This document shows positions 1 to 64,000 of a stretch of DNA of 64,000 bases, in pieces (position 1 is the first letter of the stretch; each line of letters begins with the position of its first letter). Under the pieces are notes generated by a model. The model was not told the DNA's origin and did not search any database. It saw only the letters and a program-made list of their open reading frames with translations. A program made the translations under genes and the position numbers. Origin of the DNA: Clostridiales bacterium (GTDB lineage: Bacteria > Bacillota > Clostridia > Christensenellales > UBA1242); the NCBI GenBank assembly GCA_015055515.1, contig SVIC01000006.1:765-64764 (forward strand), given 5' to 3'.

Positions 1-54
1 TGCAACAGTAACGCCAGCAGGAATATCAATTATTTTCTTACCAATTCTACTCAT
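1..54 (-). CDS. rplF: 50S ribosomal protein L6 (uL6), first 18 codons only; gene runs off the window start
   Basis: Reverse complement of 1-54 reads MSRIGKKIIDIPAGVTVA. GGAGG lies at 60-64. Position after rpsH is as in spc operons. Confidence 0.8.
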   Translation of the reverse strand, partial: MSRIGKKIIDIPAGVTVA

Positions 55-63
55 AATTTCCTC

Positions 64-462
64 CTACCATACATATGCCAAGACTTCGCCGCCGATATTT
101 GCATTACGAGCTTGCTTGTCTGTCATAAGTCCTTTACTTGTTGAAATAATAGCAATGCCTAGTCCATTGATTACTCTAGGTAGTTCTTCTACGCTAGCGT
201 ATATTCTAAGACCTGGCTTAGATATTCTCTTTAGTCCATTGATAACCTTTTCACCCTTTGGACCAAATTTGAAATCGATAACGATGTTAGATTGTACGCC
301 TTCACCTTCTACCTTATATGCCTCAATGAAGCCTTCATTTAGAAGTAATTCAGCAATAGCAACCTTTGTTTTTGAAGTGGGAACGGAAACACTTTTATGT
401 TTTGCGCTAAGAGCATTTCTCATTCTTGTAAGCATATCTGCTATTGGATCTGTAAAATACAT
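64..462 (-). CDS. rpsH: 30S ribosomal protein S8 (uS8)
   Basis: 132 aa, [17 protein letters not shown]... is a typical uS8 N-terminus; operon order fits. Confidence 0.97.
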
Positions 463-477
463 AAACTTATCTCCTTT

Positions 478-663
478 TTACCAACTTGATTTCTTTACAC
501 CAGGAATTTCACCCTTGTATGCCAATTCTCTAAAACATACTCTGCAAATGCCGTACTTTCTAAGTACAGAATGTGGACGACCACAGATATTGCATCTAGT
601 GTATTCTCTTGTGCTATATTTTTGTTCTTTTTTCTGTTTTTCAATTAATGCTTTTCTTGCCAT
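478..663 (-). CDS. rpsZ: 30S ribosomal protein S14 type Z (zinc form)
   Basis: 61 aa with CNICGRP...CRVC (CxxC-x12-CxxC); lies between rplE and rpsH. Confidence 0.95.
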
Positions 664-679
664 AAGTTATATTTTCCTC

Positions 680-1234
680 CTATCTCTTTCTGAAAGGCAA
701 ACCCATATACTCAAGTAATAGCTTTGCATCCTCATCATTTTTAGCTGTAGTAACTATAACAATGTCAAGACCTCTAATCTTATCAATCTTGTCGTAAGAG
801 ATCTCTGGGAAAACCAATTGTTCTTTTAGGCCAAGAGCATAGTTACCTCTACCATCAAATGCTTTGTCAGAGATTCCTTGGAAGTCTCTTACACGAGGTA
901 GAGCGATAGAAATAACTCTATCTAAGAATTCATACATTTTTGTGCCTCTAAGAGTAACCTTAGCACCGATCTTGTTACCTTGTCTTAATTTAAAGTTCGC
1001 AATAGACTTCTTAGCAGTTGTAACGATTGGCTTCTGACCAGTGATAACTGCTAACTCATCAACAGCCTTGTTAAAGCTCTGTGCATTGTCCTTGCAATCA
1101 CCTAGTCCACGGTTTACAACGATCTTCTCGATCTTTGGCACTTGATATACATTTGTATATCCTTTTGCTTTCATAATAGCAGGAACAACAACAGTGTTGT
1201 ATTTTTCTACTAATCTATTAACTTCTTTTGCCAT
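680..1234 (-). CDS. rplE: 50S ribosomal protein L5 (uL5)
   Basis: 184 aa with conserved uL5 sequence (..[13 protein letters not shown].., ..[16 protein letters not shown]..). Confidence 0.97.
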
Positions 1235-1246
1235 TTGTTATTCCTC

Positions 1247-1714
1247 CTATTCCTTATCACTTTTCTTTGTTGTAGTCTTCTTTGCTACAGTCTTCTTAGT
1301 TGTAGCAGACTCTTTTTTGTCTGCAGTCTTAGTTGCAGTTTTCTTAGTTGCAGTAGCTTTTGTTTCAGCCTTTGCAGTTTCTTTCTTTGCTGGCTTAACA
1401 GCATCTAATGATGCGCCACATTTCTTACAAGTTCTAACCTTCTTGTCGCCTTCTAGCTTATGAGCTACTCTTGTAGCCTTACCACATGTAGGACAAACGA
1501 TCTGAACGTTAGATGCATCGATCTTACCTTCACGCTTGATGATGCCACCCTTCTCACCGGCTTTTCTTGGTTTCTGGTGCTTAGATATCATATTAACACC
1601 AGCAACTACTACAGTGTTATCAGCAGGGTTAGCAGAAATGATATTACCAGTTTTTTGTTTATCTTTACCAGCGATAACTACTACATTATCACCTTTCTTA
1701 ACATGTAATGACAT
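1247..1714 (-). CDS. rplX: 50S ribosomal protein L24 (uL24) with CxxC..CxxC insert and long K/T/A-rich C-terminal tail
   Basis: KOW-type N-terminus HVKKGDNVVVIAGKDKQKTG. 155 aa, longer than the roughly 100-115 aa I expect for uL24. See finding. Confidence 0.9.
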   Translation of the reverse strand: MSLHVKKGDNVVVIAGKDKQKTGNIISANPADNTVVVAGVNMISKHQKPRKAGEKGGIIKREGKIDASNVQIVCPTCGKATRVAHKLEGDKKVRTCKKCGASLDAVKPAKKETAKAETKATATKKTATKTADKKESATTKKTVAKKTTTKKSDKE

Positions 1715-1731
1715 ATATTTTTACCATCCTT

Positions 1732-2100
1732 TTATAACACTTCTGGAGCCAATGAAATTATTTTCATAAAGCCTTTGTCTCTTAATTCTCTTGCGATAGG
1801 TCCAAAGATACGAGTTCCCTTTGGCATCTTTTGGTTATCGATAATAACTGCTGCATTGTCATCGAACTTGATATATGAACCATCTGGTCTAGATATACCC
1901 TTATTAGTTCTAACGATAACAGCCTTTACAACGTCGCCTTTTTTAACAGCGCCACCTGGAGTAGCAGATTTAACAGATGCAATAATAATGTCGCCAATAT
2001 TACCACTTCTTCTAAATGAACCACCCAAAATTCTAATACACATTATTTTCTTAGCTCCGCTATTGTCGGCAACTTTAAGTATTGTTTGAGGTTGTACCAT
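1732..2100 (-). CDS. rplN: 50S ribosomal protein L14 (uL14)
   Basis: 122 aa, [27 protein letters not shown].. is a canonical uL14 sequence. Confidence 0.97.
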
Positions 2101-2113
2101 AATCCTTTACTCC

Positions 2114-2380
2114 TTATTTTGCTCTTTCTATTATTCTTACAAGTCTGAAATACTTGTCTTTGCTAAGTGGTCTTGTTTCCATAATCTCTACAGTATCGCC
2201 GATATTGCACTCATTCTTCTCATCATGAGCCTTGAACTTCTTAGTAGATTTATATACTTTGCTATACAAAGGATGTCTTTTGTTAGAAACTACTGATACT
2301 GTAATAGTCTTGTCCATCTTATTACTAGTAACAACACCGATCTTAGTTCTTCTTAAATTTCTTTCTGTATTATTTTCCAT
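2114..2380 (-). CDS. rpsQ: 30S ribosomal protein S17 (uS17)
   Basis: 88 aa, ..[21 protein letters not shown]...HPLYSK..; operon position fits. Confidence 0.95.
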
Positions 2381-2397
2381 AAACTTTCCCCCAGCTA

Positions 2398-2604
2398 CTA
2401 AGCATTAACCTTTTTATTTAGTTCTCTCTCAGTTAATACTGTCTTAACTTTTGCAATGTCTTTCTTGCAGGCATTTATCTGCATTGGGTTTGTTAATTGT
2501 CCAGTTGCATTTGAGAAACGAAGATTGAATAATTCTTGCTTAAGTTCTTTAAGCTTCTTATTTAGCTCTTCGTTTGTCATTTCTCTAAATTCTTTAGCTT
2601 TCAT
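2398..2604 (-). CDS. rpmC: 50S ribosomal protein L29 (uL29)
   Basis: 68 aa, [30 protein letters not shown].. is typical uL29. Confidence 0.93.
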
Positions 2605-3041
2605 TAAACAATACCACCTTCTTGTTTTTCTTCGTCCTTCTTAACAAACTTAGTCTTGATAGGCAACTTGTATGCAGCAAGTCTCATAGCCTCTCTAGCT
2701 TGTTCCTCAGTAACTCCACCAAGCTCGAATAGAACTCTACCTGGCTTAATTGTTACTACCCAGTACTCAGGACTACCTTTACCTTTACCCATACGAGTAT
2801 CAGCAGGTCTCTTTGTTACTGGCTTGTTAGGGAAGATATTGATCCATACTTTACCACCACGCTTAGTGTATCTATTAATAGCTACACGGGCAGCCTCTAC
2901 CTGGTTAGTTGTTAACCAACATGGCTCAAGTGCAACTAGACCATACTCGCCGTATGCAATCTTGTTACCTCTAGTAGCCTTACCAGTCAATCTTCCTCTA
3001 AATTGCTTTCTTCTTTTAATTCTTCTAGGCATTAATAACAT
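2604..3041 (-). CDS. rplP: 50S ribosomal protein L16 (uL16)
   Basis: 145 aa, [26 protein letters not shown]..; overlaps the rpmC start by 1 nt. Confidence 0.97.
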
Positions 3042-3724
3042 TATTCTTGTCCTCCTTCACTAGTAGTGTTTTCTTGAGGTGCAACAACTTTTCTTGTTAA
3101 AATCTCGCCTTTGCAAATCCATACTTTAACACCGATAACACCAAATGTTGTGTGTGCTTCGCAAGTAGCATAATCGATATCAGCTCTCAAAGTATGTAGA
3201 GGTAGTCTACCTTCATGATAATGCTCGCTTCTAGCAATTTCAGCACCATCTAATCTACCGCTTACCATAACTTTGCAACCCTTAGCACCTGCTCTCATAA
3301 CTCTTTGCATAGCCATCTTCATAGCACGTCTGAAGCTCATTCTCTTCTCTAATTGTTGAGCAACACTTTGCGCAACGATTTGTGCATCCAAGTCTGGTCT
3401 CTTAACTTCTTTGATATTGATATTAACAGCTTTGCCATTAACTAATTTAGCAATATCAGCTTTTAATTCTTCTACACCTGCGCCCTTAGTACCGATGATA
3501 ACACCTGGTCTAGCTGTGTAAATGTCGATATTGATCTTGTTAGCAGTTCTATCGATTTGAATCTTAGCAACAGAAGATTGTGCATGCTTCTTCTCGATAT
3601 ACTTTCTGATCTTATTGTCTTCTAATAGATATTCGGAGAATTCTTTTTTGTTAGCGAACCAAGAAGAGCTCCAATCTTTATTAACACCAACTCTAAGTCC
3701 GTGTGGATTAACTTTTTGTCCCAT
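3041..3724 (-). CDS. rpsC: 30S ribosomal protein S3 (uS3)
   Basis: 227 aa, [24 protein letters not shown].. is canonical uS3. Confidence 0.97.
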
Positions 3725-3742
3725 TACTTAAAAATCCTCCTT

Positions 3743-4135
3743 TTAGTTTTTAGCAGAACTGTCTAATATTATAGTTATGTGACAAGTTCTCTTAATGATA
3801 GTATCAACACCGCCTCTACCTCTGAAAGACACTCTCTTGAAAGATGGTCCTTGGTTAGCATAAGCTTCTGATACGAATAATAAATCTCTACTCAAACCTT
3901 TGTTAGCTTCTGCATTAGCACCAGCTGATACTAATACTTTCTTAACAACTAAGCTAGCAGTGCTAGGAGTTGTGTCCAAAATTGCACAAGCTTCTACGAA
4001 AGATTTGCCTTTGATTAGGTCTAGAACTCTTTTTGCCTTAGAAGATGCCATTCTGATGTATCTTGCAGTAGCAAATGGTCTAGTATCTTTATTTTCTCTT
4101 CTCTTAGCAGTTTTTTCTCTTAATCTCTTTGCCAT
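3743..4135 (-). CDS. rplV: 50S ribosomal protein L22 (uL22)
   Basis: 130 aa, ..ATARYIRMASSKAKRVLDLIKGK..; operon position fits. Confidence 0.95.
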   Translation of the reverse strand: MAKRLREKTAKRRENKDTRPFATARYIRMASSKAKRVLDLIKGKSFVEACAILDTTPSTASLVVKKVLVSAGANAEANKGLSRDLLFVSEAYANQGPSFKRVSFRGRGGVDTIIKRTCHITIILDSSAKN

Positions 4136-4150
4136 TTCGATAATCTCCTA

Positions 4151-4432
4151 TTATTTCTTGCCCTTAGTTTTTTTGTCAGCACCATGGCCTCTGAAAGTTC
4201 TAGTAGGAGCAAATTCACCAAGTTTGTGACCAATCATATCGATTGTACAATATACAGGAATGTGCTTCATACCATTATGAACAGCTATAGTGTGACCTAC
4301 GAATTCTGGATAAATAGTAGATGACCTACTCCAAGTCTTTAGAACTTGTTTCTTGCCTTCTTCATTTAACTTTAGAACTCTTTGCATAAGCCTTTGTTCT
4401 ACATAAGGTTTCTTCTTCAAACTTCTACTCAT
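4151..4432 (-). CDS. rpsS: 30S ribosomal protein S19 (uS19)
   Basis: 93 aa, [15 protein letters not shown]...[10 protein letters not shown]...[16 protein letters not shown]. Confidence 0.97.
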
Positions 4433-4441
4433 GATTCACTC

Positions 4442-5269
4442 CTACTTAGCACGGCTAACAATAAGTTTATTGCTATGCTTCTTAGTATTTCTAGTCTTCT
4501 TACCCAATGCAGGTTTGCCCCATGGAGTAAGAGGTGATTTTCTACCCACTGGGCTCTTACCTTCACCACCACCGTGAGGGTGATCGTTAGGGTTCATTAC
4601 ACTACCTCTTACAGTAGGTCTAACACCCATGTGTCTTACTCTACCAGCCTTACCTAGAGACACGATCTCGTGCTCGTTGTTGCCTACTGTACCAATAGTA
4701 GCACGGCAATTAGCTAGTACCTTTCTTGTCTCTCCACTAGGAAGTTTAATAGTTGCATATCTGCCCTCTTTAGCCATAAGTCTAGCTTCCATTCCAGCAG
4801 ATCTAACGATTTGTGCTCCCTTACCTGGAGTAAGTTCTATATTATGGATAACTGCACCAACTGGCATATCCTTTAATTCTAAGCAGTTACCTACCTTAAT
4901 CTCTGCAGTAGCACCGCTCATAACTGTGTCGCCAACATTTAATCCCTTTGGCGCAATGATGTAACTCTTTACACCATCAGCATACATAATAAGTGCAATA
5001 TATGCTGATCTGTTAGGATCGTACTCAATACCTACAACTTTTGCAGGGATACCATCCTTAACTCTCTTGAAATCAATAATTCTGTATTTAACTCTGTTGC
5101 CACCACCAATGTGTCTAACAGTGATTCTACCTTGATTGTTTCTACCAGCACTCTTCTTTTTTGGAGCAAGAAGAGATTTCTCTGGTTCGAACTTAGTTAC
5201 TTCGTCAAATGATGCTGTAGTATAGAATCTTCTACCAGCTGACGTAGGTTTGTATGTCTTAATAGCCAT
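4442..5269 (-). CDS. rplB: 50S ribosomal protein L2 (uL2)
   Basis: 275 aa, [14 protein letters not shown]... and ..[21 protein letters not shown].. Confidence 0.98.
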
Positions 5270-5290
5270 GTCAATTACTCCTCCTTACCC

Positions 5291-5581
5291 TTATGATAGA
5301 CTCTCAAAGAACTCTATAGCCTTGCTGTCTTTCTTTAGTTGTACATATGCTTTCTTGTAATCGGATGTATAACCTTGAGTTCTTCCTTGTCTCTTTAATT
5401 TTCCATTGATATTTGCAATATTTACTGATTCAACCTTAACACCAAATATCTCTTCTACTGCTTGTCTAACTTCTACCTTGTTAGTGTTCTTAGCCACTAA
5501 GAAAGTGTACTTCTTGTTAGCGATATCTACATAACTTTTCTCTGTTAAGATTGGTTTAATAATAACGTCGTAAGCTTTCAT
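5291..5581 (-). CDS. rplW: 50S ribosomal protein L23 (uL23)
   Basis: 96 aa, MKAYDVIIKPILTEKS.. is typical uL23. Confidence 0.93.
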   Translation of the reverse strand: MKAYDVIIKPILTEKSYVDIANKKYTFLVAKNTNKVEVRQAVEEIFGVKVESVNIANINGKLKRQGRTQGYTSDYKKAYVQLKKDSKAIEFFESLS

Positions 5582-6210
5582 TATTTAACATAAGCCTCCT
5601 GTATTTGTTGTATAGCATCAACTGTAAGAACTAACTTATCACAACATACAATGTCATATACATTCAAAATGTTTGCTGTTGTAACATCTACGTTCTCTAG
5701 GTTGCCAGAAGCTTTGATTAGGTTATCATTGATATCCTTTGTAACAAAGATAACTGTCTTGTCCAACTTAAGATTAGCTAGAACCTCAACTAATGTCTTA
5801 GTCTTGTAATCTTTTAAGTTAAGATTATCTAAGATAACCAATTCTTTTTCTTTCAACTTAGTACTGATAGCACTAATGAATGCAGCCTTCTTAGCTTCTT
5901 TATTTACTTTCTTAGAGAAATCTCTTGGCTTTGGAGCAAATACTATGCCACCGCCTCTCCATTGTGGACCCTTAGTTGAGCCTTGTCTAGCTCTACCAGT
6001 TCCCTTCTGTCTCCAAGGCTTCTTAGCATGGCCTCTAACCTCAGAACGAGTTAAAGCGCTTTTTGTACCTTGTCTATTGTTTGCTAAATAAGCAACTACT
6101 ACTTGGTGAATTAATGCTTCGTTATATTCTGCACCGAACACTTCTTTCTTCAAAGAAATGGTAGAACCGCTATCTTCACCTAGCATATTGTATATCTTTA
6201 CACTTGCCAT
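5581..6210 (-). CDS. rplD: 50S ribosomal protein L4 (uL4)
   Basis: 209 aa, ..RGHAKKPWRQKGTGRARQGSTKGPQWRGGG.. Confidence 0.95.
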   Translation of the reverse strand: MASVKIYNMLGEDSGSTISLKKEVFGAEYNEALIHQVVVAYLANNRQGTKSALTRSEVRGHAKKPWRQKGTGRARQGSTKGPQWRGGGIVFAPKPRDFSKKVNKEAKKAAFISAISTKLKEKELVILDNLNLKDYKTKTLVEVLANLKLDKTVIFVTKDINDNLIKASGNLENVDVTTANILNVYDIVCCDKLVLTVDAIQQIQEAYVK

Positions 6211-6224
6211 TGCTTAACTCCTCC

Positions 6225-6857
6225 TTAATTGTTTACCTTTACAGCATTTTTGATTGATACTAGGCTACCCTTCGCACCAGGAATTGCACCTTTGATCAAC
6301 AATATATTTCTATCAGCATCCACTTTTACAACCTTCAAGTTCTGGATAGTAACTTTTTCGTTACCCCATCTACCTGCCATTTTCTTTCCCTTAAATACTT
6401 TTGCTGGGAATGTATTAGCACCAATAGAACCAACGTGTCTATGAACTGGACCATTACCGTGAGTCATTCTATGTCTCTGGAAGTTCCACTTCTTAATAGT
6501 ACCAGTATAACCATGACCCTTAGATGTACCAGTAACATCAACCATGTCACCCTCTTCGAAGACTGTGCAGTTGATCTCATCACCAAGGTTATATGTACCA
6601 TCTAGCTTAAATTCTTTCAAATACTTCTTAGCTGATACATTTGCTTTTTGGAATTGTCCCATAAGAGGTTTTGCTACTGCATTCTCTTTAACATCACCAT
6701 AAGCTAATTGTACAGCATCATATCCATCATTCGCTACTGTCTTAACTTGAGTAACGAAACAAGGACCAGCCTCAACTACTGTAACAGGAACTACTAAGCC
6801 ATCACTGCCAAATATTTGAGTCATACCAAGTTTTTTACCTAAAATTGCTTTCTTCAT
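6225..6857 (-). CDS. rplC: 50S ribosomal protein L3 (uL3)
   Basis: 210 aa, MKKAILGKKLGMTQIF...GTSKGHGYTGTIKKWNF.. Confidence 0.97.
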   Translation of the reverse strand: MKKAILGKKLGMTQIFGSDGLVVPVTVVEAGPCFVTQVKTVANDGYDAVQLAYGDVKENAVAKPLMGQFQKANVSAKKYLKEFKLDGTYNLGDEINCTVFEEGDMVDVTGTSKGHGYTGTIKKWNFQRHRMTHGNGPVHRHVGSIGANTFPAKVFKGKKMAGRWGNEKVTIQNLKVVKVDADRNILLIKGAIPGAKGSLVSIKNAVKVNN

Positions 6858-6881
6858 AATATCATTATCCTCCTACAATAA

Positions 6882-7190
6882 TTAAAGTTTGATATTGATA
6901 TCTACACCTGCTGGCAAATCCAACTTCATCAAAGCATCAACAGCCTTGGCATTTGGACTATAAATATCAATTATCCTTTTGTGTGTTCTCATTTCGAATT
7001 GTTCACGACTATCCTTGTACTTATGTGGTGAACGAATAATTGTTACTACCTCTCTCTCTGTTGGTAGTGGAATTGGACCACTAATCTTAGCACCAAATCT
7101 TAATGCAGTGTCTGCAATTCTCTTGCTAGCTACATCAATTAGGCTGTGGTCGAATGATTTTAATCTTACTCTAATTTTTTGTGTTGCCAT
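6882..7190 (-). CDS. rpsJ: 30S ribosomal protein S10 (uS10), first gene of the S10 operon
   Basis: 102 aa, [19 protein letters not shown]...SGPIPLPTE.. Confidence 0.97.
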
Positions 7191-7600
7191 TAATTTTTGT
7201 CTCCTTGTAATCTTGTTTTCTAAATTAAAAATTAATTTACCTAAATTCGCTCAAATGTTTTACTAAATATAATATTAAAACACTGCTCCGGGTGTATCAA
7301 AGTAATGTCTTAAAAAAATTGCTGTAAGATATTCATTTTTGTAAAACCGAATTTAGTCGTCTGCAATCTAGTGCAAACCCTTATAACCTCGCTTCAAACT
7401 ATCTTATTTTTTGGCATAAATAAGTAACCTTGTAGCAAAGACCACATTATACAGCTCAATTAGTTTATCTAATTTTTTGTCTAATGTCAATGGTTTTTCA
7501 AAAGTTTTTGTCAAAATATTAAACTTTTTTATTTTGATTGTTCTTTGATTTCCTATAGCAAATCTTGCATTTATTTCTAATTAAAGAAATTACCTTAATT

Positions 7601-7629
7601 ATTATATATTATATTAATATAGATGTCAA
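7601..7629 (-). promoter_or_regulatory. Candidate sigma-A promoter for the S10 operon (TTGACA-17 nt-TATAAT)
   Basis: Reverse complement reads ttgaca tctatattaatataata tataat (-35 at 7624-7629, -10 at 7601-7606). It lies just downstream of the preceding terminator. AT-rich context makes chance matches possible. Confidence 0.4.
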
Positions 7630-7641
7630 TACCAAATTTTG

Positions 7642-7673
7642 AAAAAGAAAAAAGATTGGATTATCCAACCTTT
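7642..7673 (-). terminator. Intrinsic terminator after the membrane-protein gene
   Basis: Minus strand reads aaaggttgga-taa-tccaatcttt followed by a T-run, immediately after the stop at 7674-7676. Confidence 0.55.
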
Positions 7674-8297
7674 TTACATTTCAGAACTATTATCATTCTC
7701 AAAATAACTGTCAAAATTTGGCTCTACAGAATTATTTTCACTAGAAAATTTGTCAGATTTTGAATTTTTTGGTTGCTTTTCCTTCTTCTTTTCGGTACTT
7801 CTCTTATATTCCCTATCTACAGCTTTGCAAGACAACCATGAACCAGCTGCAATCATACCCACAGAACCCAATAATTCAAAAATTTCGTTCTTACACTTAT
7901 CATAATACTCATCAAGTGCTTCTTCATATCTGGGATTTATATAAGTTTGCACAAAAGTCAACTCCTCTTCTGGCAAATACTTATCCATATTATCTAACAA
8001 ATACTCCTCGTCAGACAATTTTACATATTCTTTCTCATATTCTTTTCCAGAGATTTCTCCACTTGACAACCTTGCCTGCAAATCTTTCTCTTGTTGCGCC
8101 TTAAAAGCATAACAACTAGCGCTAGTCAAGATATTTGTATCTGTTTCATATTTACTCTTTGCTGGAAGACTAGCGTCAAAATCGTCACTCAAAACTGACA
8201 CCGTCTTAACAGTGCCTGCTGTAAATAAAACCAAACCTGCTAAATATAGTGCACCTATTGTTCTCTTTATCCTATCTGTACCTTTTCTATTTATCAT
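7674..8297 (-). CDS. Hypothetical membrane protein (two predicted TM helices, acidic/Ser-rich tail)
   Basis: Start moved to internal Met (MINRKGTDR..) because GAGGAAGGG sits 6 nt upstream. Hydrophobic segments are IGALYLAGLVLFTAGTV and LLGSVGMIAAGSWL. No recognisable family. Confidence 0.5.
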   Translation of the reverse strand: MINRKGTDRIKRTIGALYLAGLVLFTAGTVKTVSVLSDDFDASLPAKSKYETDTNILTSASCYAFKAQQEKDLQARLSSGEISGKEYEKEYVKLSDEEYLLDNMDKYLPEEELTFVQTYINPRYEEALDEYYDKCKNEIFELLGSVGMIAAGSWLSCKAVDREYKRSTEKKKEKQPKNSKSDKFSSENNSVEPNFDSYFENDNSSEM

Positions 8298-8475
8298 AAT
8301 TTTCCCTTCCTCATATTTATATGTATAGGTATTATATATCACATATGTATCATTGTCAATACCCGATTTTTTCACTAACATAATAAAAAATCCATCAAAA
8401 CACATCTCCTTACCCGTGTGTTTCAAAAAAAAGACAGACAATGCAACCTTGTCTGCCCCAATACAACAAACCATT

Positions 8476-9441
8476 TTATTTTAATATCTCTAGCACCAAC
8501 ATATCTACTGCATTGATAGGTGTAATTTGGCTAGTTTTTACTTGATACTCCAATTTTGTACACATATCATTGATTTCTTTTAATTTCTTTGGCTTAAAGC
8601 TACGAGACTGCTCTATACATTTCTTTACTGGATATTCTTTTATTCCAAATAGATCAGCATACTCTGCAATACTTAATTTTGTAATAGATACATGTAGTAG
8701 CCTTCTGAAATGTGTATATATAAGACCGATTAACCCCATATATCCGTTCTTTTTATGCTTAAGATCTGTCAATATTTCGTACACTTTTGCAACATTTTTC
8801 TTTGCCAAGGCCTCTGTCAGTTCATATATCTTATAATCCAAAGTCTTGGTCACAATAGCATCAACATCTTTGACGGTTATATCCCCTTGTGAATAGTTTG
8901 CCAATTTATTAATCTCATTCATACATGTTGCAAGATCGGAATTAGTGTATTCCAATAGATTATTTATTGCATCGCTTGCTATATTTTTTCCATATTTTTT
9001 AGCCTCAATAGCCAGCAACTTAATCGCAACCTCTCTTGAGATAGAGTTGCAGTCAACATCTTCGAAGATCGATGTATTAACACCTTTCAGTGCATCTGCA
9101 TTGTCGGCAACCCTAATTACTAATACATTATAAAATTCTTTTTCAGACAAATACTCTTTTAGCAGATCAATATTCTTTACCTTTACATACTTACTACTAA
9201 GATCCACATACACAACCTTGCTATCCGAAAACACTGCTGGTGTATTAAGCGAAGATACTACCAAATTAAAATCAATCTCCACATCCTTGAACTTAATTTC
9301 ATTTAATTCTGGCATTTCTATATGTAGACTTTCGTATATAAGCCTATATGCATTATCCAGCAAAAACATATCTTTGCCCTCTAGCAAATAATTATAAGAT
9401 TTACTATTAACCAAACTCTTTTTCAATTCTTCAAATTTCAT
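8476..9441 (-). CDS. holA: DNA polymerase III delta subunit (HolA-like)
   Basis: 321 aa directly downstream of comEC, as in the Bacillus comEC-holA arrangement. Sequence resemblance judged by eye is only moderate. Confidence 0.7.
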   Translation of the reverse strand: MKFEELKKSLVNSKSYNYLLEGKDMFLLDNAYRLIYESLHIEMPELNEIKFKDVEIDFNLVVSSLNTPAVFSDSKVVYVDLSSKYVKVKNIDLLKEYLSEKEFYNVLVIRVADNADALKGVNTSIFEDVDCNSISREVAIKLLAIEAKKYGKNIASDAINNLLEYTNSDLATCMNEINKLANYSQGDITVKDVDAIVTKTLDYKIYELTEALAKKNVAKVYEILTDLKHKKNGYMGLIGLIYTHFRRLLHVSITKLSIAEYADLFGIKEYPVKKCIEQSRSFKPKKLKEINDMCTKLEYQVKTSQITPINAVDMLVLEILK

Positions 9442-9445
9442 ACAC

Positions 9446-11674
9446 TCACCCTCCTAGTGTTATATCACAATAACTCAAATTATTCAATACAATATCACTA
9501 TTGTCAACTACATCTTCATATCGAATAACTTTCCGTGCTGTTATGTTATACGCATTCAAATCGACATCACTGTCCAAGACTACATAATCATATAAGCCTG
9601 GATATTCACTGCCAATAAAAGAATAGTCAGCGCCCTTTAATACCCCATCTAATATCATTACGCTATAATCATCACAAACAAACGATTTGCCTAAATACTT
9701 ACCTACATAGTTTTTTAGATATTTCACATTAACTTTGCCGATATTGTAATCTTCTACAAAATACGAATTCACTCCATCCAATTCTAATGCAGTATCGTAT
9801 CCCACCATTGTTGCACTATAATATATTTCTTCTACACCATACCGCTCTACAAACTCAACCAGATCACTCTTCCTATTAAAATCATAATCACTAATAACAA
9901 GCACATCTACATTCGATATCCGCATATCCCTAGTAAAAGAAATACTATACTTATCCGGCAACCCAAATGATACAACCTTACCATCAATTACAAAAATAGT
10001 ATATAAGTCTTGATACTTATATTTCATAAGAAGAGTATTAGAATAAACATTAGGCATAGAAGATGTTATCCCTGCAACGAGAGTCATTACAAATATTATT
10101 GATACTACCAAACCTCGCACCGCTGGTCTTGACATGAAATACTTGATAACAAAACTTAAAAGCAGTATTCCACCCAATACAAAATATGAGATCTCCAGCG
10201 ATCTCACAACTCCAAGAGGTATACTAGCAAAAAGATCAATGACAAACTTCAATACTTGTAATAAAATATCTGGCACAGCCAAAGCAAACCCCATGAATGG
10301 AAGTAGTGCAACTAATATAGTAATAAAGAATAAAAGCGGAAAAATAAATGAGAACATCGGAATAACCAATATATTGGAAATTATTGTTACAAAAGATGCC
10401 TCTCCAAAAGCATTAATCAAAACTGGTAATATCAAAATATTAATACAAACAGAGGTAACAAATGTTGCAGAAATCGACTTTGGGATATGCAATCTTACAA
10501 GACTATTTGTCAAAACCGGCACTAGTGTAATAATGGCAAAAATACACAAGAATGATAACTGAAATCCTAGGCTAAATATCGACAAAGGACTAATTAAGAG
10601 AATTATTAAACCAGCAATACTTAATGAATTTAGTGCATCATATTTTTTCCCAAACCCTCTTGCAAGTAAATAAACAATAATCATTATTGATGCTCTACAA
10701 ACAGATACTGAAAAATAACATAACCATGCATAGAACAACAGAAATATAGACAGCAAAGAAATAGATATTATTTGCTTTGTTTTGCGCTTCAATTTTATCT
10801 TCTTCATAACAAGATTAATTACAGCAAAGACACCTGCAGATATAATACCCACATGCAGTCCAGAGACAGCCAACAGGTGCAAAACACCGCTAGTAGAGAA
10901 GGCCTCTGTAACCTCTTCTGGTATCGCACTTTTGTCTCCAAATAGCATACCATATGACAATAACGCATTATTTTGTGACATATTATTACGCAATATTGAC
11001 AATATATTATTTAATATAAAACCTCTAATACTGTTGCTGTTTTCTATAATTTGAAGGTTGTTGCTATACTTTATCGTATATCCAACATTATTAACAAATC
11101 TATCAATATCATCAGAATCTGTAATATTATTTGATGAAATTATGCCATCAAAAGATATCACATCCCCAACCATTAGTAACGGTGAATTTGTAATATACAC
11201 AGACGCCTTTCCATCTAAAGAAACCATCTTATCATCTGTCACAACAACTACATTATCTAACACTATATTACAACCATATTCATACTCCGTAATAGATTGC
11301 ACTTCTGCTTCAATAACGCCACTCTTATTAACATCCAACCCGCCAGATATCTTAGTTAATGGTATTGCAGAAACACCTACACCTATCAATATTGATATCA
11401 CAAAAATAAGTATAAAAATATAATTGCTAACCAGCCTAGATATAAATCCAATTACATACTTACCAGTCCTTTTGTAATAAACAAAACACAATGTCAAAAT
11501 TATAAAAACTAGTAACAAGAGAGATAGAGTAACAACACTAACAATAGGAAATTCTCTAAGTACATTAGACACAAAAAAATTGTATGATAAGATAATACCT
11601 ACCACAAATCCTACAAAACACAAAAAAGGTTTTCTTAAATTAAATATTCTCTTCTTCTGCACACTCATTTCCAT
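9446..11674 (-). CDS. comEC: DNA internalisation competence protein ComEC/Rec2 (C-terminal metallo-beta-lactamase domain looks degenerate)
   Basis: 742 aa polytopic membrane protein with the competence-domain motif ..SGVLHLLAVSGLHVGII.. Confidence 0.85.
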   Translation of the reverse strand: MEMSVQKKRIFNLRKPFLCFVGFVVGIILSYNFFVSNVLREFPIVSVVTLSLLLLVFIILTLCFVYYKRTGKYVIGFISRLVSNYIFILIFVISILIGVGVSAIPLTKISGGLDVNKSGVIEAEVQSITEYEYGCNIVLDNVVVVTDDKMVSLDGKASVYITNSPLLMVGDVISFDGIISSNNITDSDDIDRFVNNVGYTIKYSNNLQIIENSNSIRGFILNNILSILRNNMSQNNALLSYGMLFGDKSAIPEEVTEAFSTSGVLHLLAVSGLHVGIISAGVFAVINLVMKKIKLKRKTKQIISISLLSIFLLFYAWLCYFSVSVCRASIMIIVYLLARGFGKKYDALNSLSIAGLIILLISPLSIFSLGFQLSFLCIFAIITLVPVLTNSLVRLHIPKSISATFVTSVCINILILPVLINAFGEASFVTIISNILVIPMFSFIFPLLFFITILVALLPFMGFALAVPDILLQVLKFVIDLFASIPLGVVRSLEISYFVLGGILLLSFVIKYFMSRPAVRGLVVSIIFVMTLVAGITSSMPNVYSNTLLMKYKYQDLYTIFVIDGKVVSFGLPDKYSISFTRDMRISNVDVLVISDYDFNRKSDLVEFVERYGVEEIYYSATMVGYDTALELDGVNSYFVEDYNIGKVNVKYLKNYVGKYLGKSFVCDDYSVMILDGVLKGADYSFIGSEYPGLYDYVVLDSDVDLNAYNITARKVIRYEDVVDNSDIVLNNLSYCDITLGG

Positions 11675-11770
11675 ACTATATTAAGTATACTATGGAATAA
11701 CAAAAATACAAAATGTTTGTATTGAAATTGATATCAAATTCTATAAATAGAAAAAGCCCAGATATGTACT

Positions 11771-12118
11771 CTATATAAATCCTAGGCTTATTAGCAAAGC
11801 ATTATTCACATCTTCCATCCTTTGCAAATCCAGCACTCCAATCTTCTCTCGTAATCTTCGCTTGTCAATTGTTCTCAATTGCTCCAACAGCACAACCGAA
11901 TCTTTAAGCAAACCAAAATCGGTCGCTGGCAACTCAATATGAGTAGGTATCTTCGCCTTATTGATCTGACTAGTAATCGCAGAAACAATAACGGTAGGGC
12001 TATATTTATTTCCCACATCGTTCTGAATAACCAATACCGGCCTAATCCCACCCTGCTCACTGCCTACAACAGGGCTTAGGTCCGCATAATACAGATCACC
12101 TCGCTTAATCTCACTCAT
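11771..12118 (-). CDS. mazF: MazF/PemK-family endoribonuclease toxin (EndoA-like)
   Basis: 115 aa, [51 protein letters not shown].. closely resembles B. subtilis NdoA/EndoA. Confidence 0.9.
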
Positions 12119-12350
12119 CTTCTATCCAATCTAAATACATTTGATAGTCAGTATTAATCGCAAATATAATATCGTTGCAATCCGCCACACCAAAATCGGG
12201 ATATAGCGAATAAAACCAACTACATTTTTTATCATAACTATCTACTATCATAGTATGGCGAGTAGTATATGATTTGTGACTACATACTTGACTATTTAGA
12301 TGATTGGCATATTTTTGAATTTTATTCTTGTTCTTAATACATTTTCTCAT
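12111..12350 (-). CDS. Hypothetical protein in the antitoxin position upstream of mazF (no recognisable RHH/AbrB fold)
   Basis: 79 aa. Its stop overlaps the mazF start (ATGAGTGA, 8-nt overlap). AGGGA RBS lies upstream. Basic N-terminus and acidic C-terminus (..YLDWIEDE). Confidence 0.4.
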
Positions 12351-12404
12351 TATAGATCCCTAACATGATACTTTTTTTTATATAATTCGACAAATATAAT
12401 AAGC

Positions 12405-12436
12405 ATAAAAAAAGTACACCTAATAATATGGTGTAC
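12405..12436 (-). terminator. Intrinsic terminator after acpS
   Basis: Minus strand reads gtacacc-atattatta-ggtgtac followed by ttttttt. Confidence 0.6.
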
Positions 12437-12462
12437 AAATTATATCAAAATATTTATAAATT

Positions 12463-12831
12463 CTAATAAACTATACAGACAGCCACTGCCACAGTGTCAC
12501 TATCTGTTACATTAATAGTAATATTATTATATCCTAAGCCATTAAATATTTCTTTTGCCGAAGGTTTCAATTCAATATGCGGCCTACCCATATCATTATA
12601 CCAGATCGAGATATCCTTTAGATCAATCCCTCTACCTATACCCAATCCTATCGCCTTTAAGAATGCTTCTTTGATAGAATAATAGCCTGCCAAAGTTTTT
12701 GGTTTCTGCAACTGACTACATGTTTTGATATATTCTATCTCATTATCCGCAAAATATTTATTTAGAAAAGACTCATTGTTGCACAAATCATTCATCCTAT
12801 CAATATCTAATATATCTATTCCTACTTCCAC
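12463..12831 (-). CDS. acpS: Holo-[acyl-carrier-protein] synthase (4'-phosphopantetheinyl transferase)
   Basis: 122 aa, MEVGIDILDIDRM...SIKEAFLKAIGLG.. is typical AcpS. Confidence 0.9.
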   Translation of the reverse strand: MEVGIDILDIDRMNDLCNNESFLNKYFADNEIEYIKTCSQLQKPKTLAGYYSIKEAFLKAIGLGIGRGIDLKDISIWYNDMGRPHIELKPSAKEIFNGLGYNNITINVTDSDTVAVAVCIVY

Positions 12832-12836
12832 TAAAA

Positions 12837-13460
12837 CTACTCTCCTTTTCTTAATCTATTAATAACATTCGATATCTCATCAAAATCAAACCCACGACCA
12901 ACTAGAAATCTATTTAACTTCTGCACATTTTTAATATCAGATAAATCCATATTCCTAGCCTTCTTAGTCGCTATATTATAACAGATATCATTATCTTCAT
13001 CGCAATCAATAAGATTGTCAAAATATTCATCTATTACATCCTGAGACACACCTTTCGTGCGCAAATTCTGGATTAATTTATTTTTACCAAACTTCGACTT
13101 ATATGATGCAACATACGCCGACACATACGCCTTGTCATCAATATATTTGTACTCTGTTAATTTATCTAGCACGTGGAGTATAATTTCATCTTCAAACTCT
13201 TTCTTTTTCAAATAATCTCGTACCTGTTTTCTTGTCTTCAGTGCACCAGTCACATACTTGGCACAAAGATTTAACGCAAGCAATTTTTCACTCTCTAGAA
13301 TAATACTATGCAAATCATCCAGATCGACCTTTTTTCCTGCCTTTATTCCATATTTGACACAGGTGTCAAGATGTAATTTATTATAGTACTCACCATCTAC
13401 ATATACATTTACTTTTTGATCATTATTCTTCTGTATTTCCACCTTTGTAATAGTTACCAT
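12837..13460 (-). CDS. recX: RecA regulator RecX
   Basis: 207 aa with repeated helical RecX-like modules (..ALNLCAKYVTGALKTRKQVRDYLKKK.., ..KLIQNLRTKGVSQDVIDEYF..). Confidence 0.75.
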   Translation of the reverse strand: MVTITKVEIQKNNDQKVNVYVDGEYYNKLHLDTCVKYGIKAGKKVDLDDLHSIILESEKLLALNLCAKYVTGALKTRKQVRDYLKKKEFEDEIILHVLDKLTEYKYIDDKAYVSAYVASYKSKFGKNKLIQNLRTKGVSQDVIDEYFDNLIDCDEDNDICYNIATKKARNMDLSDIKNVQKLNRFLVGRGFDFDEISNVINRLRKGE

Positions 13461-13471
13461 ATCAACCTACT

Positions 13472-14083
13472 CTACATCATTTTCTCTTCTAGCTCAATCA
13501 CCGACTTGCAAATATTATTTAGCGATTTCTCTTTCATTATATCCTTTCGCACTGCTATATTATACATCATCAATTTATCACCAATTTGGCTATAATCTTT
13601 GTTAAGAATAACAATATCTGAATCGTTTTCTATTAGATATTTATTATCCAAAGATACCATTATATCGCATATCATATGCAAATTCAATTCTCTAACATTC
13701 CCTAGTTCCAATACTTCTTTTGCACTATTGCTATATGCCCTAACAAGTCCTCCTGCACCCAACTTAATGCCACCAAAATACCTTACAACTACAACCAAAA
13801 CATTCTGCAAACCCTTTCTCTTGATATTCTCTAATATTGGCTTGCCTGCAGTCCCGCTAGGCTCTCCATCATCACTACACTTCTCCACACTTGGCGAAAA
13901 AAGGACATATGCGTACGTCACATGGTTGGCCGATCTATGCTCGGCTCTCAGATTATCCAATATCTTGTCCACCTCTTCTTCGCTACCAACCGAATACGCA
14001 AATGCCAGAAACTTAGATTTCTTGATTTCTATTATATTCTCAATATTACCTACTATAGTTTTCATAACATCAGTATAACACAA
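13472..14083 (-). CDS. yigZ: YigZ/IMPACT-family protein (UPF0029)
   Basis: ..IKKSKFLAFAY...HVTYAY...DDGEPSGTAGKPIL...VVVVRYFGGIKLGAGGLVRAY.. Start is ambiguous (TTG at 14083 or ATG at 14065). Confidence 0.85.
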   Translation of the reverse strand: MCYTDVMKTIVGNIENIIEIKKSKFLAFAYSVGSEEEVDKILDNLRAEHRSANHVTYAYVLFSPSVEKCSDDGEPSGTAGKPILENIKRKGLQNVLVVVVRYFGGIKLGAGGLVRAYSNSAKEVLELGNVRELNLHMICDIMVSLDNKYLIENDSDIVILNKDYSQIGDKLMMYNIAVRKDIMKEKSLNNICKSVIELEEKMM

Positions 14084-14144
14084 GTGACCCTCAAATCAAA
14101 ACAAAAGAAAAAGACTAAACCAATCTAGTCTAGCCTTTAGTATT

Positions 14145-14789
14145 TTATTCCATTTCAATATCTGGAATACTAGGAACTTTTTCAATATCAGGGAGTTCCG
14201 ATAGAAGTCCTGCGTAATAACTTCTTTCTTTCTCATTCTTTGACTTCTCGACATTCATTTTTAACAATGAATACGCCCCTAATATCATTGGATACATTAG
14301 AGGGACGTAATTATTCTCATAATATTCCTTGTCATGTATTGTCCAATCGGACATTCCTTTACAGTCTTCAAAGAACTGCTTGGCAGTACGCTTACCTTCC
14401 CCTTTTACACCAAACACCCTATAATAAGCATCTTTGTCTGCAATAATCTGCCATGTTGTATCAAGCACCTTACCATCTTCTGTCTCTACCCATCCGTGCC
14501 CAAAGTGGTCATCCTGCAATTTACTCCTCTCTGCCAATTCACCTCTTACCACATAATTATCGTCATTACCTAATGCAAGAGCAAGAATAGCCGACGCATC
14601 ATAACATTTTCCCATATTCATCTGTTGCAAATAATATCTCACAGGTAGTCCATTAAAATACTTACCATCAAATTGATGATAAAAATCATCATCAAACGGC
14701 TTGAACTCACCATTCTCCAAAGCCTTGTTGAACGATGCCACATGTTTCATCGTTCTATAATCATGTATAAACTCTTTTATAATACCCAT
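14145..14789 (-). CDS. Transglutaminase-like Cys-His-Asp superfamily protein, cytoplasmic, function unknown
   Basis: 214 aa with no signal peptide. GKCYDASAILA (C62), HGWVE (H98), VLDTTW (D110). Paralogous to 58375-59217 and 59304-60083. Confidence 0.5.
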   Translation of the reverse strand: MGIIKEFIHDYRTMKHVASFNKALENGEFKPFDDDFYHQFDGKYFNGLPVRYYLQQMNMGKCYDASAILALALGNDDNYVVRGELAERSKLQDDHFGHGWVETEDGKVLDTTWQIIADKDAYYRVFGVKGEGKRTAKQFFEDCKGMSDWTIHDKEYYENNYVPLMYPMILGAYSLLKMNVEKSKNEKERSYYAGLLSELPDIEKVPSIPDIEME

Positions 14790-14897
14790 AACACATACCT
14801 CTTATTATAAATATTATATCATATCTATCAAAGCAATTGCAATAGGCAAAAATGTTCATAAAAAAAGGCAGGTTAAACCCACCTTAAAGTTATTAAA

Positions 14898-16220
<1,323 letters not shown>

Positions 16221-16340
16221 TTAAAGTCAATTTCTATAGTACATATATTATTAAGTCTTATACTACGCCTAGATTATATCACTACTGCCACATGGTGTCA
16301 AAAGTTATTTACAAATTATATTTATTTTTCGCACAGTTAA

Positions 16341-16370
16341 CAAAAAAACAACCTTATTTATTAGGTTGTT
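16341..16370 (-). terminator. Intrinsic terminator after mnmA
   Basis: Minus strand reads aacaacc-taataaataa-ggttgtt followed by ttttttt. Confidence 0.6.
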
Positions 16371-16372
16371 CA

Positions 16373-18062
<1,690 letters not shown>

Positions 18063-18202
18063 TCTATATACCCCACCTTACGTTATTATATAAATATTAA
18101 CAGATATAATACATTTTGTAAAGCCAAGAGATAATCAAAAGAAAAAACTATGAAGCAAACTCCATAGTTTTAATCACATAACCAATTATGTAAAGTATAA
18201 CT

Positions 18203-18397
18203 TTACGCCTCTTTATTCTCTTTGCCAACTTTTATCTTCTGCTCACCATTGTAATATCCACACTTCTTGCATACTACGTGAGGAGCTTTTAATTCATGGC
18301 AATGAGGGCACTCAACCAAAGAAGGTGCTGTCATTTTCCAGTTTGCTTTTCTAGAATTCCTTCTTGCTTTTGAAATTTTTCCTTTAGGTGCGATCAT
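18203..18397 (-). CDS. rpmF: 50S ribosomal protein L32 (bL32), zinc form
   Basis: 64 aa, ..KARRNSRKANWKM...CPHCHELKAPHVVCKKCGYY.. Confidence 0.9.
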   Translation of the reverse strand: MIAPKGKISKARRNSRKANWKMTAPSLVECPHCHELKAPHVVCKKCGYYNGEQKIKVGKENKEA

Positions 18398-18635
18398 TAC
18401 TACACCTCCTTAATTTTTTTATTGCTCAAAAATTATACATTAAATAAATGTGTTTGTCAATGTTATTTTCATAAATATTTCAAAAAACTCAAATTTAAGC
18501 CAATGTGATATTTTCATATAATTATCATCTAATACGATATTGCATGGGTCAACTATCTATCATATATACAATGTGTTATGCAAAGACAAAAAATATGACT
18601 AAATTATAGACAATTTAGCCATATTGCATAATACA

Positions 18636-19826
18636 TTATTTTACTAGTTTTGCAGTTTCTTCAGCAATTACCATCTCTTCATCTGTAGGAATAATAAATA
18701 CTTTAACCTTGCTATCTTTATCAGATATTTCGGTAACCGCACCACGCTTAGCACCAAAGTTCAATTCATTATCAATCTTAATACCCATGAACTCTAGCCC
18801 TTCTGTAACATCACGTCTCATCTCTGGAGTATGCTCACCTACACCTGCTGTAAATACAATTGCATCTACTCCACCTAATACACCAATATATCCGCAAATA
18901 TATTTCTTTATTCTATAAGTATACATATCATAAGATAACTTAACATCTTCATCATCCATATTTGCAAGAATGTCTCTCATGTCAGAAACCTTGCCATTTG
19001 CACCAATTAGTCCACTTTCCTTATTTAGCATCTTGATTACTTCAGATACGGTCTTATTCTCTTTATTACAGATAAATTCTATAATAGCAGGATCGATATC
19101 TCCGCTACGAGTATTCATCATAATACCTTCTAGTGGAGTAAAGCCCATTGATGTATCAAAGCTCTTACCGTTCTTAACCGCTGTAATACTAGCACCACTA
19201 CCGATATGACAAGTAACGATATTAATATCATTTACATCTTTACCAAGTAACTTTGCACACTCCTGTGTTACAAAATAATGGCTTGTACCATGTGCACCAT
19301 ATCTTCTAATTCTATACTCATCATAATATCTCTTTGGTAGACCGTATCTATATACTTTTGGCTCTATTGTCTTGTGGAAACCAATATCAAATACTGCTAC
19401 ATTAGGAGTCTTTGGACAAATCTCTAAGCATGCATCAATACCAGCGATAGATCCTGGCATATGAAGTGGAGCAAAATCTGTCTTTGTCCTGAACATATCT
19501 AGCATATCTTTATCCACTAAGATTGGATCAAAGTACTGATCACCTACATTTACCACTCTGTGACCAAATGCATCAATCTCATCTGTGCTAGCAATTACAC
19601 CAATAGTCTCATCAGTTAACTTCTCAAGCACAATCTCTAAAGCTTCTGTATGATTCTTGATATCTTTATCAAAGATACTCTCTGTGCCATGCGCCTTATA
19701 TCTAAGGAATGACTTACCTTCATTTATTCTCTCTACAATACCTTTGGCAATTACTTCCTTATTCTCCATATTAATAAACTGGAATTTCAATGAACTACTA
19801 CCCGCATTTATTACTAATATTTTCAT
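18636..19826 (-). CDS. ackA: Acetate kinase
   Basis: 396 aa, MKILVINAGSSSLKFQ...GAHGTSH...FTAGVGE.. Confidence 0.97.
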   Translation of the reverse strand: MKILVINAGSSSLKFQFINMENKEVIAKGIVERINEGKSFLRYKAHGTESIFDKDIKNHTEALEIVLEKLTDETIGVIASTDEIDAFGHRVVNVGDQYFDPILVDKDMLDMFRTKTDFAPLHMPGSIAGIDACLEICPKTPNVAVFDIGFHKTIEPKVYRYGLPKRYYDEYRIRRYGAHGTSHYFVTQECAKLLGKDVNDINIVTCHIGSGASITAVKNGKSFDTSMGFTPLEGIMMNTRSGDIDPAIIEFICNKENKTVSEVIKMLNKESGLIGANGKVSDMRDILANMDDEDVKLSYDMYTYRIKKYICGYIGVLGGVDAIVFTAGVGEHTPEMRRDVTEGLEFMGIKIDNELNFGAKRGAVTEISDKDSKVKVFIIPTDEEMVIAEETAKLVK

Positions 19827-19836
19827 AACATTCTCC

Positions 19837-20847
19837 TTAAAATCTACTCTGAATAGCTGTGATTGCTATTGCTTCTACTATCTCATCAACTGTCGCACCA
19901 CGACTTACATCATTTATTGGCTTTCTCATACCTTGTGCAATTGGACCAACCGCCTTGAATCCGCCAAATCTCTGCATTAATTTATAGCCGATATTTCCAC
20001 TCTCCAGATTAGGAAAGATCAATACATTCGCCTTACCTGCAACATTACTATTAGGACACTTCAACTGAGCCACCTCTGGAACAATCGCAGCATCCAACTG
20101 CATCTCACCATCAAAATCAAAGTCTACATTCTTGCCTTGTAAGATAGACACAGCCTCTCTTACCTTCAGTGCACAATCTCCCTCTGCACTACCCTTAGTA
20201 GAATAACATAGCATAGCCACCTTTGGATCCATACCGCACAATTTTCCAGCAGTCTCTGCTGACTGAATTGCAAAGCTTGCCAAATCATTGGCATCAGGAG
20301 CAATATTCACTCCACAGTCCGACAATACAAATACTTCTTCTTTATCATCATTCTTCCTTATCATAACGAAGAAGCTACTTACCTTAGTACTCTTATCTTT
20401 CGCCTTGATTATCTGGAACGCAGGCTTGAATGTCTTTGCTGTAGCAATCTCTGCACCTGCAACCAATCCATCCGCAAGTCCCAACTCTACCATCATTGTA
20501 CCGAAATACACTGCATCATTCAATGTCTCTTCGGCCAACTCTTTTGTCATACCCTTGTCTTTTCTAAGTGTTACTAATGCATCTACTAGCATAGGCCTAA
20601 GGTCCGATGTTAGAATATTTACCACCTTAATTGCAGAATATTCACCTGTGTTATACTTGCTTAGCTTTGCTTCATCATCTGTCAGAAGTACGATATTTGC
20701 AATACCCTCCTTGGCACTCTCTATACCCGCCAATGCAATCCTTTCACTAAAATACGCCTCTGGCAATACTATAGTAGCACCGCTTGATTTTGCCTTTTTT
20801 AACCAATCTTGTTCTAATGTCGTATCAAAACTCATAAATTTAACCAA
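19837..20847 (-). CDS. pta: Phosphate acetyltransferase
   Basis: 336 aa with a Pta body (..ATIVLPEA..., ..ANVLIFPNLESGNIGYKL..), directly upstream of ackA. Confidence 0.95.
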   Translation of the reverse strand: MVKFMSFDTTLEQDWLKKAKSSGATIVLPEAYFSERIALAGIESAKEGIANIVLLTDDEAKLSKYNTGEYSAIKVVNILTSDLRPMLVDALVTLRKDKGMTKELAEETLNDAVYFGTMMVELGLADGLVAGAEIATAKTFKPAFQIIKAKDKSTKVSSFFVMIRKNDDKEEVFVLSDCGVNIAPDANDLASFAIQSAETAGKLCGMDPKVAMLCYSTKGSAEGDCALKVREAVSILQGKNVDFDFDGEMQLDAAIVPEVAQLKCPNSNVAGKANVLIFPNLESGNIGYKLMQRFGGFKAVGPIAQGMRKPINDVSRGATVDEIVEAIAITAIQSRF

Positions 20848-20985
20848 CTTTTCTTATTTTATTTGTATTTTAAGATTATTTTCTATATAATGATTGTAAT
20901 TAATAGCATATTATAAGAAAAATAAATACATTCAATAATATACTACAAATTAGCAAATAAGTAAATAAATCTAAGGGAGATTTTT

Positions 20986-22242
20986 ATGAAAATTTGTGCA
21001 ATCATATGCGAATACAACCCTCTACATTATGGACATCTAAAACATATTGAAGACAGCAAAAAATTATCCGGAGCAGATGCCGTTATGTGCATCATGGCAG
21101 GAAACTTTGTTCAGCGTGGAGAGCCCGCCCTTATTAACAAATACGTAAGGGCTCGTATGGCATTGGATGCGGGTGCAGATATTGTTGTACAACTGCCTAC
21201 TGCATATGCTTGCTCCAGCGCAGAGACTTTTGCTCTAGCAGGAGTAAAAATAGCAAATTCTTTTGACAATGTTACTCACCTATCTTTCGGTTGCGAAACC
21301 AAAAACCATGAGTTATTACAAGAATTAGCCAAGTTCTTCGCAGACGAGCCACAAGAATATAAAGATGCATTAAAGAAGTATCTAGATGAAGGCAATTCTC
21401 TAGTAGTATCAAGAGAAAAGGCTCTGGAAGAATTAATCAAGAATGATGTAATAGAATTTAGCGAAATCACAGAAGTATTCAATATCTTAAGAAAACCAAA
21501 TAATATTCTCGCTATTGAATATCTTAAGGCTCTATATCGTACTAACAGCAAGATACAGCCAATCTTTTCATTAAGAGAGAATAGTGACTATCTTAGCGAT
21601 GTAATCAATGGAAAAGACACTAGTGCTACTGCAATAAGAGCAAAATTGTCATCAAAACCAAGAGCTTCTGCTGTAAAAAGACTAATACCAGCCACATCAT
21701 ATAAATTATTAAAAGATGAGATGAAATCTTCTGGACTACCAGACTTGAAATTATACAGCGACATCGCAATGTACATGATTAAGACAACACCTGCAGAAGA
21801 ATTAGCAAAAATCTACGATGTGACAGAAGGATTAGAAAATAGATTCAAGGAAAAAGCAACTAAGATAAAGGACTTAAACACCCTACTACTAGAAGTAAAA
21901 TCAAAAAGGTACACTTACACTAGACTGAAGAGGATTGTAACAGCGTTAGTACTAGGCATTAATAAGGACTGTGTAGAAGAATTATATAAGATGAAGCAAT
22001 TACCATTTATAAAGGTTTTGGGCTTCAACAACAATAATCAATCTTTATTAAATGAAATAAATTGCAACACTAACCTTATTATTAGAAATAGTAATGTCGT
22101 AGATAAACCTAGTAAATTATACAAGAATCTAGCACAAATAGAAGATAATGCTAATGCAGTATATAACCAATTGTTAACCAAAACTAGTGCAATAACCGAT
22201 TACGCACCAGACTTATACACTAAGACTATTGTATACAAATAA
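20986..22242 (+). CDS. tmcAL: tRNA(Met) cytidine acetate ligase TmcAL (YlbM/UPF0348 nucleotidyltransferase)
   Basis: 418 aa, ..IICEYNPLHYGHLKHI...GNFVQRGEPALINKY.. is typical of the YlbM family. Confidence 0.8.
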   Translation: MKICAIICEYNPLHYGHLKHIEDSKKLSGADAVMCIMAGNFVQRGEPALINKYVRARMALDAGADIVVQLPTAYACSSAETFALAGVKIANSFDNVTHLSFGCETKNHELLQELAKFFADEPQEYKDALKKYLDEGNSLVVSREKALEELIKNDVIEFSEITEVFNILRKPNNILAIEYLKALYRTNSKIQPIFSLRENSDYLSDVINGKDTSATAIRAKLSSKPRASAVKRLIPATSYKLLKDEMKSSGLPDLKLYSDIAMYMIKTTPAEELAKIYDVTEGLENRFKEKATKIKDLNTLLLEVKSKRYTYTRLKRIVTALVLGINKDCVEELYKMKQLPFIKVLGFNNNNQSLLNEINCNTNLIIRNSNVVDKPSKLYKNLAQIEDNANAVYNQLLTKTSAITDYAPDLYTKTIVYK

Positions 22243-22248
22243 TATTTT

Positions 22249-22286
22249 AGACCAGATATACGAGGCAATATATTTGGTCTTTTTTG
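22249..22286 (+). terminator. Intrinsic terminator after tmcAL
   Basis: agaccagatata-cgaggcaa-tatatttggtct (12 bp including one G:U) followed by ttttt. Confidence 0.65.
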
Positions 22287-22304
22287 AAAAAGGGAGATAA
22301 AAAC

Positions 22305-23330
22305 ATGCAGAATAAATTAAAAAAAGGACCACTACTAGATAATAAAGGCCACTTGTGCGAGGCTGGATATTCAACAACTCTTATAAAAGAATATGACAGA
22401 TCGGCAATCAAAGCCAATAAGTTAAGAATAAAAGAATGGGACTATTATCTGATATATAACAAAGATTATGCTATAGCACTAACAATAGATGACAATTCTT
22501 ATATGGGACTTAATTCTATTAGCCTGATAGATTTCAATAAGCCAGAAGAAACAACCAAGTCGTATATGTCTTTTATGACAAAAGGCAAGGTTGGCTTGCC
22601 TCCTACTAGCAAGATAGGCGATGTAAAGGTAACCAAGAAAAATCATAATCTACAATTCATCAATAATGGCAAAACTAGACAATTAAAAGTATGGGTTAAA
22701 AACTTCAAAGATAATTATGACCTAAATATAGATATCACCCTTGATAACGAGCCAAAAGACAGCATGGTTATAGCCACACCTTTCAACAAAAAAACAGCGT
22801 TCTATTATAACCAGAAAATAGTAGGATTTTCCGCCACTGGCAAGGTCGAGCTTGGTGACACATATATAGAATTCGGCGATGATACAAGAGCTATACTAGA
22901 CTGGGGACGAGCCGTATGGACATACAAGAATACTTGGTACTGGGGCGCAGGATGCGGAGTTATAGATGGACATGAAGTAGGATTTAACATAGGATATGGA
23001 TTTGGTGACACAACTAGTGCCAGCGAGAATATGGTATTTTATGATGGAATTGCTCACAAATTAGACCAAGTAACATTTAATATACCAAAAGACAAAAAAG
23101 GCAAAGATGACTATATGAGCGACTGGACATTCACCTCTAATGACAAACGATTTGAGATGACATTCCACCCTATTATAAATAGACACTCCGATGCCAATGT
23201 ACTCGTTATTCGTAGCAATCAAAATCAAGTATTTGGTGAATTTACCGGAAATATAATCTTAGATGATGGAAAAGAAATAAAACTAAATAAGTTCTTGGGA
23301 TTTGCAGAAAAAGTACAGAATAAGTGGTAG
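22305..23330 (+). CDS. DUF2804-like protein
   Basis: Start set at ATG 22305 (AGGGAGA RBS). ..WTYKNTWYWGAGCG...GFNIGYGFGDTTSASENMVFYDGIAHKL.. resembles DUF2804 as I recall it. Confidence 0.65.
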   Translation: MQNKLKKGPLLDNKGHLCEAGYSTTLIKEYDRSAIKANKLRIKEWDYYLIYNKDYAIALTIDDNSYMGLNSISLIDFNKPEETTKSYMSFMTKGKVGLPPTSKIGDVKVTKKNHNLQFINNGKTRQLKVWVKNFKDNYDLNIDITLDNEPKDSMVIATPFNKKTAFYYNQKIVGFSATGKVELGDTYIEFGDDTRAILDWGRAVWTYKNTWYWGAGCGVIDGHEVGFNIGYGFGDTTSASENMVFYDGIAHKLDQVTFNIPKDKKGKDDYMSDWTFTSNDKRFEMTFHPIINRHSDANVLVIRSNQNQVFGEFTGNIILDDGKEIKLNKFLGFAEKVQNKW

Positions 23331-23345
23331 AATGTCAAATCTCTA

Positions 23346-23386
23346 ACAATCCACGATATAAATGTTGTATCGTGGATTGTTTTTTG
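23346..23386 (+). terminator. Intrinsic terminator after the DUF2804 gene
   Basis: acaatccacgata / tatcgtggattgt (13 bp) followed by ttttt. Confidence 0.7.
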
Positions 23387-23543
23387 GTGAAAATAAAGTT
23401 ATATTAATTTGCGTGATTTGTTTGACACAAAAATATCAAGTGTGTATAATCTGAGTATACAAATAAGTATTATGTGGTCCTAACAAATCTCAACAAAATC
23501 ACACATATCTTATATGTAAATAAAATATATAAAGGATGAAAAA

Positions 23544-25199
23544 ATGAAGACGAAACAGAAAGTCGCAATTATTGCTATTGTCTCTGTACTACTTCTTACC
23601 GTAATCGGCCTTGCCATTGGTATAGTATTAGTAGCACAACAAGCAACAATGAACAACAGTATGACTATATCATACAAAGCAAATAACGTAGATGTATCAA
23701 TTACCGCTACGGCAAAACGTTTTGATTCTGACACTGACACTGGTTCTGTATTAAATATCACTCAGAACAACAATGCTCCTGCAACAGAGGTCACTGTAGA
23801 TATTAATGCTAGTGACACAGCAGAACAAATTGCAGCAAAAGGATCCCTTGTTTTTGCAAAGGCTGAAAATGTAACAGCTAATGGTAAAGCAGTATATACA
23901 TTCAAAATCACAAATACTGCAACAGTTAGTGCTTCTAACACAAGAGAGTTAAAGGTAGAGGCAACTGCATACGACACAAATTTAGATTCTACACCATCAT
24001 TTGCAAATAACGGCAATGTAAGAACTAAAATAGGAACAGCTGCCACTGCTAGTGATGCAGAAACGTTAGCTACTACTATGACAGAGAATATAACAAAATC
24101 TACAGCAAATGTAGGCGTTGCAGGATCTACTATATATCTTGTAGTGGTAATGAGTGTTGATGATGCTACTATGGATGTAGTAGATTACAACCTTAGTCTT
24201 GACTTAAAGTTTGATTATGGCAAGACTACTGAAAATCCTAACGGTATCGCTCAAGATGATTGGGATGGTACAGTTGGTACACTTCCTACACCTATCACCG
24301 CTACATCTAATGCAACACTATTCAATCAATATGTAACTGAGTTCAATATGAACAGGTCTACAGATAGGACACAAATGGCTGATGTAGATACAATCTATGT
24401 AATCAAAACAGCTGAAGAATTAGCAGCTATATCTGCTGGTATGCCAGAAGGTAGTTCAACTGAAACATACTATTATGCCACTGGTGGCACTATATCAGCG
24501 TTCGTATTAGAGGCAGACATAGATCTAAAAAACATTCCTTGGACTCCTATCGGATACGGATACAGAACTAACGCACAAAAAAACTTTAATGGAATAGGTT
24601 TTGGTGGAGACTTCTATGGCAATGGCCATACTATTAGAAACATAAGTATTGAAAAAGCTGGAACACAATACGGCGGAACTACAGATAGTAATACAGCAGT
24701 AGGCATAGGTTTCTTTGGCAACTTATATGCTTCTAAAATAGTAGGGTTAACTCTAGCAAATATTAAAGTAACAGGAAATCAATATGTAGGAGCCGTTGCT
24801 GGCTACGCATTAAGTCCTTCTACATCTCCAGAAAAATCAGGAAGAGGTGAAATCACAGATTGTCACGTAACTGATGCCGAAGTATCTTGTATATGTGCTA
24901 ACACTGAAGAATCTGGAGATAAAGCTGGTGCAATATGTGGATATTTCTCACAAACAACTATAAAAAATTGTTCTGCTTATGATTGTGCTGTTGATGCCGA
25001 TAGAGACGCTGGAATGTTACTAGGCTGCCTACATAAGGCACTGGACACATATTTTACAGCTTATATATTTACTGACAACATTGCACACAATGTAACTGTT
25101 AAAAGTAATAACACTGGAAAAGTAGTACTAGGAGACTCATATACCAAATCTGGTGGAAATATTGGTCTACATGAAAATGGATTAATTGGTAGAATTTAA
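23544..25199 (+). CDS. N-terminally membrane-anchored surface protein; shared N-terminal module plus C-terminal GLUG-like/beta-helix repeats
   Basis: 551 aa. MKTKQKVAIIAIVSVLLLTVIGLAIGIVLVAQQA signal-anchor. C-terminal part has ..FYGNGHTIRNISI.., ..IGFFGNLYASKIVGLTLANIKVTGNQYVGAVAGYAL.. No LPXTG. Paralog at 57115-58320. Confidence 0.7.
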   Translation: MKTKQKVAIIAIVSVLLLTVIGLAIGIVLVAQQATMNNSMTISYKANNVDVSITATAKRFDSDTDTGSVLNITQNNNAPATEVTVDINASDTAEQIAAKGSLVFAKAENVTANGKAVYTFKITNTATVSASNTRELKVEATAYDTNLDSTPSFANNGNVRTKIGTAATASDAETLATTMTENITKSTANVGVAGSTIYLVVVMSVDDATMDVVDYNLSLDLKFDYGKTTENPNGIAQDDWDGTVGTLPTPITATSNATLFNQYVTEFNMNRSTDRTQMADVDTIYVIKTAEELAAISAGMPEGSSTETYYYATGGTISAFVLEADIDLKNIPWTPIGYGYRTNAQKNFNGIGFGGDFYGNGHTIRNISIEKAGTQYGGTTDSNTAVGIGFFGNLYASKIVGLTLANIKVTGNQYVGAVAGYALSPSTSPEKSGRGEITDCHVTDAEVSCICANTEESGDKAGAICGYFSQTTIKNCSAYDCAVDADRDAGMLLGCLHKALDTYFTAYIFTDNIAHNVTVKSNNTGKVVLGDSYTKSGGNIGLHENGLIGRI

Positions 25200-25207
25200 T
25201 TTATAGC

Positions 25208-25248
25208 AAAAAAAAAAGTTAAGCAAAATACTGCTTAACTTTTTTTAT
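25208..25248. terminator. Bidirectional intrinsic terminator shared by the surface-protein gene (+) and rnpB (-)
   Basis: agttaagca-aaatac-tgcttaact (9 bp), flanked by an A-run upstream and a T-run downstream. The same stem sequence recurs at 58329-58368. Confidence 0.75.
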
Positions 25249-25255
25249 TCAAAAA

Positions 25256-25595
25256 ATATCAGCGCAACCATAAGCCGAGTTCTGTATTGGATGGTTATCT
25301 ATCTGGGACTGATGTCACCACCAGCCTCTAGCGATGTAGGGAGGGACTAGCGAACAACGTTAAATCGCCCCTCAATCTTGCATCAGGTGGGGTTTACAGA
25401 GTCCCTATGTTACCATAGAGACTAGTGCGCTCTTACCACACTTTTTCACCCTTACACATAGCATATGCCATATGCGGTATCTTTCTGTTGCACTTTCCTT
25501 GGAGTCGCCTCCACCAGCCGTTAGCTGGCACCCTGTTCTGTGATGCTCGGACTTTCCTCAAGAGTAAACTCTCGCAACCATCTGTTTGCCTGACA
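25256..25595 (-). ncRNA. rnpB: RNase P RNA, bacterial type A
   Basis: Reverse complement contains GAGGAAAGTCCGAGC, GGGTGCCAGCTAACGGCTGG, GGGTGAAAAAGTGTGGTAAGAGCGCAC, GTAAACCCCACC and ACAGAACTCGGCTTA. P2 (gatggtt/aaccatc) and P1 can be drawn by hand. Ends are approximate to within about 5 nt. Confidence 0.92.
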
Positions 25596-25600
25596 ACGTT

Positions 25601-25629
25601 ATTATATCACAAGCAGTGAATATTGTCAA
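25601..25629 (-). promoter_or_regulatory. rnpB promoter, consensus TTGACA-17 nt-TATAAT with TGn extended -10
   Basis: Reverse complement reads cttgaca atattcactgcttgtga tataat (-35 at 25624-25629, -10 at 25601-25606). Predicted start is about 25594, at the first P1 nucleotides. Confidence 0.75.
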
Positions 25630-25632
25630 GCC

Positions 25633-25712
25633 GTGCCAGCGCATAGCCCGACTATATGTCGGGCGCCACATGGATATGTGGCAATGTGCGGATAGCACAT
25701 AAGCGCTGGCAC
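25633..25712 (-). other. 80-nt perfectly paired cloverleaf (10-bp closing stem plus three 6-7-bp hairpins), function unknown
   Basis: gtgccagcgc-ata-[gcccgac tatat gtcgggc][gccacat ggat atgtggc]-a-[atgtgc ggata gcacat]-aa-gcgctggcac. All pairs are Watson-Crick. It lies between the sigK stop and the rnpB -35. Confidence 0.5.
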
Positions 25713-26410
25713 TATATATAATCATCCTTATTCATAACCGATTTCAATGACTTCAATGCTTTTTTTTCTAACCTAGATATGTAACTCCTACTTATACCTA
25801 ATTTATCCGCCACCTCTCTTTGTGCCAGTGCTGGTGTGTTATTAAGTCCATACCTCATCTTGATTATCTCGAATTCTCTCTTTGTTAGAGTTTTCTCCAA
25901 TATAACATTTAATTTTTCACTCAAGACCACATTCTCGACCGACTTGGCTACATCATTATCTTCTTCAAAAGCCAAATCCATCACTGTGATCTTATTATTC
26001 TCCTCATCAGCACTGATAATATCATCTATACTGCAATCGTTCTTGTGTTTCTTATTTACCCTAAGGAGCATCAATATTTCGTTCTCTATACACTTTGCAG
26101 CATAAGTACTAAATTGCGTTCCGTGCCCTTCCTTGTAAGTATTAATAGCCTTAATTAATCCTAGACTACCTACACTAATAAGATCGTCTGCTTCTTCTGT
26201 CTGACTATATTTCTTTACAATATGCGCCACAAGCCTTAAGTTATGATGTATTAATATGTCTTTTGCACGCATATCGCCTTCATGAAATTTTCTAATATAT
26301 TCTGCTTCTTCCTTTGCATTTAATGGCTTTGGAAAACTAGAATTGTTATTCACATACGCCGAGAAAAATAGAAGTTTTTGCATAAACATAGCAATAGTCT
26401 CTATAATCAT
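25712..26410 (-). CDS. sigK: Sporulation sigma factor, SigK-like (with pro-sequence)
   Basis: 232 aa, ..YVNNNSSFPKPLNAKEE...HHNLRLVAHIVKKY...DLISVGSLGLIKAINTY...YAAKCIENEILMLLR.. is closest by eye to SigK. No spoIIGA upstream, which argues against SigE. Confidence 0.75.
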   Translation of the reverse strand: MIIETIAMFMQKLLFFSAYVNNNSSFPKPLNAKEEAEYIRKFHEGDMRAKDILIHHNLRLVAHIVKKYSQTEEADDLISVGSLGLIKAINTYKEGHGTQFSTYAAKCIENEILMLLRVNKKHKNDCSIDDIISADEENNKITVMDLAFEEDNDVAKSVENVVLSEKLNVILEKTLTKREFEIIKMRYGLNNTPALAQREVADKLGISRSYISRLEKKALKSLKSVMNKDDYI

Positions 26411-26550
26411 ACCAACCCCCTTATTGTAGGTACATAATAGAATACTATATGTCGAATATTGTCACATCTTGCTTGTACAAAATATTTTATTGTCCAAAAA
26501 AGAACAAAAAAAAGATGCCAACAACTTGACATCTTATAACCAATTAAATA

Positions 26551-26895
26551 TTAGTTTTTCTTCTCTTTTATCTTAGTAGCCTTACCAGACAAATCTCTTA
26601 GATAATAAAGTTTTGCTCTACGTACCTTACCACGCTTAACAACTTCAATCTTATCAATTCTTGGAGAATGTACAGGGAAAATCTTCTCTACACCTACACC
26701 AAAAGATACACGTCTAACAGTGAATGTCTCTCTAACACTAGAATTCTTTCTAGCAATAACAACACCCTCGAACATCTGGATTCTCTCTCTAGTTCCCTCA
26801 ACGATCTTGTTGTATACTCTTACAGTATCACCAACGTTGAACTCTGGAACTTCTGGCTTCAAATTCTCTCTCTCTAATGCTTCAATTAATGTCAT
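26551..26895 (-). CDS. rplS: 50S ribosomal protein L19 (bL19)
   Basis: 114 aa, ..[33 protein letters not shown]...[22 protein letters not shown].. Confidence 0.96.
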
Positions 26896-26939
26896 TTTGA
26901 CTTTTCCTCCTAATATTTCTATTACACAACTTATTGTTC

Positions 26940-27030
26940 ATAATCCTTGTATAAGTACGAATCCGCACCGCTGATGATATTCATCAAATCTACAATGGCT
27001 CAGCGGACCAATCGAAGTCACTATGAAAAT
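26940..27030 (-). promoter_or_regulatory. Candidate structured 5' leader of rplS (possible L19 autoregulatory leader)
   Basis: GC-rich nested hairpins on the minus strand: ccgctga..(gatga ata tcatc)..tcagcgg at 26968-27006, about 70 nt upstream of the rplS start. Not verified against a covariance model. Confidence 0.3.
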
Positions 27031-27138
27031 ATATCATATTTCATAACTTATTTCAAGTATTTTTTACAATTTTATTTATTAATTATTGATATTTTTCTAT
27101 ATCTAGGCTTAGTATATGCAAATTTGTCGAATTTTAGA

Positions 27139-27486
27139 CTAAAATGCGTTCGGAATATATGTCACTTCATCACCCAAGATGTCTATTATATCAAATCTCA
27201 CTCTTGCATTCATATCTCCAATTTCTCTTAAATACATTTGTGCAACATTACGTATTTTCCACTGCTTGTTGCCATCCACAACCTCTCTTCCATATCCATA
27301 TATTGCTGTAGACCTATACTTAACCTCAATGAACACAATAACATCATTTTCCTTTGCTATTATGTCTATTTCCCCAATCTTGTTGCGATAATTTCTCTCT
27401 ATAATCTTCAATTTTGTTTTTTTCTTGAGATACTTTACTGCAATTTCTTCGTTAACATCACCCTTTACTTTATTAAATAACTTCAT
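27139..27486 (-). CDS. yraN: YraN-family endonuclease-like protein (UPF0102)
   Basis: 115 aa, ..YRNKIGEIDIIAKENDVIVFIEVKYR.. is the typical YraN core. Confidence 0.8.
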   Translation of the reverse strand: MKLFNKVKGDVNEEIAVKYLKKKTKLKIIERNYRNKIGEIDIIAKENDVIVFIEVKYRSTAIYGYGREVVDGNKQWKIRNVAQMYLREIGDMNARVRFDIIDILGDEVTYIPNAF

Positions 27487-27495
27487 ACATTGTCC

Positions 27496-28092
27496 TTAAT
27501 GCATTTTTTTAAGAAATGTCTCTCTATGTATATCACATTTTCCAAATTTATTTATTGCCTCATAATGTTCTTTCGTGCCATAACCTTTGTGTTTCGCAAA
27601 GTTATACTGAGGATACTTCTTGTCCATTTCCATCATCAATCTATCCCTAGTTACTTTCGCAAGTATACTAGCGCATGCAATATTATAACTCTTTGCATCA
27701 CCCTTTACTATACTCTCCGTAGGAACATCCATATTATCTAGCTTTACAGCATCAATTAGTGCTATATCAAACTTTCCCTTTAGTGCCTCTATACAGTTGA
27801 CCATACCCAATTTAGTAGCGTTAAGAATATTTATTGCATCTATAACTTTTTCATCAATTAACTCTACATGATAAGCTATTGCCTTTGAAATAATCTCATC
27901 ATACAATGCTTCTCTTTTCTTCTCTGTTAATTTCTTACTATCATTAACGCCTTGTACTATTTTATCTTCTTCCAGTGGCATAACTACTATTGCTACACTC
28001 ACAGGCCCTGCCAATGGACCACGCCCTGCCTCATCAATGCCCGCAACATGTCTTACACCTAAGCCCATATATTCTCTGTCAAAATTTACCAT
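27496..28092 (-). CDS. rnhB: Ribonuclease HII
   Basis: 198 aa, ..VAGIDEAGRGPLAGPV...DSKKLT...ASILAKVTRD.. Confidence 0.93.
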   Translation of the reverse strand: MVNFDREYMGLGVRHVAGIDEAGRGPLAGPVSVAIVVMPLEEDKIVQGVNDSKKLTEKKREALYDEIISKAIAYHVELIDEKVIDAINILNATKLGMVNCIEALKGKFDIALIDAVKLDNMDVPTESIVKGDAKSYNIACASILAKVTRDRLMMEMDKKYPQYNFAKHKGYGTKEHYEAINKFGKCDIHRETFLKKMH

Positions 28093-28104
28093 ATATTCAT
28101 CTCT

Positions 28105-29046
28105 CTATTTTTTATCATTTGCTTGTTTTCGATCATTTTTCTTTAATGCAGATAAGTCTTTTACAGTCTCTAGCGTAATTCTACCCAACCTTCCTGCCTT
28201 GAAATCGGAAATGATTGCCATGCAACACCTATCATAATCCAGATCTCCGCCACGAAGAAGGTAACGCCTAGAATGACAAATATCATCCAATATCTCTAGC
28301 GTATCTTCATCATCATATATCTCTATCTGATACCTATCCTCTAATATGGATTTATCTATCTTAACTATGTCTTTAATAAATTCATAAGCAAGGTCATTCA
28401 TATCTACAACATCTTCTTTTATACTACCCAAGTACGCTAGCGTTCTAGCCACACGATTATTATCAAAGGTAGGCCATAGCGTTCCTGGAGTATCTAGTAT
28501 CTCTATACCACTAGCAATAGTCACCCATTGCTTACCCCTAGTTACTCCTGCGATATTGCCTGTAATAGTCTTTGACTTACCACAAAGGTTATTAATAAGT
28601 GTACTTTTACCACAATTAGGCACCCCTAATACTAGTGCTCTTAATGTCGCATTCATACCTTTTTTCTTATACTTCTCTATCTTTGCAATACATGCTTCTC
28701 TTATAGCATTCTCCACCTTCTTACCCAAGCCACTAGTTGTTGAATCCATAGATACGCATATACCACCAAGAGTCGTGAAATATTTCATCCAGTCTTTTAC
28801 CTTGGAATCCTCTGCCATATCTACTTTGTTGAAAACATATATTACAGGCTTATCCTTAATTATCTGAGTGAACTTTGGATTAACGCAAGAAAAAGGAGCC
28901 CTACTATCTAGGACATACAATACTGCATCTACCACAGCAATTTCCTTTTCCATCATCTTTAGCGCCTTGGACATATGTCCAGGGAACCAATTTATTCTAA
29001 TCTGTTGTGTATTTTGATCTTCACTGATCATTATATCATCCTTCAT
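28105..29046 (-). CDS. rbgA: Ribosome biogenesis GTPase A (YlqF/RbgA), circularly permuted GTPase
   Basis: 313 aa, ..INWFPGHMSKA..., ..VFNKVDM.., ..LVLGVPNCGKSTLIN.., ..ILDTPG.. Confidence 0.9.
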   Translation of the reverse strand: MKDDIMISEDQNTQQIRINWFPGHMSKALKMMEKEIAVVDAVLYVLDSRAPFSCVNPKFTQIIKDKPVIYVFNKVDMAEDSKVKDWMKYFTTLGGICVSMDSTTSGLGKKVENAIREACIAKIEKYKKKGMNATLRALVLGVPNCGKSTLINNLCGKSKTITGNIAGVTRGKQWVTIASGIEILDTPGTLWPTFDNNRVARTLAYLGSIKEDVVDMNDLAYEFIKDIVKIDKSILEDRYQIEIYDDEDTLEILDDICHSRRYLLRGGDLDYDRCCMAIISDFKAGRLGRITLETVKDLSALKKNDRKQANDKK

Positions 29047-29157
29047 TTTTGTAATTTTATTGTTTTATTATATTTGTTAGTTGTTTTGCCACATATACAT
29101 ACAATCTTCAGCAACTTCTTTTTTTAGTTTGAAGCCAAAATTTGTGTCATTTATTTC

Positions 29158-29844
29158 TCACTTCTTGTTCTTCAAATATTTCCTGTACATATCTGGTCGT
29201 TGCTTCTTAGTAAGTAGTTCGCTCTCTTTCTGTCGCCACTCAGCAATCTTCGCATGATTGCCCGATATCAATACCTCTGGCACATCTAGCCCTTGAAAAT
29301 TCCTAGGATGAGTATATTGTGGATATTCCAATAATCCATCGCTATGACTTTCTTCCACAACACTATCTCCGCTATGCAACACATCTGGTACATACCTAAG
29401 TATACTATCCACTAGCACCATTGCTGGCAATTCGCCACCAGTAAGCACATAATCACCAATGCTTATCTCCTCATCTACACACAGATCAATTGCACGCTGA
29501 TCAATACCTTCGTAATGCCCGCAAAGAAGTACCAAATGTTCTTCTTTTGCCAGATCCGCTACCATAGATTGATTAAGGACCTTGCCTTTTGGCGACATAT
29601 ATATTACCTTAGTACCTTGTTTCTTATGTGCCATAATTGCATCATATACTGGCTGAGCCTGAATTAGCATACCGGCACCACCACCATATGGATAATCATC
29701 TACCTTCTTGTGTTTTTCAGTACTATATTCTCTGAAATCTACTATATTTATATCTACAAGGTTTTTGTCCTGTGCTTTTCCTATAAGGCTAGTCTTAAGT
29801 GGTGCAAACATTTCTGGAAACAAGGTCAACACATCTATCTTCAT
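29158..29844 (-). CDS. trmD: tRNA (guanine37-N1)-methyltransferase
   Basis: 228 aa, MKIDVLTLFPEMF...YPYGGGAGMLI...GHYEGIDQR.. Confidence 0.95.
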   Translation of the reverse strand: MKIDVLTLFPEMFAPLKTSLIGKAQDKNLVDINIVDFREYSTEKHKKVDDYPYGGGAGMLIQAQPVYDAIMAHKKQGTKVIYMSPKGKVLNQSMVADLAKEEHLVLLCGHYEGIDQRAIDLCVDEEISIGDYVLTGGELPAMVLVDSILRYVPDVLHSGDSVVEESHSDGLLEYPQYTHPRNFQGLDVPEVLISGNHAKIAEWRQKESELLTKKQRPDMYRKYLKNKK

Positions 29845-30329
29845 AACGCCATTTCCTCCAAGATTGACTTAACAACAGTCACAACCTTCTTCTCTGTATC
29901 GACACCAAGTATCACACCTCTAGCATGCGGAAACATTACTTCTACGCCATCTTTGTCCATTGATATAACCGATGCTCCACCATAAGAATTTACTGCAGTA
30001 ATCACACCTAAAGCCTCACCTGTATCTGCAATAACCTTGCACCCAATCATATCATCTATGTAATACTCATCCTCTTCCAGACTATCATCTTCTACATCTT
30101 CTATCGAGATCGGAACATTCCTAAGATGCTCTACCTGCGATATATCATCTATTCCCGCCACCTTGAATATAGCAAATCCATCACGAAGAATAACTTTCTC
30201 AACCTCGTATGTTTTTCCCTTTATAATAACTTCTTCTAGATCTTTCATCTCCATCAAATACATGCCTGTTGGCTTTACTCTAAATTGTCCTTTTAACGCT
30301 TGTGGCTTAGTAATTATTCCTATTTGCAT
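29841..30329 (-). CDS. rimM: 16S rRNA processing protein RimM
   Basis: Start set at MQIGIITKPQALKGQFRVKP (RBS AGGGAAG upstream). Overlaps the trmD start by 4 nt. Operon position fits. Confidence 0.85.
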   Translation of the reverse strand: MQIGIITKPQALKGQFRVKPTGMYLMEMKDLEEVIIKGKTYEVEKVILRDGFAIFKVAGIDDISQVEHLRNVPISIEDVEDDSLEEDEYYIDDMIGCKVIADTGEALGVITAVNSYGGASVISMDKDGVEVMFPHARGVILGVDTEKKVVTVVKSILEEMAL

Positions 30330-30459
30330 ACTTCTAACTTCCCTTGTATTATATATTAATTGTAGTGTAACAAAATATTCACATAAAATCAAGTCATATC
30401 AAAAGTTAAATATTTCATAAAAAATAGCGAAAGCCTTACTCACCTTCGCCATTTTCATA

Positions 30460-30690
30460 TTATTCGTTAACTCTTAGAATATATCTCTTACCAGACTTGG
30501 CACTTGCACTACGCAAGATTGTTCTGATACTAGATATAGTCTTGCCGTTTCTACCAATAATCTTGCCCATATCATCTTCATTTGCCTTTACTTTGATTAT
30601 TGTAGCCTTTGGCTTTGATTCATCCATTGTTATCTCAAAATCCTCTGTATTAGTAACAGAAGAGATAAGATATCTAACTAAATTTTCCAT
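30460..30690 (-). CDS. KH-domain RNA-binding protein (YlqC family)
   Basis: Start set at MENLVRYL.. (AAGGGA RBS). ..ANEDDMGKIIGRNGKTISSIRTIL.. carries the KH GxxG motif. Conserved rpsP-KH-rimM-trmD order. Confidence 0.85.
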   Translation of the reverse strand: MENLVRYLISSVTNTEDFEITMDESKPKATIIKVKANEDDMGKIIGRNGKTISSIRTILRSASAKSGKRYILRVNE

Positions 30691-30768
30691 AACTTTATCC
30701 CTTATACTATACAAATTTTCAAACTCGCAAATATCAAAATATACGAAATTTGTTGGTCAAACCGAGTT

Positions 30769-30862
30769 GAGAGCACCGCTAGGTATACTCATATAGTCGC
30801 CACGACTGCCAATATGCGAGTTGCAACACGACAGTGGTGCGTGAACACGATTAGTGTTCGTT
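30769..30862 (-). repeat. Copy A of a 90-nt GC-rich structured repeat in the rpsP-KH spacer
   Basis: 30773-30862 is identical base-for-base to 30940-31029. The 4 nt further upstream match with one mismatch. Confidence 0.9.
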
Positions 30863-30935
30863 TACTCAAAACCCATATTTTCTAAAACACCATTTAGCCA
30901 AACATCAGTTTATATTGGTTGTCGCAAGACTAGAG

Positions 30936-31029
30936 GAGTGCACCGCTAGGTATACTCATATAGTCGCCACGACTGCCAATATGCGAGTTGCAACACGACA
31001 GTGGTGCGTGAACACGATTAGTGTTCGTT
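30936..31029 (-). repeat. Copy B of the 90-nt GC-rich structured repeat
   Basis: Direct repeat of copy A, offset 167 nt. Contains the hairpin gaacac-gatta-gtgttc and an outer pairing gcaccgct/agtggtgc. Confidence 0.9.
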
Positions 31030-31057
31030 GCCCAATCTATGGCAACAAACTCGCATA

Positions 31058-31348
31058 TTACTTCTTTTTCTTTGTATCAGTCTTAGGTGCTCTCTTAGTC
31101 TCTGGAGCCATCAAACCCTTAGTTACTAATAGAGATTTTGCAGTCTCTGTAGGTTGTGCACCATTAGCCAACCACTTCTTTGTCTTCTCCTCATCCAATA
31201 CAATCTCAGCAGGTTGAGTAAGAGGATTGAATGTACCCAACTTCTCAATATACTCGCCGTCTCTTGCCTTTCTAGAATCTGTAACTACTATTCTGTAAAA
31301 TGGTGATTTCTTATCGCCTAATCTTGTCAATCTAATCTTTACTGACAT
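31058..31348 (-). CDS. rpsP: 30S ribosomal protein S16 (bS16)
   Basis: 96 aa, MSVKIRLTRLGDKKSPFYRIVVTDSRKARDG.. Confidence 0.96.
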   Translation of the reverse strand: MSVKIRLTRLGDKKSPFYRIVVTDSRKARDGEYIEKLGTFNPLTQPAEIVLDEEKTKKWLANGAQPTETAKSLLVTKGLMAPETKRAPKTDTKKKK

Positions 31349-31459
31349 ATCTTTTCTCCCTTTGTTTTATTTTACTAATAATTTACCCACTCATAGTTAT
31401 TGTGCTATATTTTTAATATTAGAAAATATCTAATACAAAAATCAAATTATCTTGTTGTC

Positions 31460-32791
31460 TTAGAATGGCAGACCCATTCCCTTAAGAGCACTTAATCCTT
31501 TTCCGCTCTTAAGCCTCTTCATCATGTCTTTTGTTTGCTCAAAATTCTTAAGCAAAGTATTTACATCTTGGATACTTGTACCACTTCCTGATGCAATACG
31601 CTTCTTATGACTGCCTTTGATTATTTCTGGATTTTCCCTTTCTTTTGGAGTCATTGACCTGATAATTGCCTTGATTTTCTCTATTTGTTTTTCATCCAAT
31701 GCATCCGCATTCAACTTCAATTTGCCAAGGCCTGGTATCATTGATAGCATACTAGCGATTCCGCCCATCTTCTTCATCTGGTCGAACTGTGTGATATAAT
31801 CATCTAAAGTAAAAGCATTCTTACGGAATTTCTCTTCCATCTTCTTTGCTTCTTCTTCCGATATGGTTGCCTGTGCCTTCTCAATAAGAGTTAACACATC
31901 ACCCATATTAAGAATTCTGCTAGCCATTCTATCTGGATGGAACGCTTCAATATCCGATATCTTCTCACCAATTCCGCAGAACTTAATAGGCTTATTAACC
32001 ACTTGCTTAATACTAAGCGCTACACCACCTCTAGTATCTCCATCTAATTTTGTTAATATCACACCTGATATATCTAATGCATCATTGAACGCGGTTGCAA
32101 CAGTTACACCATCTTGACCAGTCATACTGTCTACTGTAAGCAATATCTCATTAGGTCTAGTAATATCCTTAATATCCTTCAGTTCTTGCATCAACTCTTC
32201 ATTGATATGCAATCTACCTGCTGTGTCTATAATTACTACATCATAGCCCTTCTTCGATGCTTCATTCATTGCATCTTTTGCTATAACCTGCGGTTTCTTA
32301 GTCCCTTCTTCAAATACATCTACCTTCGCAGTGGATCCTACAACCTTCAGTTGATTAATAGCAGCAGGTCTATAAATATCGCAAGCAACCAACAATACCT
32401 TCTTGCCTTGACCCTTTAACATATTTGCAAGTTTTCCGCACATAGTAGTCTTTCCCGCACCCTGCAAGCCACACATTAGTATAACCGATGGATGACTATC
32501 TAGATCCAACTTTGCGTTCTTATTACCTAACAATTCTGTTAATTCTTCGTGCACAATCTTAACAACTTGTTGTCCAGGTGTCAAACTCTTCAAGACCTTA
32601 TCGCCAACAGCCTTTTCTGACACACGCTTAACAAAATCTTTTACAACCAGGTAGTTAACATCCGCTTCTAACAGTGCAATCCTGATCTCTCTCATAGACT
32701 CTTTTATCTCTAGTTCCGTTAACTTACCACGCTTAGTTAGCTTGTCTAAAATGTGAGTAAGTCTCATACTAAGGTTACCAAATAATGCCAT
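31460..32791 (-). CDS. ffh: Signal recognition particle protein Ffh
   Basis: 443 aa, ..MCGLQGAGKTTMCGKLA..., ..DTAGRL.., and a Met-rich M domain. Confidence 0.97.
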   Translation of the reverse strand: MALFGNLSMRLTHILDKLTKRGKLTELEIKESMREIRIALLEADVNYLVVKDFVKRVSEKAVGDKVLKSLTPGQQVVKIVHEELTELLGNKNAKLDLDSHPSVILMCGLQGAGKTTMCGKLANMLKGQGKKVLLVACDIYRPAAINQLKVVGSTAKVDVFEEGTKKPQVIAKDAMNEASKKGYDVVIIDTAGRLHINEELMQELKDIKDITRPNEILLTVDSMTGQDGVTVATAFNDALDISGVILTKLDGDTRGGVALSIKQVVNKPIKFCGIGEKISDIEAFHPDRMASRILNMGDVLTLIEKAQATISEEEAKKMEEKFRKNAFTLDDYITQFDQMKKMGGIASMLSMIPGLGKLKLNADALDEKQIEKIKAIIRSMTPKERENPEIIKGSHKKRIASGSGTSIQDVNTLLKNFEQTKDMMKRLKSGKGLSALKGMGLPF

Positions 32792-32792
32792 A

Positions 32793-33101
32793 CTACTCCT
32801 TCAAGATATTCATAATCTTACGAATATCATCCTTATGATACATGCTAGACTCTAGCACTTCTTCTATTCTATCACATTTCTCACAAAATCCTAACTTTTC
32901 TTCCATATTTTGAAGCGATTTTAGCGATTCTTTGATATTAAAGTTAACAGCCTGCCTAGATATGCCATTTATCTGAGAAATCTCCGACAATGTAAGATTA
33001 TTAATTAAATAATCATTAAGACATTCTCTCTGCTTATCTGTAAGCATATTGCCATACGCATCAAATAATTGTAAACTCTTCAGATTATCTACTATATCCA
33101 T
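32793..33101 (-). CDS. ylxM: YlxM-family HTH protein (UPF0122), ffh operon partner
   Basis: 102 aa, ..LTDKQRECLNDYLINNLTLSEISQINGISRQAV.., immediately upstream of ffh. Confidence 0.85.
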   Translation of the reverse strand: MDIVDNLKSLQLFDAYGNMLTDKQRECLNDYLINNLTLSEISQINGISRQAVNFNIKESLKSLQNMEEKLGFCEKCDRIEEVLESSMYHKDDIRKIMNILKE

Positions 33102-33143
33102 AACCTAAACACCTTTTGTAAAGTAAAATTACTTGACAATAGT

Positions 33144-33172
33144 ATTATACACAACATATATCCACTTGTCAA
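33144..33172 (-). promoter_or_regulatory. Candidate sigma-A promoter for ylxM-ffh (TTGACA-17 nt-TATAAT)
   Basis: Reverse complement reads ttgaca agtggatatatgttgtg tataat (-35 at 33167-33172, -10 at 33144-33149). Confidence 0.5.
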
Positions 33173-33238
33173 CACTTTTATTAAAAATTCTGTGCATTGT
33201 TACATAAAAAAATATTGTGCATTACACACAATACTTAA

Positions 33239-33601
33239 TTAGCTAAATATCGCCTTCAGTATAAGTCCTACAGCAAAAGACAATACTGCAAGCAATACCG
33301 TACGTATAACTAGCATTCTTGTATTTCTATTGTTGTTGCTTTTTTCTCTAGCAAAAGCATTTCCATGATCGGTAAGAGATATACAGTACACACTCTCACC
33401 CTTTTTGTCCGATTTAATCAGTTCTATATAGTTATCAAATACCAGATTTTGCATAATATCTTCTACAACTTCTTCTGTTAAATCCACTTTGGAATAAAGG
33501 TTAGTAATAATGTCTCCCACAGTTAGCAAGCATTTACCGCCATTAGCCGAACACTTCTCATATATATAATTCATTACCAATTTCTCTTTCCTATTCAACA
33601 T
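33239..33601 (-). CDS. Hypothetical tail-anchored protein (winged-helix-like N-domain plus C-terminal TM)
   Basis: 120 aa. C-terminal ..MLVIRTVLLAVLSFAVGLILKAIFS. Same architecture as the upstream neighbour. Confidence 0.45.
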   Translation of the reverse strand: MLNRKEKLVMNYIYEKCSANGGKCLLTVGDIITNLYSKVDLTEEVVEDIMQNLVFDNYIELIKSDKKGESVYCISLTDHGNAFAREKSNNNRNTRMLVIRTVLLAVLSFAVGLILKAIFS

Positions 33602-33602
33602 T

Positions 33603-33962
33603 CTACCCTATCACCCCACACACTAGACTACCCAAGAAACCACCTAAAAAAGCACCTATTGCGGATACTATAGCAATTATTACAATGCTACGCTTATCCG
33701 ATTTGCTACTTTTAGAACTTTTTGTTAATCTACCTAGATTATTAGCCTTTTGCAATATAGCCATACAAATTTGCTTTTTATCAAAGTATTTAACATCTAT
33801 GTACTCATTGTCTGTTAAATATTTGATATAACTAATAAAATTATCTTCATTTAACTTGTCAGAGGACTGTTGCAATATCTCTGCAACATCCAAGATTGAA
33901 TACCCTTCGGCATTGCAAAGAGCCTTCAATTTGAACAACAATTTCTTACATAATTTATCCAT
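33603..33962 (-). CDS. Hypothetical tail-anchored protein (winged-helix-like N-domain plus C-terminal TM), paralog-like
   Basis: Start set at MDKLCKK.. (GGAGG 5 nt upstream). C-terminal ..IVIIAIVSAIGAFLGGFLGSLVCGVIG. Confidence 0.45.
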   Translation of the reverse strand: MDKLCKKLLFKLKALCNAEGYSILDVAEILQQSSDKLNEDNFISYIKYLTDNEYIDVKYFDKKQICMAILQKANNLGRLTKSSKSSKSDKRSIVIIAIVSAIGAFLGGFLGSLVCGVIG

Positions 33963-33990
33963 ACAATCCTCCAATACGTATTATGCAGAT

Positions 33991-34281
33991 CTATAAAATA
34001 TGTTTTATTTTAGCCTTCTTAGACACTTTGAATAATACTATCTTAGTACCAATAATCGTTACCACCTCGGCCTCTGTAACTTCAGCCAATTGATTAGCGA
34101 TCTCTTCCAAATCTTCATCACAATTATTTAATACCTTAATCTTAATCAATTCATGTGCATACAGATTATCTTCCACCTGCTTAATAACATTATCAGTCAC
34201 ACCATCTTTACCAATCTGTACAATATCTGGTAGCAATTGTGCCTTGCTACGCAAAAATATTCTTTGTTTCTTATCTAACAT
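33991..34281 (-). CDS. yhbY: YhbY-family (CRM domain) RNA-binding protein
   Basis: 96 aa, ..KQRIFLRSKAQLLPDIVQIGKDGVTDNVIKQVEDNLYAHELIKIKVL.. Confidence 0.85.
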   Translation of the reverse strand: MLDKKQRIFLRSKAQLLPDIVQIGKDGVTDNVIKQVEDNLYAHELIKIKVLNNCDEDLEEIANQLAEVTEAEVVTIIGTKIVLFKVSKKAKIKHIL

Positions 34282-34295
34282 AAATGTAGTAGGTA

Positions 34296-35621
<1,326 letters not shown>

Positions 35622-35676
35622 TTATACAATACCAAAACTTGTAAAAACATTAAATATTTATAATAATTTACAATAT

Positions 35677-36306
35677 TTATTTGCTTTTACCCTTATAATT
35701 ACACAAATGTTGCAACTTGCAACCTTCGCACCTATAACCTATGGCCTTGCAATGATACCTACCAAATAACAATATCAAATGGTGTAATTCTATCCAATCT
35801 TTTTTATCAAAAACTTCTTTTAACTTATCTTCAACCACCTTAGGATCATCACTAGACACTATCCCGAGTCTATTCGCAACTCTAAGGATGTGTGTATCCA
35901 CAGGCATAGCCGGGATATTATAACCAACCGCAAGCACAACACTCGCAGTCTTCCTACCAACCCCGGGCAAACTAGTAAGCTTGTCCATATCTTGTGGTAC
36001 AACACCTTGCATCTCATTCACTATCATCTTTGATGCATTTATAATATTCTTTGCCTTAATCCTAAATGTACCGCAAGGCCTAATTATCCTCTCAACTTCC
36101 GATGCATCAGCCATTGCCAAATCTTGCACTGTTGGATATTTTGCAAACAATTCAGGAGTCACCATATTAACCCGCTTATCAGTACATTGCGCACTTAAAA
36201 TAACCGCAACAAGCAACTCGAATGTATTGTTATAATCCAACTCACACACTGGACTATCTATAACAGACCTCAATGCCCCTAATAATTCCTTCGCATATTT
36301 TTGCAA
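35677..36306 (-). CDS. nth: Endonuclease III
   Basis: 209 aa, ..LPGVGRKTASVVL.. HhH-GPD motif plus a C-terminal Cys cluster CKAIGYRCEGCKLQHLC. Confidence 0.93.
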   Translation of the reverse strand: MQKYAKELLGALRSVIDSPVCELDYNNTFELLVAVILSAQCTDKRVNMVTPELFAKYPTVQDLAMADASEVERIIRPCGTFRIKAKNIINASKMIVNEMQGVVPQDMDKLTSLPGVGRKTASVVLAVGYNIPAMPVDTHILRVANRLGIVSSDDPKVVEDKLKEVFDKKDWIELHHLILLFGRYHCKAIGYRCEGCKLQHLCNYKGKSK

Positions 36307-36444
36307 AAAACACCTCTTAAATCATTTGTTAATAATAGACAAATCTATCATTATTAGTTTACAAAAAAAACTATAAAATAGCAAGTAAAAACATATATCA
36401 CAAAAAACATTAACATGCGTATAATACTGCAAAATATTGCATAA

Positions 36445-36711
36445 TTATGAAATCTTTGTATAGATTGATCTTCCAAAGCCTTTTTTCTCTGCATATATCT
36501 TATACAAAGATTTTGCATTAACTGAACGCATTGCAAATAAAACTCTATTAAGATACATATATTTCACCTTGAGAGACAACCCACATGAAGCAGATAATTC
36601 ATTAGGAGTAGGAACAATTACCGATTTAATCCCAAACCTTCTAAGATATTCATACAACCTCATTGTATCCGTTCTATTACTATAAACTATTAAAATATAA
36701 TCCATAAACAA
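36445..36711 (-). CDS. DUF3343-like small protein (putative S/Se carrier-like)
   Basis: ..YILIVYSNRTDTMRLYEYLRRFGIKSVIVPTPNELSASCGLSLKV.. matches my recollection of DUF3343. Divergent from the cysteine desulfurase gene. Confidence 0.55.
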   Translation of the reverse strand: MFMDYILIVYSNRTDTMRLYEYLRRFGIKSVIVPTPNELSASCGLSLKVKYMYLNRVLFAMRSVNAKSLYKIYAEKKGFGRSIYTKIS

Positions 36712-36776
36712 ATCACCTAAAATAATTATATTTCATAATATTATAGTAAAGCATTTTTTGTGAAAAGAGGACAATC

Positions 36777-37892
36777 ATGATATATTTAGACAACTGCTCA
36801 ACCACACACCAAAAACCGAAATGTGTACTAAAAGCAATAAAAAAAGGATTAACTAGATATAATTATAACGCAGGTAGAGGTGGATATAACAACGCAATAC
36901 TAGCAAACTTAAAGGTGCTAGAATTAAGAGATAGCGCAACAATATTCTTCGGTGCAGAAAATTCATCAAATGTCATAATCACCAAAAGTTGTACCGAAGC
37001 TATTAATATAGCAATAAGAAGTAGTATCAAACCAAACGGACACATAATATCTACAATATTTGAACACAATTCTGTATTAAGAACACTGGATCATTTATCA
37101 AAAGAACACAATATTACTTATACATTATTATCACCAAATAATGATGGATTAGTGTCTATAAAAGACATTATAAACAACATTAGAGAAAATACTTATATGA
37201 TAATAGTCAACCATATTTCTAATGTCACAGGATTCAAGCAAAACATAACAGAAATTGGCGAAATATGCAAGAAACATAATCTAATATTTGTCGTAGATGG
37301 CGCACAGAGCGCAGGGCACACAAACATAAATATGCGAGAAATGAATATCAATTATTTATCCATAGCAGGACACAAAGGCGTACTTGGACCACAAGGGATT
37401 GGCCTTCTAGTCTGCAACAATACAAAACCAGCACCATTAATATTTGGTGGTACAGGAACATTCAGCGAAAGTATTTCTCAGCCCATAGATATTCCTGAAG
37501 GAATTGAGAGCGGAACAATGAGCATTGCAAACATTATGGGATTAAACGCTGGAATAAAATATGTATCGAAAAATTTCAAAAAAATAGAAAACAAAATACA
37601 GAAATTAACAAATTATCTAATAAAATAGTTATTAAAAATTAAAAAAGTAAAATTGTATTCTAATAAAAATTCAATAGGCGTAGTATCATTCAATATAGAC
37701 GGAATGACAAGCAACGACACGTGTATAGAGTTAGAGAAACACGGATTCGAAACTAGGAGCGGTCTTCATTGTGCACCAATGGTACACAGATACTACAACA
37801 CTACTAATATTGGAATGTGCAGAATAGGTTTATCACATAATAATACAATACGGCAATTAAAAAAATTAATAAATGTTATAAAAGAAATATAG
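36777..37892 (+). pseudogene. Class-V aminotransferase / cysteine desulfurase-like gene interrupted by one in-frame TAG (37626-37628)
   Basis: ORFs 36777-37628 and 37653-37892 share one frame. The PLP-lysine motif SIAGHKGVLGPQGIG is in part 1. The C-terminal ..VVSFNIDG...RSGLHCAP.. active-site loop is in part 2. Confidence 0.65.
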
Positions 37893-37911
37893 CACCACGT
37901 GTGCTATATTT

Positions 37912-39078
37912 TTATACACCATACCGATTGAACAGATCATGTAAATCAAGCCAACCATGTCCCTCTATATTCCTATCACCAGTTAATGGTTTGCAACTAT
38001 TAATAAGGATACTCTTTATCTGGTCTGGAGTATGCTTAGGATATATCCTTAACAACCTACTTACAACTCCCGCAACAATAGGAGTAGCCATACTAGTACC
38101 ACTTAACCTGTCATAAAATTTTCCAGTTATACCAAAATTACTAGTAGTCGTAACATCTACTCCACTCACAACTAAATCTGGTTTATAATTATCAAAGGCA
38201 GGGCCCCTACTAGAAAAATCTGCAACACTAAACCGTAATGGATCAAAATTATCTCCGATCCTAGCATCGTCCATTGCACCAACACTAATCACTTTAGGGT
38301 TAATTGCTGGTGATTTTATTGTCTCCATCATAGGCCCACTATTACCACAAGCGCACACAACAACAATACCCTTATCCCACAACACCTCTGCTCCAACAGA
38401 TAGTGGATCATTGTAATCAGTAGCCGTACTACCGAAGCTCATGCACACAACCTTTATATTGTATTCATCTGCATTATCATACACCCATTGCATCGATTTT
38501 AATATATTTAGTGCATTTGTCTCACCATTGTTATCTAATGCTTTTATTACAATAACATTGGTGTTGTTGTCAACTCCAGCATATTTTGTGTCAGATACTA
38601 CCCCACTACCAGCCAATAATCCAACAACAGCGGTACCATGCCCATTATCATCATAAATTGATTTTTTTGATGAAACCATATCTATAAAAGCACTTATTCT
38701 GTTACGCCCATTGATCATGAAATCCAAATGAGGATATAGTCCTGTATCTATTACAGCAACAGAAAAATCGGAAGATTTTTTTGTGTCATATTTTATACCA
38801 ATTATATCTTTTGCTACATTAACAAGGGTACAAACTTTTGATAACGATGATATATATACAACTTCATTCTTATATGTAAGATTATACACATTACTTAATT
38901 TCAATACCACAGCAACGGCTGATATGCAATCAAATATTTCTACAATACCACTTGTCTTAGTTACATAATCTTGCATTGATTTTTTGCTATCAAAACGAAC
39001 AATGCATACCTTAGAAAAAGAGCTGTCGCACACATCTACATCTTGCAATAATTCTTTATCTATTTTTGATGCTATCAT
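37912..39078 (-). CDS. Subtilisin-family (S8) serine peptidase, no signal peptide
   Basis: 388 aa with catalytic triad contexts VAVIDTGLYPH (D), DDNGHGTAVVG (H) and LSGTSMATPIVAG (S). The N-terminal ~100 aa is propeptide-like. Confidence 0.85.
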   Translation of the reverse strand: MIASKIDKELLQDVDVCDSSFSKVCIVRFDSKKSMQDYVTKTSGIVEIFDCISAVAVVLKLSNVYNLTYKNEVVYISSLSKVCTLVNVAKDIIGIKYDTKKSSDFSVAVIDTGLYPHLDFMINGRNRISAFIDMVSSKKSIYDDNGHGTAVVGLLAGSGVVSDTKYAGVDNNTNVIVIKALDNNGETNALNILKSMQWVYDNADEYNIKVVCMSFGSTATDYNDPLSVGAEVLWDKGIVVVCACGNSGPMMETIKSPAINPKVISVGAMDDARIGDNFDPLRFSVADFSSRGPAFDNYKPDLVVSGVDVTTTSNFGITGKFYDRLSGTSMATPIVAGVVSRLLRIYPKHTPDQIKSILINSCKPLTGDRNIEGHGWLDLHDLFNRYGV

Positions 39079-39365
39079 TTCACCATCCCAATAAGAGATT
39101 CGAAGTATATCTTTTGCTCTTCACTCAAGTGTGGAAATAATATATTTTTCATCATATCAATCTGAGAAGACGAGTACCCGCCTTTATCCTTCACAGCCCT
39201 ACTTTCTTTTACAAACTCAGCCATCAATTCTTCCTTAGATAACTTCGAATACTTTTCATATTTTTCTTCAACCGAAACATTAGATACAACTCCTTCATCT
39301 TCTGGCACATTTTTAATTGTTTCTTTTTTCGAAATATCACTTTTGCAATAATCTTTGAAGCTCAT
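39075..39365 (-). CDS. Hypothetical 96-aa protein translationally coupled to the S8 peptidase
   Basis: ATGA stop/start overlap with the peptidase gene. Acidic/Lys-rich, with no recognisable family. Confidence 0.4.
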   Translation of the reverse strand: MSFKDYCKSDISKKETIKNVPEDEGVVSNVSVEEKYEKYSKLSKEELMAEFVKESRAVKDKGGYSSSQIDMMKNILFPHLSEEQKIYFESLIGMVK

Positions 39366-39544
39366 ACCTACACCTCCACGATATCATTGTTCATTAGTAT
39401 ATTTATGTCAAATAATAACAAAAAGTGACGATTGGATTTTTTCAAATTAGACAAACACCGGTTGATATATAAATGCTACTTTGTTCGCTTGGTAACAACT
39501 TCCAACAATTTTACATATAAGTAATAAAGCAAATGGAGTGGTAT

Positions 39545-39976
39545 ATGAATACAATTAACAATCAATTAGAAGAAATTAATAAAATGTATCCTTATGGTCA
39601 ATTTCCATCCAAGTATACTAAAAAACAAAAAGAACCAGACAACAGTATTCGCAACGCATTTAATTATTACACTCCGGATAAGTTTGAAAAAATCCAAACC
39701 ATGACTACAGAAAAAAAAGAAGAAGCATTACCGCAAAAAGAAATTGATCTTAAAAATATATTACCCCTTCTTACAGCACTGAGCGATCACAAGAAACCAA
39801 ATTCATCCGATCTGCTATCGACTATACTTCCACTACTATTAGGGAAAAAATCAAAAGACATAGTCCCTTTATTAAAATTAATGAACAACAAATCTAATAA
39901 TATAGACAGTGTAAAAAAAGCCAACAGCCTTCCATTATCAAAATATGACAAAATTGACAATTATGAAAAAGCATAA
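39545..39976 (+). CDS. Hypothetical 143-aa protein
   Basis: Start set at MNTINN.. (GGAGTGG RBS). Low-complexity, Lys/Asn/Leu/Pro-rich. No recognisable family. Confidence 0.4.
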   Translation: MNTINNQLEEINKMYPYGQFPSKYTKKQKEPDNSIRNAFNYYTPDKFEKIQTMTTEKKEEALPQKEIDLKNILPLLTALSDHKKPNSSDLLSTILPLLLGKKSKDIVPLLKLMNNKSNNIDSVKKANSLPLSKYDKIDNYEKA

Positions 39977-40003
39977 AAAAGATTAGGCCACTAACCTAAT
40001 CTT

Positions 40004-40297
40004 TTATTTTAGCCAATCTTTAATACTTTCAAGTGAAGCAATGCCCACATTCCTCTTAATCTCTTCGCCATCTTTATACAATATCAGTGTAGGAATAGTG
40101 GATATCCCATATTCAGTCGCAAGATCTTCACATTCATCCACATCTATCTTCTGAATATTCAACCCATCGATATTTTCTGCTTGAAGTTCATGAATTATCT
40201 CTGTTTGCATTCTGCATGGCATACACCAAGTAGCATAAAAATCTATTAGAAGATATTTATTTTCTTTTTTTAATTCATTTAATTTATCAATAGTCAT
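40004..40297 (-). CDS. trxA: Thioredoxin (WCMPC active site)
   Basis: 97 aa, ..LIDFYATWCMPCRMQ...STIPTLILYKDG.. Confidence 0.9.
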   Translation of the reverse strand: MTIDKLNELKKENKYLLIDFYATWCMPCRMQTEIIHELQAENIDGLNIQKIDVDECEDLATEYGISTIPTLILYKDGEEIKRNVGIASLESIKDWLK

Positions 40298-40298
40298 A

Positions 40299-41552
40299 TT
40301 ACAACCTCTCTAAGATATATTGTACCAATTGACATTCTTTTATTCTTTCTTGAGTACTAGCCTTCATATCTTTGACAGTCACTTCACCAGCATTCATTTC
40401 ATCTTCGCCCACAATTACAACAAATCTGCAACTTAACTTATCTGCATACTTGAATTGAGCTTTTAGCCCTCTTGCCATAAGGTCTGTCTCTACACCCAAT
40501 CCAGCATTTCTCATTAATTTTGCTAAATTCAATATAAAAGACATATTGTCTGTAGCACTAGCAACATACACATCTACATTGTTTTCTTCTGGGAATACAT
40601 AGCCAATGCTTTCTAGATACAATATAAATCTCTCAATTCCTAGACCAAAACCTACAACTGGCGTAGATTTTCCACCTAGATCTTCAACCAAGTTATTGTA
40701 TCTGCCACCACCGCCTAACGCTGTCTGACCAGAAGTCTTATCAATATTCAAAATCTCAAAAACAACACCAGTATAATAATCCAGTCCTCTAACCAAATTA
40801 GTATCTATTCTGAACTTTAGCCCCAAATCCTGCATTGTTTGCTTAATTTTATCAAACTTTTCTGCACAAGATGTGCACAAATTGTCGGACAATTTGGGAG
40901 CATCCACTAGCATTGATTGACACTCTCTAGACTTACAATCTAGAACCCTTAACACATTCTTCTCATATCTATTGTTACAATCTGGACACATATTCTTAAG
41001 GTATGGCTTCACATAACCTCTTAATTTGTCCTTATACACAGTATTGCATTCCTTGCAACCAAGATAATTAATAGAGAATGTAGGAGAAATACCAAATTCA
41101 TTAAAGAAGTCATTAAGTAGCATAAATATCTCTATATCACTCTCGGGATTGTCACTACCAAACATCTCTACACCAAACTGATGGTGTTCTCTCAATCTTC
41201 CAGCCTGTGGCTTCTCATATCTAAAACATGGTGTCTTATAGTATGTCTTTAGTGGCATTGCATTATTAAATAAACCATTCTCTATAAATGATCTAGCAAC
41301 ACCAGCAGTACCCTCTGGCTTCAAAGTAATACTTCTCTCACCCTTGTCTAAGAATGTATACATCTCTTTATTAACTATATCACTACTATCGCCTACTCCT
41401 CTTACAAATAGTTCGGTATGCTCAAATGTAGGAGTCATAATCTCTTTAAGATTATATCTTTTTGCCAATTTATCTATTACTTTATACACTGCATGCCATT
41501 TATAACTATCATAAGGCAATACATCCTTTGTTCCCTTTGGAATATTAACCAT
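40299..41552 (-). CDS. hisS: Histidine--tRNA ligase
   Basis: 417 aa, ..PKGTKDVLP..., ..LKPEGTAGVARS.., ..FRYEKPQAGRLREHHQFGVE.., ..GGGGRYN.. Confidence 0.93.
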   Translation of the reverse strand: MVNIPKGTKDVLPYDSYKWHAVYKVIDKLAKRYNLKEIMTPTFEHTELFVRGVGDSSDIVNKEMYTFLDKGERSITLKPEGTAGVARSFIENGLFNNAMPLKTYYKTPCFRYEKPQAGRLREHHQFGVEMFGSDNPESDIEIFMLLNDFFNEFGISPTFSINYLGCKECNTVYKDKLRGYVKPYLKNMCPDCNNRYEKNVLRVLDCKSRECQSMLVDAPKLSDNLCTSCAEKFDKIKQTMQDLGLKFRIDTNLVRGLDYYTGVVFEILNIDKTSGQTALGGGGRYNNLVEDLGGKSTPVVGFGLGIERFILYLESIGYVFPEENNVDVYVASATDNMSFILNLAKLMRNAGLGVETDLMARGLKAQFKYADKLSCRFVVIVGEDEMNAGEVTVKDMKASTQERIKECQLVQYILERL

Positions 41553-41564
41553 ACACCTTTCCTC

Positions 41565-43655
41565 TTAATCTAATTTATACTCTTTTATTTTACTACAAAA
41601 ATCATTGCAAGACAACAGATCTAACCTATTAACTGCTCTACTACAAGCAATAAACAGCAAGTTCATATCATAATCATTACTATAATTTGCTTCACTAGCA
41701 TCGTACACGATCACATAATCAAACTCTAATCCTTTGCTATTAAATGCAGATATAATATTTATTTTTCCACCAAGAGTATCTTTGTTATTTGCTATCAAAG
41801 ACACGCCCTTTATTTTGTTTTTTATCTTTGCATACAACTCTTTTGCTTGCCTATTTGTTTTTGTGATTATAGCAATTGTATTATAATTTTTATTCTCTTT
41901 TATAAGTTTTGCAATCGTAGCAAGTTCCATTGACCCATCTACATTGATCTTCCTTACTTCTTCGCCAGATCTTTTTACATATTCAAGTCTTTCATTTCCG
42001 GCTAAATACGCAAAGAATTTGGTGATTTGCATTGTACTTCTATAACTCTTATTTAATTCTACTTTTTCTACGGGTTTACCTAATATAGTATCTATGTTAT
42101 CAAATACCTCTTTTGCACCAACATATTCTACACATTGTCCCACATCACCTAGCATGGTCTTTGTTGCAGGATACAGCATATCAATTATTTTCAATTGCAA
42201 TGCACTATACTCCTGCACCTCATCTACTACCAAATGTTTGATATTGCTATTTGCATTATATCCACCTATGAACATCTTAATATACCATATTGCATAAGCA
42301 TCTTCATTCTTAATCTTATTTCCACGAAGTCGCATATCCAGCCCCATAGATTTTAAGAAATCTAGATACACAGCCACTGGCTTTTTCGATTTTAAGAATG
42401 ATACTAGTTTCTCAAAAATCTCTATCTTTAGCTTCTTTATAGCCCCTACGCTCTTTACATTATAGAAATAATCGCTCACTAATGCTTCGCTCATCCAGAT
42501 AAACCTAGTAAATATATTTTGTTCTGCATACATCTCATAATACAATTTTTCCAACTTCTCTTGTGGAATGATATTTCCCATTATCATAAAAGATTTTGGC
42601 TCAAACGCTCGTGCTACCACTTTGTAGCAATAATCCCTTATTGCATTATAGAAATGTACAGACGTCTTTGCCTTCCAATTATCAACCTGGCTAGGATTAT
42701 TGATTATTCTATCCATGCTCTCATACTTATTCTCTATAGGAGCAATCTTAGATAACGCCTTTGCACACAGCACATCCAATATTACCTTATTTACATCTCT
42801 CTCTGCCAACTCGGGCAATACTTGGGATATGTAACTAGAAAAAGCATTATTATGCGACAACACCAACACACTATCAGATGTCAACTTGTCTTTTTGCTTA
42901 TATAGAAGATATGCTATTCTATGTAGCGCTATTGCTGTCTTACCCGATCCTGCAACACCATTTACAATCATGTCTACGCCATCTGACCATCTTATAACCT
43001 TGTTCTGTTGCGCCTGAATAGTCTGTACAATACTCTTCATAGAATTAGAACTATTATGACCCAAAGCATCTTGCAACAACTCATCCTCTATGGCAAGATT
43101 TGTGTCAAAGAAATATTCTAGCTTACCATTTTCTATCTTAAACTGCCTTTTTCCTAACAAATCAACTTCCAATACAGAATTATCAGATACAATCTTCGCC
43201 TTGCCAACTTGATAATCATAATATACACTAGCAATCGGCGATCTCCAGTCTAACACTACAAAATTATTGTCTTCGTCATTCAATGTATGAGTTCCTATAT
43301 AATATTTCTCATCCACATTAGTATCTTCAGGCAAAATTGTTATTTTTGCAAAATAAGGATTAGACAACATCTTCTTATATACATCTTTCTCTAATTTTAA
43401 CCTGTTCAAAAGATCCAACTTATACTCTAGTGCAGTCTGCAAATTCGCAACAGTTATAGCAGTCTCATCGCTTAATGTATTTAGATCCATATCTTTTAAT
43501 GAATTTAGATATTTCTCATTCTCTATATTAAATTGTTCTTCTACAGTAACACACTCTTTTTCCTCAGTTTCCACCACTTTTTTAAGCAATTGCAGTGTGC
43601 CATCTAGATATTTTTCCTCTATTTGTCTCTCTATAGTATTCATATCCTTATCCAT
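41565..43655 (-). CDS. helD: UvrD-like helicase, HelD/helicase IV type
   Basis: 696 aa with a coiled-coil N-terminus, Walker A ..VNGVAGSGKTAIALHRIAYLLY.., ..LVVDEVQEY.., and C-terminal ..SKGLEFDYVIVYD.. Confidence 0.8.
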   Translation of the reverse strand: MDKDMNTIERQIEEKYLDGTLQLLKKVVETEEKECVTVEEQFNIENEKYLNSLKDMDLNTLSDETAITVANLQTALEYKLDLLNRLKLEKDVYKKMLSNPYFAKITILPEDTNVDEKYYIGTHTLNDEDNNFVVLDWRSPIASVYYDYQVGKAKIVSDNSVLEVDLLGKRQFKIENGKLEYFFDTNLAIEDELLQDALGHNSSNSMKSIVQTIQAQQNKVIRWSDGVDMIVNGVAGSGKTAIALHRIAYLLYKQKDKLTSDSVLVLSHNNAFSSYISQVLPELAERDVNKVILDVLCAKALSKIAPIENKYESMDRIINNPSQVDNWKAKTSVHFYNAIRDYCYKVVARAFEPKSFMIMGNIIPQEKLEKLYYEMYAEQNIFTRFIWMSEALVSDYFYNVKSVGAIKKLKIEIFEKLVSFLKSKKPVAVYLDFLKSMGLDMRLRGNKIKNEDAYAIWYIKMFIGGYNANSNIKHLVVDEVQEYSALQLKIIDMLYPATKTMLGDVGQCVEYVGAKEVFDNIDTILGKPVEKVELNKSYRSTMQITKFFAYLAGNERLEYVKRSGEEVRKINVDGSMELATIAKLIKENKNYNTIAIITKTNRQAKELYAKIKNKIKGVSLIANNKDTLGGKINIISAFNSKGLEFDYVIVYDASEANYSNDYDMNLLFIACSRAVNRLDLLSCNDFCSKIKEYKLD

Positions 43656-43779
43656 TTTTAATAAGTAAAATATATTAAAAGAAATTATAACATACTACAA
43701 AGTCATTTACAAGTAAAAAATATTTAATTATTTTTACAAAAAATTAAAAAAATCTATGACATAGTCATAGATAAATTCA

Positions 43780-44535
43780 TTAAGCACCTTCAATTAGCAT
43801 CTTGTCTGCCACTAATGCAATGAATTCGCCATTTGTTGGCTTCTCATTATCGGAATATACTTTTACTCCAAATAGGTTGTTTATATTCTCTATTTTGCCT
43901 CTGTTCCACGCCACTTCTATAGCATGTCTAATAGCACGCTCTACCTTGCTAGATGTCGTATCAAATTTCTTTGCAATACTAGGATACAACTTCTTAGTTA
44001 TGCTATTAATTATATCTGGCGACTCTATAGCCATCTTAATAGCCTCTCTTAAGAATTGATAACCTTTGATATGCGCAGGAATACCTACTGTAATGAATAT
44101 ATTACTCAATCTACCATCTAAATTCTTTATTTTAGATAAATTCTTCTGTGGCTTATCTTCTTCCCCTTTTGATAACACATCTTGTATTCTAGATATTAGT
44201 ACTTCATATTTATATGGCTTCAACATATAATAATCGGCACCCAGCAATAACGCCTTTTGTACAAATGCATCTCCAGAGATCGCTGATAGCACTATAACCT
44301 TAGTATCTATTCCATGCTCCCTTAATCCCTCTAATAGCGCAAAGCCATCCGAGTTCTGCAACAACATATCCGTAATTACTAAATCTACATCATTATTTAA
44401 TATATAATCCATAGCCTCTTTCGCATCTGCAAAACACTTTTGTACTTCAATATCTTTCTCTTCCTTTAACCTGTTACTCAATTCCATTCTGTCGTTATCA
44501 TTAGAATCTAATAATACAATTTTTTTGTTTTCCAT
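43780..44535 (-). CDS. spo0A: Sporulation master regulator Spo0A
   Basis: 251 aa with a receiver domain (..DLVITDMLL..) and the Spo0A-specific C-domain ..GIPAHIKGYQFLREAIKMA...SKVERAIRHAIEVAWNRG.. Confidence 0.93.
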   Translation of the reverse strand: MENKKIVLLDSNDNDRMELSNRLKEEKDIEVQKCFADAKEAMDYILNNDVDLVITDMLLQNSDGFALLEGLREHGIDTKVIVLSAISGDAFVQKALLLGADYYMLKPYKYEVLISRIQDVLSKGEEDKPQKNLSKIKNLDGRLSNIFITVGIPAHIKGYQFLREAIKMAIESPDIINSITKKLYPSIAKKFDTTSSKVERAIRHAIEVAWNRGKIENINNLFGVKVYSDNEKPTNGEFIALVADKMLIEGA

Positions 44536-44813
44536 ACAATACTCCTAGTGGTCAATCTCTTAATAACCGACAAGGTCATGTTATAAAAATTTCAATTTTT
44601 TGTAAAGGTTTTAGAGACATTCTTTTTGCAAAAAATGTATATTTTTGAACACTTTTTGTAACTAAATGTCACATTACTCTTTCTATTTGGGATAAAAATG
44701 CTCAATATTTGGGAAAAGATAGACATTTTAGACATTTCACATAATTTCGGCCAATCGTACACTTTTTTGTATATTTATTTGACTAAATAATTTGAAATAT
44801 TTATTATATAAAC

Positions 44814-45674
44814 ATGGATAAATGTAATAATTGTGCAAGAAATTGTAAAATAGATAGAAAAAAAACTTATGGATATTGCAAAGCAAATAATCTATGCAAG
44901 ATTGCAAAGGTAATGACACATTATTGGGAAGAGCCCATTATATCTGGTCATAGTGGTAGTGGTGCAATTTTTTTTAGCAATTGCAACCTTCGATGCGTAT
45001 ATTGCCAGAACTACCAGATTAGCCATAACGGCATTGGTATAGAAATAAGTGCAAATGAACTTGCTAAAATATTCCAAGACCTCGAAAATAGTGGTGTACA
45101 CAACATAAATCTTGTCACACCCACTCACTATGTAGATCAAATAATAGAAGCGCTGAAAATATATAAGCCTAGCATTCCTATAGTGTGGAATACCAATGGA
45201 TATGAGAGCACTGGTACTATTGAAAAAATTCGTGATTATATCGACATATACCTATTTGACTTAAAATACTATGACAGCAATATTTCTAAAAAATATAGCG
45301 ACGCATCCGATTATTTTGAAACAGCATCTAAGAATATACTATTTGCTAGAAATATCATACCTACAGATATTATAACAAATGGATTAATGCAAAAAGGAAT
45401 CATTGTAAGACACCTTGTACTACCTAACAACACAAACGACTCTATAAATATATTAAAATGGATAAAAGAATATATACCTAATACCATTATAAGCCTAATG
45501 AGCCAATATGTTCCTTATTACAAAGCAAATAATTACACAGAAATAAATAGAAAATTAAACAAATTAGAATATAAGAGAGTTCTATCAATGTGTCAAGACT
45601 TAAATCTTAACGGATTTATGCAAGATATGGACAGTGCAGATGAAATATATATTCCAAATTTTAATGAAGATTAA
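44814..45674 (+). CDS. Radical SAM protein, PflX-like (COG1313-type) activase family
   Basis: 286 aa with a CNLRCVYCQN CxxxCxxC cluster, an N-terminal extra Cys cluster (CNNCARNC..C) and ..NLVTPTHY.. Confidence 0.75.
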   Translation: MDKCNNCARNCKIDRKKTYGYCKANNLCKIAKVMTHYWEEPIISGHSGSGAIFFSNCNLRCVYCQNYQISHNGIGIEISANELAKIFQDLENSGVHNINLVTPTHYVDQIIEALKIYKPSIPIVWNTNGYESTGTIEKIRDYIDIYLFDLKYYDSNISKKYSDASDYFETASKNILFARNIIPTDIITNGLMQKGIIVRHLVLPNNTNDSINILKWIKEYIPNTIISLMSQYVPYYKANNYTEINRKLNKLEYKRVLSMCQDLNLNGFMQDMDSADEIYIPNFNED

Positions 45675-45702
45675 AAAAAGCACCTAATAGTGCTTTTTTT
45701 TT
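45674..45702. terminator. Bidirectional terminator between the radical SAM and XRE genes
   Basis: aagcac-ctaata-gtgctt, flanked by an A-run and a T-run. Confidence 0.6.
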
Positions 45703-46282
45703 ACCCTCTAAACTTAGGCTGTGTAAAGAACGCAACCACTATAGCTGCCTGCACTGGAACACCTATGATATACACAAGCCACGCATTGTATTCTAAGAAT
45801 TGGAAATAAACACATGTAAGTAGTGACCAACATAATAGTGTCCTAAAGACCAGACTTACAATCTTACCCTTTCTCTTTCTGTTAACATACATCATATAAC
45901 AAGCAGTAACTGGAATCGCCCATATAAATATTTGCCAAATAACATTATCGTATGTCAATTCATAGTACACGAAGACAATTGTCGCTATGGTCCATATTAT
46001 AAGAACCATCAATATATGCATTAGTATTTCATTCCTACTATAACCTATCTTCTTCTCAACAGAAGTCTCGAAGTGTTCCTCTAGCATATACGATAATGGA
46101 ACATTAAAAATAACACTAAGGGCCTGCAAAGTCTCGATATCGGGTAAGACCTCCCCTTTCTCCCACCTAGACACCGCCTTGTCAGAATAATTAATCTTCT
46201 TTGCAAGATCTATTTGTGTTAAGCCTTTCTTTTTCCTAAGGCTAATAATATTATTTGGTATAATCTCTCTCAAATCTTTCAT
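45701..46282 (-). CDS. Membrane-tethered XRE-family HTH regulator (HTH plus about 4 TM helices)
   Basis: 193 aa, ..LRKKKGLTQIDLAKKINYSDKAVSRWEKGEVLPDIETLQALSVIF.. followed by hydrophobic helices. Confidence 0.8.
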   Translation of the reverse strand: MKDLREIIPNNIISLRKKKGLTQIDLAKKINYSDKAVSRWEKGEVLPDIETLQALSVIFNVPLSYMLEEHFETSVEKKIGYSRNEILMHILMVLIIWTIATIVFVYYELTYDNVIWQIFIWAIPVTACYMMYVNRKRKGKIVSLVFRTLLCWSLLTCVYFQFLEYNAWLVYIIGVPVQAAIVVAFFTQPKFRG

Positions 46283-46330
46283 ACTTGTATTATATATAAT
46301 TTAATATTAAAAATCAACAGTTTTAATACA

Positions 46331-46392
46331 AATTCTCGCTACAGTAGAATTGTGAATTTTTAATTCTCGCTAATAAAAACAAGTAGAGAATT
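46331..46392. promoter_or_regulatory. Candidate operator: 11-mer aattctcgcta repeated twice, each completing an inverted repeat
   Basis: aattct-N9-agaatt at 46331-46351 and aattctc-N17-gagaatt at 46362-46392, in the divergent XRE / C-domain spacer. Confidence 0.3.
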
Positions 46393-46414
46393 TTTTTTTA
46401 ATATTCTTTTGCTT

Positions 46415-46443
46415 TTGTTGGCTACACATTATATAATTATAAT
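46415..46443 (+). promoter_or_regulatory. Candidate promoter of the C-A-T operon (TTGTTG-17 nt-TATAAT)
   Basis: ttgttg gctacacattatataat tataat, about 50 nt upstream of the ATG at 46496. Confidence 0.4.
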
Positions 46444-46495
46444 GTACAAAAATGTCGAACATTGTAAATAACACAAGATGATGAGGAGTGATATA

Positions 46496-47851
46496 ATGGA
46501 AGAAAAAAAATATTATCAGACAACATTAGCTCAAGATGTAGTAATACTTCAGACAAAGTATTGTATAGACAAGAGAGTAGTCAATATACTTGCTTCTATG
46601 AGCTCAGAAAAACCACTGGATTTTGACACACTAGACAAAGCATTCAATCTAGTAGTAGAGAGAAACGACTGTCTTAGAATTAAATTCGTTAAGAAAGACA
46701 AGCAGTTAATGCAATATTTTGATGATAAGGTAGAGTTCAACAACATACCCAGATTGGAATTTGGTATCGAGAAAGAATTTGATGCATTTATATCAAAGAT
46801 TAGAAAATCACCTATTAAATATAAGAAAGGTGTTGTAGTAGAGCCATACTTTATTAAAACACATGACAACAAATATATGGTACTGCTTAAAGTTTGTCAC
46901 CTTGTACTTGACTTATACGGTATCAATGTTATCTTCAAAGATTTATTCGAAGTATATAATGCATTACTTAATAACACAGAAATGCCGGAGAAGCCTGTCC
47001 AATTCGAGACACTAATCCAAAAAGACTTAGAGAAGAAAAATGACACAGAGTTCACTCAGAAAAATATTGAGTTCTATGAAAAATATACTAGTGAGAGTGA
47101 AAGACCATGTTACGCAGGACTACACGGAGATAACTCTAAGATATGGCTAAAGAAAAAAGCAAAAGGCAGAATCGGTACAAAAATGTTTTTGATTAATTGC
47201 CATACCAAAGGATATTGTCATACCGTTGACAAATCAATTGTAGACAGAATAGCCGATTATTGCACAACAAACAAGATATCTATGGCTCACTTCGTATTCT
47301 ATGCAATGAATATATGTAGTTCGAAAATTAATCATGATACACCAGTTATGGCACCACTAGAATTATCTAACTGCAGAGGTACAGCACAAGAGAAAAAATG
47401 TGCGGGCACAAAAGCACAGAGTGCATGCTGTAATGTAAAAATAAATTTTGATGAGCAATTCAATACAGAATTAAGTGCCTTCTCTAAGAACCAAATGAAA
47501 CTATACAGACATATGGGATGCTCTGATAAAGATATGCAAATGTTATTATATAAAAATTACAAATATAGTTTTCTTGAATCAATATATGGAATGGCGTTCT
47601 CATTTGTTCCATTTGCGATGCCAGAAGGATTAGATTTTGCTATATACAGCAATGAGAAGTGTGCTCTTCCTGCTTATATTGGAGTATTATATGATATCAA
47701 TAAGCAAGAAATGCAGATCGCATACGATGTTCAAACTAAGCTTACTACAGAACAAGATGTAAAAGATTATCACGATAATTTAGTTAGAATTATGACTCAA
47801 GTACTAGATAATCCAGAAATACTTATCAAAGATATTAAGGTGGAATTATAA
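46496..47851 (+). CDS. Free-standing condensation (C)-domain-like acyltransferase
   Basis: Start set at MEEKKYY (AGGAG RBS). N-terminal ..TLAQDVV...FDTLDKAFNLVVERNDCLRIKF.. and an xHxxxD core KVCHLVLDLYG are typical of NRPS C / PapA-type domains. Confidence 0.7.
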   Translation: MEEKKYYQTTLAQDVVILQTKYCIDKRVVNILASMSSEKPLDFDTLDKAFNLVVERNDCLRIKFVKKDKQLMQYFDDKVEFNNIPRLEFGIEKEFDAFISKIRKSPIKYKKGVVVEPYFIKTHDNKYMVLLKVCHLVLDLYGINVIFKDLFEVYNALLNNTEMPEKPVQFETLIQKDLEKKNDTEFTQKNIEFYEKYTSESERPCYAGLHGDNSKIWLKKKAKGRIGTKMFLINCHTKGYCHTVDKSIVDRIADYCTTNKISMAHFVFYAMNICSSKINHDTPVMAPLELSNCRGTAQEKKCAGTKAQSACCNVKINFDEQFNTELSAFSKNQMKLYRHMGCSDKDMQMLLYKNYKYSFLESIYGMAFSFVPFAMPEGLDFAIYSNEKCALPAYIGVLYDINKQEMQIAYDVQTKLTTEQDVKDYHDNLVRIMTQVLDNPEILIKDIKVEL

Positions 47852-49582
47852 ATGAGATTAGTAACAGAGAGAGAATTGAATAGAAATTTTTTATTAAAAG
47901 ATGGTGATTACAAATCTACAAAAGAAATTTTTGAAAGAATAGCAGAATATATACCTGATAAGAAAATTATAGGTGAATTAGACAAAGACAAAAAGATAAT
48001 ATATCACACTGCAAAAGATTTGTTACAAGATGTCGAGGCTATTGGTGATGGCTTAATTGATTTAGGTCTAGAAGGCAAGCATATTGCACTATCTGCAGAC
48101 AACTCTTATCTATATGTAATGTGTGACCTTGCTATTGCTGGTGGTGTTGGTGTTGTTACCCCTATAGATAAAGATGCAACAAACGACCTATTTATTACAC
48201 TACTTAATAAATGTGAAGCAGATGCACTAATTTGTGCACATCATATGATAGACAAAGTAAAGGAAGTACTTCCTTCTTGCAAAAAATTAAAAACCATTAT
48301 TACTATAGATAAAAAAGTAGAAGACTACCCTACTATGAGTGAAATAATGGAAAAAGGCAGAACTTTGAGTGAAAAAGGATATTATCATAACAAAGAGCTT
48401 GATCTATCAGCCCCTGCAAAACTGCTATTCACATCTGGCACAACAGGCCCAAACAAAGGTGTAATATTATCGCAGAATAACTTATCTGCAAACACAATCA
48501 ACTGTCTTGACTCAATTACAGCAAATAACGATGAATTCAATACATCTATGAGTATTCTACCTATGCACCACGCAACAGAGATTAATACCCACATCCTTGC
48601 CAGAATAGCCGCAGGAAGACTAACATATATTAACGACAGCATGAAGAACATGATGATTAATATCAAAATCTTCAAGCCACACGTAATCACAATAGTTCCT
48701 ATGATAGCAAATGCTTTCTATAAGGCAATATGGTCCAACGCCACAAAGGCAGGCAAAGACAAAATGCTAAAGAAAGGTATTAAATTGACTAAGTTACTTA
48801 GAAAATTCGGCATTGACATATCTAGAAAACTAATGAAAGATGTATATGAGCCTTTTGGTGGAAACCTAAGACAAATAGTATGTGGCGGTGCAATGCTTAA
48901 CCCTGAAGTAGTAAAAGGTTTCGGTGATCTAGGGATATTTATTACTAACGGATTTGGTATTACTGAATGTGGTCCACTAGTATCTATGAATACCGACACT
49001 CTGAACGAAGTATATTCTGTAGGCAAAGCCTGCCCTAACCTAGAAGTAAAACTAGCAGACATCAATGAAGATGGCGTAGGAGAACTGTGTGTAAAAGGCA
49101 AGAGTGTTACACAAGGCTACTACAAAGATGAAGAAGCAACAAAGCAAGTCTTTGATGAAGAAGGATTCTTCCACACTGGAGACCTTGCAAGAATAGACAA
49201 GAAAGGCAGAATATTCCTATCTGGTAGAAAGAAAAATGTTATTGTGTTAGACAATGGTAAGAATGTATGTCCTGAAGAGATAGAACTAGAGGTAATGAAC
49301 AACATTGATTACGCAAAAGAATGTGTTGCATACATAGGCACATACGGAGAATCGGAAAAAGAAGGAATTTGCTTAGGGCTATTTATAGAAGATGAAGAAG
49401 TTAGAGGAAATAGAGATAAGATCCAAGAAGATTTCAGAGCTCTAAATAAGAAATTGCCTAGTTATAAACAAATTAATTATATTAATATTGTAGATAACGA
49501 ATACGAAAAAACTTCTACTAAGAAGATAAAAAGAGACACAGTGCTATCTAGACACGACGGCAACTCAGGAATAAAACTATAA
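47852..49582 (+). CDS. Acyl/aryl-AMP ligase (AMP-dependent synthetase, long-chain acyl-CoA synthetase-like)
   Basis: 576 aa, LLFTSGTTGPNKG, GFGITECGP, GDLARIDKKGRIFLSGRKKNVIVLDNGKNVCPEEIE. The ATG abuts the C-domain stop. Confidence 0.85.
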   Translation: MRLVTERELNRNFLLKDGDYKSTKEIFERIAEYIPDKKIIGELDKDKKIIYHTAKDLLQDVEAIGDGLIDLGLEGKHIALSADNSYLYVMCDLAIAGGVGVVTPIDKDATNDLFITLLNKCEADALICAHHMIDKVKEVLPSCKKLKTIITIDKKVEDYPTMSEIMEKGRTLSEKGYYHNKELDLSAPAKLLFTSGTTGPNKGVILSQNNLSANTINCLDSITANNDEFNTSMSILPMHHATEINTHILARIAAGRLTYINDSMKNMMINIKIFKPHVITIVPMIANAFYKAIWSNATKAGKDKMLKKGIKLTKLLRKFGIDISRKLMKDVYEPFGGNLRQIVCGGAMLNPEVVKGFGDLGIFITNGFGITECGPLVSMNTDTLNEVYSVGKACPNLEVKLADINEDGVGELCVKGKSVTQGYYKDEEATKQVFDEEGFFHTGDLARIDKKGRIFLSGRKKNVIVLDNGKNVCPEEIELEVMNNIDYAKECVAYIGTYGESEKEGICLGLFIEDEEVRGNRDKIQEDFRALNKKLPSYKQINYINIVDNEYEKTSTKKIKRDTVLSRHDGNSGIKL

Positions 49583-49599
49583 GGAGATAATATAGATTT

Positions 49600-49815
49600 A
49601 TGGATAAACTAAAAAGTATTATTACAAAATATGTAGATGTAAAACCAGAAGATATCGGCGATAATATGAGTCTAAATGCTGATCTTAATATTGATTCTTT
49701 TTCTCTTATATCTATGATTGTAGAGATAGAAGAAAGTTTTAACGTAGAGATCCCTGATTACGCTATTAGCAAATTCCAGACTCTAACAGATCTTTATAAT
49801 TTTATTACTGCTTAA
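49600..49815 (+). CDS. Acyl/peptidyl carrier protein
   Basis: 71 aa, ..LNADLNIDSFSLISMIVEIEESF.. (phosphopantetheine Ser in DSF). AGGAG RBS. Confidence 0.8.
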   Translation: MDKLKSIITKYVDVKPEDIGDNMSLNADLNIDSFSLISMIVEIEESFNVEIPDYAISKFQTLTDLYNFITA

Positions 49816-49825
49816 TTATTACAAT

Positions 49826-49858
49826 ATAAAAAATCCACTAAAAATAGTGGATTTTTTT
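49826..49858. terminator. Bidirectional terminator between the carrier-protein gene and pyrG
   Basis: aatccacta-aaaa-tagtggatt (9 bp), flanked by an A-run and a T-run. Confidence 0.75.
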
Positions 49859-49869
49859 ATATTTGCATA

Positions 49870-51474
49870 TTACTTCATATCAATTGCTGTAGCAATCAAT
49901 CCATCAAAAAGAGGCTGTGGCCTATATGGACGACTTGCAAATTCTGGATGATACATTACCCCTATATAGAATGGATGATCTTTTAATTCTATTGCCTCAA
50001 CCAAATTCATTGCTTCATTCTTGCCAGACACAACTAAACCTTTTTGAGATAAAGTATCTATATAATCATTATTTATCTCAAATCTATGTCTGTGCCTCTC
50101 TCTAACAATCTCTGTATTATACAATTTATAAAGTCTAGTATTTTTCTGTATGTTGCAATCATAACTACCTAGTCTCATTGCATCATTTGGCTTAATCAAT
50201 CCAATTAAATCCTGCCTTGTATGTACTACCGGTGTATCACAGTCCTCACACCATTCTACACTATTGGCATTACTTAATCCTGCTACATTTCTAGCAAACT
50301 CTATGACAGCAGTCTCCATACCAAGCCCGATTCCTAAGAACGGTACTCCATTCTCTCTGGCGTATTTTGATACTTCAATATTGCCCTCATTGCCACCTAC
50401 ACCAAAGCCTCCTGCGACTATAATTGCATCGAACGTTGACAGTATTTCTGCTACATTATCTGCTTCTATTTTCTCACTATCTACAATAACTACTTCTGGT
50501 GTAACATTGTGAGCAATGCAAGCATGCTTAATAGATTCAGTGACACTAATATATGCGTCTTGTACGGAGTATTTACCTACTATTGCCACCTTGACCTTTG
50601 GCAAATGCTTATCCATATATACAGTAACCATCTTGGTCCATTCATCCATATTAGCATCTGGTGCAGTTAAGTTCAACTTCTTTAGTACTGTATCATCGAA
50701 ATTCTGCGATTTAAGCACTAGTGGTACTTGGTATATACTACCACAGTCGGGATTATGAACCACATTACTTGGAGAATCCAGATTGCAGAACATCGCAATC
50801 TTTGCCTTCATATCTTCATCCAAATCTACATTCGCATTGCTTCTACATACCACTATATCTGGCATAAGACCTAGAGTTGTAAGCATCTTCACACTATGTT
50901 GTGTAGGCTTGGTCTTTACTTCTCCTGCTGCCTCTAGGTATGGCAGTAATGTCACATGTACATGGCAATAGTTGTCGCTACCCAGTTCTCTCTCGAACTG
51001 TCTGATAGCCTCTAGGAAAGGCTCACCCTCCATATCACCTACTGTACCACCTATCTCGACAATAACCACATCTATATCATCGCCACCAACACTTCGCATA
51101 ACAGCCTTAATCTCATTAGTCACATGAGGCACAACCTGTATTGTTGCACCACCATATCCTCCATCAAGACCACGTTGAATAATTGTGGAATATATTTTAC
51201 CACTAGTATAGTTGCAGTTCTTACTACACTCTCTATCTAAAAATCTCTCATAATGACCTATATCAAGATCACACTCACCACCATCATGTGTTACAAAGAC
51301 CTCTCCATGCTGTTGTGGGCTCATATGGCTAGGATCGGCATTTAGGTATGGATCCAATTTCTGACTGGCAACCTTAAATCCTCTATTAATCAATAATCTT
51401 CCTAATGATGCAGCCGTAATACCCTTACCCAGACTAGATACCACACCACCTGTCACGAATACATATTTACTCAT
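49870..51474 (-). CDS. pyrG: CTP synthase
   Basis: 534 aa, MSKYVFVTGGVVSSLGKGITAASLG... and a GATase domain ..GIGLGME...HRHRFE.. Confidence 0.98.
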   Translation of the reverse strand: MSKYVFVTGGVVSSLGKGITAASLGRLLINRGFKVASQKLDPYLNADPSHMSPQQHGEVFVTHDGGECDLDIGHYERFLDRECSKNCNYTSGKIYSTIIQRGLDGGYGGATIQVVPHVTNEIKAVMRSVGGDDIDVVIVEIGGTVGDMEGEPFLEAIRQFERELGSDNYCHVHVTLLPYLEAAGEVKTKPTQHSVKMLTTLGLMPDIVVCRSNANVDLDEDMKAKIAMFCNLDSPSNVVHNPDCGSIYQVPLVLKSQNFDDTVLKKLNLTAPDANMDEWTKMVTVYMDKHLPKVKVAIVGKYSVQDAYISVTESIKHACIAHNVTPEVVIVDSEKIEADNVAEILSTFDAIIVAGGFGVGGNEGNIEVSKYARENGVPFLGIGLGMETAVIEFARNVAGLSNANSVEWCEDCDTPVVHTRQDLIGLIKPNDAMRLGSYDCNIQKNTRLYKLYNTEIVRERHRHRFEINNDYIDTLSQKGLVVSGKNEAMNLVEAIELKDHPFYIGVMYHPEFASRPYRPQPLFDGLIATAIDMK

Positions 51475-51499
51475 TTCCTCTTGACCTCCATAATGTTAA

Positions 51500-51541
51500 A
51501 TAAAGAAAAAACATTTGCCGAAATTTTTAGGCAAATGTTTC
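51500..51541 (-). terminator. Leader terminator (attenuator) upstream of pyrG
   Basis: Minus strand reads aacatttgcc-taaaaatttc-ggcaaatgtt (10 bp) followed by ttttctttattt. It lies about 35 nt before the pyrG RBS. Confidence 0.6.
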
Positions 51542-51613
51542 GTTGTTTTGTGGGGTAGAAAAAGACTGCAAAATTATGCAAAATATTTTATGTCTGCAAT
51601 AACGTTGTCTCAT
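51527..51613 (-). CDS. Candidate 28-aa leader peptide ORF in the pyrG leader
   Basis: GGAGG-caggt-ATG. Encodes MRQRYCRHKIFCIILQSFSTPQNNETFA. The last four codons cover the 5' arm of the terminator stem and the TAA lies in its loop. Confidence 0.3.
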   Translation of the reverse strand: MRQRYCRHKIFCIILQSFSTPQNNETFA

Positions 51614-51639
51614 ACCTGCCTCCAACATAAACTACTTGT

Positions 51640-51668
51640 AGATTATCACTTTTAACTAATTTAATCAA
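51640..51668 (-). promoter_or_regulatory. Candidate pyrG promoter (TTGATT-17 nt-TAATCT)
   Basis: Reverse complement reads ttgatt aaattagttaaaagtga taatct, upstream of the leader ORF. Confidence 0.3.
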
Positions 51669-51687
51669 ATATTTTAATGCTTATTTA

Positions 51688-52206
51688 TTAAAAATTTTCT
51701 TTTATGTATTTTATAACTCTAGGTACACAATTCAAAAACCAAGTAGTATATTTTTGTGGATATTTTACTATATCAATAGACAAGTCATCTATATTTATCC
51801 ATTTCACATCATTTATTTCTTCTCTATTAATACTTAAACTGCCATCATAGTCCACAATTAACACATGATCTAATTCGTATTCACACAACCCATTGTCATA
51901 TTCGCTGAAATATATAAAGTCAAAGAGTTCTTTTGGCTTAGATATTTCTATACCTAGTTCTTCCTTTGCCCTTTGCATAGCACATTCTTCCAGTGTTTTA
52001 CCTCGCCATGGATGTGAGCAACAAGCATTCGCCCACTTTCCTGGAGAATGATATTTTGTATACGCTCTTTGCTGAATTAGCATATTACCATTATGCACAA
52101 CAAATAGAGAAAATGCCCTATGTAGCATAGCATTTTCGTGTGCTTGTATTTTCTCTGCAATACCTATATCATTGTCAAATATATCCACTAATATTACGTC
52201 TGCCAT
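51688..52206 (-). CDS. idi: Isopentenyl-diphosphate delta-isomerase, type 1 (Nudix)
   Basis: 172 aa, ..LHRAFSLFVV...LIQQRAYTKYHSPGKWANACCSHP...AMQRAKEELGI.. Confidence 0.85.
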   Translation of the reverse strand: MADVILVDIFDNDIGIAEKIQAHENAMLHRAFSLFVVHNGNMLIQQRAYTKYHSPGKWANACCSHPWRGKTLEECAMQRAKEELGIEISKPKELFDFIYFSEYDNGLCEYELDHVLIVDYDGSLSINREEINDVKWINIDDLSIDIVKYPQKYTTWFLNCVPRVIKYIKENF

Positions 52207-52208
52207 AT

Positions 52209-52646
52209 TTACTCCTCTTCACTCAGCAGATATTCTATTGCTTTCTTGTATTTCTCTATTCTACCCTTTGTTACCATATCTACATATCCCTTTCTAGTTG
52301 GATTACTATTATGCCTAAGATCAGCCAATTTTACAACCCTTGCTATAGGATTGGTCTTGATCTTAGCTACATAATCCATATACGGAACACTTGGATCATG
52401 CGTCATATACTCTACCGCCTCAATTATTTCCTCACCGAACCCAGCATCCTTAAGATCTTGTAATGTCACATCAGTATCCTCTACCACATCATGTAACAAT
52501 GCCACACAAGTAGTATTCTCATCACTCATCTGCTCTGCTAGATGTATTGGATGATAGATATATGGTGTTCCAGACTTGTCCACCTGTCCATGATGAGCGT
52601 TATACGCAATTATCATCGCTTTTTTTGTTTGATCTGTATATATCAT
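52209..52646 (-). CDS. Small HD-domain (p)ppGpp hydrolase-like protein (small alarmone hydrolase type)
   Basis: Start set at MIYTDQT.. (GGAGGG RBS). ..AHHGQVDKSGTPYIYHPIHLA...ALLHDVVEDT.. matches the RelA/SpoT hydrolase core. Confidence 0.7.
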   Translation of the reverse strand: MIYTDQTKKAMIIAYNAHHGQVDKSGTPYIYHPIHLAEQMSDENTTCVALLHDVVEDTDVTLQDLKDAGFGEEIIEAVEYMTHDPSVPYMDYVAKIKTNPIARVVKLADLRHNSNPTRKGYVDMVTKGRIEKYKKAIEYLLSEEE

Positions 52647-52647
52647 T

Positions 52648-53928
52648 TTATCCCTCCACTCTATGTAATACTGCAACAGTTTCTACATGATGCGTTCTTG
52701 GAAACAAATTATATAGTTTTAGGCTAGAAATATCATAATTCGTCAATCTTGCATAGTTCTTTGCTAGGCTATTTGGACTACAAGCAATATAAATAATTTC
52801 TGTTATATTAGATGAATTATTGATGTATTCTAATAGTTTATTATCCACACCCTTTCTTGGCGGATCAATAATAAGAGTAATGTTTTTCTTCCCTTTTATT
52901 ATATCCGGCAAGACCTTTCTGGCATCACCGCAAATATTAACCATGTTATGAATGTTATTACTTTTTTTCAACTCTTCTGCGTTCTTATGTGCATTTAGAA
53001 CAATCTCTACACCATAAACTTTGTTACAAGATTTTGCTAACAAGGATGTAAGTAGTCCTGCTCCGCTATACGCGTTTATAACTTCTTTTGATTGCACAAT
53101 ATGCAATACATCCTTATACAACTTCTCGCTCATATCATCATTTACTTGCAAGAATGAATTAGCACTAATAGGCATGGTTATGCCCCAAATCTGAGCCATA
53201 ATATTATGACCATGCAATATTTTAATATTGTCTGTAATTATATCTTTTTTTGCATCATTCTTATTGAATACCAATTGATATCTATTAGAATACTTAGCAT
53301 CTAATAGATTAATCAACTCGTTCACATCTGGACAATTTAGCCCAACCAACAGACATATATACTGCCCATTAATCTCCCTAATTACCACGTGATTTATACC
53401 TTTTGCATAGTTTTGCAACCACGGCCTAATAGTGATATAAAACTGATTAATTCCATCGCTAGCAATAGCACACTCTACCACATCTATAACATCATGAGAC
53501 CTAGCAGAATACATTCCTACCACGCCATCTTTTAGTGCAAATACCGATTTGTTCCTATAATTATACATATCATTACATTCAATATATTCATCTACTTCTA
53601 TATCTTTGCCCGCTATATACTTAAAAGCTTCAGTAACCTTCTTAATCTTGAATTCCTTCTCGAACTCAGTATTCGCATGTTGCAAAGTACATCCACCACA
53701 CGTAGCATAATAAGGACACTTCGGTATAACCCTACAAGGATTTGATTTTAATACATTGACCACATTTGCTGTATCATACTTGCCCTTATTAGAAATATGA
53801 TCTATTTTAACAACTTCTTCTGGCAATACGCCATCTACAAGAACTGTTCTGCTATTCAGTTTTCCTACACCTACCGCATCGGTATCTAATTTTATAATCT
53901 CTAATTCTTCCATATCTGTAGTATACAA
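52648..53928 (-). CDS. rlmD: 23S rRNA (uracil-5)-methyltransferase, RlmD/RumA family
   Basis: 426 aa with a TRAM-like N-terminus, Cys cluster CPYYATCGGCTLQH, SAM-MTase motifs and ..IYIACSPNSLA.. Confidence 0.85.
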   Translation of the reverse strand: MYTTDMEELEIIKLDTDAVGVGKLNSRTVLVDGVLPEEVVKIDHISNKGKYDTANVVNVLKSNPCRVIPKCPYYATCGGCTLQHANTEFEKEFKIKKVTEAFKYIAGKDIEVDEYIECNDMYNYRNKSVFALKDGVVGMYSARSHDVIDVVECAIASDGINQFYITIRPWLQNYAKGINHVVIREINGQYICLLVGLNCPDVNELINLLDAKYSNRYQLVFNKNDAKKDIITDNIKILHGHNIMAQIWGITMPISANSFLQVNDDMSEKLYKDVLHIVQSKEVINAYSGAGLLTSLLAKSCNKVYGVEIVLNAHKNAEELKKSNNIHNMVNICGDARKVLPDIIKGKKNITLIIDPPRKGVDNKLLEYINNSSNITEIIYIACSPNSLAKNYARLTNYDISSLKLYNLFPRTHHVETVAVLHRVEG

Positions 53929-54009
53929 AATCTCGCTATATTAAACAAATAAAAATATAATTAAAAAAGAAAAAGTAACCACTTACATTGGTTACTCTTA
54001 CAAAAAGGA

Positions 54010-54240
54010 TTAGTCTTCTTTTTTCTCATTTATTAGCTTTTGAATATCGCCTACAGTCTTTAGGTTTAGTGCCTCTTCATCAGATACTGCTATACCCATT
54101 TCATCCTCTAGGCTCATAAGTAGTTCTACAACATCTAGTGAATCTGCACCTAGATCTTCTACTATTCTGCTATCATCTGTTACCTTCGCAACATCAATAT
54201 TCAATTGCTTTGCTAACATACTCTTAAAATCTTTACTCAT
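54010..54240 (-). CDS. acpP: Acyl carrier protein
   Basis: 76 aa, ..IVEDLGADSLDVVELLMSLEDEMG.. Confidence 0.9.
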   Translation of the reverse strand: MSKDFKSMLAKQLNIDVAKVTDDSRIVEDLGADSLDVVELLMSLEDEMGIAVSDEEALNLKTVGDIQKLINEKKED

Positions 54241-54317
54241 CTTATTCTCCTATAAGTTAATTAAAATATACTTAATTATACAAAGATTTCTCATCTAAGT
54301 AAAGTAAATTAAGACAA

Positions 54318-54920
54318 TTATTTGTTTGAAATATTCAGGTATCCAGAAGGATCTATCTTCTTACCATTGTTATCATACATTGTGAAGTGCAAGTGCGCAC
54401 CATCATTAGCTTCAGCATTTGCAGTAGCACCTACATACCCAATTGTAGCATTTGCCTCTACATTGTCGCCTACTTCTACCTCTACATCCTCATCTAATGA
54501 GCCGTATTCGCTAATTAGTCCATTGGCATGCTTTATCTTTACCACTGTTCCTTCTAGATAGTTATTGTATACCTCTACCACTTCACCAGCAGTAATAGCC
54601 TTCACTGCACTACCTGCACTAGCAAGAAAATCTATAGATTTATGTGCTTCCCACTGATTTAATGTAGCATTGTATTGCAATTCTGTTGCACTATAGTCTT
54701 TTATAATAGACGCATTTGCCACAGGCAAATAATAAGTAATAGTAGTTGCTACCGGCTCCTTATTAATATTGTTGTCTACCACAGGTGGCTTTGTCTCTTG
54801 AGTAAGGCTAGAAATGATGACTATCACACTAAACAATATTGCCACTCCTGCCAAGATTAGAAAATAAATATTTTCTTTTAGAAAACTTTTTATCGTTTGT
54901 TTTTGTTCTTGTTCTTCCAT
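54318..54920 (-). CDS. M23-family peptidase domain membrane protein (SpoIIQ/LytM-like)
   Basis: 200 aa with an N-terminal TM (IYFLILAGVAILFSVIVIISS) and C-terminal ..GTVVKIKHANGLISEYGSL...GAHLHFTMYDNNGKKIDP.. Confidence 0.75.
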   Translation of the reverse strand: MEEQEQKQTIKSFLKENIYFLILAGVAILFSVIVIISSLTQETKPPVVDNNINKEPVATTITYYLPVANASIIKDYSATELQYNATLNQWEAHKSIDFLASAGSAVKAITAGEVVEVYNNYLEGTVVKIKHANGLISEYGSLDEDVEVEVGDNVEANATIGYVGATANAEANDGAHLHFTMYDNNGKKIDPSGYLNISNK

Positions 54921-54983
54921 AATATCCTCCCAATTTTCGATATTCTATGTTGCAATTATTTCCAAGTGTCTTGCCTTTATACA

Positions 54984-55406
54984 TCAAAAACTGTCGAATA
55001 TTGCCGGATACCCTATTTTTGCAAAATCTTCTTTGCATGCTATTTGCAAGTTATATTTCTCTCCATTCAATATCTTGTATCTATTTAGATTTGCAGAATA
55101 TACAAGATATATCGATATATCTTCTACATAATCCAGTGCTATAACTTTGGCAGAATTAGATAATAGGAATTGTTCGATATCGAAACCATCAATAGTAATA
55201 CTCTCGCCGAAACTTATCTGTCTATATTTGTTATCTTTGGTAATATAGTAATCCCCACACGGTATTCCTGCAGTATCATAATATGTACAATATACTTCTT
55301 TGCCACAATATGAGTATCCAATATTCAATCTATCTATTAGATTATCTGAATACATTGTGGAGAATACAATAAATAACAACACCGACAAAACAATTAATTT
55401 TCTCAT
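54984..55406 (-). CDS. Hypothetical secreted protein
   Basis: Start set at MRKLIVLSVLLFIVFS.. (GAGGTGAG RBS). Signal-peptide-like N-terminus. No recognisable family. Confidence 0.45.
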   Translation of the reverse strand: MRKLIVLSVLLFIVFSTMYSDNLIDRLNIGYSYCGKEVYCTYYDTAGIPCGDYYITKDNKYRQISFGESITIDGFDIEQFLLSNSAKVIALDYVEDISIYLVYSANLNRYKILNGEKYNLQIACKEDFAKIGYPAIFDSF

Positions 55407-55533
55407 ACTCACCTCAATGCCTAGTATTGCCACAAAAAACACTATCTAATATCATAAAAGTATCATTGCATTGTCGAATATTGGAATAAACAATCATTGT
55501 CGCATCATATACATATGATATAGGAGATATTAT

Positions 55534-55815
55534 ATGGAAAAACCAAGTTCTATAAAAAATAGTGATAAACCTCAGTCTGTCGTATTAAATAATAGGAATA
55601 ATTTAATATTAACTGGCATTAGCGAAGTAATAAGCACCAACGATAAACTACTACTATTAAAATTAAGCAATACGAAATTAACTATCACTGGTCAGAATAT
55701 TAACATTGCAAAATTAGTAATAGACACTGGCGAATTGGAGGCTACTGGTCAATTCGACAGCATTGTATATTCCAATCAGATTAAGAAAAATATATTTAGT
55801 AGGATTTTCAAATAA
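55534..55815 (+). CDS. yabP: Sporulation protein YabP
   Basis: 93 aa, ..VVLNNRNNLILTGISEVISTNDKLLLLKLSNTKLTITGQNINI.. YabP-YabQ-DivIC order as in Bacillus. Confidence 0.85.
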   Translation: MEKPSSIKNSDKPQSVVLNNRNNLILTGISEVISTNDKLLLLKLSNTKLTITGQNINIAKLVIDTGELEATGQFDSIVYSNQIKKNIFSRIFK

Positions 55816-56180
55816 TGCTCAATACCCATCCCCAATGGCTACTAGCAATAATATTTGTTATCGGAGGTATTGTCTGCGGAATGACAATTGGTATATTGCA
55901 GATGATACATATACTGCTTGGAAAACGCAAGTGGGTACAAACAATTGTAGACATTATATGTTGTATTATAGCCACAATAATATATATTATCGTACTTAAC
56001 CTATTTAATTGGGGCGAACACAGAATGTACCTTCTTATAGCGCATATTATTGGAATATTTGTTGAACGAAAAACATTAGGAAAATTATTTGCAAAATTAT
56101 ATTATAAGTTATATAATTTAATTGTGAATAAAATGCGAAAAGTATCTAATTCAAAACTAGGTGCATTTCTGAAGAGGTAA
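55815..56180 (+). CDS. yabQ: Spore cortex biosynthesis protein YabQ
   Basis: 121-aa multi-TM protein; start overlaps the yabP stop; synteny fits. Confidence 0.7.
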   Translation: MLNTHPQWLLAIIFVIGGIVCGMTIGILQMIHILLGKRKWVQTIVDIICCIIATIIYIIVLNLFNWGEHRMYLLIAHIIGIFVERKTLGKLFAKLYYKLYNLIVNKMRKVSNSKLGAFLKR

Positions 56181-56187
56181 CTCACTT

Positions 56188-56472
56188 ATGAAAAATGGTG
56201 CAAATAAGGCAAAATACATCTCAATAGGCGTTGTGATCCTAGCTTTTGTATTACTAATTGTTCTAATTATACAATTTGCGCAATTAGCACAACTAAAGGC
56301 AAGAGAAGCTCAATTAACAGATACTCTGTCATCTCTAGAAGAAGTCATTGCTGATTATAATAAGCAGAAAGATTACTATTCGGACAGAGAGGCATATCTG
56401 GATGAATATGCTCATGAGGTACTGAATATGTCACAAAAAGGTGAAATTTGGTACACTGCAGACAAAAATTAA
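56188..56472 (+). CDS. divIC: Septum formation initiator (DivIC/FtsB family)
   Basis: 94 aa with an N-terminal TM plus a coiled coil (..QLAQLKAREAQLTDTLSSLEE..); synteny fits. Confidence 0.7.
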   Translation: MKNGANKAKYISIGVVILAFVLLIVLIIQFAQLAQLKAREAQLTDTLSSLEEVIADYNKQKDYYSDREAYLDEYAHEVLNMSQKGEIWYTADKN

Positions 56473-56501
56473 AATAATTTATTAAAAAACAACCAAAACT
56501 A

Positions 56502-56530
56502 TTGACAAAACAACAATTAATAGATACAAT
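56502..56530 (+). promoter_or_regulatory. tRNA promoter (TTGACA-17 nt-TACAAT)
   Basis: ttgaca aaacaacaattaataga tacaat, about 38 nt upstream of the tRNA 5' end. Confidence 0.6.
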
Positions 56531-56567
56531 ATATGTGCTAATGATGAGTTGGCATATATATTTATAT

Positions 56568-56644
56568 CGCGGGGTGGAGCAGATGGTAGCTCGTTGGGCT
56601 CATAACCCAAAGGCCGCGTGGTTCAAGTCCCGCCCCCGCTACCA
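56568..56644 (+). tRNA. Initiator tRNA-Met (CAU)
   Basis: CGCGGGGTGGAGCAG.. 5' end, C1 unpaired with nt 72, A11:U24, GGG/CCC in the anticodon stem, CTCATAA loop, encoded CCA. My hand fold needs a bulged U in the T stem (gcgUgg/cccgc). Confidence 0.88.
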
Positions 56645-56650
56645 ATTATA

Positions 56651-56678
56651 ATCTATACGTAATGTATAGATTTTTTTG
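56651..56678 (+). terminator. Intrinsic terminator after the tRNA
   Basis: atctatac-gtaat-gtatagat followed by ttttttt. Confidence 0.7.
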
Positions 56679-56704
56679 TTTATTATTTAATAACATTGTA
56701 TTTT

Positions 56705-56825
56705 GCGGGACTTTAGCAGATTATCATCTGCTTAAAGACAACTATTGTTGCCTTTGAACCATGGTAGTCGGGACCCCTACCCGACACTTATGCATTCGCA
56801 TACATTACCTCCCGCCCCGCTACCA
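56705..56825 (+). other. tRNA-fMet-derived / tRNA-like structured element (pseudo-tRNA, att scar or ncRNA)
   Basis: The 5' gcggga..agcagat and 3' tcccgccccgctacca echo the adjacent tRNA ends. A closing stem gcggga/tcccgc encloses four hairpins. Confidence 0.45.
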
Positions 56826-57114
56826 AAGGAACTTCTTGGTTTAGCCAAGTATATTTTTCACATCTTACCCATTATTCTTCATTTCACTTAATATTGTTTG
56901 TTGCTGTATTTTATATAAATATCCACATATATTATAGTTTTCTGTGAATATCTATTATTTTTTTTAATATTTATCTTATTAAAATGATTTGACTTCTTCT
57001 CTCTCTATATATATAATTTCAATATACAATTTTGGCATAATTTGTGTCATATTTTTATAGTTTACTTTTCCACAAAATATGCAAATGTATAATAAAAATA
57101 TAAGGAGAAATTAT

Positions 57115-58320
57115 ATGAAGACAAAACATAAGATAGCCATTATATCGATAATTGCCGTATTGGTATTATCTGTCATTGGCATGGCAATAGGATTAGTCCT
57201 AGTTGCACAGCAAGCAAATATATCTAACAGCATGACTATATCATATCAAGCAACCAATGTGGATGCCACTATTACGACTAATGCAAAGTTGTTCAAGGCT
57301 GATGGATCAACTGCCGATATAGAACTAAAAGATAGCACAGATACTACTGGCAGTGTAGAATTCGATGCAAAAGACTCTGAGGCAGATGGAGGTTTTGACT
57401 ACAAACATGTCGACCTTAATGCTGGTGATTATGTAGAATACTACTTCACCATCACCAACACCACTACCCCAGTAAGAGGAGAAGATTTCTGGAGTGGAGA
57501 ATCTACAGAAACAAACTATCTATATTATGATGGTTCAAGAGAATTAAAGGTAAAAGCAAATGTAACCGGCTATGCCGATAACGACAATATCAAGATTAGC
57601 GTAGGTAAGGCAAAGACAGATTATCTATTCCACCCAGACAATACAGTATACGCAACTATGCCTTCTGATCCTGATCCAGATTCGTATACTGGTAAACACG
57701 GAACAGTAACTACTAGCTTTATGGCTGAAAAATTATCTGAATTCGAAAAAATTGGAGCAAGGGATATATTAACACTAACTGTAAGAATGGAAATAGATGA
57801 TCCAACACTTGATGCAAACCTGGAGGCTGGATTCAATATACAACTAGGATATGAAGATATCGTTGCAGACCCAACCCCTACTTCTTCACTTCTATTGTCA
57901 AGCGAATCTGAGTGGTGGGAGTATTCTACAACATTCCACCAAATACAGTGCGATATGGATAAGGTTGTAGGAGGCGTCACTACCCATATAGATACTCAAA
58001 AATTCTATATGAGCGGAAGCACCAATATAGCAGCTCAAGGAAGGATTTATACCAACTCAAGTTTCGGATATTTTGCACCAATATCTATGAAAGCAAATGA
58101 GAAAGTTGTATTTACATTCTTATATACAGACTACCAAATCATTGAACCAAACTACATAGATTTGTGGCTAGTAGAGACTCCAGACAACTTCACATCTGAA
58201 CGTACAGTGATAACAAACGATGGAACCGAACAGGGAGAGCCAATTGGATTCAAAGTAGAATTCACATGCACAAGCGATGCTGATCTAATTGGTGCAAAGA
58301 TAACAGTTGGTGACACTTAA
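57115..58320 (+). CDS. N-terminally membrane-anchored surface protein, paralog of 23544-25199
   Basis: Start set at MKTKHKIAIISIIAV.. (AAGGAG RBS). 41 of the first 60 residues are identical to the paralog by my hand count. Further shared blocks are Y.F.ITNT, RELKV and DD.T.D. Confidence 0.7.
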   Translation: MKTKHKIAIISIIAVLVLSVIGMAIGLVLVAQQANISNSMTISYQATNVDATITTNAKLFKADGSTADIELKDSTDTTGSVEFDAKDSEADGGFDYKHVDLNAGDYVEYYFTITNTTTPVRGEDFWSGESTETNYLYYDGSRELKVKANVTGYADNDNIKISVGKAKTDYLFHPDNTVYATMPSDPDPDSYTGKHGTVTTSFMAEKLSEFEKIGARDILTLTVRMEIDDPTLDANLEAGFNIQLGYEDIVADPTPTSSLLLSSESEWWEYSTTFHQIQCDMDKVVGGVTTHIDTQKFYMSGSTNIAAQGRIYTNSSFGYFAPISMKANEKVVFTFLYTDYQIIEPNYIDLWLVETPDNFTSERTVITNDGTEQGEPIGFKVEFTCTSDADLIGAKITVGDT

Positions 58321-58328
58321 TATAAATC

Positions 58329-58368
58329 AAAAAAGTTAAGCAATGAGATTTTTGCTTAACTTTTTTTA
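58329..58368. terminator. Bidirectional terminator with the same stem sequence as 25208-25248
   Basis: aagttaagca-atgagatttt-tgcttaactt, flanked by an A-run and a T-run. Confidence 0.75.
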
Positions 58369-58374
58369 TATATT

Positions 58375-59217
58375 TTATTCATCCATAGTATTTTCTAACG
58401 CATTTTTATTCTCTGCATCGTCCTTGCTTAATTTCTCATACCAAGACAATGCGTCTTCTCTATCAAATAAATACATTCTAATAAATCTTGGATCTTTATT
58501 ATATAATTGTGATACAATATTCTTTTCTTTTTTGTAATCGGTATTAGATATTCTAGATATATTATTTTGATCTATATTCATTAACCTATAATATGCATCC
58601 TTATTAATACACGCATTAAGTGTAAAATCTACACATTTATCTTCTAGATCACCTTTTAATTCAATCCATGTATGTATATATCCACCCTTTTTTCCACTAT
58701 CAGCAACATTACTAGACACTATATCACATTCAAAATCTCTTACATTTTTAGCAATCCAAAGTGACCCGAAATGACACATTCCATTCCTTTTTCTTGATGT
58801 CAATATTTTTTTCATGCTATATGGGCAATTGAATGCAGCAGTGAATTTGGTTATATTAATATCGCCTTCTTTTGTACGAATTGTCATTCTATATTGATCA
58901 TTATCAATACCTATAACATAGTTTCCACATTTATCTTTTACATCTATTTTCTTTTTTTCCAGATCTTCTTCAGTGCGATATTGTGGATTTCTAGTAAAAT
59001 CCCTTATCAAGACTTTTATCTCAGCGTAATCCGGATTTGCTCCAATCACCTTCGATACGATAGACCTTTTCAGACCCTTCTGCCTATCCACATATCTTCT
59101 AAGATCAGACTTTTGCCAACTATCTATGTCTTCATGGTCGGGGTATCTAGAATCAAGTATCTCATCTATTGACATATTTTTTTCTCTTATATCTCTAATA
59201 AATTTCTTTATATCCAT
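58375..59217 (-). CDS. Transglutaminase-like Cys-His-Asp superfamily protein, cytoplasmic (tandem copy 2)
   Basis: 280 aa, GMCHFGSLWIA (C148), HTWIEL (H182), CVDFT (D197), DAYYR. No signal peptide. Confidence 0.55.
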   Translation of the reverse strand: MDIKKFIRDIREKNMSIDEILDSRYPDHEDIDSWQKSDLRRYVDRQKGLKRSIVSKVIGANPDYAEIKVLIRDFTRNPQYRTEEDLEKKKIDVKDKCGNYVIGIDNDQYRMTIRTKEGDINITKFTAAFNCPYSMKKILTSRKRNGMCHFGSLWIAKNVRDFECDIVSSNVADSGKKGGYIHTWIELKGDLEDKCVDFTLNACINKDAYYRLMNIDQNNISRISNTDYKKEKNIVSQLYNKDPRFIRMYLFDREDALSWYEKLSKDDAENKNALENTMDE

Positions 59218-59303
59218 AATACCCCCTTAAATAATTATCGTATAATAGCACAACTATTGATCAAAAATCAATACGTATTTTACAAAATAAATTTAATATT
59301 TAC

Positions 59304-60083
59304 TTACATCTCTAGTGCACTTTTTTCCATCTTCATTTCATCTTTTAGCATGGCTACAGCGTTATCTCTGTCATCCAGATAAAATTTTACAAAACAATAA
59401 TGTTTGTCACATCCATATTCTATCAGATCTATATCTTGCTTAATAGTACCAGCACTTACCCTTGACACATCTTTATCTACATCATAAAAACTATAATACA
59501 CATCTCTATTCATTATCAGATTTCTTGTAAAATCTATGCATAAGACCTTATCACCTTGGTCCAATTCTACCCAACTATGAAGAAACCTCATTTTTTTTGA
59601 CACTGGATTAAGCATTGAAGTAGCAACACACCATTTGTCGTTATTTTCTTCTAATACATCCTCTGCAATATGTATAGCATCCCAATGACAGTGTCCATAT
59701 CTTCTGTTTGACAATAATCTATCCTTACCTTCTTCATTGCAATCGAATACATCTGTCATTGGTCGAACCTTTATCATCTCATTATCAGTATCTATTATTA
59801 GTCTACCATCTTCCTCTCTAATATCGGATACATAGTCTATATTCTTGCACCTTTTTAATAACCTATTATAATCATTGTCTCTATGCTCCTCTGCTTTGGT
59901 AAAATCTTCTATCAGCATCACAAGATTATTCTTTTTATAATCAAAATCACTTGAAACTACTTTAATAGCACCTACAATACCACTTGTCTTCTGATCGGAC
60001 AAATATCTACTCTTAATTATCTTATCTATTTCACTAGTCTTTGGCTTTGATTTAAGATACATTATTGTTTCAAATAGAGACAT
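59304..60083 (-). CDS. Transglutaminase-like Cys-His-Asp superfamily protein, cytoplasmic (tandem copy 1)
   Basis: Start set at MSLFETIMYLK (AGGAGG RBS). GHCHWDAIHIA, HSWVEL, CIDFT, DVYYS. The N-terminal domain also aligns with copy 2. Confidence 0.55.
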   Translation of the reverse strand: MSLFETIMYLKSKPKTSEIDKIIKSRYLSDQKTSGIVGAIKVVSSDFDYKKNNLVMLIEDFTKAEEHRDNDYNRLLKRCKNIDYVSDIREEDGRLIIDTDNEMIKVRPMTDVFDCNEEGKDRLLSNRRYGHCHWDAIHIAEDVLEENNDKWCVATSMLNPVSKKMRFLHSWVELDQGDKVLCIDFTRNLIMNRDVYYSFYDVDKDVSRVSAGTIKQDIDLIEYGCDKHYCFVKFYLDDRDNAVAMLKDEMKMEKSALEM

Positions 60084-60215
60084 ACTATTCCTCCTAGTTA
60101 ATAAAAACACATATTACTTATTATATTTTAACATATTATATATAATAAAATCAATAGTCAAATTTTTTAGGGAATTAGCATTGAATCAAGAATTTAATTA
60201 ATATTTCTGCCATAC

Positions 60216-60258
60216 AAAAAAAGGACTTTGACTACATAATCATAGTCAAAGTCTTTTT
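60216..60258. terminator. Bidirectional terminator
   Basis: gactttgacta-cataatca-tagtcaaagtc (11 bp), flanked by an A-run and a T-run. Confidence 0.75.
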
Positions 60259-60278
60259 CTTTATTTGTGATAAACAAA

Positions 60279-61337
60279 TTAGATATTTAATTTGAAATTG
60301 ATATCTGCCATACGATCGGTTGTCACATATCCTGCTGGAGCAGCAACTACATCTGGTAGACGGTTTACAATACTAGCGCAGGTCATCTCTACAGTCTGAG
60401 GCTTAGAGATTGTAACTGTTGTAGTTGGCTCACCCTCTATTGTCCACTCATTCTGATCGAACTCATCTGGGCCATATACTTTACCAATACACTCTGTCTC
60501 TAATGTAATACCCTCTTTGGTAGTAGTGGTTACGACCGCACTCATACCAGTAGCATTACCCTTTGGAATAGTCATACCAAGTGTTGATGACTTAAGATCC
60601 TTCTTATAGGTATGAGGTACACATTTCTGAGTCTGATTAAGAACTGTTAGACCTAATTTCTCACACAACCAGCCATTAACTGTCCACATATATGATGGAG
60701 AGTACTCGCCGTTGTCTATCATCTTCTTTCTAGCCTTGTCTGTAATTCTATCTACAGATGCAATCTTCTTATCAAATTCTTCTAGTGTCAATCCTGCCCC
60801 GTGAACTTCTGCTAGAGCAATACCATAGTCCTCTACGTTATATGATGACTTACCCTTAATCTTTGTAATTTTTTGAGTTGATCCAGCGATAACTGAGATA
60901 AGGCTACCCCAAGAAGTATCCTGATATCCACTACCAGTAAGTGTACAGTTGTTTGCCTTGGCTACCTTGTCTAGTTCTGCAGTAATCTTTGGAGAAGAAT
61001 TTGCTGGGAAGAACGCCTCTTCACAAGTAGAGATAGCGTTAACTCCACACTTAGCACAAGTCATCATTACATCATATATGTCATTCATTAGGCTCATTGT
61101 AGTAATGATTGCTACATCTGGCTTATTTTTCTTTAGTGATGCCTCAAGATTGGCTACACTCTCAATTACAACACCTCTTTTCTTTCCACCAAGAACGAAA
61201 GATATGTCCTGACCAATTCTGTCTTGTGCAACATCATATGCACAGACCATCTTGCCACCCTTTTCTTCTACATAACGCATTGTATATAGTGACATTTTGC
61301 CACAACCAATCTGCGCCACTCTTAAACTTTTCTTCAT
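60279..61337 (-). CDS. NAD(P)-binding oxidoreductase, DapB-N / amine-dehydrogenase-like family
   Basis: 352 aa. N-terminal Rossmann ..LRVAQIGCGKMS.. Overall resemblance to 2,4-diaminopentanoate dehydrogenase-type enzymes is from memory only. Confidence 0.45.
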   Translation of the reverse strand: MKKSLRVAQIGCGKMSLYTMRYVEEKGGKMVCAYDVAQDRIGQDISFVLGGKKRGVVIESVANLEASLKKNKPDVAIITTMSLMNDIYDVMMTCAKCGVNAISTCEEAFFPANSSPKITAELDKVAKANNCTLTGSGYQDTSWGSLISVIAGSTQKITKIKGKSSYNVEDYGIALAEVHGAGLTLEEFDKKIASVDRITDKARKKMIDNGEYSPSYMWTVNGWLCEKLGLTVLNQTQKCVPHTYKKDLKSSTLGMTIPKGNATGMSAVVTTTTKEGITLETECIGKVYGPDEFDQNEWTIEGEPTTTVTISKPQTVEMTCASIVNRLPDVVAAPAGYVTTDRMADINFKLNI

Positions 61338-61437
61338 TTTTCAATTCTCCTTAATTTTTATTTATATACATATTATATACTTTACAACCAAATATGATAA
61401 ATAAATTTAGGTAATTTTTATTTTTTAACAATTTATT

Positions 61438-63114
61438 TTAGTGCTTCCAATGGAAAAGCTTATGTGCCAACTCTCTATCGGTAATATAAGTCTCATACAA
61501 TTCTTTCATAAATTTATTATCCGTGCTAATTCTAGCAGTTGCACCCTTGTCTGCATTCATTATAGCATTTGCACGAAGTCTCTTCACTTCATCAACCGAT
61601 ATCTTATCATAATCCACATATGGCTGACCACCGCCATTAATACATCCACCTGGACAAGCCATCACTTCTACAAAGTGATAATCTTTCTTGCCAGAAGCAA
61701 TGTCTTCCATAACCTTTCTAGTATTAGCAAGACCAGATACAATACACAACTTTAATGTAATACCGCCACACTTTACATCCACTTCTTTGATACCATCGGC
61801 ATTACGCACTTCATCAAAGTCGACCTTATCTCTGCCACCTGTTAACTTCTCTGATGCAAATCTTAAAGCCGCCTCAGTCACTCCACCGGACACACCAAAT
61901 ATTAATCCTGCAGATGTATATTCAGATAGTGGTGTATCGAATGGAGTAGGCTCTAGATTTAGATAATCAATACCTGCAGACTTAATCATTCTTGCCAACT
62001 CTCTGGTCGTTAATGCATGATCTACATCCTGTGCTCTTGTCTTCTCATGTTTCTTCGCTGTACAAGGCATAATGTCTACAACCTTAATTGTATCAGCATT
62101 GATATTATTTTGCTTAGAATAATAATCTTTTACCAATGCTCCTAGCATCTCAGTTGGGCTCTTACAAGTAGATAGATTATCTAGATACTGAGGATAATTC
62201 TTCTCTACGAATTGGAACCAACCTGGACAACAAGAACTGAACTGTGGCAGTTTTACGCCTCTCTCAATTCTATCAATTAATTCGTTGGCCTCTTCTAGCA
62301 CTGTAATATCTGCACCAAGGTTAACATCAAATACTTTCTTAAATCCAAGCATCTTCAGCGCAGTTACCATCCTGCCTTCATCAAATGTACCAATCGGTGC
62401 ACCGAATTCTTCTGCTAATGCAACACGCACCGCTGGTGCAATTTGACATGTAACATAAGAATGGTTATCGGATAATAATTTATTAACCTCTGTCACTTCA
62501 GAATGCTCCACAAGTGCTCCTGTTGGACACACCAGCGTACACTGACCGCATCCAATACAAGTACTATTAACTATATCGTTATCAAATACACAACCTACAA
62601 AAGTATTAAAACCACGTTGTTGCTTAGTCAGAGCAGACACACTCTGTATATTGGCACAAACATTCACACACCTGCCACAAAGTATACACTTATTGTCATC
62701 ACGTGTAATACATGGTGACGAATTGTCTATTCTATAATTTTTCTTCTCGTAATCATATTTGCAACTATTTACACCATATTCATTGCACAAATCTTCTAAT
62801 TTGCATACACCTTTTTTCTGGCAATTATCACAGTCCTTATGATGATTAGATATGATCAGTTCCAGTGTCTTTTTTCTAGACTTTGCAATTTTGTCCGAAG
62901 TGGTTACAACCACCATACCATCCGATACTTTTGTAGAGCAAGCAGGCACCAGCCTACCATTTACTTCTACCATACATATTCTACAATTGGAACTATAGCA
63001 CACATCCTTAAGATAACATAAGGTAGGAATAACAATATCATTTCTTCTAGCCACTTCAATGAGTATCTCATCTTTCTCACAAACTACATTTTTGCCATCT
63101 ATAACTATATTCAT
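61438..63114 (-). CDS. hydA: [FeFe]-hydrogenase catalytic subunit (HydA/HndD type)
   Basis: 558 aa with an N-terminal 2Fe-2S plus 4Fe-4S ferredoxin domains and H-cluster motifs FSSCCPGW, MPCTAKKHE and EVMACPGGCINGGGQP. Confidence 0.93.
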   Translation of the reverse strand: MNIVIDGKNVVCEKDEILIEVARRNDIVIPTLCYLKDVCYSSNCRICMVEVNGRLVPACSTKVSDGMVVVTTSDKIAKSRKKTLELIISNHHKDCDNCQKKGVCKLEDLCNEYGVNSCKYDYEKKNYRIDNSSPCITRDDNKCILCGRCVNVCANIQSVSALTKQQRGFNTFVGCVFDNDIVNSTCIGCGQCTLVCPTGALVEHSEVTEVNKLLSDNHSYVTCQIAPAVRVALAEEFGAPIGTFDEGRMVTALKMLGFKKVFDVNLGADITVLEEANELIDRIERGVKLPQFSSCCPGWFQFVEKNYPQYLDNLSTCKSPTEMLGALVKDYYSKQNNINADTIKVVDIMPCTAKKHEKTRAQDVDHALTTRELARMIKSAGIDYLNLEPTPFDTPLSEYTSAGLIFGVSGGVTEAALRFASEKLTGGRDKVDFDEVRNADGIKEVDVKCGGITLKLCIVSGLANTRKVMEDIASGKKDYHFVEVMACPGGCINGGGQPYVDYDKISVDEVKRLRANAIMNADKGATARISTDNKFMKELYETYITDRELAHKLFHWKH

Positions 63115-63116
63115 TT

Positions 63117-64000
63117 TTACTTCCTCCTTATTGCTCCGAACCTACAAGTTGCTACACAAGTACCGCATTTCACACATATATCTTGATCTATTTCAAATGG
63201 GGATTTTATCACACCCTTTATAGCGTTCACAGGGCACTTTCTAGAGCATGCAGAACAACCAATACACTTAGATTTATCTATCTCATATGTCACCAAGTTC
63301 TTACATACACCTGCTCTACATTTCTTATCTCTAATATGCTCTATATACTCATCTTTGAAATATCTAAGAGTAGACAAAACTGGATTAGGAGAACACTGTC
63401 CAAGACCACACAGAGAATTGTCCTTTACATAATTAGCCAATTCTTCTAGTTCATCTAGATCCTCCATCTCACCCCTGCCATCGCAGATTTTTTGCAACAA
63501 TTCTAGCAGTCTCTTATTACCTATTCTACAAGGTGTACATTTGCCACAACTCTCATCTACCGAGAACTCTAGGAAATATTTTGCAATATCTACCATACAA
63601 GTATCTTCATCCATTACAATCATTCCACCAGATCCCATCATAGATCCAAGTGACTTCAAGTTCTCATAATCAATAGGAGTATCTAAATCCTTTGCAGTAA
63701 TACATCCACCACTAGGACCACCCATCTGCACTGCCTTGAACTCTTTGCCATTAGGTATTCCTCCGCCTATGCCATACACAATCTCTCTAATAGTTGTACC
63801 CATAGCCAATTCAACTAGACCTGTATGATTTACTTTACCAGACAAAGCAAATACCTTAGTGCCTTTGCTAGTGTCTGTGCCTATCTTAGAGTACCACTCT
63901 GCACCGTTTAGGATAATATGTGGAATATTAGCATAAGTCTCTACGTTATTAATACTCGTTGGCTTGCCAAGATATCCTTTTACTGCTGGATAAGGAGGCT
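63117..64000 (-). CDS. NuoF-like flavoprotein subunit of the hydrogenase (HydB/HndC), C-terminal part; gene continues beyond the window end
   Basis: The frame stays open upstream of the listed TTG start: ..[26 protein letters not shown]...[15 protein letters not shown].. The C-terminus has two 4Fe-4S ferredoxin motifs. Confidence 0.85.

Follow-up and report, generated by a model that had tools for sequence, protein, structure and literature searches.

The rpsP-khpA spacer and its repeat

The window, by which we mean the whole 64,000-nucleotide (64-kb) stretch of the Clostridiales contig analysed here, carries on its minus strand, in this order, ffh, rpsP, a 367-nt spacer, khpA, rimM, trmD and a gene for an RbgA-like GTPase. 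The genes around the spacer are the following.

ffh, 31460-32791, minus strand: open reading frame.
rpsP, 31058-31348, minus strand: open reading frame for ribosomal protein bS16 (96 aa), with its UAA stop codon at 31058-31060.
khpA, 30460-30690, minus strand: open reading frame for a 76-aa KH-domain RNA-binding protein, with its ATG at 30690.

Pfam domain PF00886 was found on the protein of contig L001, identical to the S16 of the window, and PF13083 (KH_KhpA-B) on the protein of contig L002, identical to its KhpA; the Shine-Dalgarno sequence of khpA is AAGGGA. An earlier note on this DNA had drawn attention to the unusual length of the rpsP-khpA spacer and to two identical 90-nt copies within it, offset by 167 nt. 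Both observations hold, since the 367 nt of the spacer compare with a median of 28 nt in 115 other rpsP-khpA loci and the identity of the two copies is exact. They lie as follows, with helix names as defined in the next section.

Copy B, 30940-31029: rpsP-proximal copy of the exact 90-nt repeat, covering P3, P4, the 3' strand of P1 and the 5' half and apex of P5.
Copy A, 30773-30862: khpA-proximal copy of the exact 90-nt repeat.

A 38-nt probe taken from the 90-nt copy matched only these two sites in the 64-kb window, where none would be expected by chance, and a low-stringency blastn search of the same window returned no copies beyond the two in tandem. The G+C content of the element is about 47%, compared with about 35% in its surroundings.

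The earlier note had also raised the concern that the duplication might be an assembly artefact. In four different metagenome samples, however, there are Logan contigs that run from copy A through the intervening spacer into copy B. Both copies also lie on L002, an ENA contig assembled independently, where they differ at two positions, and two SNPs separate the copies in run X6. Because the same arrangement recurs in independent assemblies, and because the copies of other strains differ from each other by SNPs, an artefact of assembly is excluded.

A four-way junction followed by a hairpin

When a copy of 90-106 nt is folded alone, it is barely more stable than shuffled sequence (z of -1.5 to -2.0). 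The 156-nt stretch that we call unit 1 reaches, also alone, a minimum free energy of -61 kcal/mol with a z of -5.7, and its minimum free energy structure coincides with the consensus fold of its homologues. This consensus was obtained from an alignment (A1) of the first units of the window, L002, L163, L164, L003 and L173, which comprises 158 columns at 86% mean identity and represents six sequences from five lineages, all of them from metagenome assemblies. RNAalifold returned a single consensus fold for A1, in which a four-way junction is followed by a hairpin, P5. Consequently, the 90-nt copy put forward earlier as the element does belong to a structured module but is only a part of the functional unit, whose real length is about 152 nt. 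The parts of the fold are listed below.

Unit 1, 30906-31061, minus strand: complete element, by a score of 169 bits with the covariance model R1 (built from A1), its folding z of -5.7 and covariation.
P1 5' strand, 31048-31058, minus strand: AUAUGCGAGUU, pairing with 30979-30989; the strand opens with the final A of the rpsP stop codon.
P1 3' strand, 30979-30989, minus strand: AACUCGCAUAU, identified as an inverted repeat and in the alignment.
P2 hairpin, 31027-31046, minus strand: GUUGCC(A)/GGGCAAC, seven pairs, one of them compensatory (C-G to U-A), with a loop of variable sequence.
P3 hairpin, 31010-31026, minus strand: GAACAC/GUGUUC, a nearly invariant 6-bp stem with a loop that varies in sequence and length.
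P4 hairpin, 30990-31007, minus strand: GCACCAC/GUGUUGC, with a conserved internal C.U mismatch and compensatory changes in three of its six pairs.
P5 hairpin, 30916-30978, minus strand: 63 nt in three helices, 20 pairs of which six are compensatory, directly after P1.

P1 closes P2, P3 and P4 into the four-way junction with almost no linker nucleotides. It comprises 11 bp with three compensatory pairs, is paired in 98.5% of the alignment cells, and has its beginning at the rpsP stop codon in every one of the six aligned sequences. In the middle helix of P5, four of the five pairs covary, and the apex of the same hairpin, AUGARUAUACCU..CGGUGCAYUCCU, shows the strongest sequence conservation of the whole element; the loops of the hairpins, like the nucleotides at the junction, differ from one lineage to another.

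Overall, the fold contains 50 pairs, and 97.3% of the 300 cells that they occupy in the alignment are paired. Compensatory double changes occur in 13 of the 50 pairs (three in P1, one in P2, three in P4 and six in P5), and the covariation score of 0.273 compares with 0.126 ± 0.019 in shuffled alignments, none of 500 shuffles having reached it. Controls in which the structure was slid along the alignment gave 28-42% pairing and between zero and three compensatory pairs. Moreover, the identity of the element between lineages (0.74-0.90) exceeds that at the third codon positions of khpA (0.55-0.68), and this slower divergence, together with the compensatory changes, points to purifying selection on the fold. 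The element in the rpsP-khpA spacer is thus a conserved, structured RNA, held by selection and syntenic in the five lineages. To that extent, the comparison bears out the proposal of a selected RNA module made in the earlier note, and a plain dispersed MITE is not favoured in the sequence covered.

Several of the finer structural suggestions fared differently. The terminal hairpin GAACAC/GUGUUC is indeed helix P3 of the conserved fold, and the internal motif AACUCGCAUAUU does pair with the region of the rpsP stop codon, forming P1 with its three compensatory pairs; the underlying 12-nt match of 30978-30989 (also 30811-30822) with 31048-31059 is exact. The complementarity described on the khpA side exists as a match to 30722-30732 at 10 of 11 positions, but the corresponding helix is restricted to the window species. 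An outer helix GCACCGCT/AGTGGTGC, as proposed in the earlier note, lacks any compensatory change; it stays 95% paired through one-sided transitions to wobbles, because every change in it is a transition opposite G or U. The hairpin AGTCG-CCA-CGACT supposed to lie inside it is 77% paired and broken in three lineages, half of those compared. Covariation favours instead P4 (GCACCAC/GUGUUGC) and the long-range hairpin P5, and the palindrome GTTGCAAC, earlier listed as a feature of its own, is simply the place where the 3' strand of P4 joins that of P1.

A coding function was considered for the tiny open reading frame (MSIPSGAL..) described in each copy. No two lineages agree in the frame that the AUG in P5 opens, nor in its length and sequence; in L164 it is shifted by an insertion of 1 nt, and the codon positions that vary are those of compensatory partners in RNA pairs. 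A small ORF or leader peptide was consequently rejected, neither the peptide nor the reading frame being conserved among the relatives.

Distribution in relatives

Relatives were gathered through an S16-based scan of GTDB species genomes, a search for KhpA homologues and the retrieval of the contigs that encode the matches. They are given here by our labels, with KhpA identity to the window, spacer length and spacer content.

L163: KhpA 93%, spacer 430 nt, one full unit and a partial second one.
L173: KhpA 87%, spacer 224 nt, one unit.
L164: KhpA 86%, spacer 228 nt, one unit.
L003: KhpA 84%, spacer 283 nt, one unit and a partial second one.
L165 and L166: KhpA 84%, spacer 96 nt, only the 5' strand of P1, followed by a simple 11-bp hairpin.
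L167-L172, L174-L178, L181 and L004 (seven lineages): KhpA at most 80%, spacer 33-72 nt, A+T-rich and unstructured, element absent.

The comparison of the spacer among relatives that the earlier note had called for therefore finds the element homologous in five lineages and missing at KhpA identities of 80% or less. This graded presence implies a single gain, within a shallow clade of gut Clostridia that are uncultured, and the existence of close relatives that lack it, with unstructured spacers of 33-72 nt, indicates that it is not essential. The source runs are metagenomes from the guts of ruminants, humans and wildlife.

Within the 64-kb window and 145 loci (621 kb in total), R1 matched only the rpsP-khpA spacers of this clade. 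Pattern scans of sequence collections gave no matches, either with a core 22-mer searched exactly in a genome contig collection, with the conserved P5 apex in a viral contig collection, or with a two-anchor pattern in a metagenome contig collection that evidently holds no contigs as short as the JGI one of L001. An S16-based locus search of metagenome contigs yielded a best relative of only 73% identity, outside the useful range for this clade.

Tandem units and copy-number variation

The second copy of the 90-nt repeat belongs to a second, less complete unit, and a further motif resembling the beginning of a unit is found closer to khpA.

Unit 2, 30744-30881, minus strand: partly degenerate, 70.6 bits with R1 compared with 169 for unit 1.
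Third P1-5'-strand-like motif, 30718-30734, minus strand: AUAUUUGCGAGUUUGAA / AUAUUUGCGAGUUUG, recognised from direct and inverted repeats.

Unit 2 lacks P2, and it has a degenerate 5' strand of P1 and a diverged 3' half of P5. Outside the 90-nt core, the flanks of units 1 and 2 are about 70% identical, and the partial second unit of L163 and of L003 starts at P3. We read the 90-nt repeat as a recombination or gene-conversion tract within a 167-nt tandem unit. On this reading, the tandem duplication is old and its core was homogenised in the window species by gene conversion or by unequal crossing-over, which would also alter the copy number. The motif at 30718-30734 occurs only in the window species, being absent from L003, L163, L164 and L173, and we take it for what is left of the first part of a third, truncated unit.

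The number of units appears to vary between strains. Two are present in the window and in L002, and one in L001, a contig from a JGI sample that encodes the same S16 protein and equals the window minus one 167-nt period, although L001 is only 935 nt long and its one-unit state may reflect a collapsed assembly. Runs X5 and X10 contain a closed unitig of 197 nt (167 + 30, with k = 31) that reads spacer-core-spacer, at a depth in X5 of 12.1 compared with 2.7 in the flank, which suggests three or more units. Run X3 has a separate unitig for the 90-nt repeat, with a depth about 1.4 times that of the flank. Among the Logan contigs of 12 metagenomes, none led from the core into foreign sequence, and the element showed no reported loose ends; this absence and the depth of about 1.4 argue against a dispersed multi-copy element. 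We interpret these data as a tandem copy number, with a period of 167 nt, that differs between strains through unequal recombination.

Such behaviour could also be expected of a selfish or neutral repeat, be it MITE-like, REP-like or a plain minisatellite, without any function for the host. The narrow clade, the dispensability in relatives, the loss or replacement in L165 and L166, the tandem copy-number variation and a G+C content above that of the surroundings (about 47% versus 35%) are all compatible with an element of this kind. Nevertheless, the 13 compensatory pairs and an evolution slower than that of neighbouring synonymous sites are at odds with it, as is the restriction to one locus in the sequence covered: neither the 64-kb window nor the 621 kb of loci contains other copies, the genome, metagenome and viral pattern scans are empty, and in the sequencing runs the core is never joined to foreign flanks, its depth in X3 being near 1.4 times that of the flank and not tens of times. 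A MITE or REP-like structure was rejected as well, given that no terminal inverted repeats or target-site duplication are common to the lineages. The flanking direct repeat CAAACTCGCA(A/T)AT, which might pass for a target-site duplication, is found in the window species only and is missing from the relatives that carry the element. In our reading, the inverted motifs form helix P1 in the folded RNA, and the flanking direct repeat is the start of a further tandem unit. We therefore consider a functionless repeat very improbable and retain the selected RNA module.

Strand and transcription

No sigma-70-type promoter or intrinsic terminator was found in the spacer on the operon strand at the threshold of the scan, so a sense RNA is expected to be made within the operon mRNA. 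Searches for RNA-seq or metatranscriptome runs containing the sequence gave no matches. An intrinsic terminator or attenuator was rejected as an identity of the element, the minus strand between 30300 and 31500 lacking any terminator-like site; P5 is followed there by AUAUAAACUG.

The fold could alternatively belong to the opposite (plus) strand, as an antisense transcript that ends at P1 and a U-rich tract, complementary to the lysine codons at the C terminus of S16. On that strand the order is P1 and then UUACUUCUUUUUCUUU, and the consensus fold is better: the alifold energy is -66.6 kcal/mol for antisense versus -59.3 kcal/mol for sense, with z values of -7.4 and -5.7. Each strand has one invariant wobble pair that would be an A.C mismatch on the other. 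Five of the variable mismatches are A.C on the sense strand and G.U on the antisense strand versus two in the reverse direction, a lean towards antisense that is not significant. However, the U-tract merely reflects the KKKK codons and occurs in relatives devoid of the element too, no promoter-like site was detected at the scan threshold on the plus strand upstream of the element, and the sense strand is expected to be transcribed anyway as part of the operon mRNA. An antisense origin consequently seems quite improbable, and we infer that the functional RNA is made from the operon (minus) strand.

The same observations bear on whether the element might be cut out of the operon transcript as an independent and stable small RNA, about 150 nt long, that works in trans or sequesters a protein as a sponge. 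A compact and very stable unit whose ends are closed, with P1 sealing the junction and P5 next to it, would suit such a molecule, and a copy number that varies between strains fits it too, since tandem copies would raise its dosage. Yet the element has neither a promoter nor a terminator of its own, the second unit is degenerate (70.6 versus 169 bits), and the variable loops leave no conserved single-stranded seed region visible. A small RNA of this type appears improbable.

Proposed role in the operon mRNA

We tentatively propose, at a probability of roughly 45%, that the element is a cis-acting intercistronic module for processing or stability on the rpsP-khpA-rimM-trmD mRNA, the apex of P5 perhaps recruiting a protein. 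Stacked helices placed just past a stop codon might serve as the substrate of a double-strand-specific RNase, as a barrier to 3' exonucleases, or as both, and the module would in this way let the abundant S16 message be handled separately from the genes that follow, whose products are required in smaller amounts. P1 would be melted by each ribosome that terminates on rpsP and would refold behind it, and the fold would thereby respond to rpsP translation. In L165 and L166, the element is replaced in place, after the retained 5' strand of P1, by a plain hairpin, which fits a generic role as a stable structure. On the other hand, a four-way junction with a sequence-conserved apex seems too elaborate for a nuclease barrier and points to specific recognition; the conserved apex of P5 may recruit a specific protein.

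If such recognition were the main task of the element, it might function as a specific protein-binding operator, the junction and/or the P5 apex being bound by bS16, by KhpA/KhpB or by another protein and exerting feedback on khpA-rimM-trmD. The highest sequence conservation resides in the P5 apex and in the helices and not in any nuclease-type feature, both flanking genes encode RNA-binding proteins, and each further tandem unit would provide another binding site. According to a review (PMC10931766), S16 of E. coli binds cruciform (four-way) DNA, and the trmD operon is not known to be regulated, which is said to be rare for an operon of ribosomal proteins. Nonetheless, the loops and junction nucleotides vary among lineages, and the position is awkward at both ends: a site downstream of rpsP makes classical repression of S16 translation impossible, and one whose distance from the Shine-Dalgarno sequence of khpA, further downstream, is at least 70-100 nt does not sequester it. 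Pairing of the conserved YUCCU of P5 with the ribosome-binding sites of rpsP or khpA, inspected by eye, amounts to 4-5 bp at most. In addition, the consulted papers on KhpA/KhpB describe neither a defined binding motif nor autoregulation through the rpsP-khpA spacer. We regard such an operator as rather unlikely. It seems similarly doubtful that junction and hairpin might form a specific site for an RNA-binding protein, with bS16 itself or KhpA/KhpB as the most attractive candidates, and be the first feedback operator of trmD/rpsP, or else represent a new class of excised stable noncoding RNA.

A need of the kind that a processing or stability module would serve exists in the trmD operon of E. 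coli as well, where S16 is required far above the downstream non-ribosomal genes and the difference in expression is attributed to mRNA structure around the start of rimM. That operon has no khpA, whereas in the window a large domain of its own separates khpA from rpsP. For the E. coli operon (rpsP-rimM-trmD-rplS), the passage in PMC4378010 that cites Wikstrom and Bjork 1988 describes a non-coordinate expression set at the level of translation.

The S16-KhpA-RimM-TrmD operon is nearly universal, and a covarying fold placed exactly at the rpsP stop codon offers a tractable handle on how one lineage splits the expression of an abundant ribosomal protein from that of the assembly and modification factors encoded downstream. 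It also illustrates clearly how, in nature, a structured RNA module within an essential operon can be amplified in tandem and subjected to gene conversion. So far, the element is known from no more than a handful of close, uncultured gut Clostridia, whose near relatives live without it, and this limits its reach.

Relation to known RNA families

The earlier note had been unable to match the element to any known riboswitch, ribozyme or ribosomal protein leader, and a search of Rfam agrees with it. With cmscan and Rfam 15, at E values up to 10, the sole match in window positions 30300-31500 was a chance lncRNA inside khpA, and the spacers of L003, L163, L164, L173 and L002 gave none. As judged from the alignment, the element is a previously unnamed, covariation-supported RNA domain of a narrow clade, with the putative role outlined above.

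In possessing a conserved, covarying structure in the mRNA of a ribosomal protein operon, with adjoining genes that encode RNA-binding proteins, it resembles the ribosomal protein operators, such as those for S7 in rpsL-rpsG, for S8 in spc and the L19/rplS leader of Bacillota. Unlike those leaders, it is located after the ribosomal protein gene without overlapping a ribosome-binding site, has no Rfam match, is confined to few close lineages, is tandemly amplified and has a hypothetical protein partner. With the stabilising and processing hairpins between cistrons, such as the REP/BIME sequences of E. coli operons and the RNase III sites of polycistronic mRNAs, it shares tandem arrangements and a stable structure directly behind a strongly expressed gene whose operon partners are required at other levels. 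REPs, however, are palindromes of about 35 nt in hundreds of dispersed copies, whereas the rpsP-khpA element folds into several helices over 152 nt and, in the sequence covered, is confined to a single locus, and cleavage or stabilisation is something that we can only infer for it.

Finally, the junction recalls a tRNA-like cloverleaf, being a four-way junction of about 81 nt closed by pairing of its 5' and 3' ends. It differs from tRNA by a closing stem of 11 bp, loops of the wrong sizes and of variable sequence, and a 3' end that is not CCA-like. A tRNA or tRNA-like element was rejected: ARAGORN reports none at the spacer, and the tRNA models of Rfam are silent there even at E = 10. The single tRNA that ARAGORN does report in the window is a tRNA-Met at 56568-56644.

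Divergence of the spacers in related lineages

The lineage represented by loci L165 and L166, whose KhpA shares 84% identity with that of the window, retains in its rpsP-khpA spacer (L165:896-1016 and L166:483-603) the 5' strand of the closing helix P1 next to the stop codon, UAAUAUGUGAGUUUGUU, while a single 11-bp hairpin, CUAAUAGGCGU-GAUU-ACGCUUUAUUAG, stands in place of the rest of the folded element and is followed on its 3' side by a leftover of the 3' end of the second tandem unit. At locus L163, the partial second unit is followed on its 3' side by about 200 nt of additional A+T-rich sequence (L163:1300-1500), which was not seen in the other lineages and contains inverted repeats of its own.

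The neighbouring clade of loci L167-L172, with 80% KhpA identity to the window, combines a short rpsP-khpA spacer with a khpA-rimM spacer whose length, about 257 nt (about 1732-1988), is unusual; the latter is A+T-rich, and its sequence is conserved among the strains. Some records annotate in it an ORF of 56 aa, which is without Pfam match.

Antisense strand and gene order

On the antisense (+) strand of the window, P1 is directly followed on its 3' side by the U-rich tract UUACUUCUUUUUCUUU (31060-31075), the complement of the lysine codons at the C-terminus of S16, the rpsP product. For a transcript of that strand, if there is one, the succession of P1 and this tract resembles a terminator.

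Downstream, the following genes are found in the window:

29158-29844, minus strand, trmD
28105-29046, RbgA/YlqF-like GTPase gene, next after trmD

Since this GTPase gene, instead of rplS, comes after trmD, the classical rpsP-rimM-trmD-rplS order is not preserved in the window. At L163, the gene next after trmD is Ham1-like.
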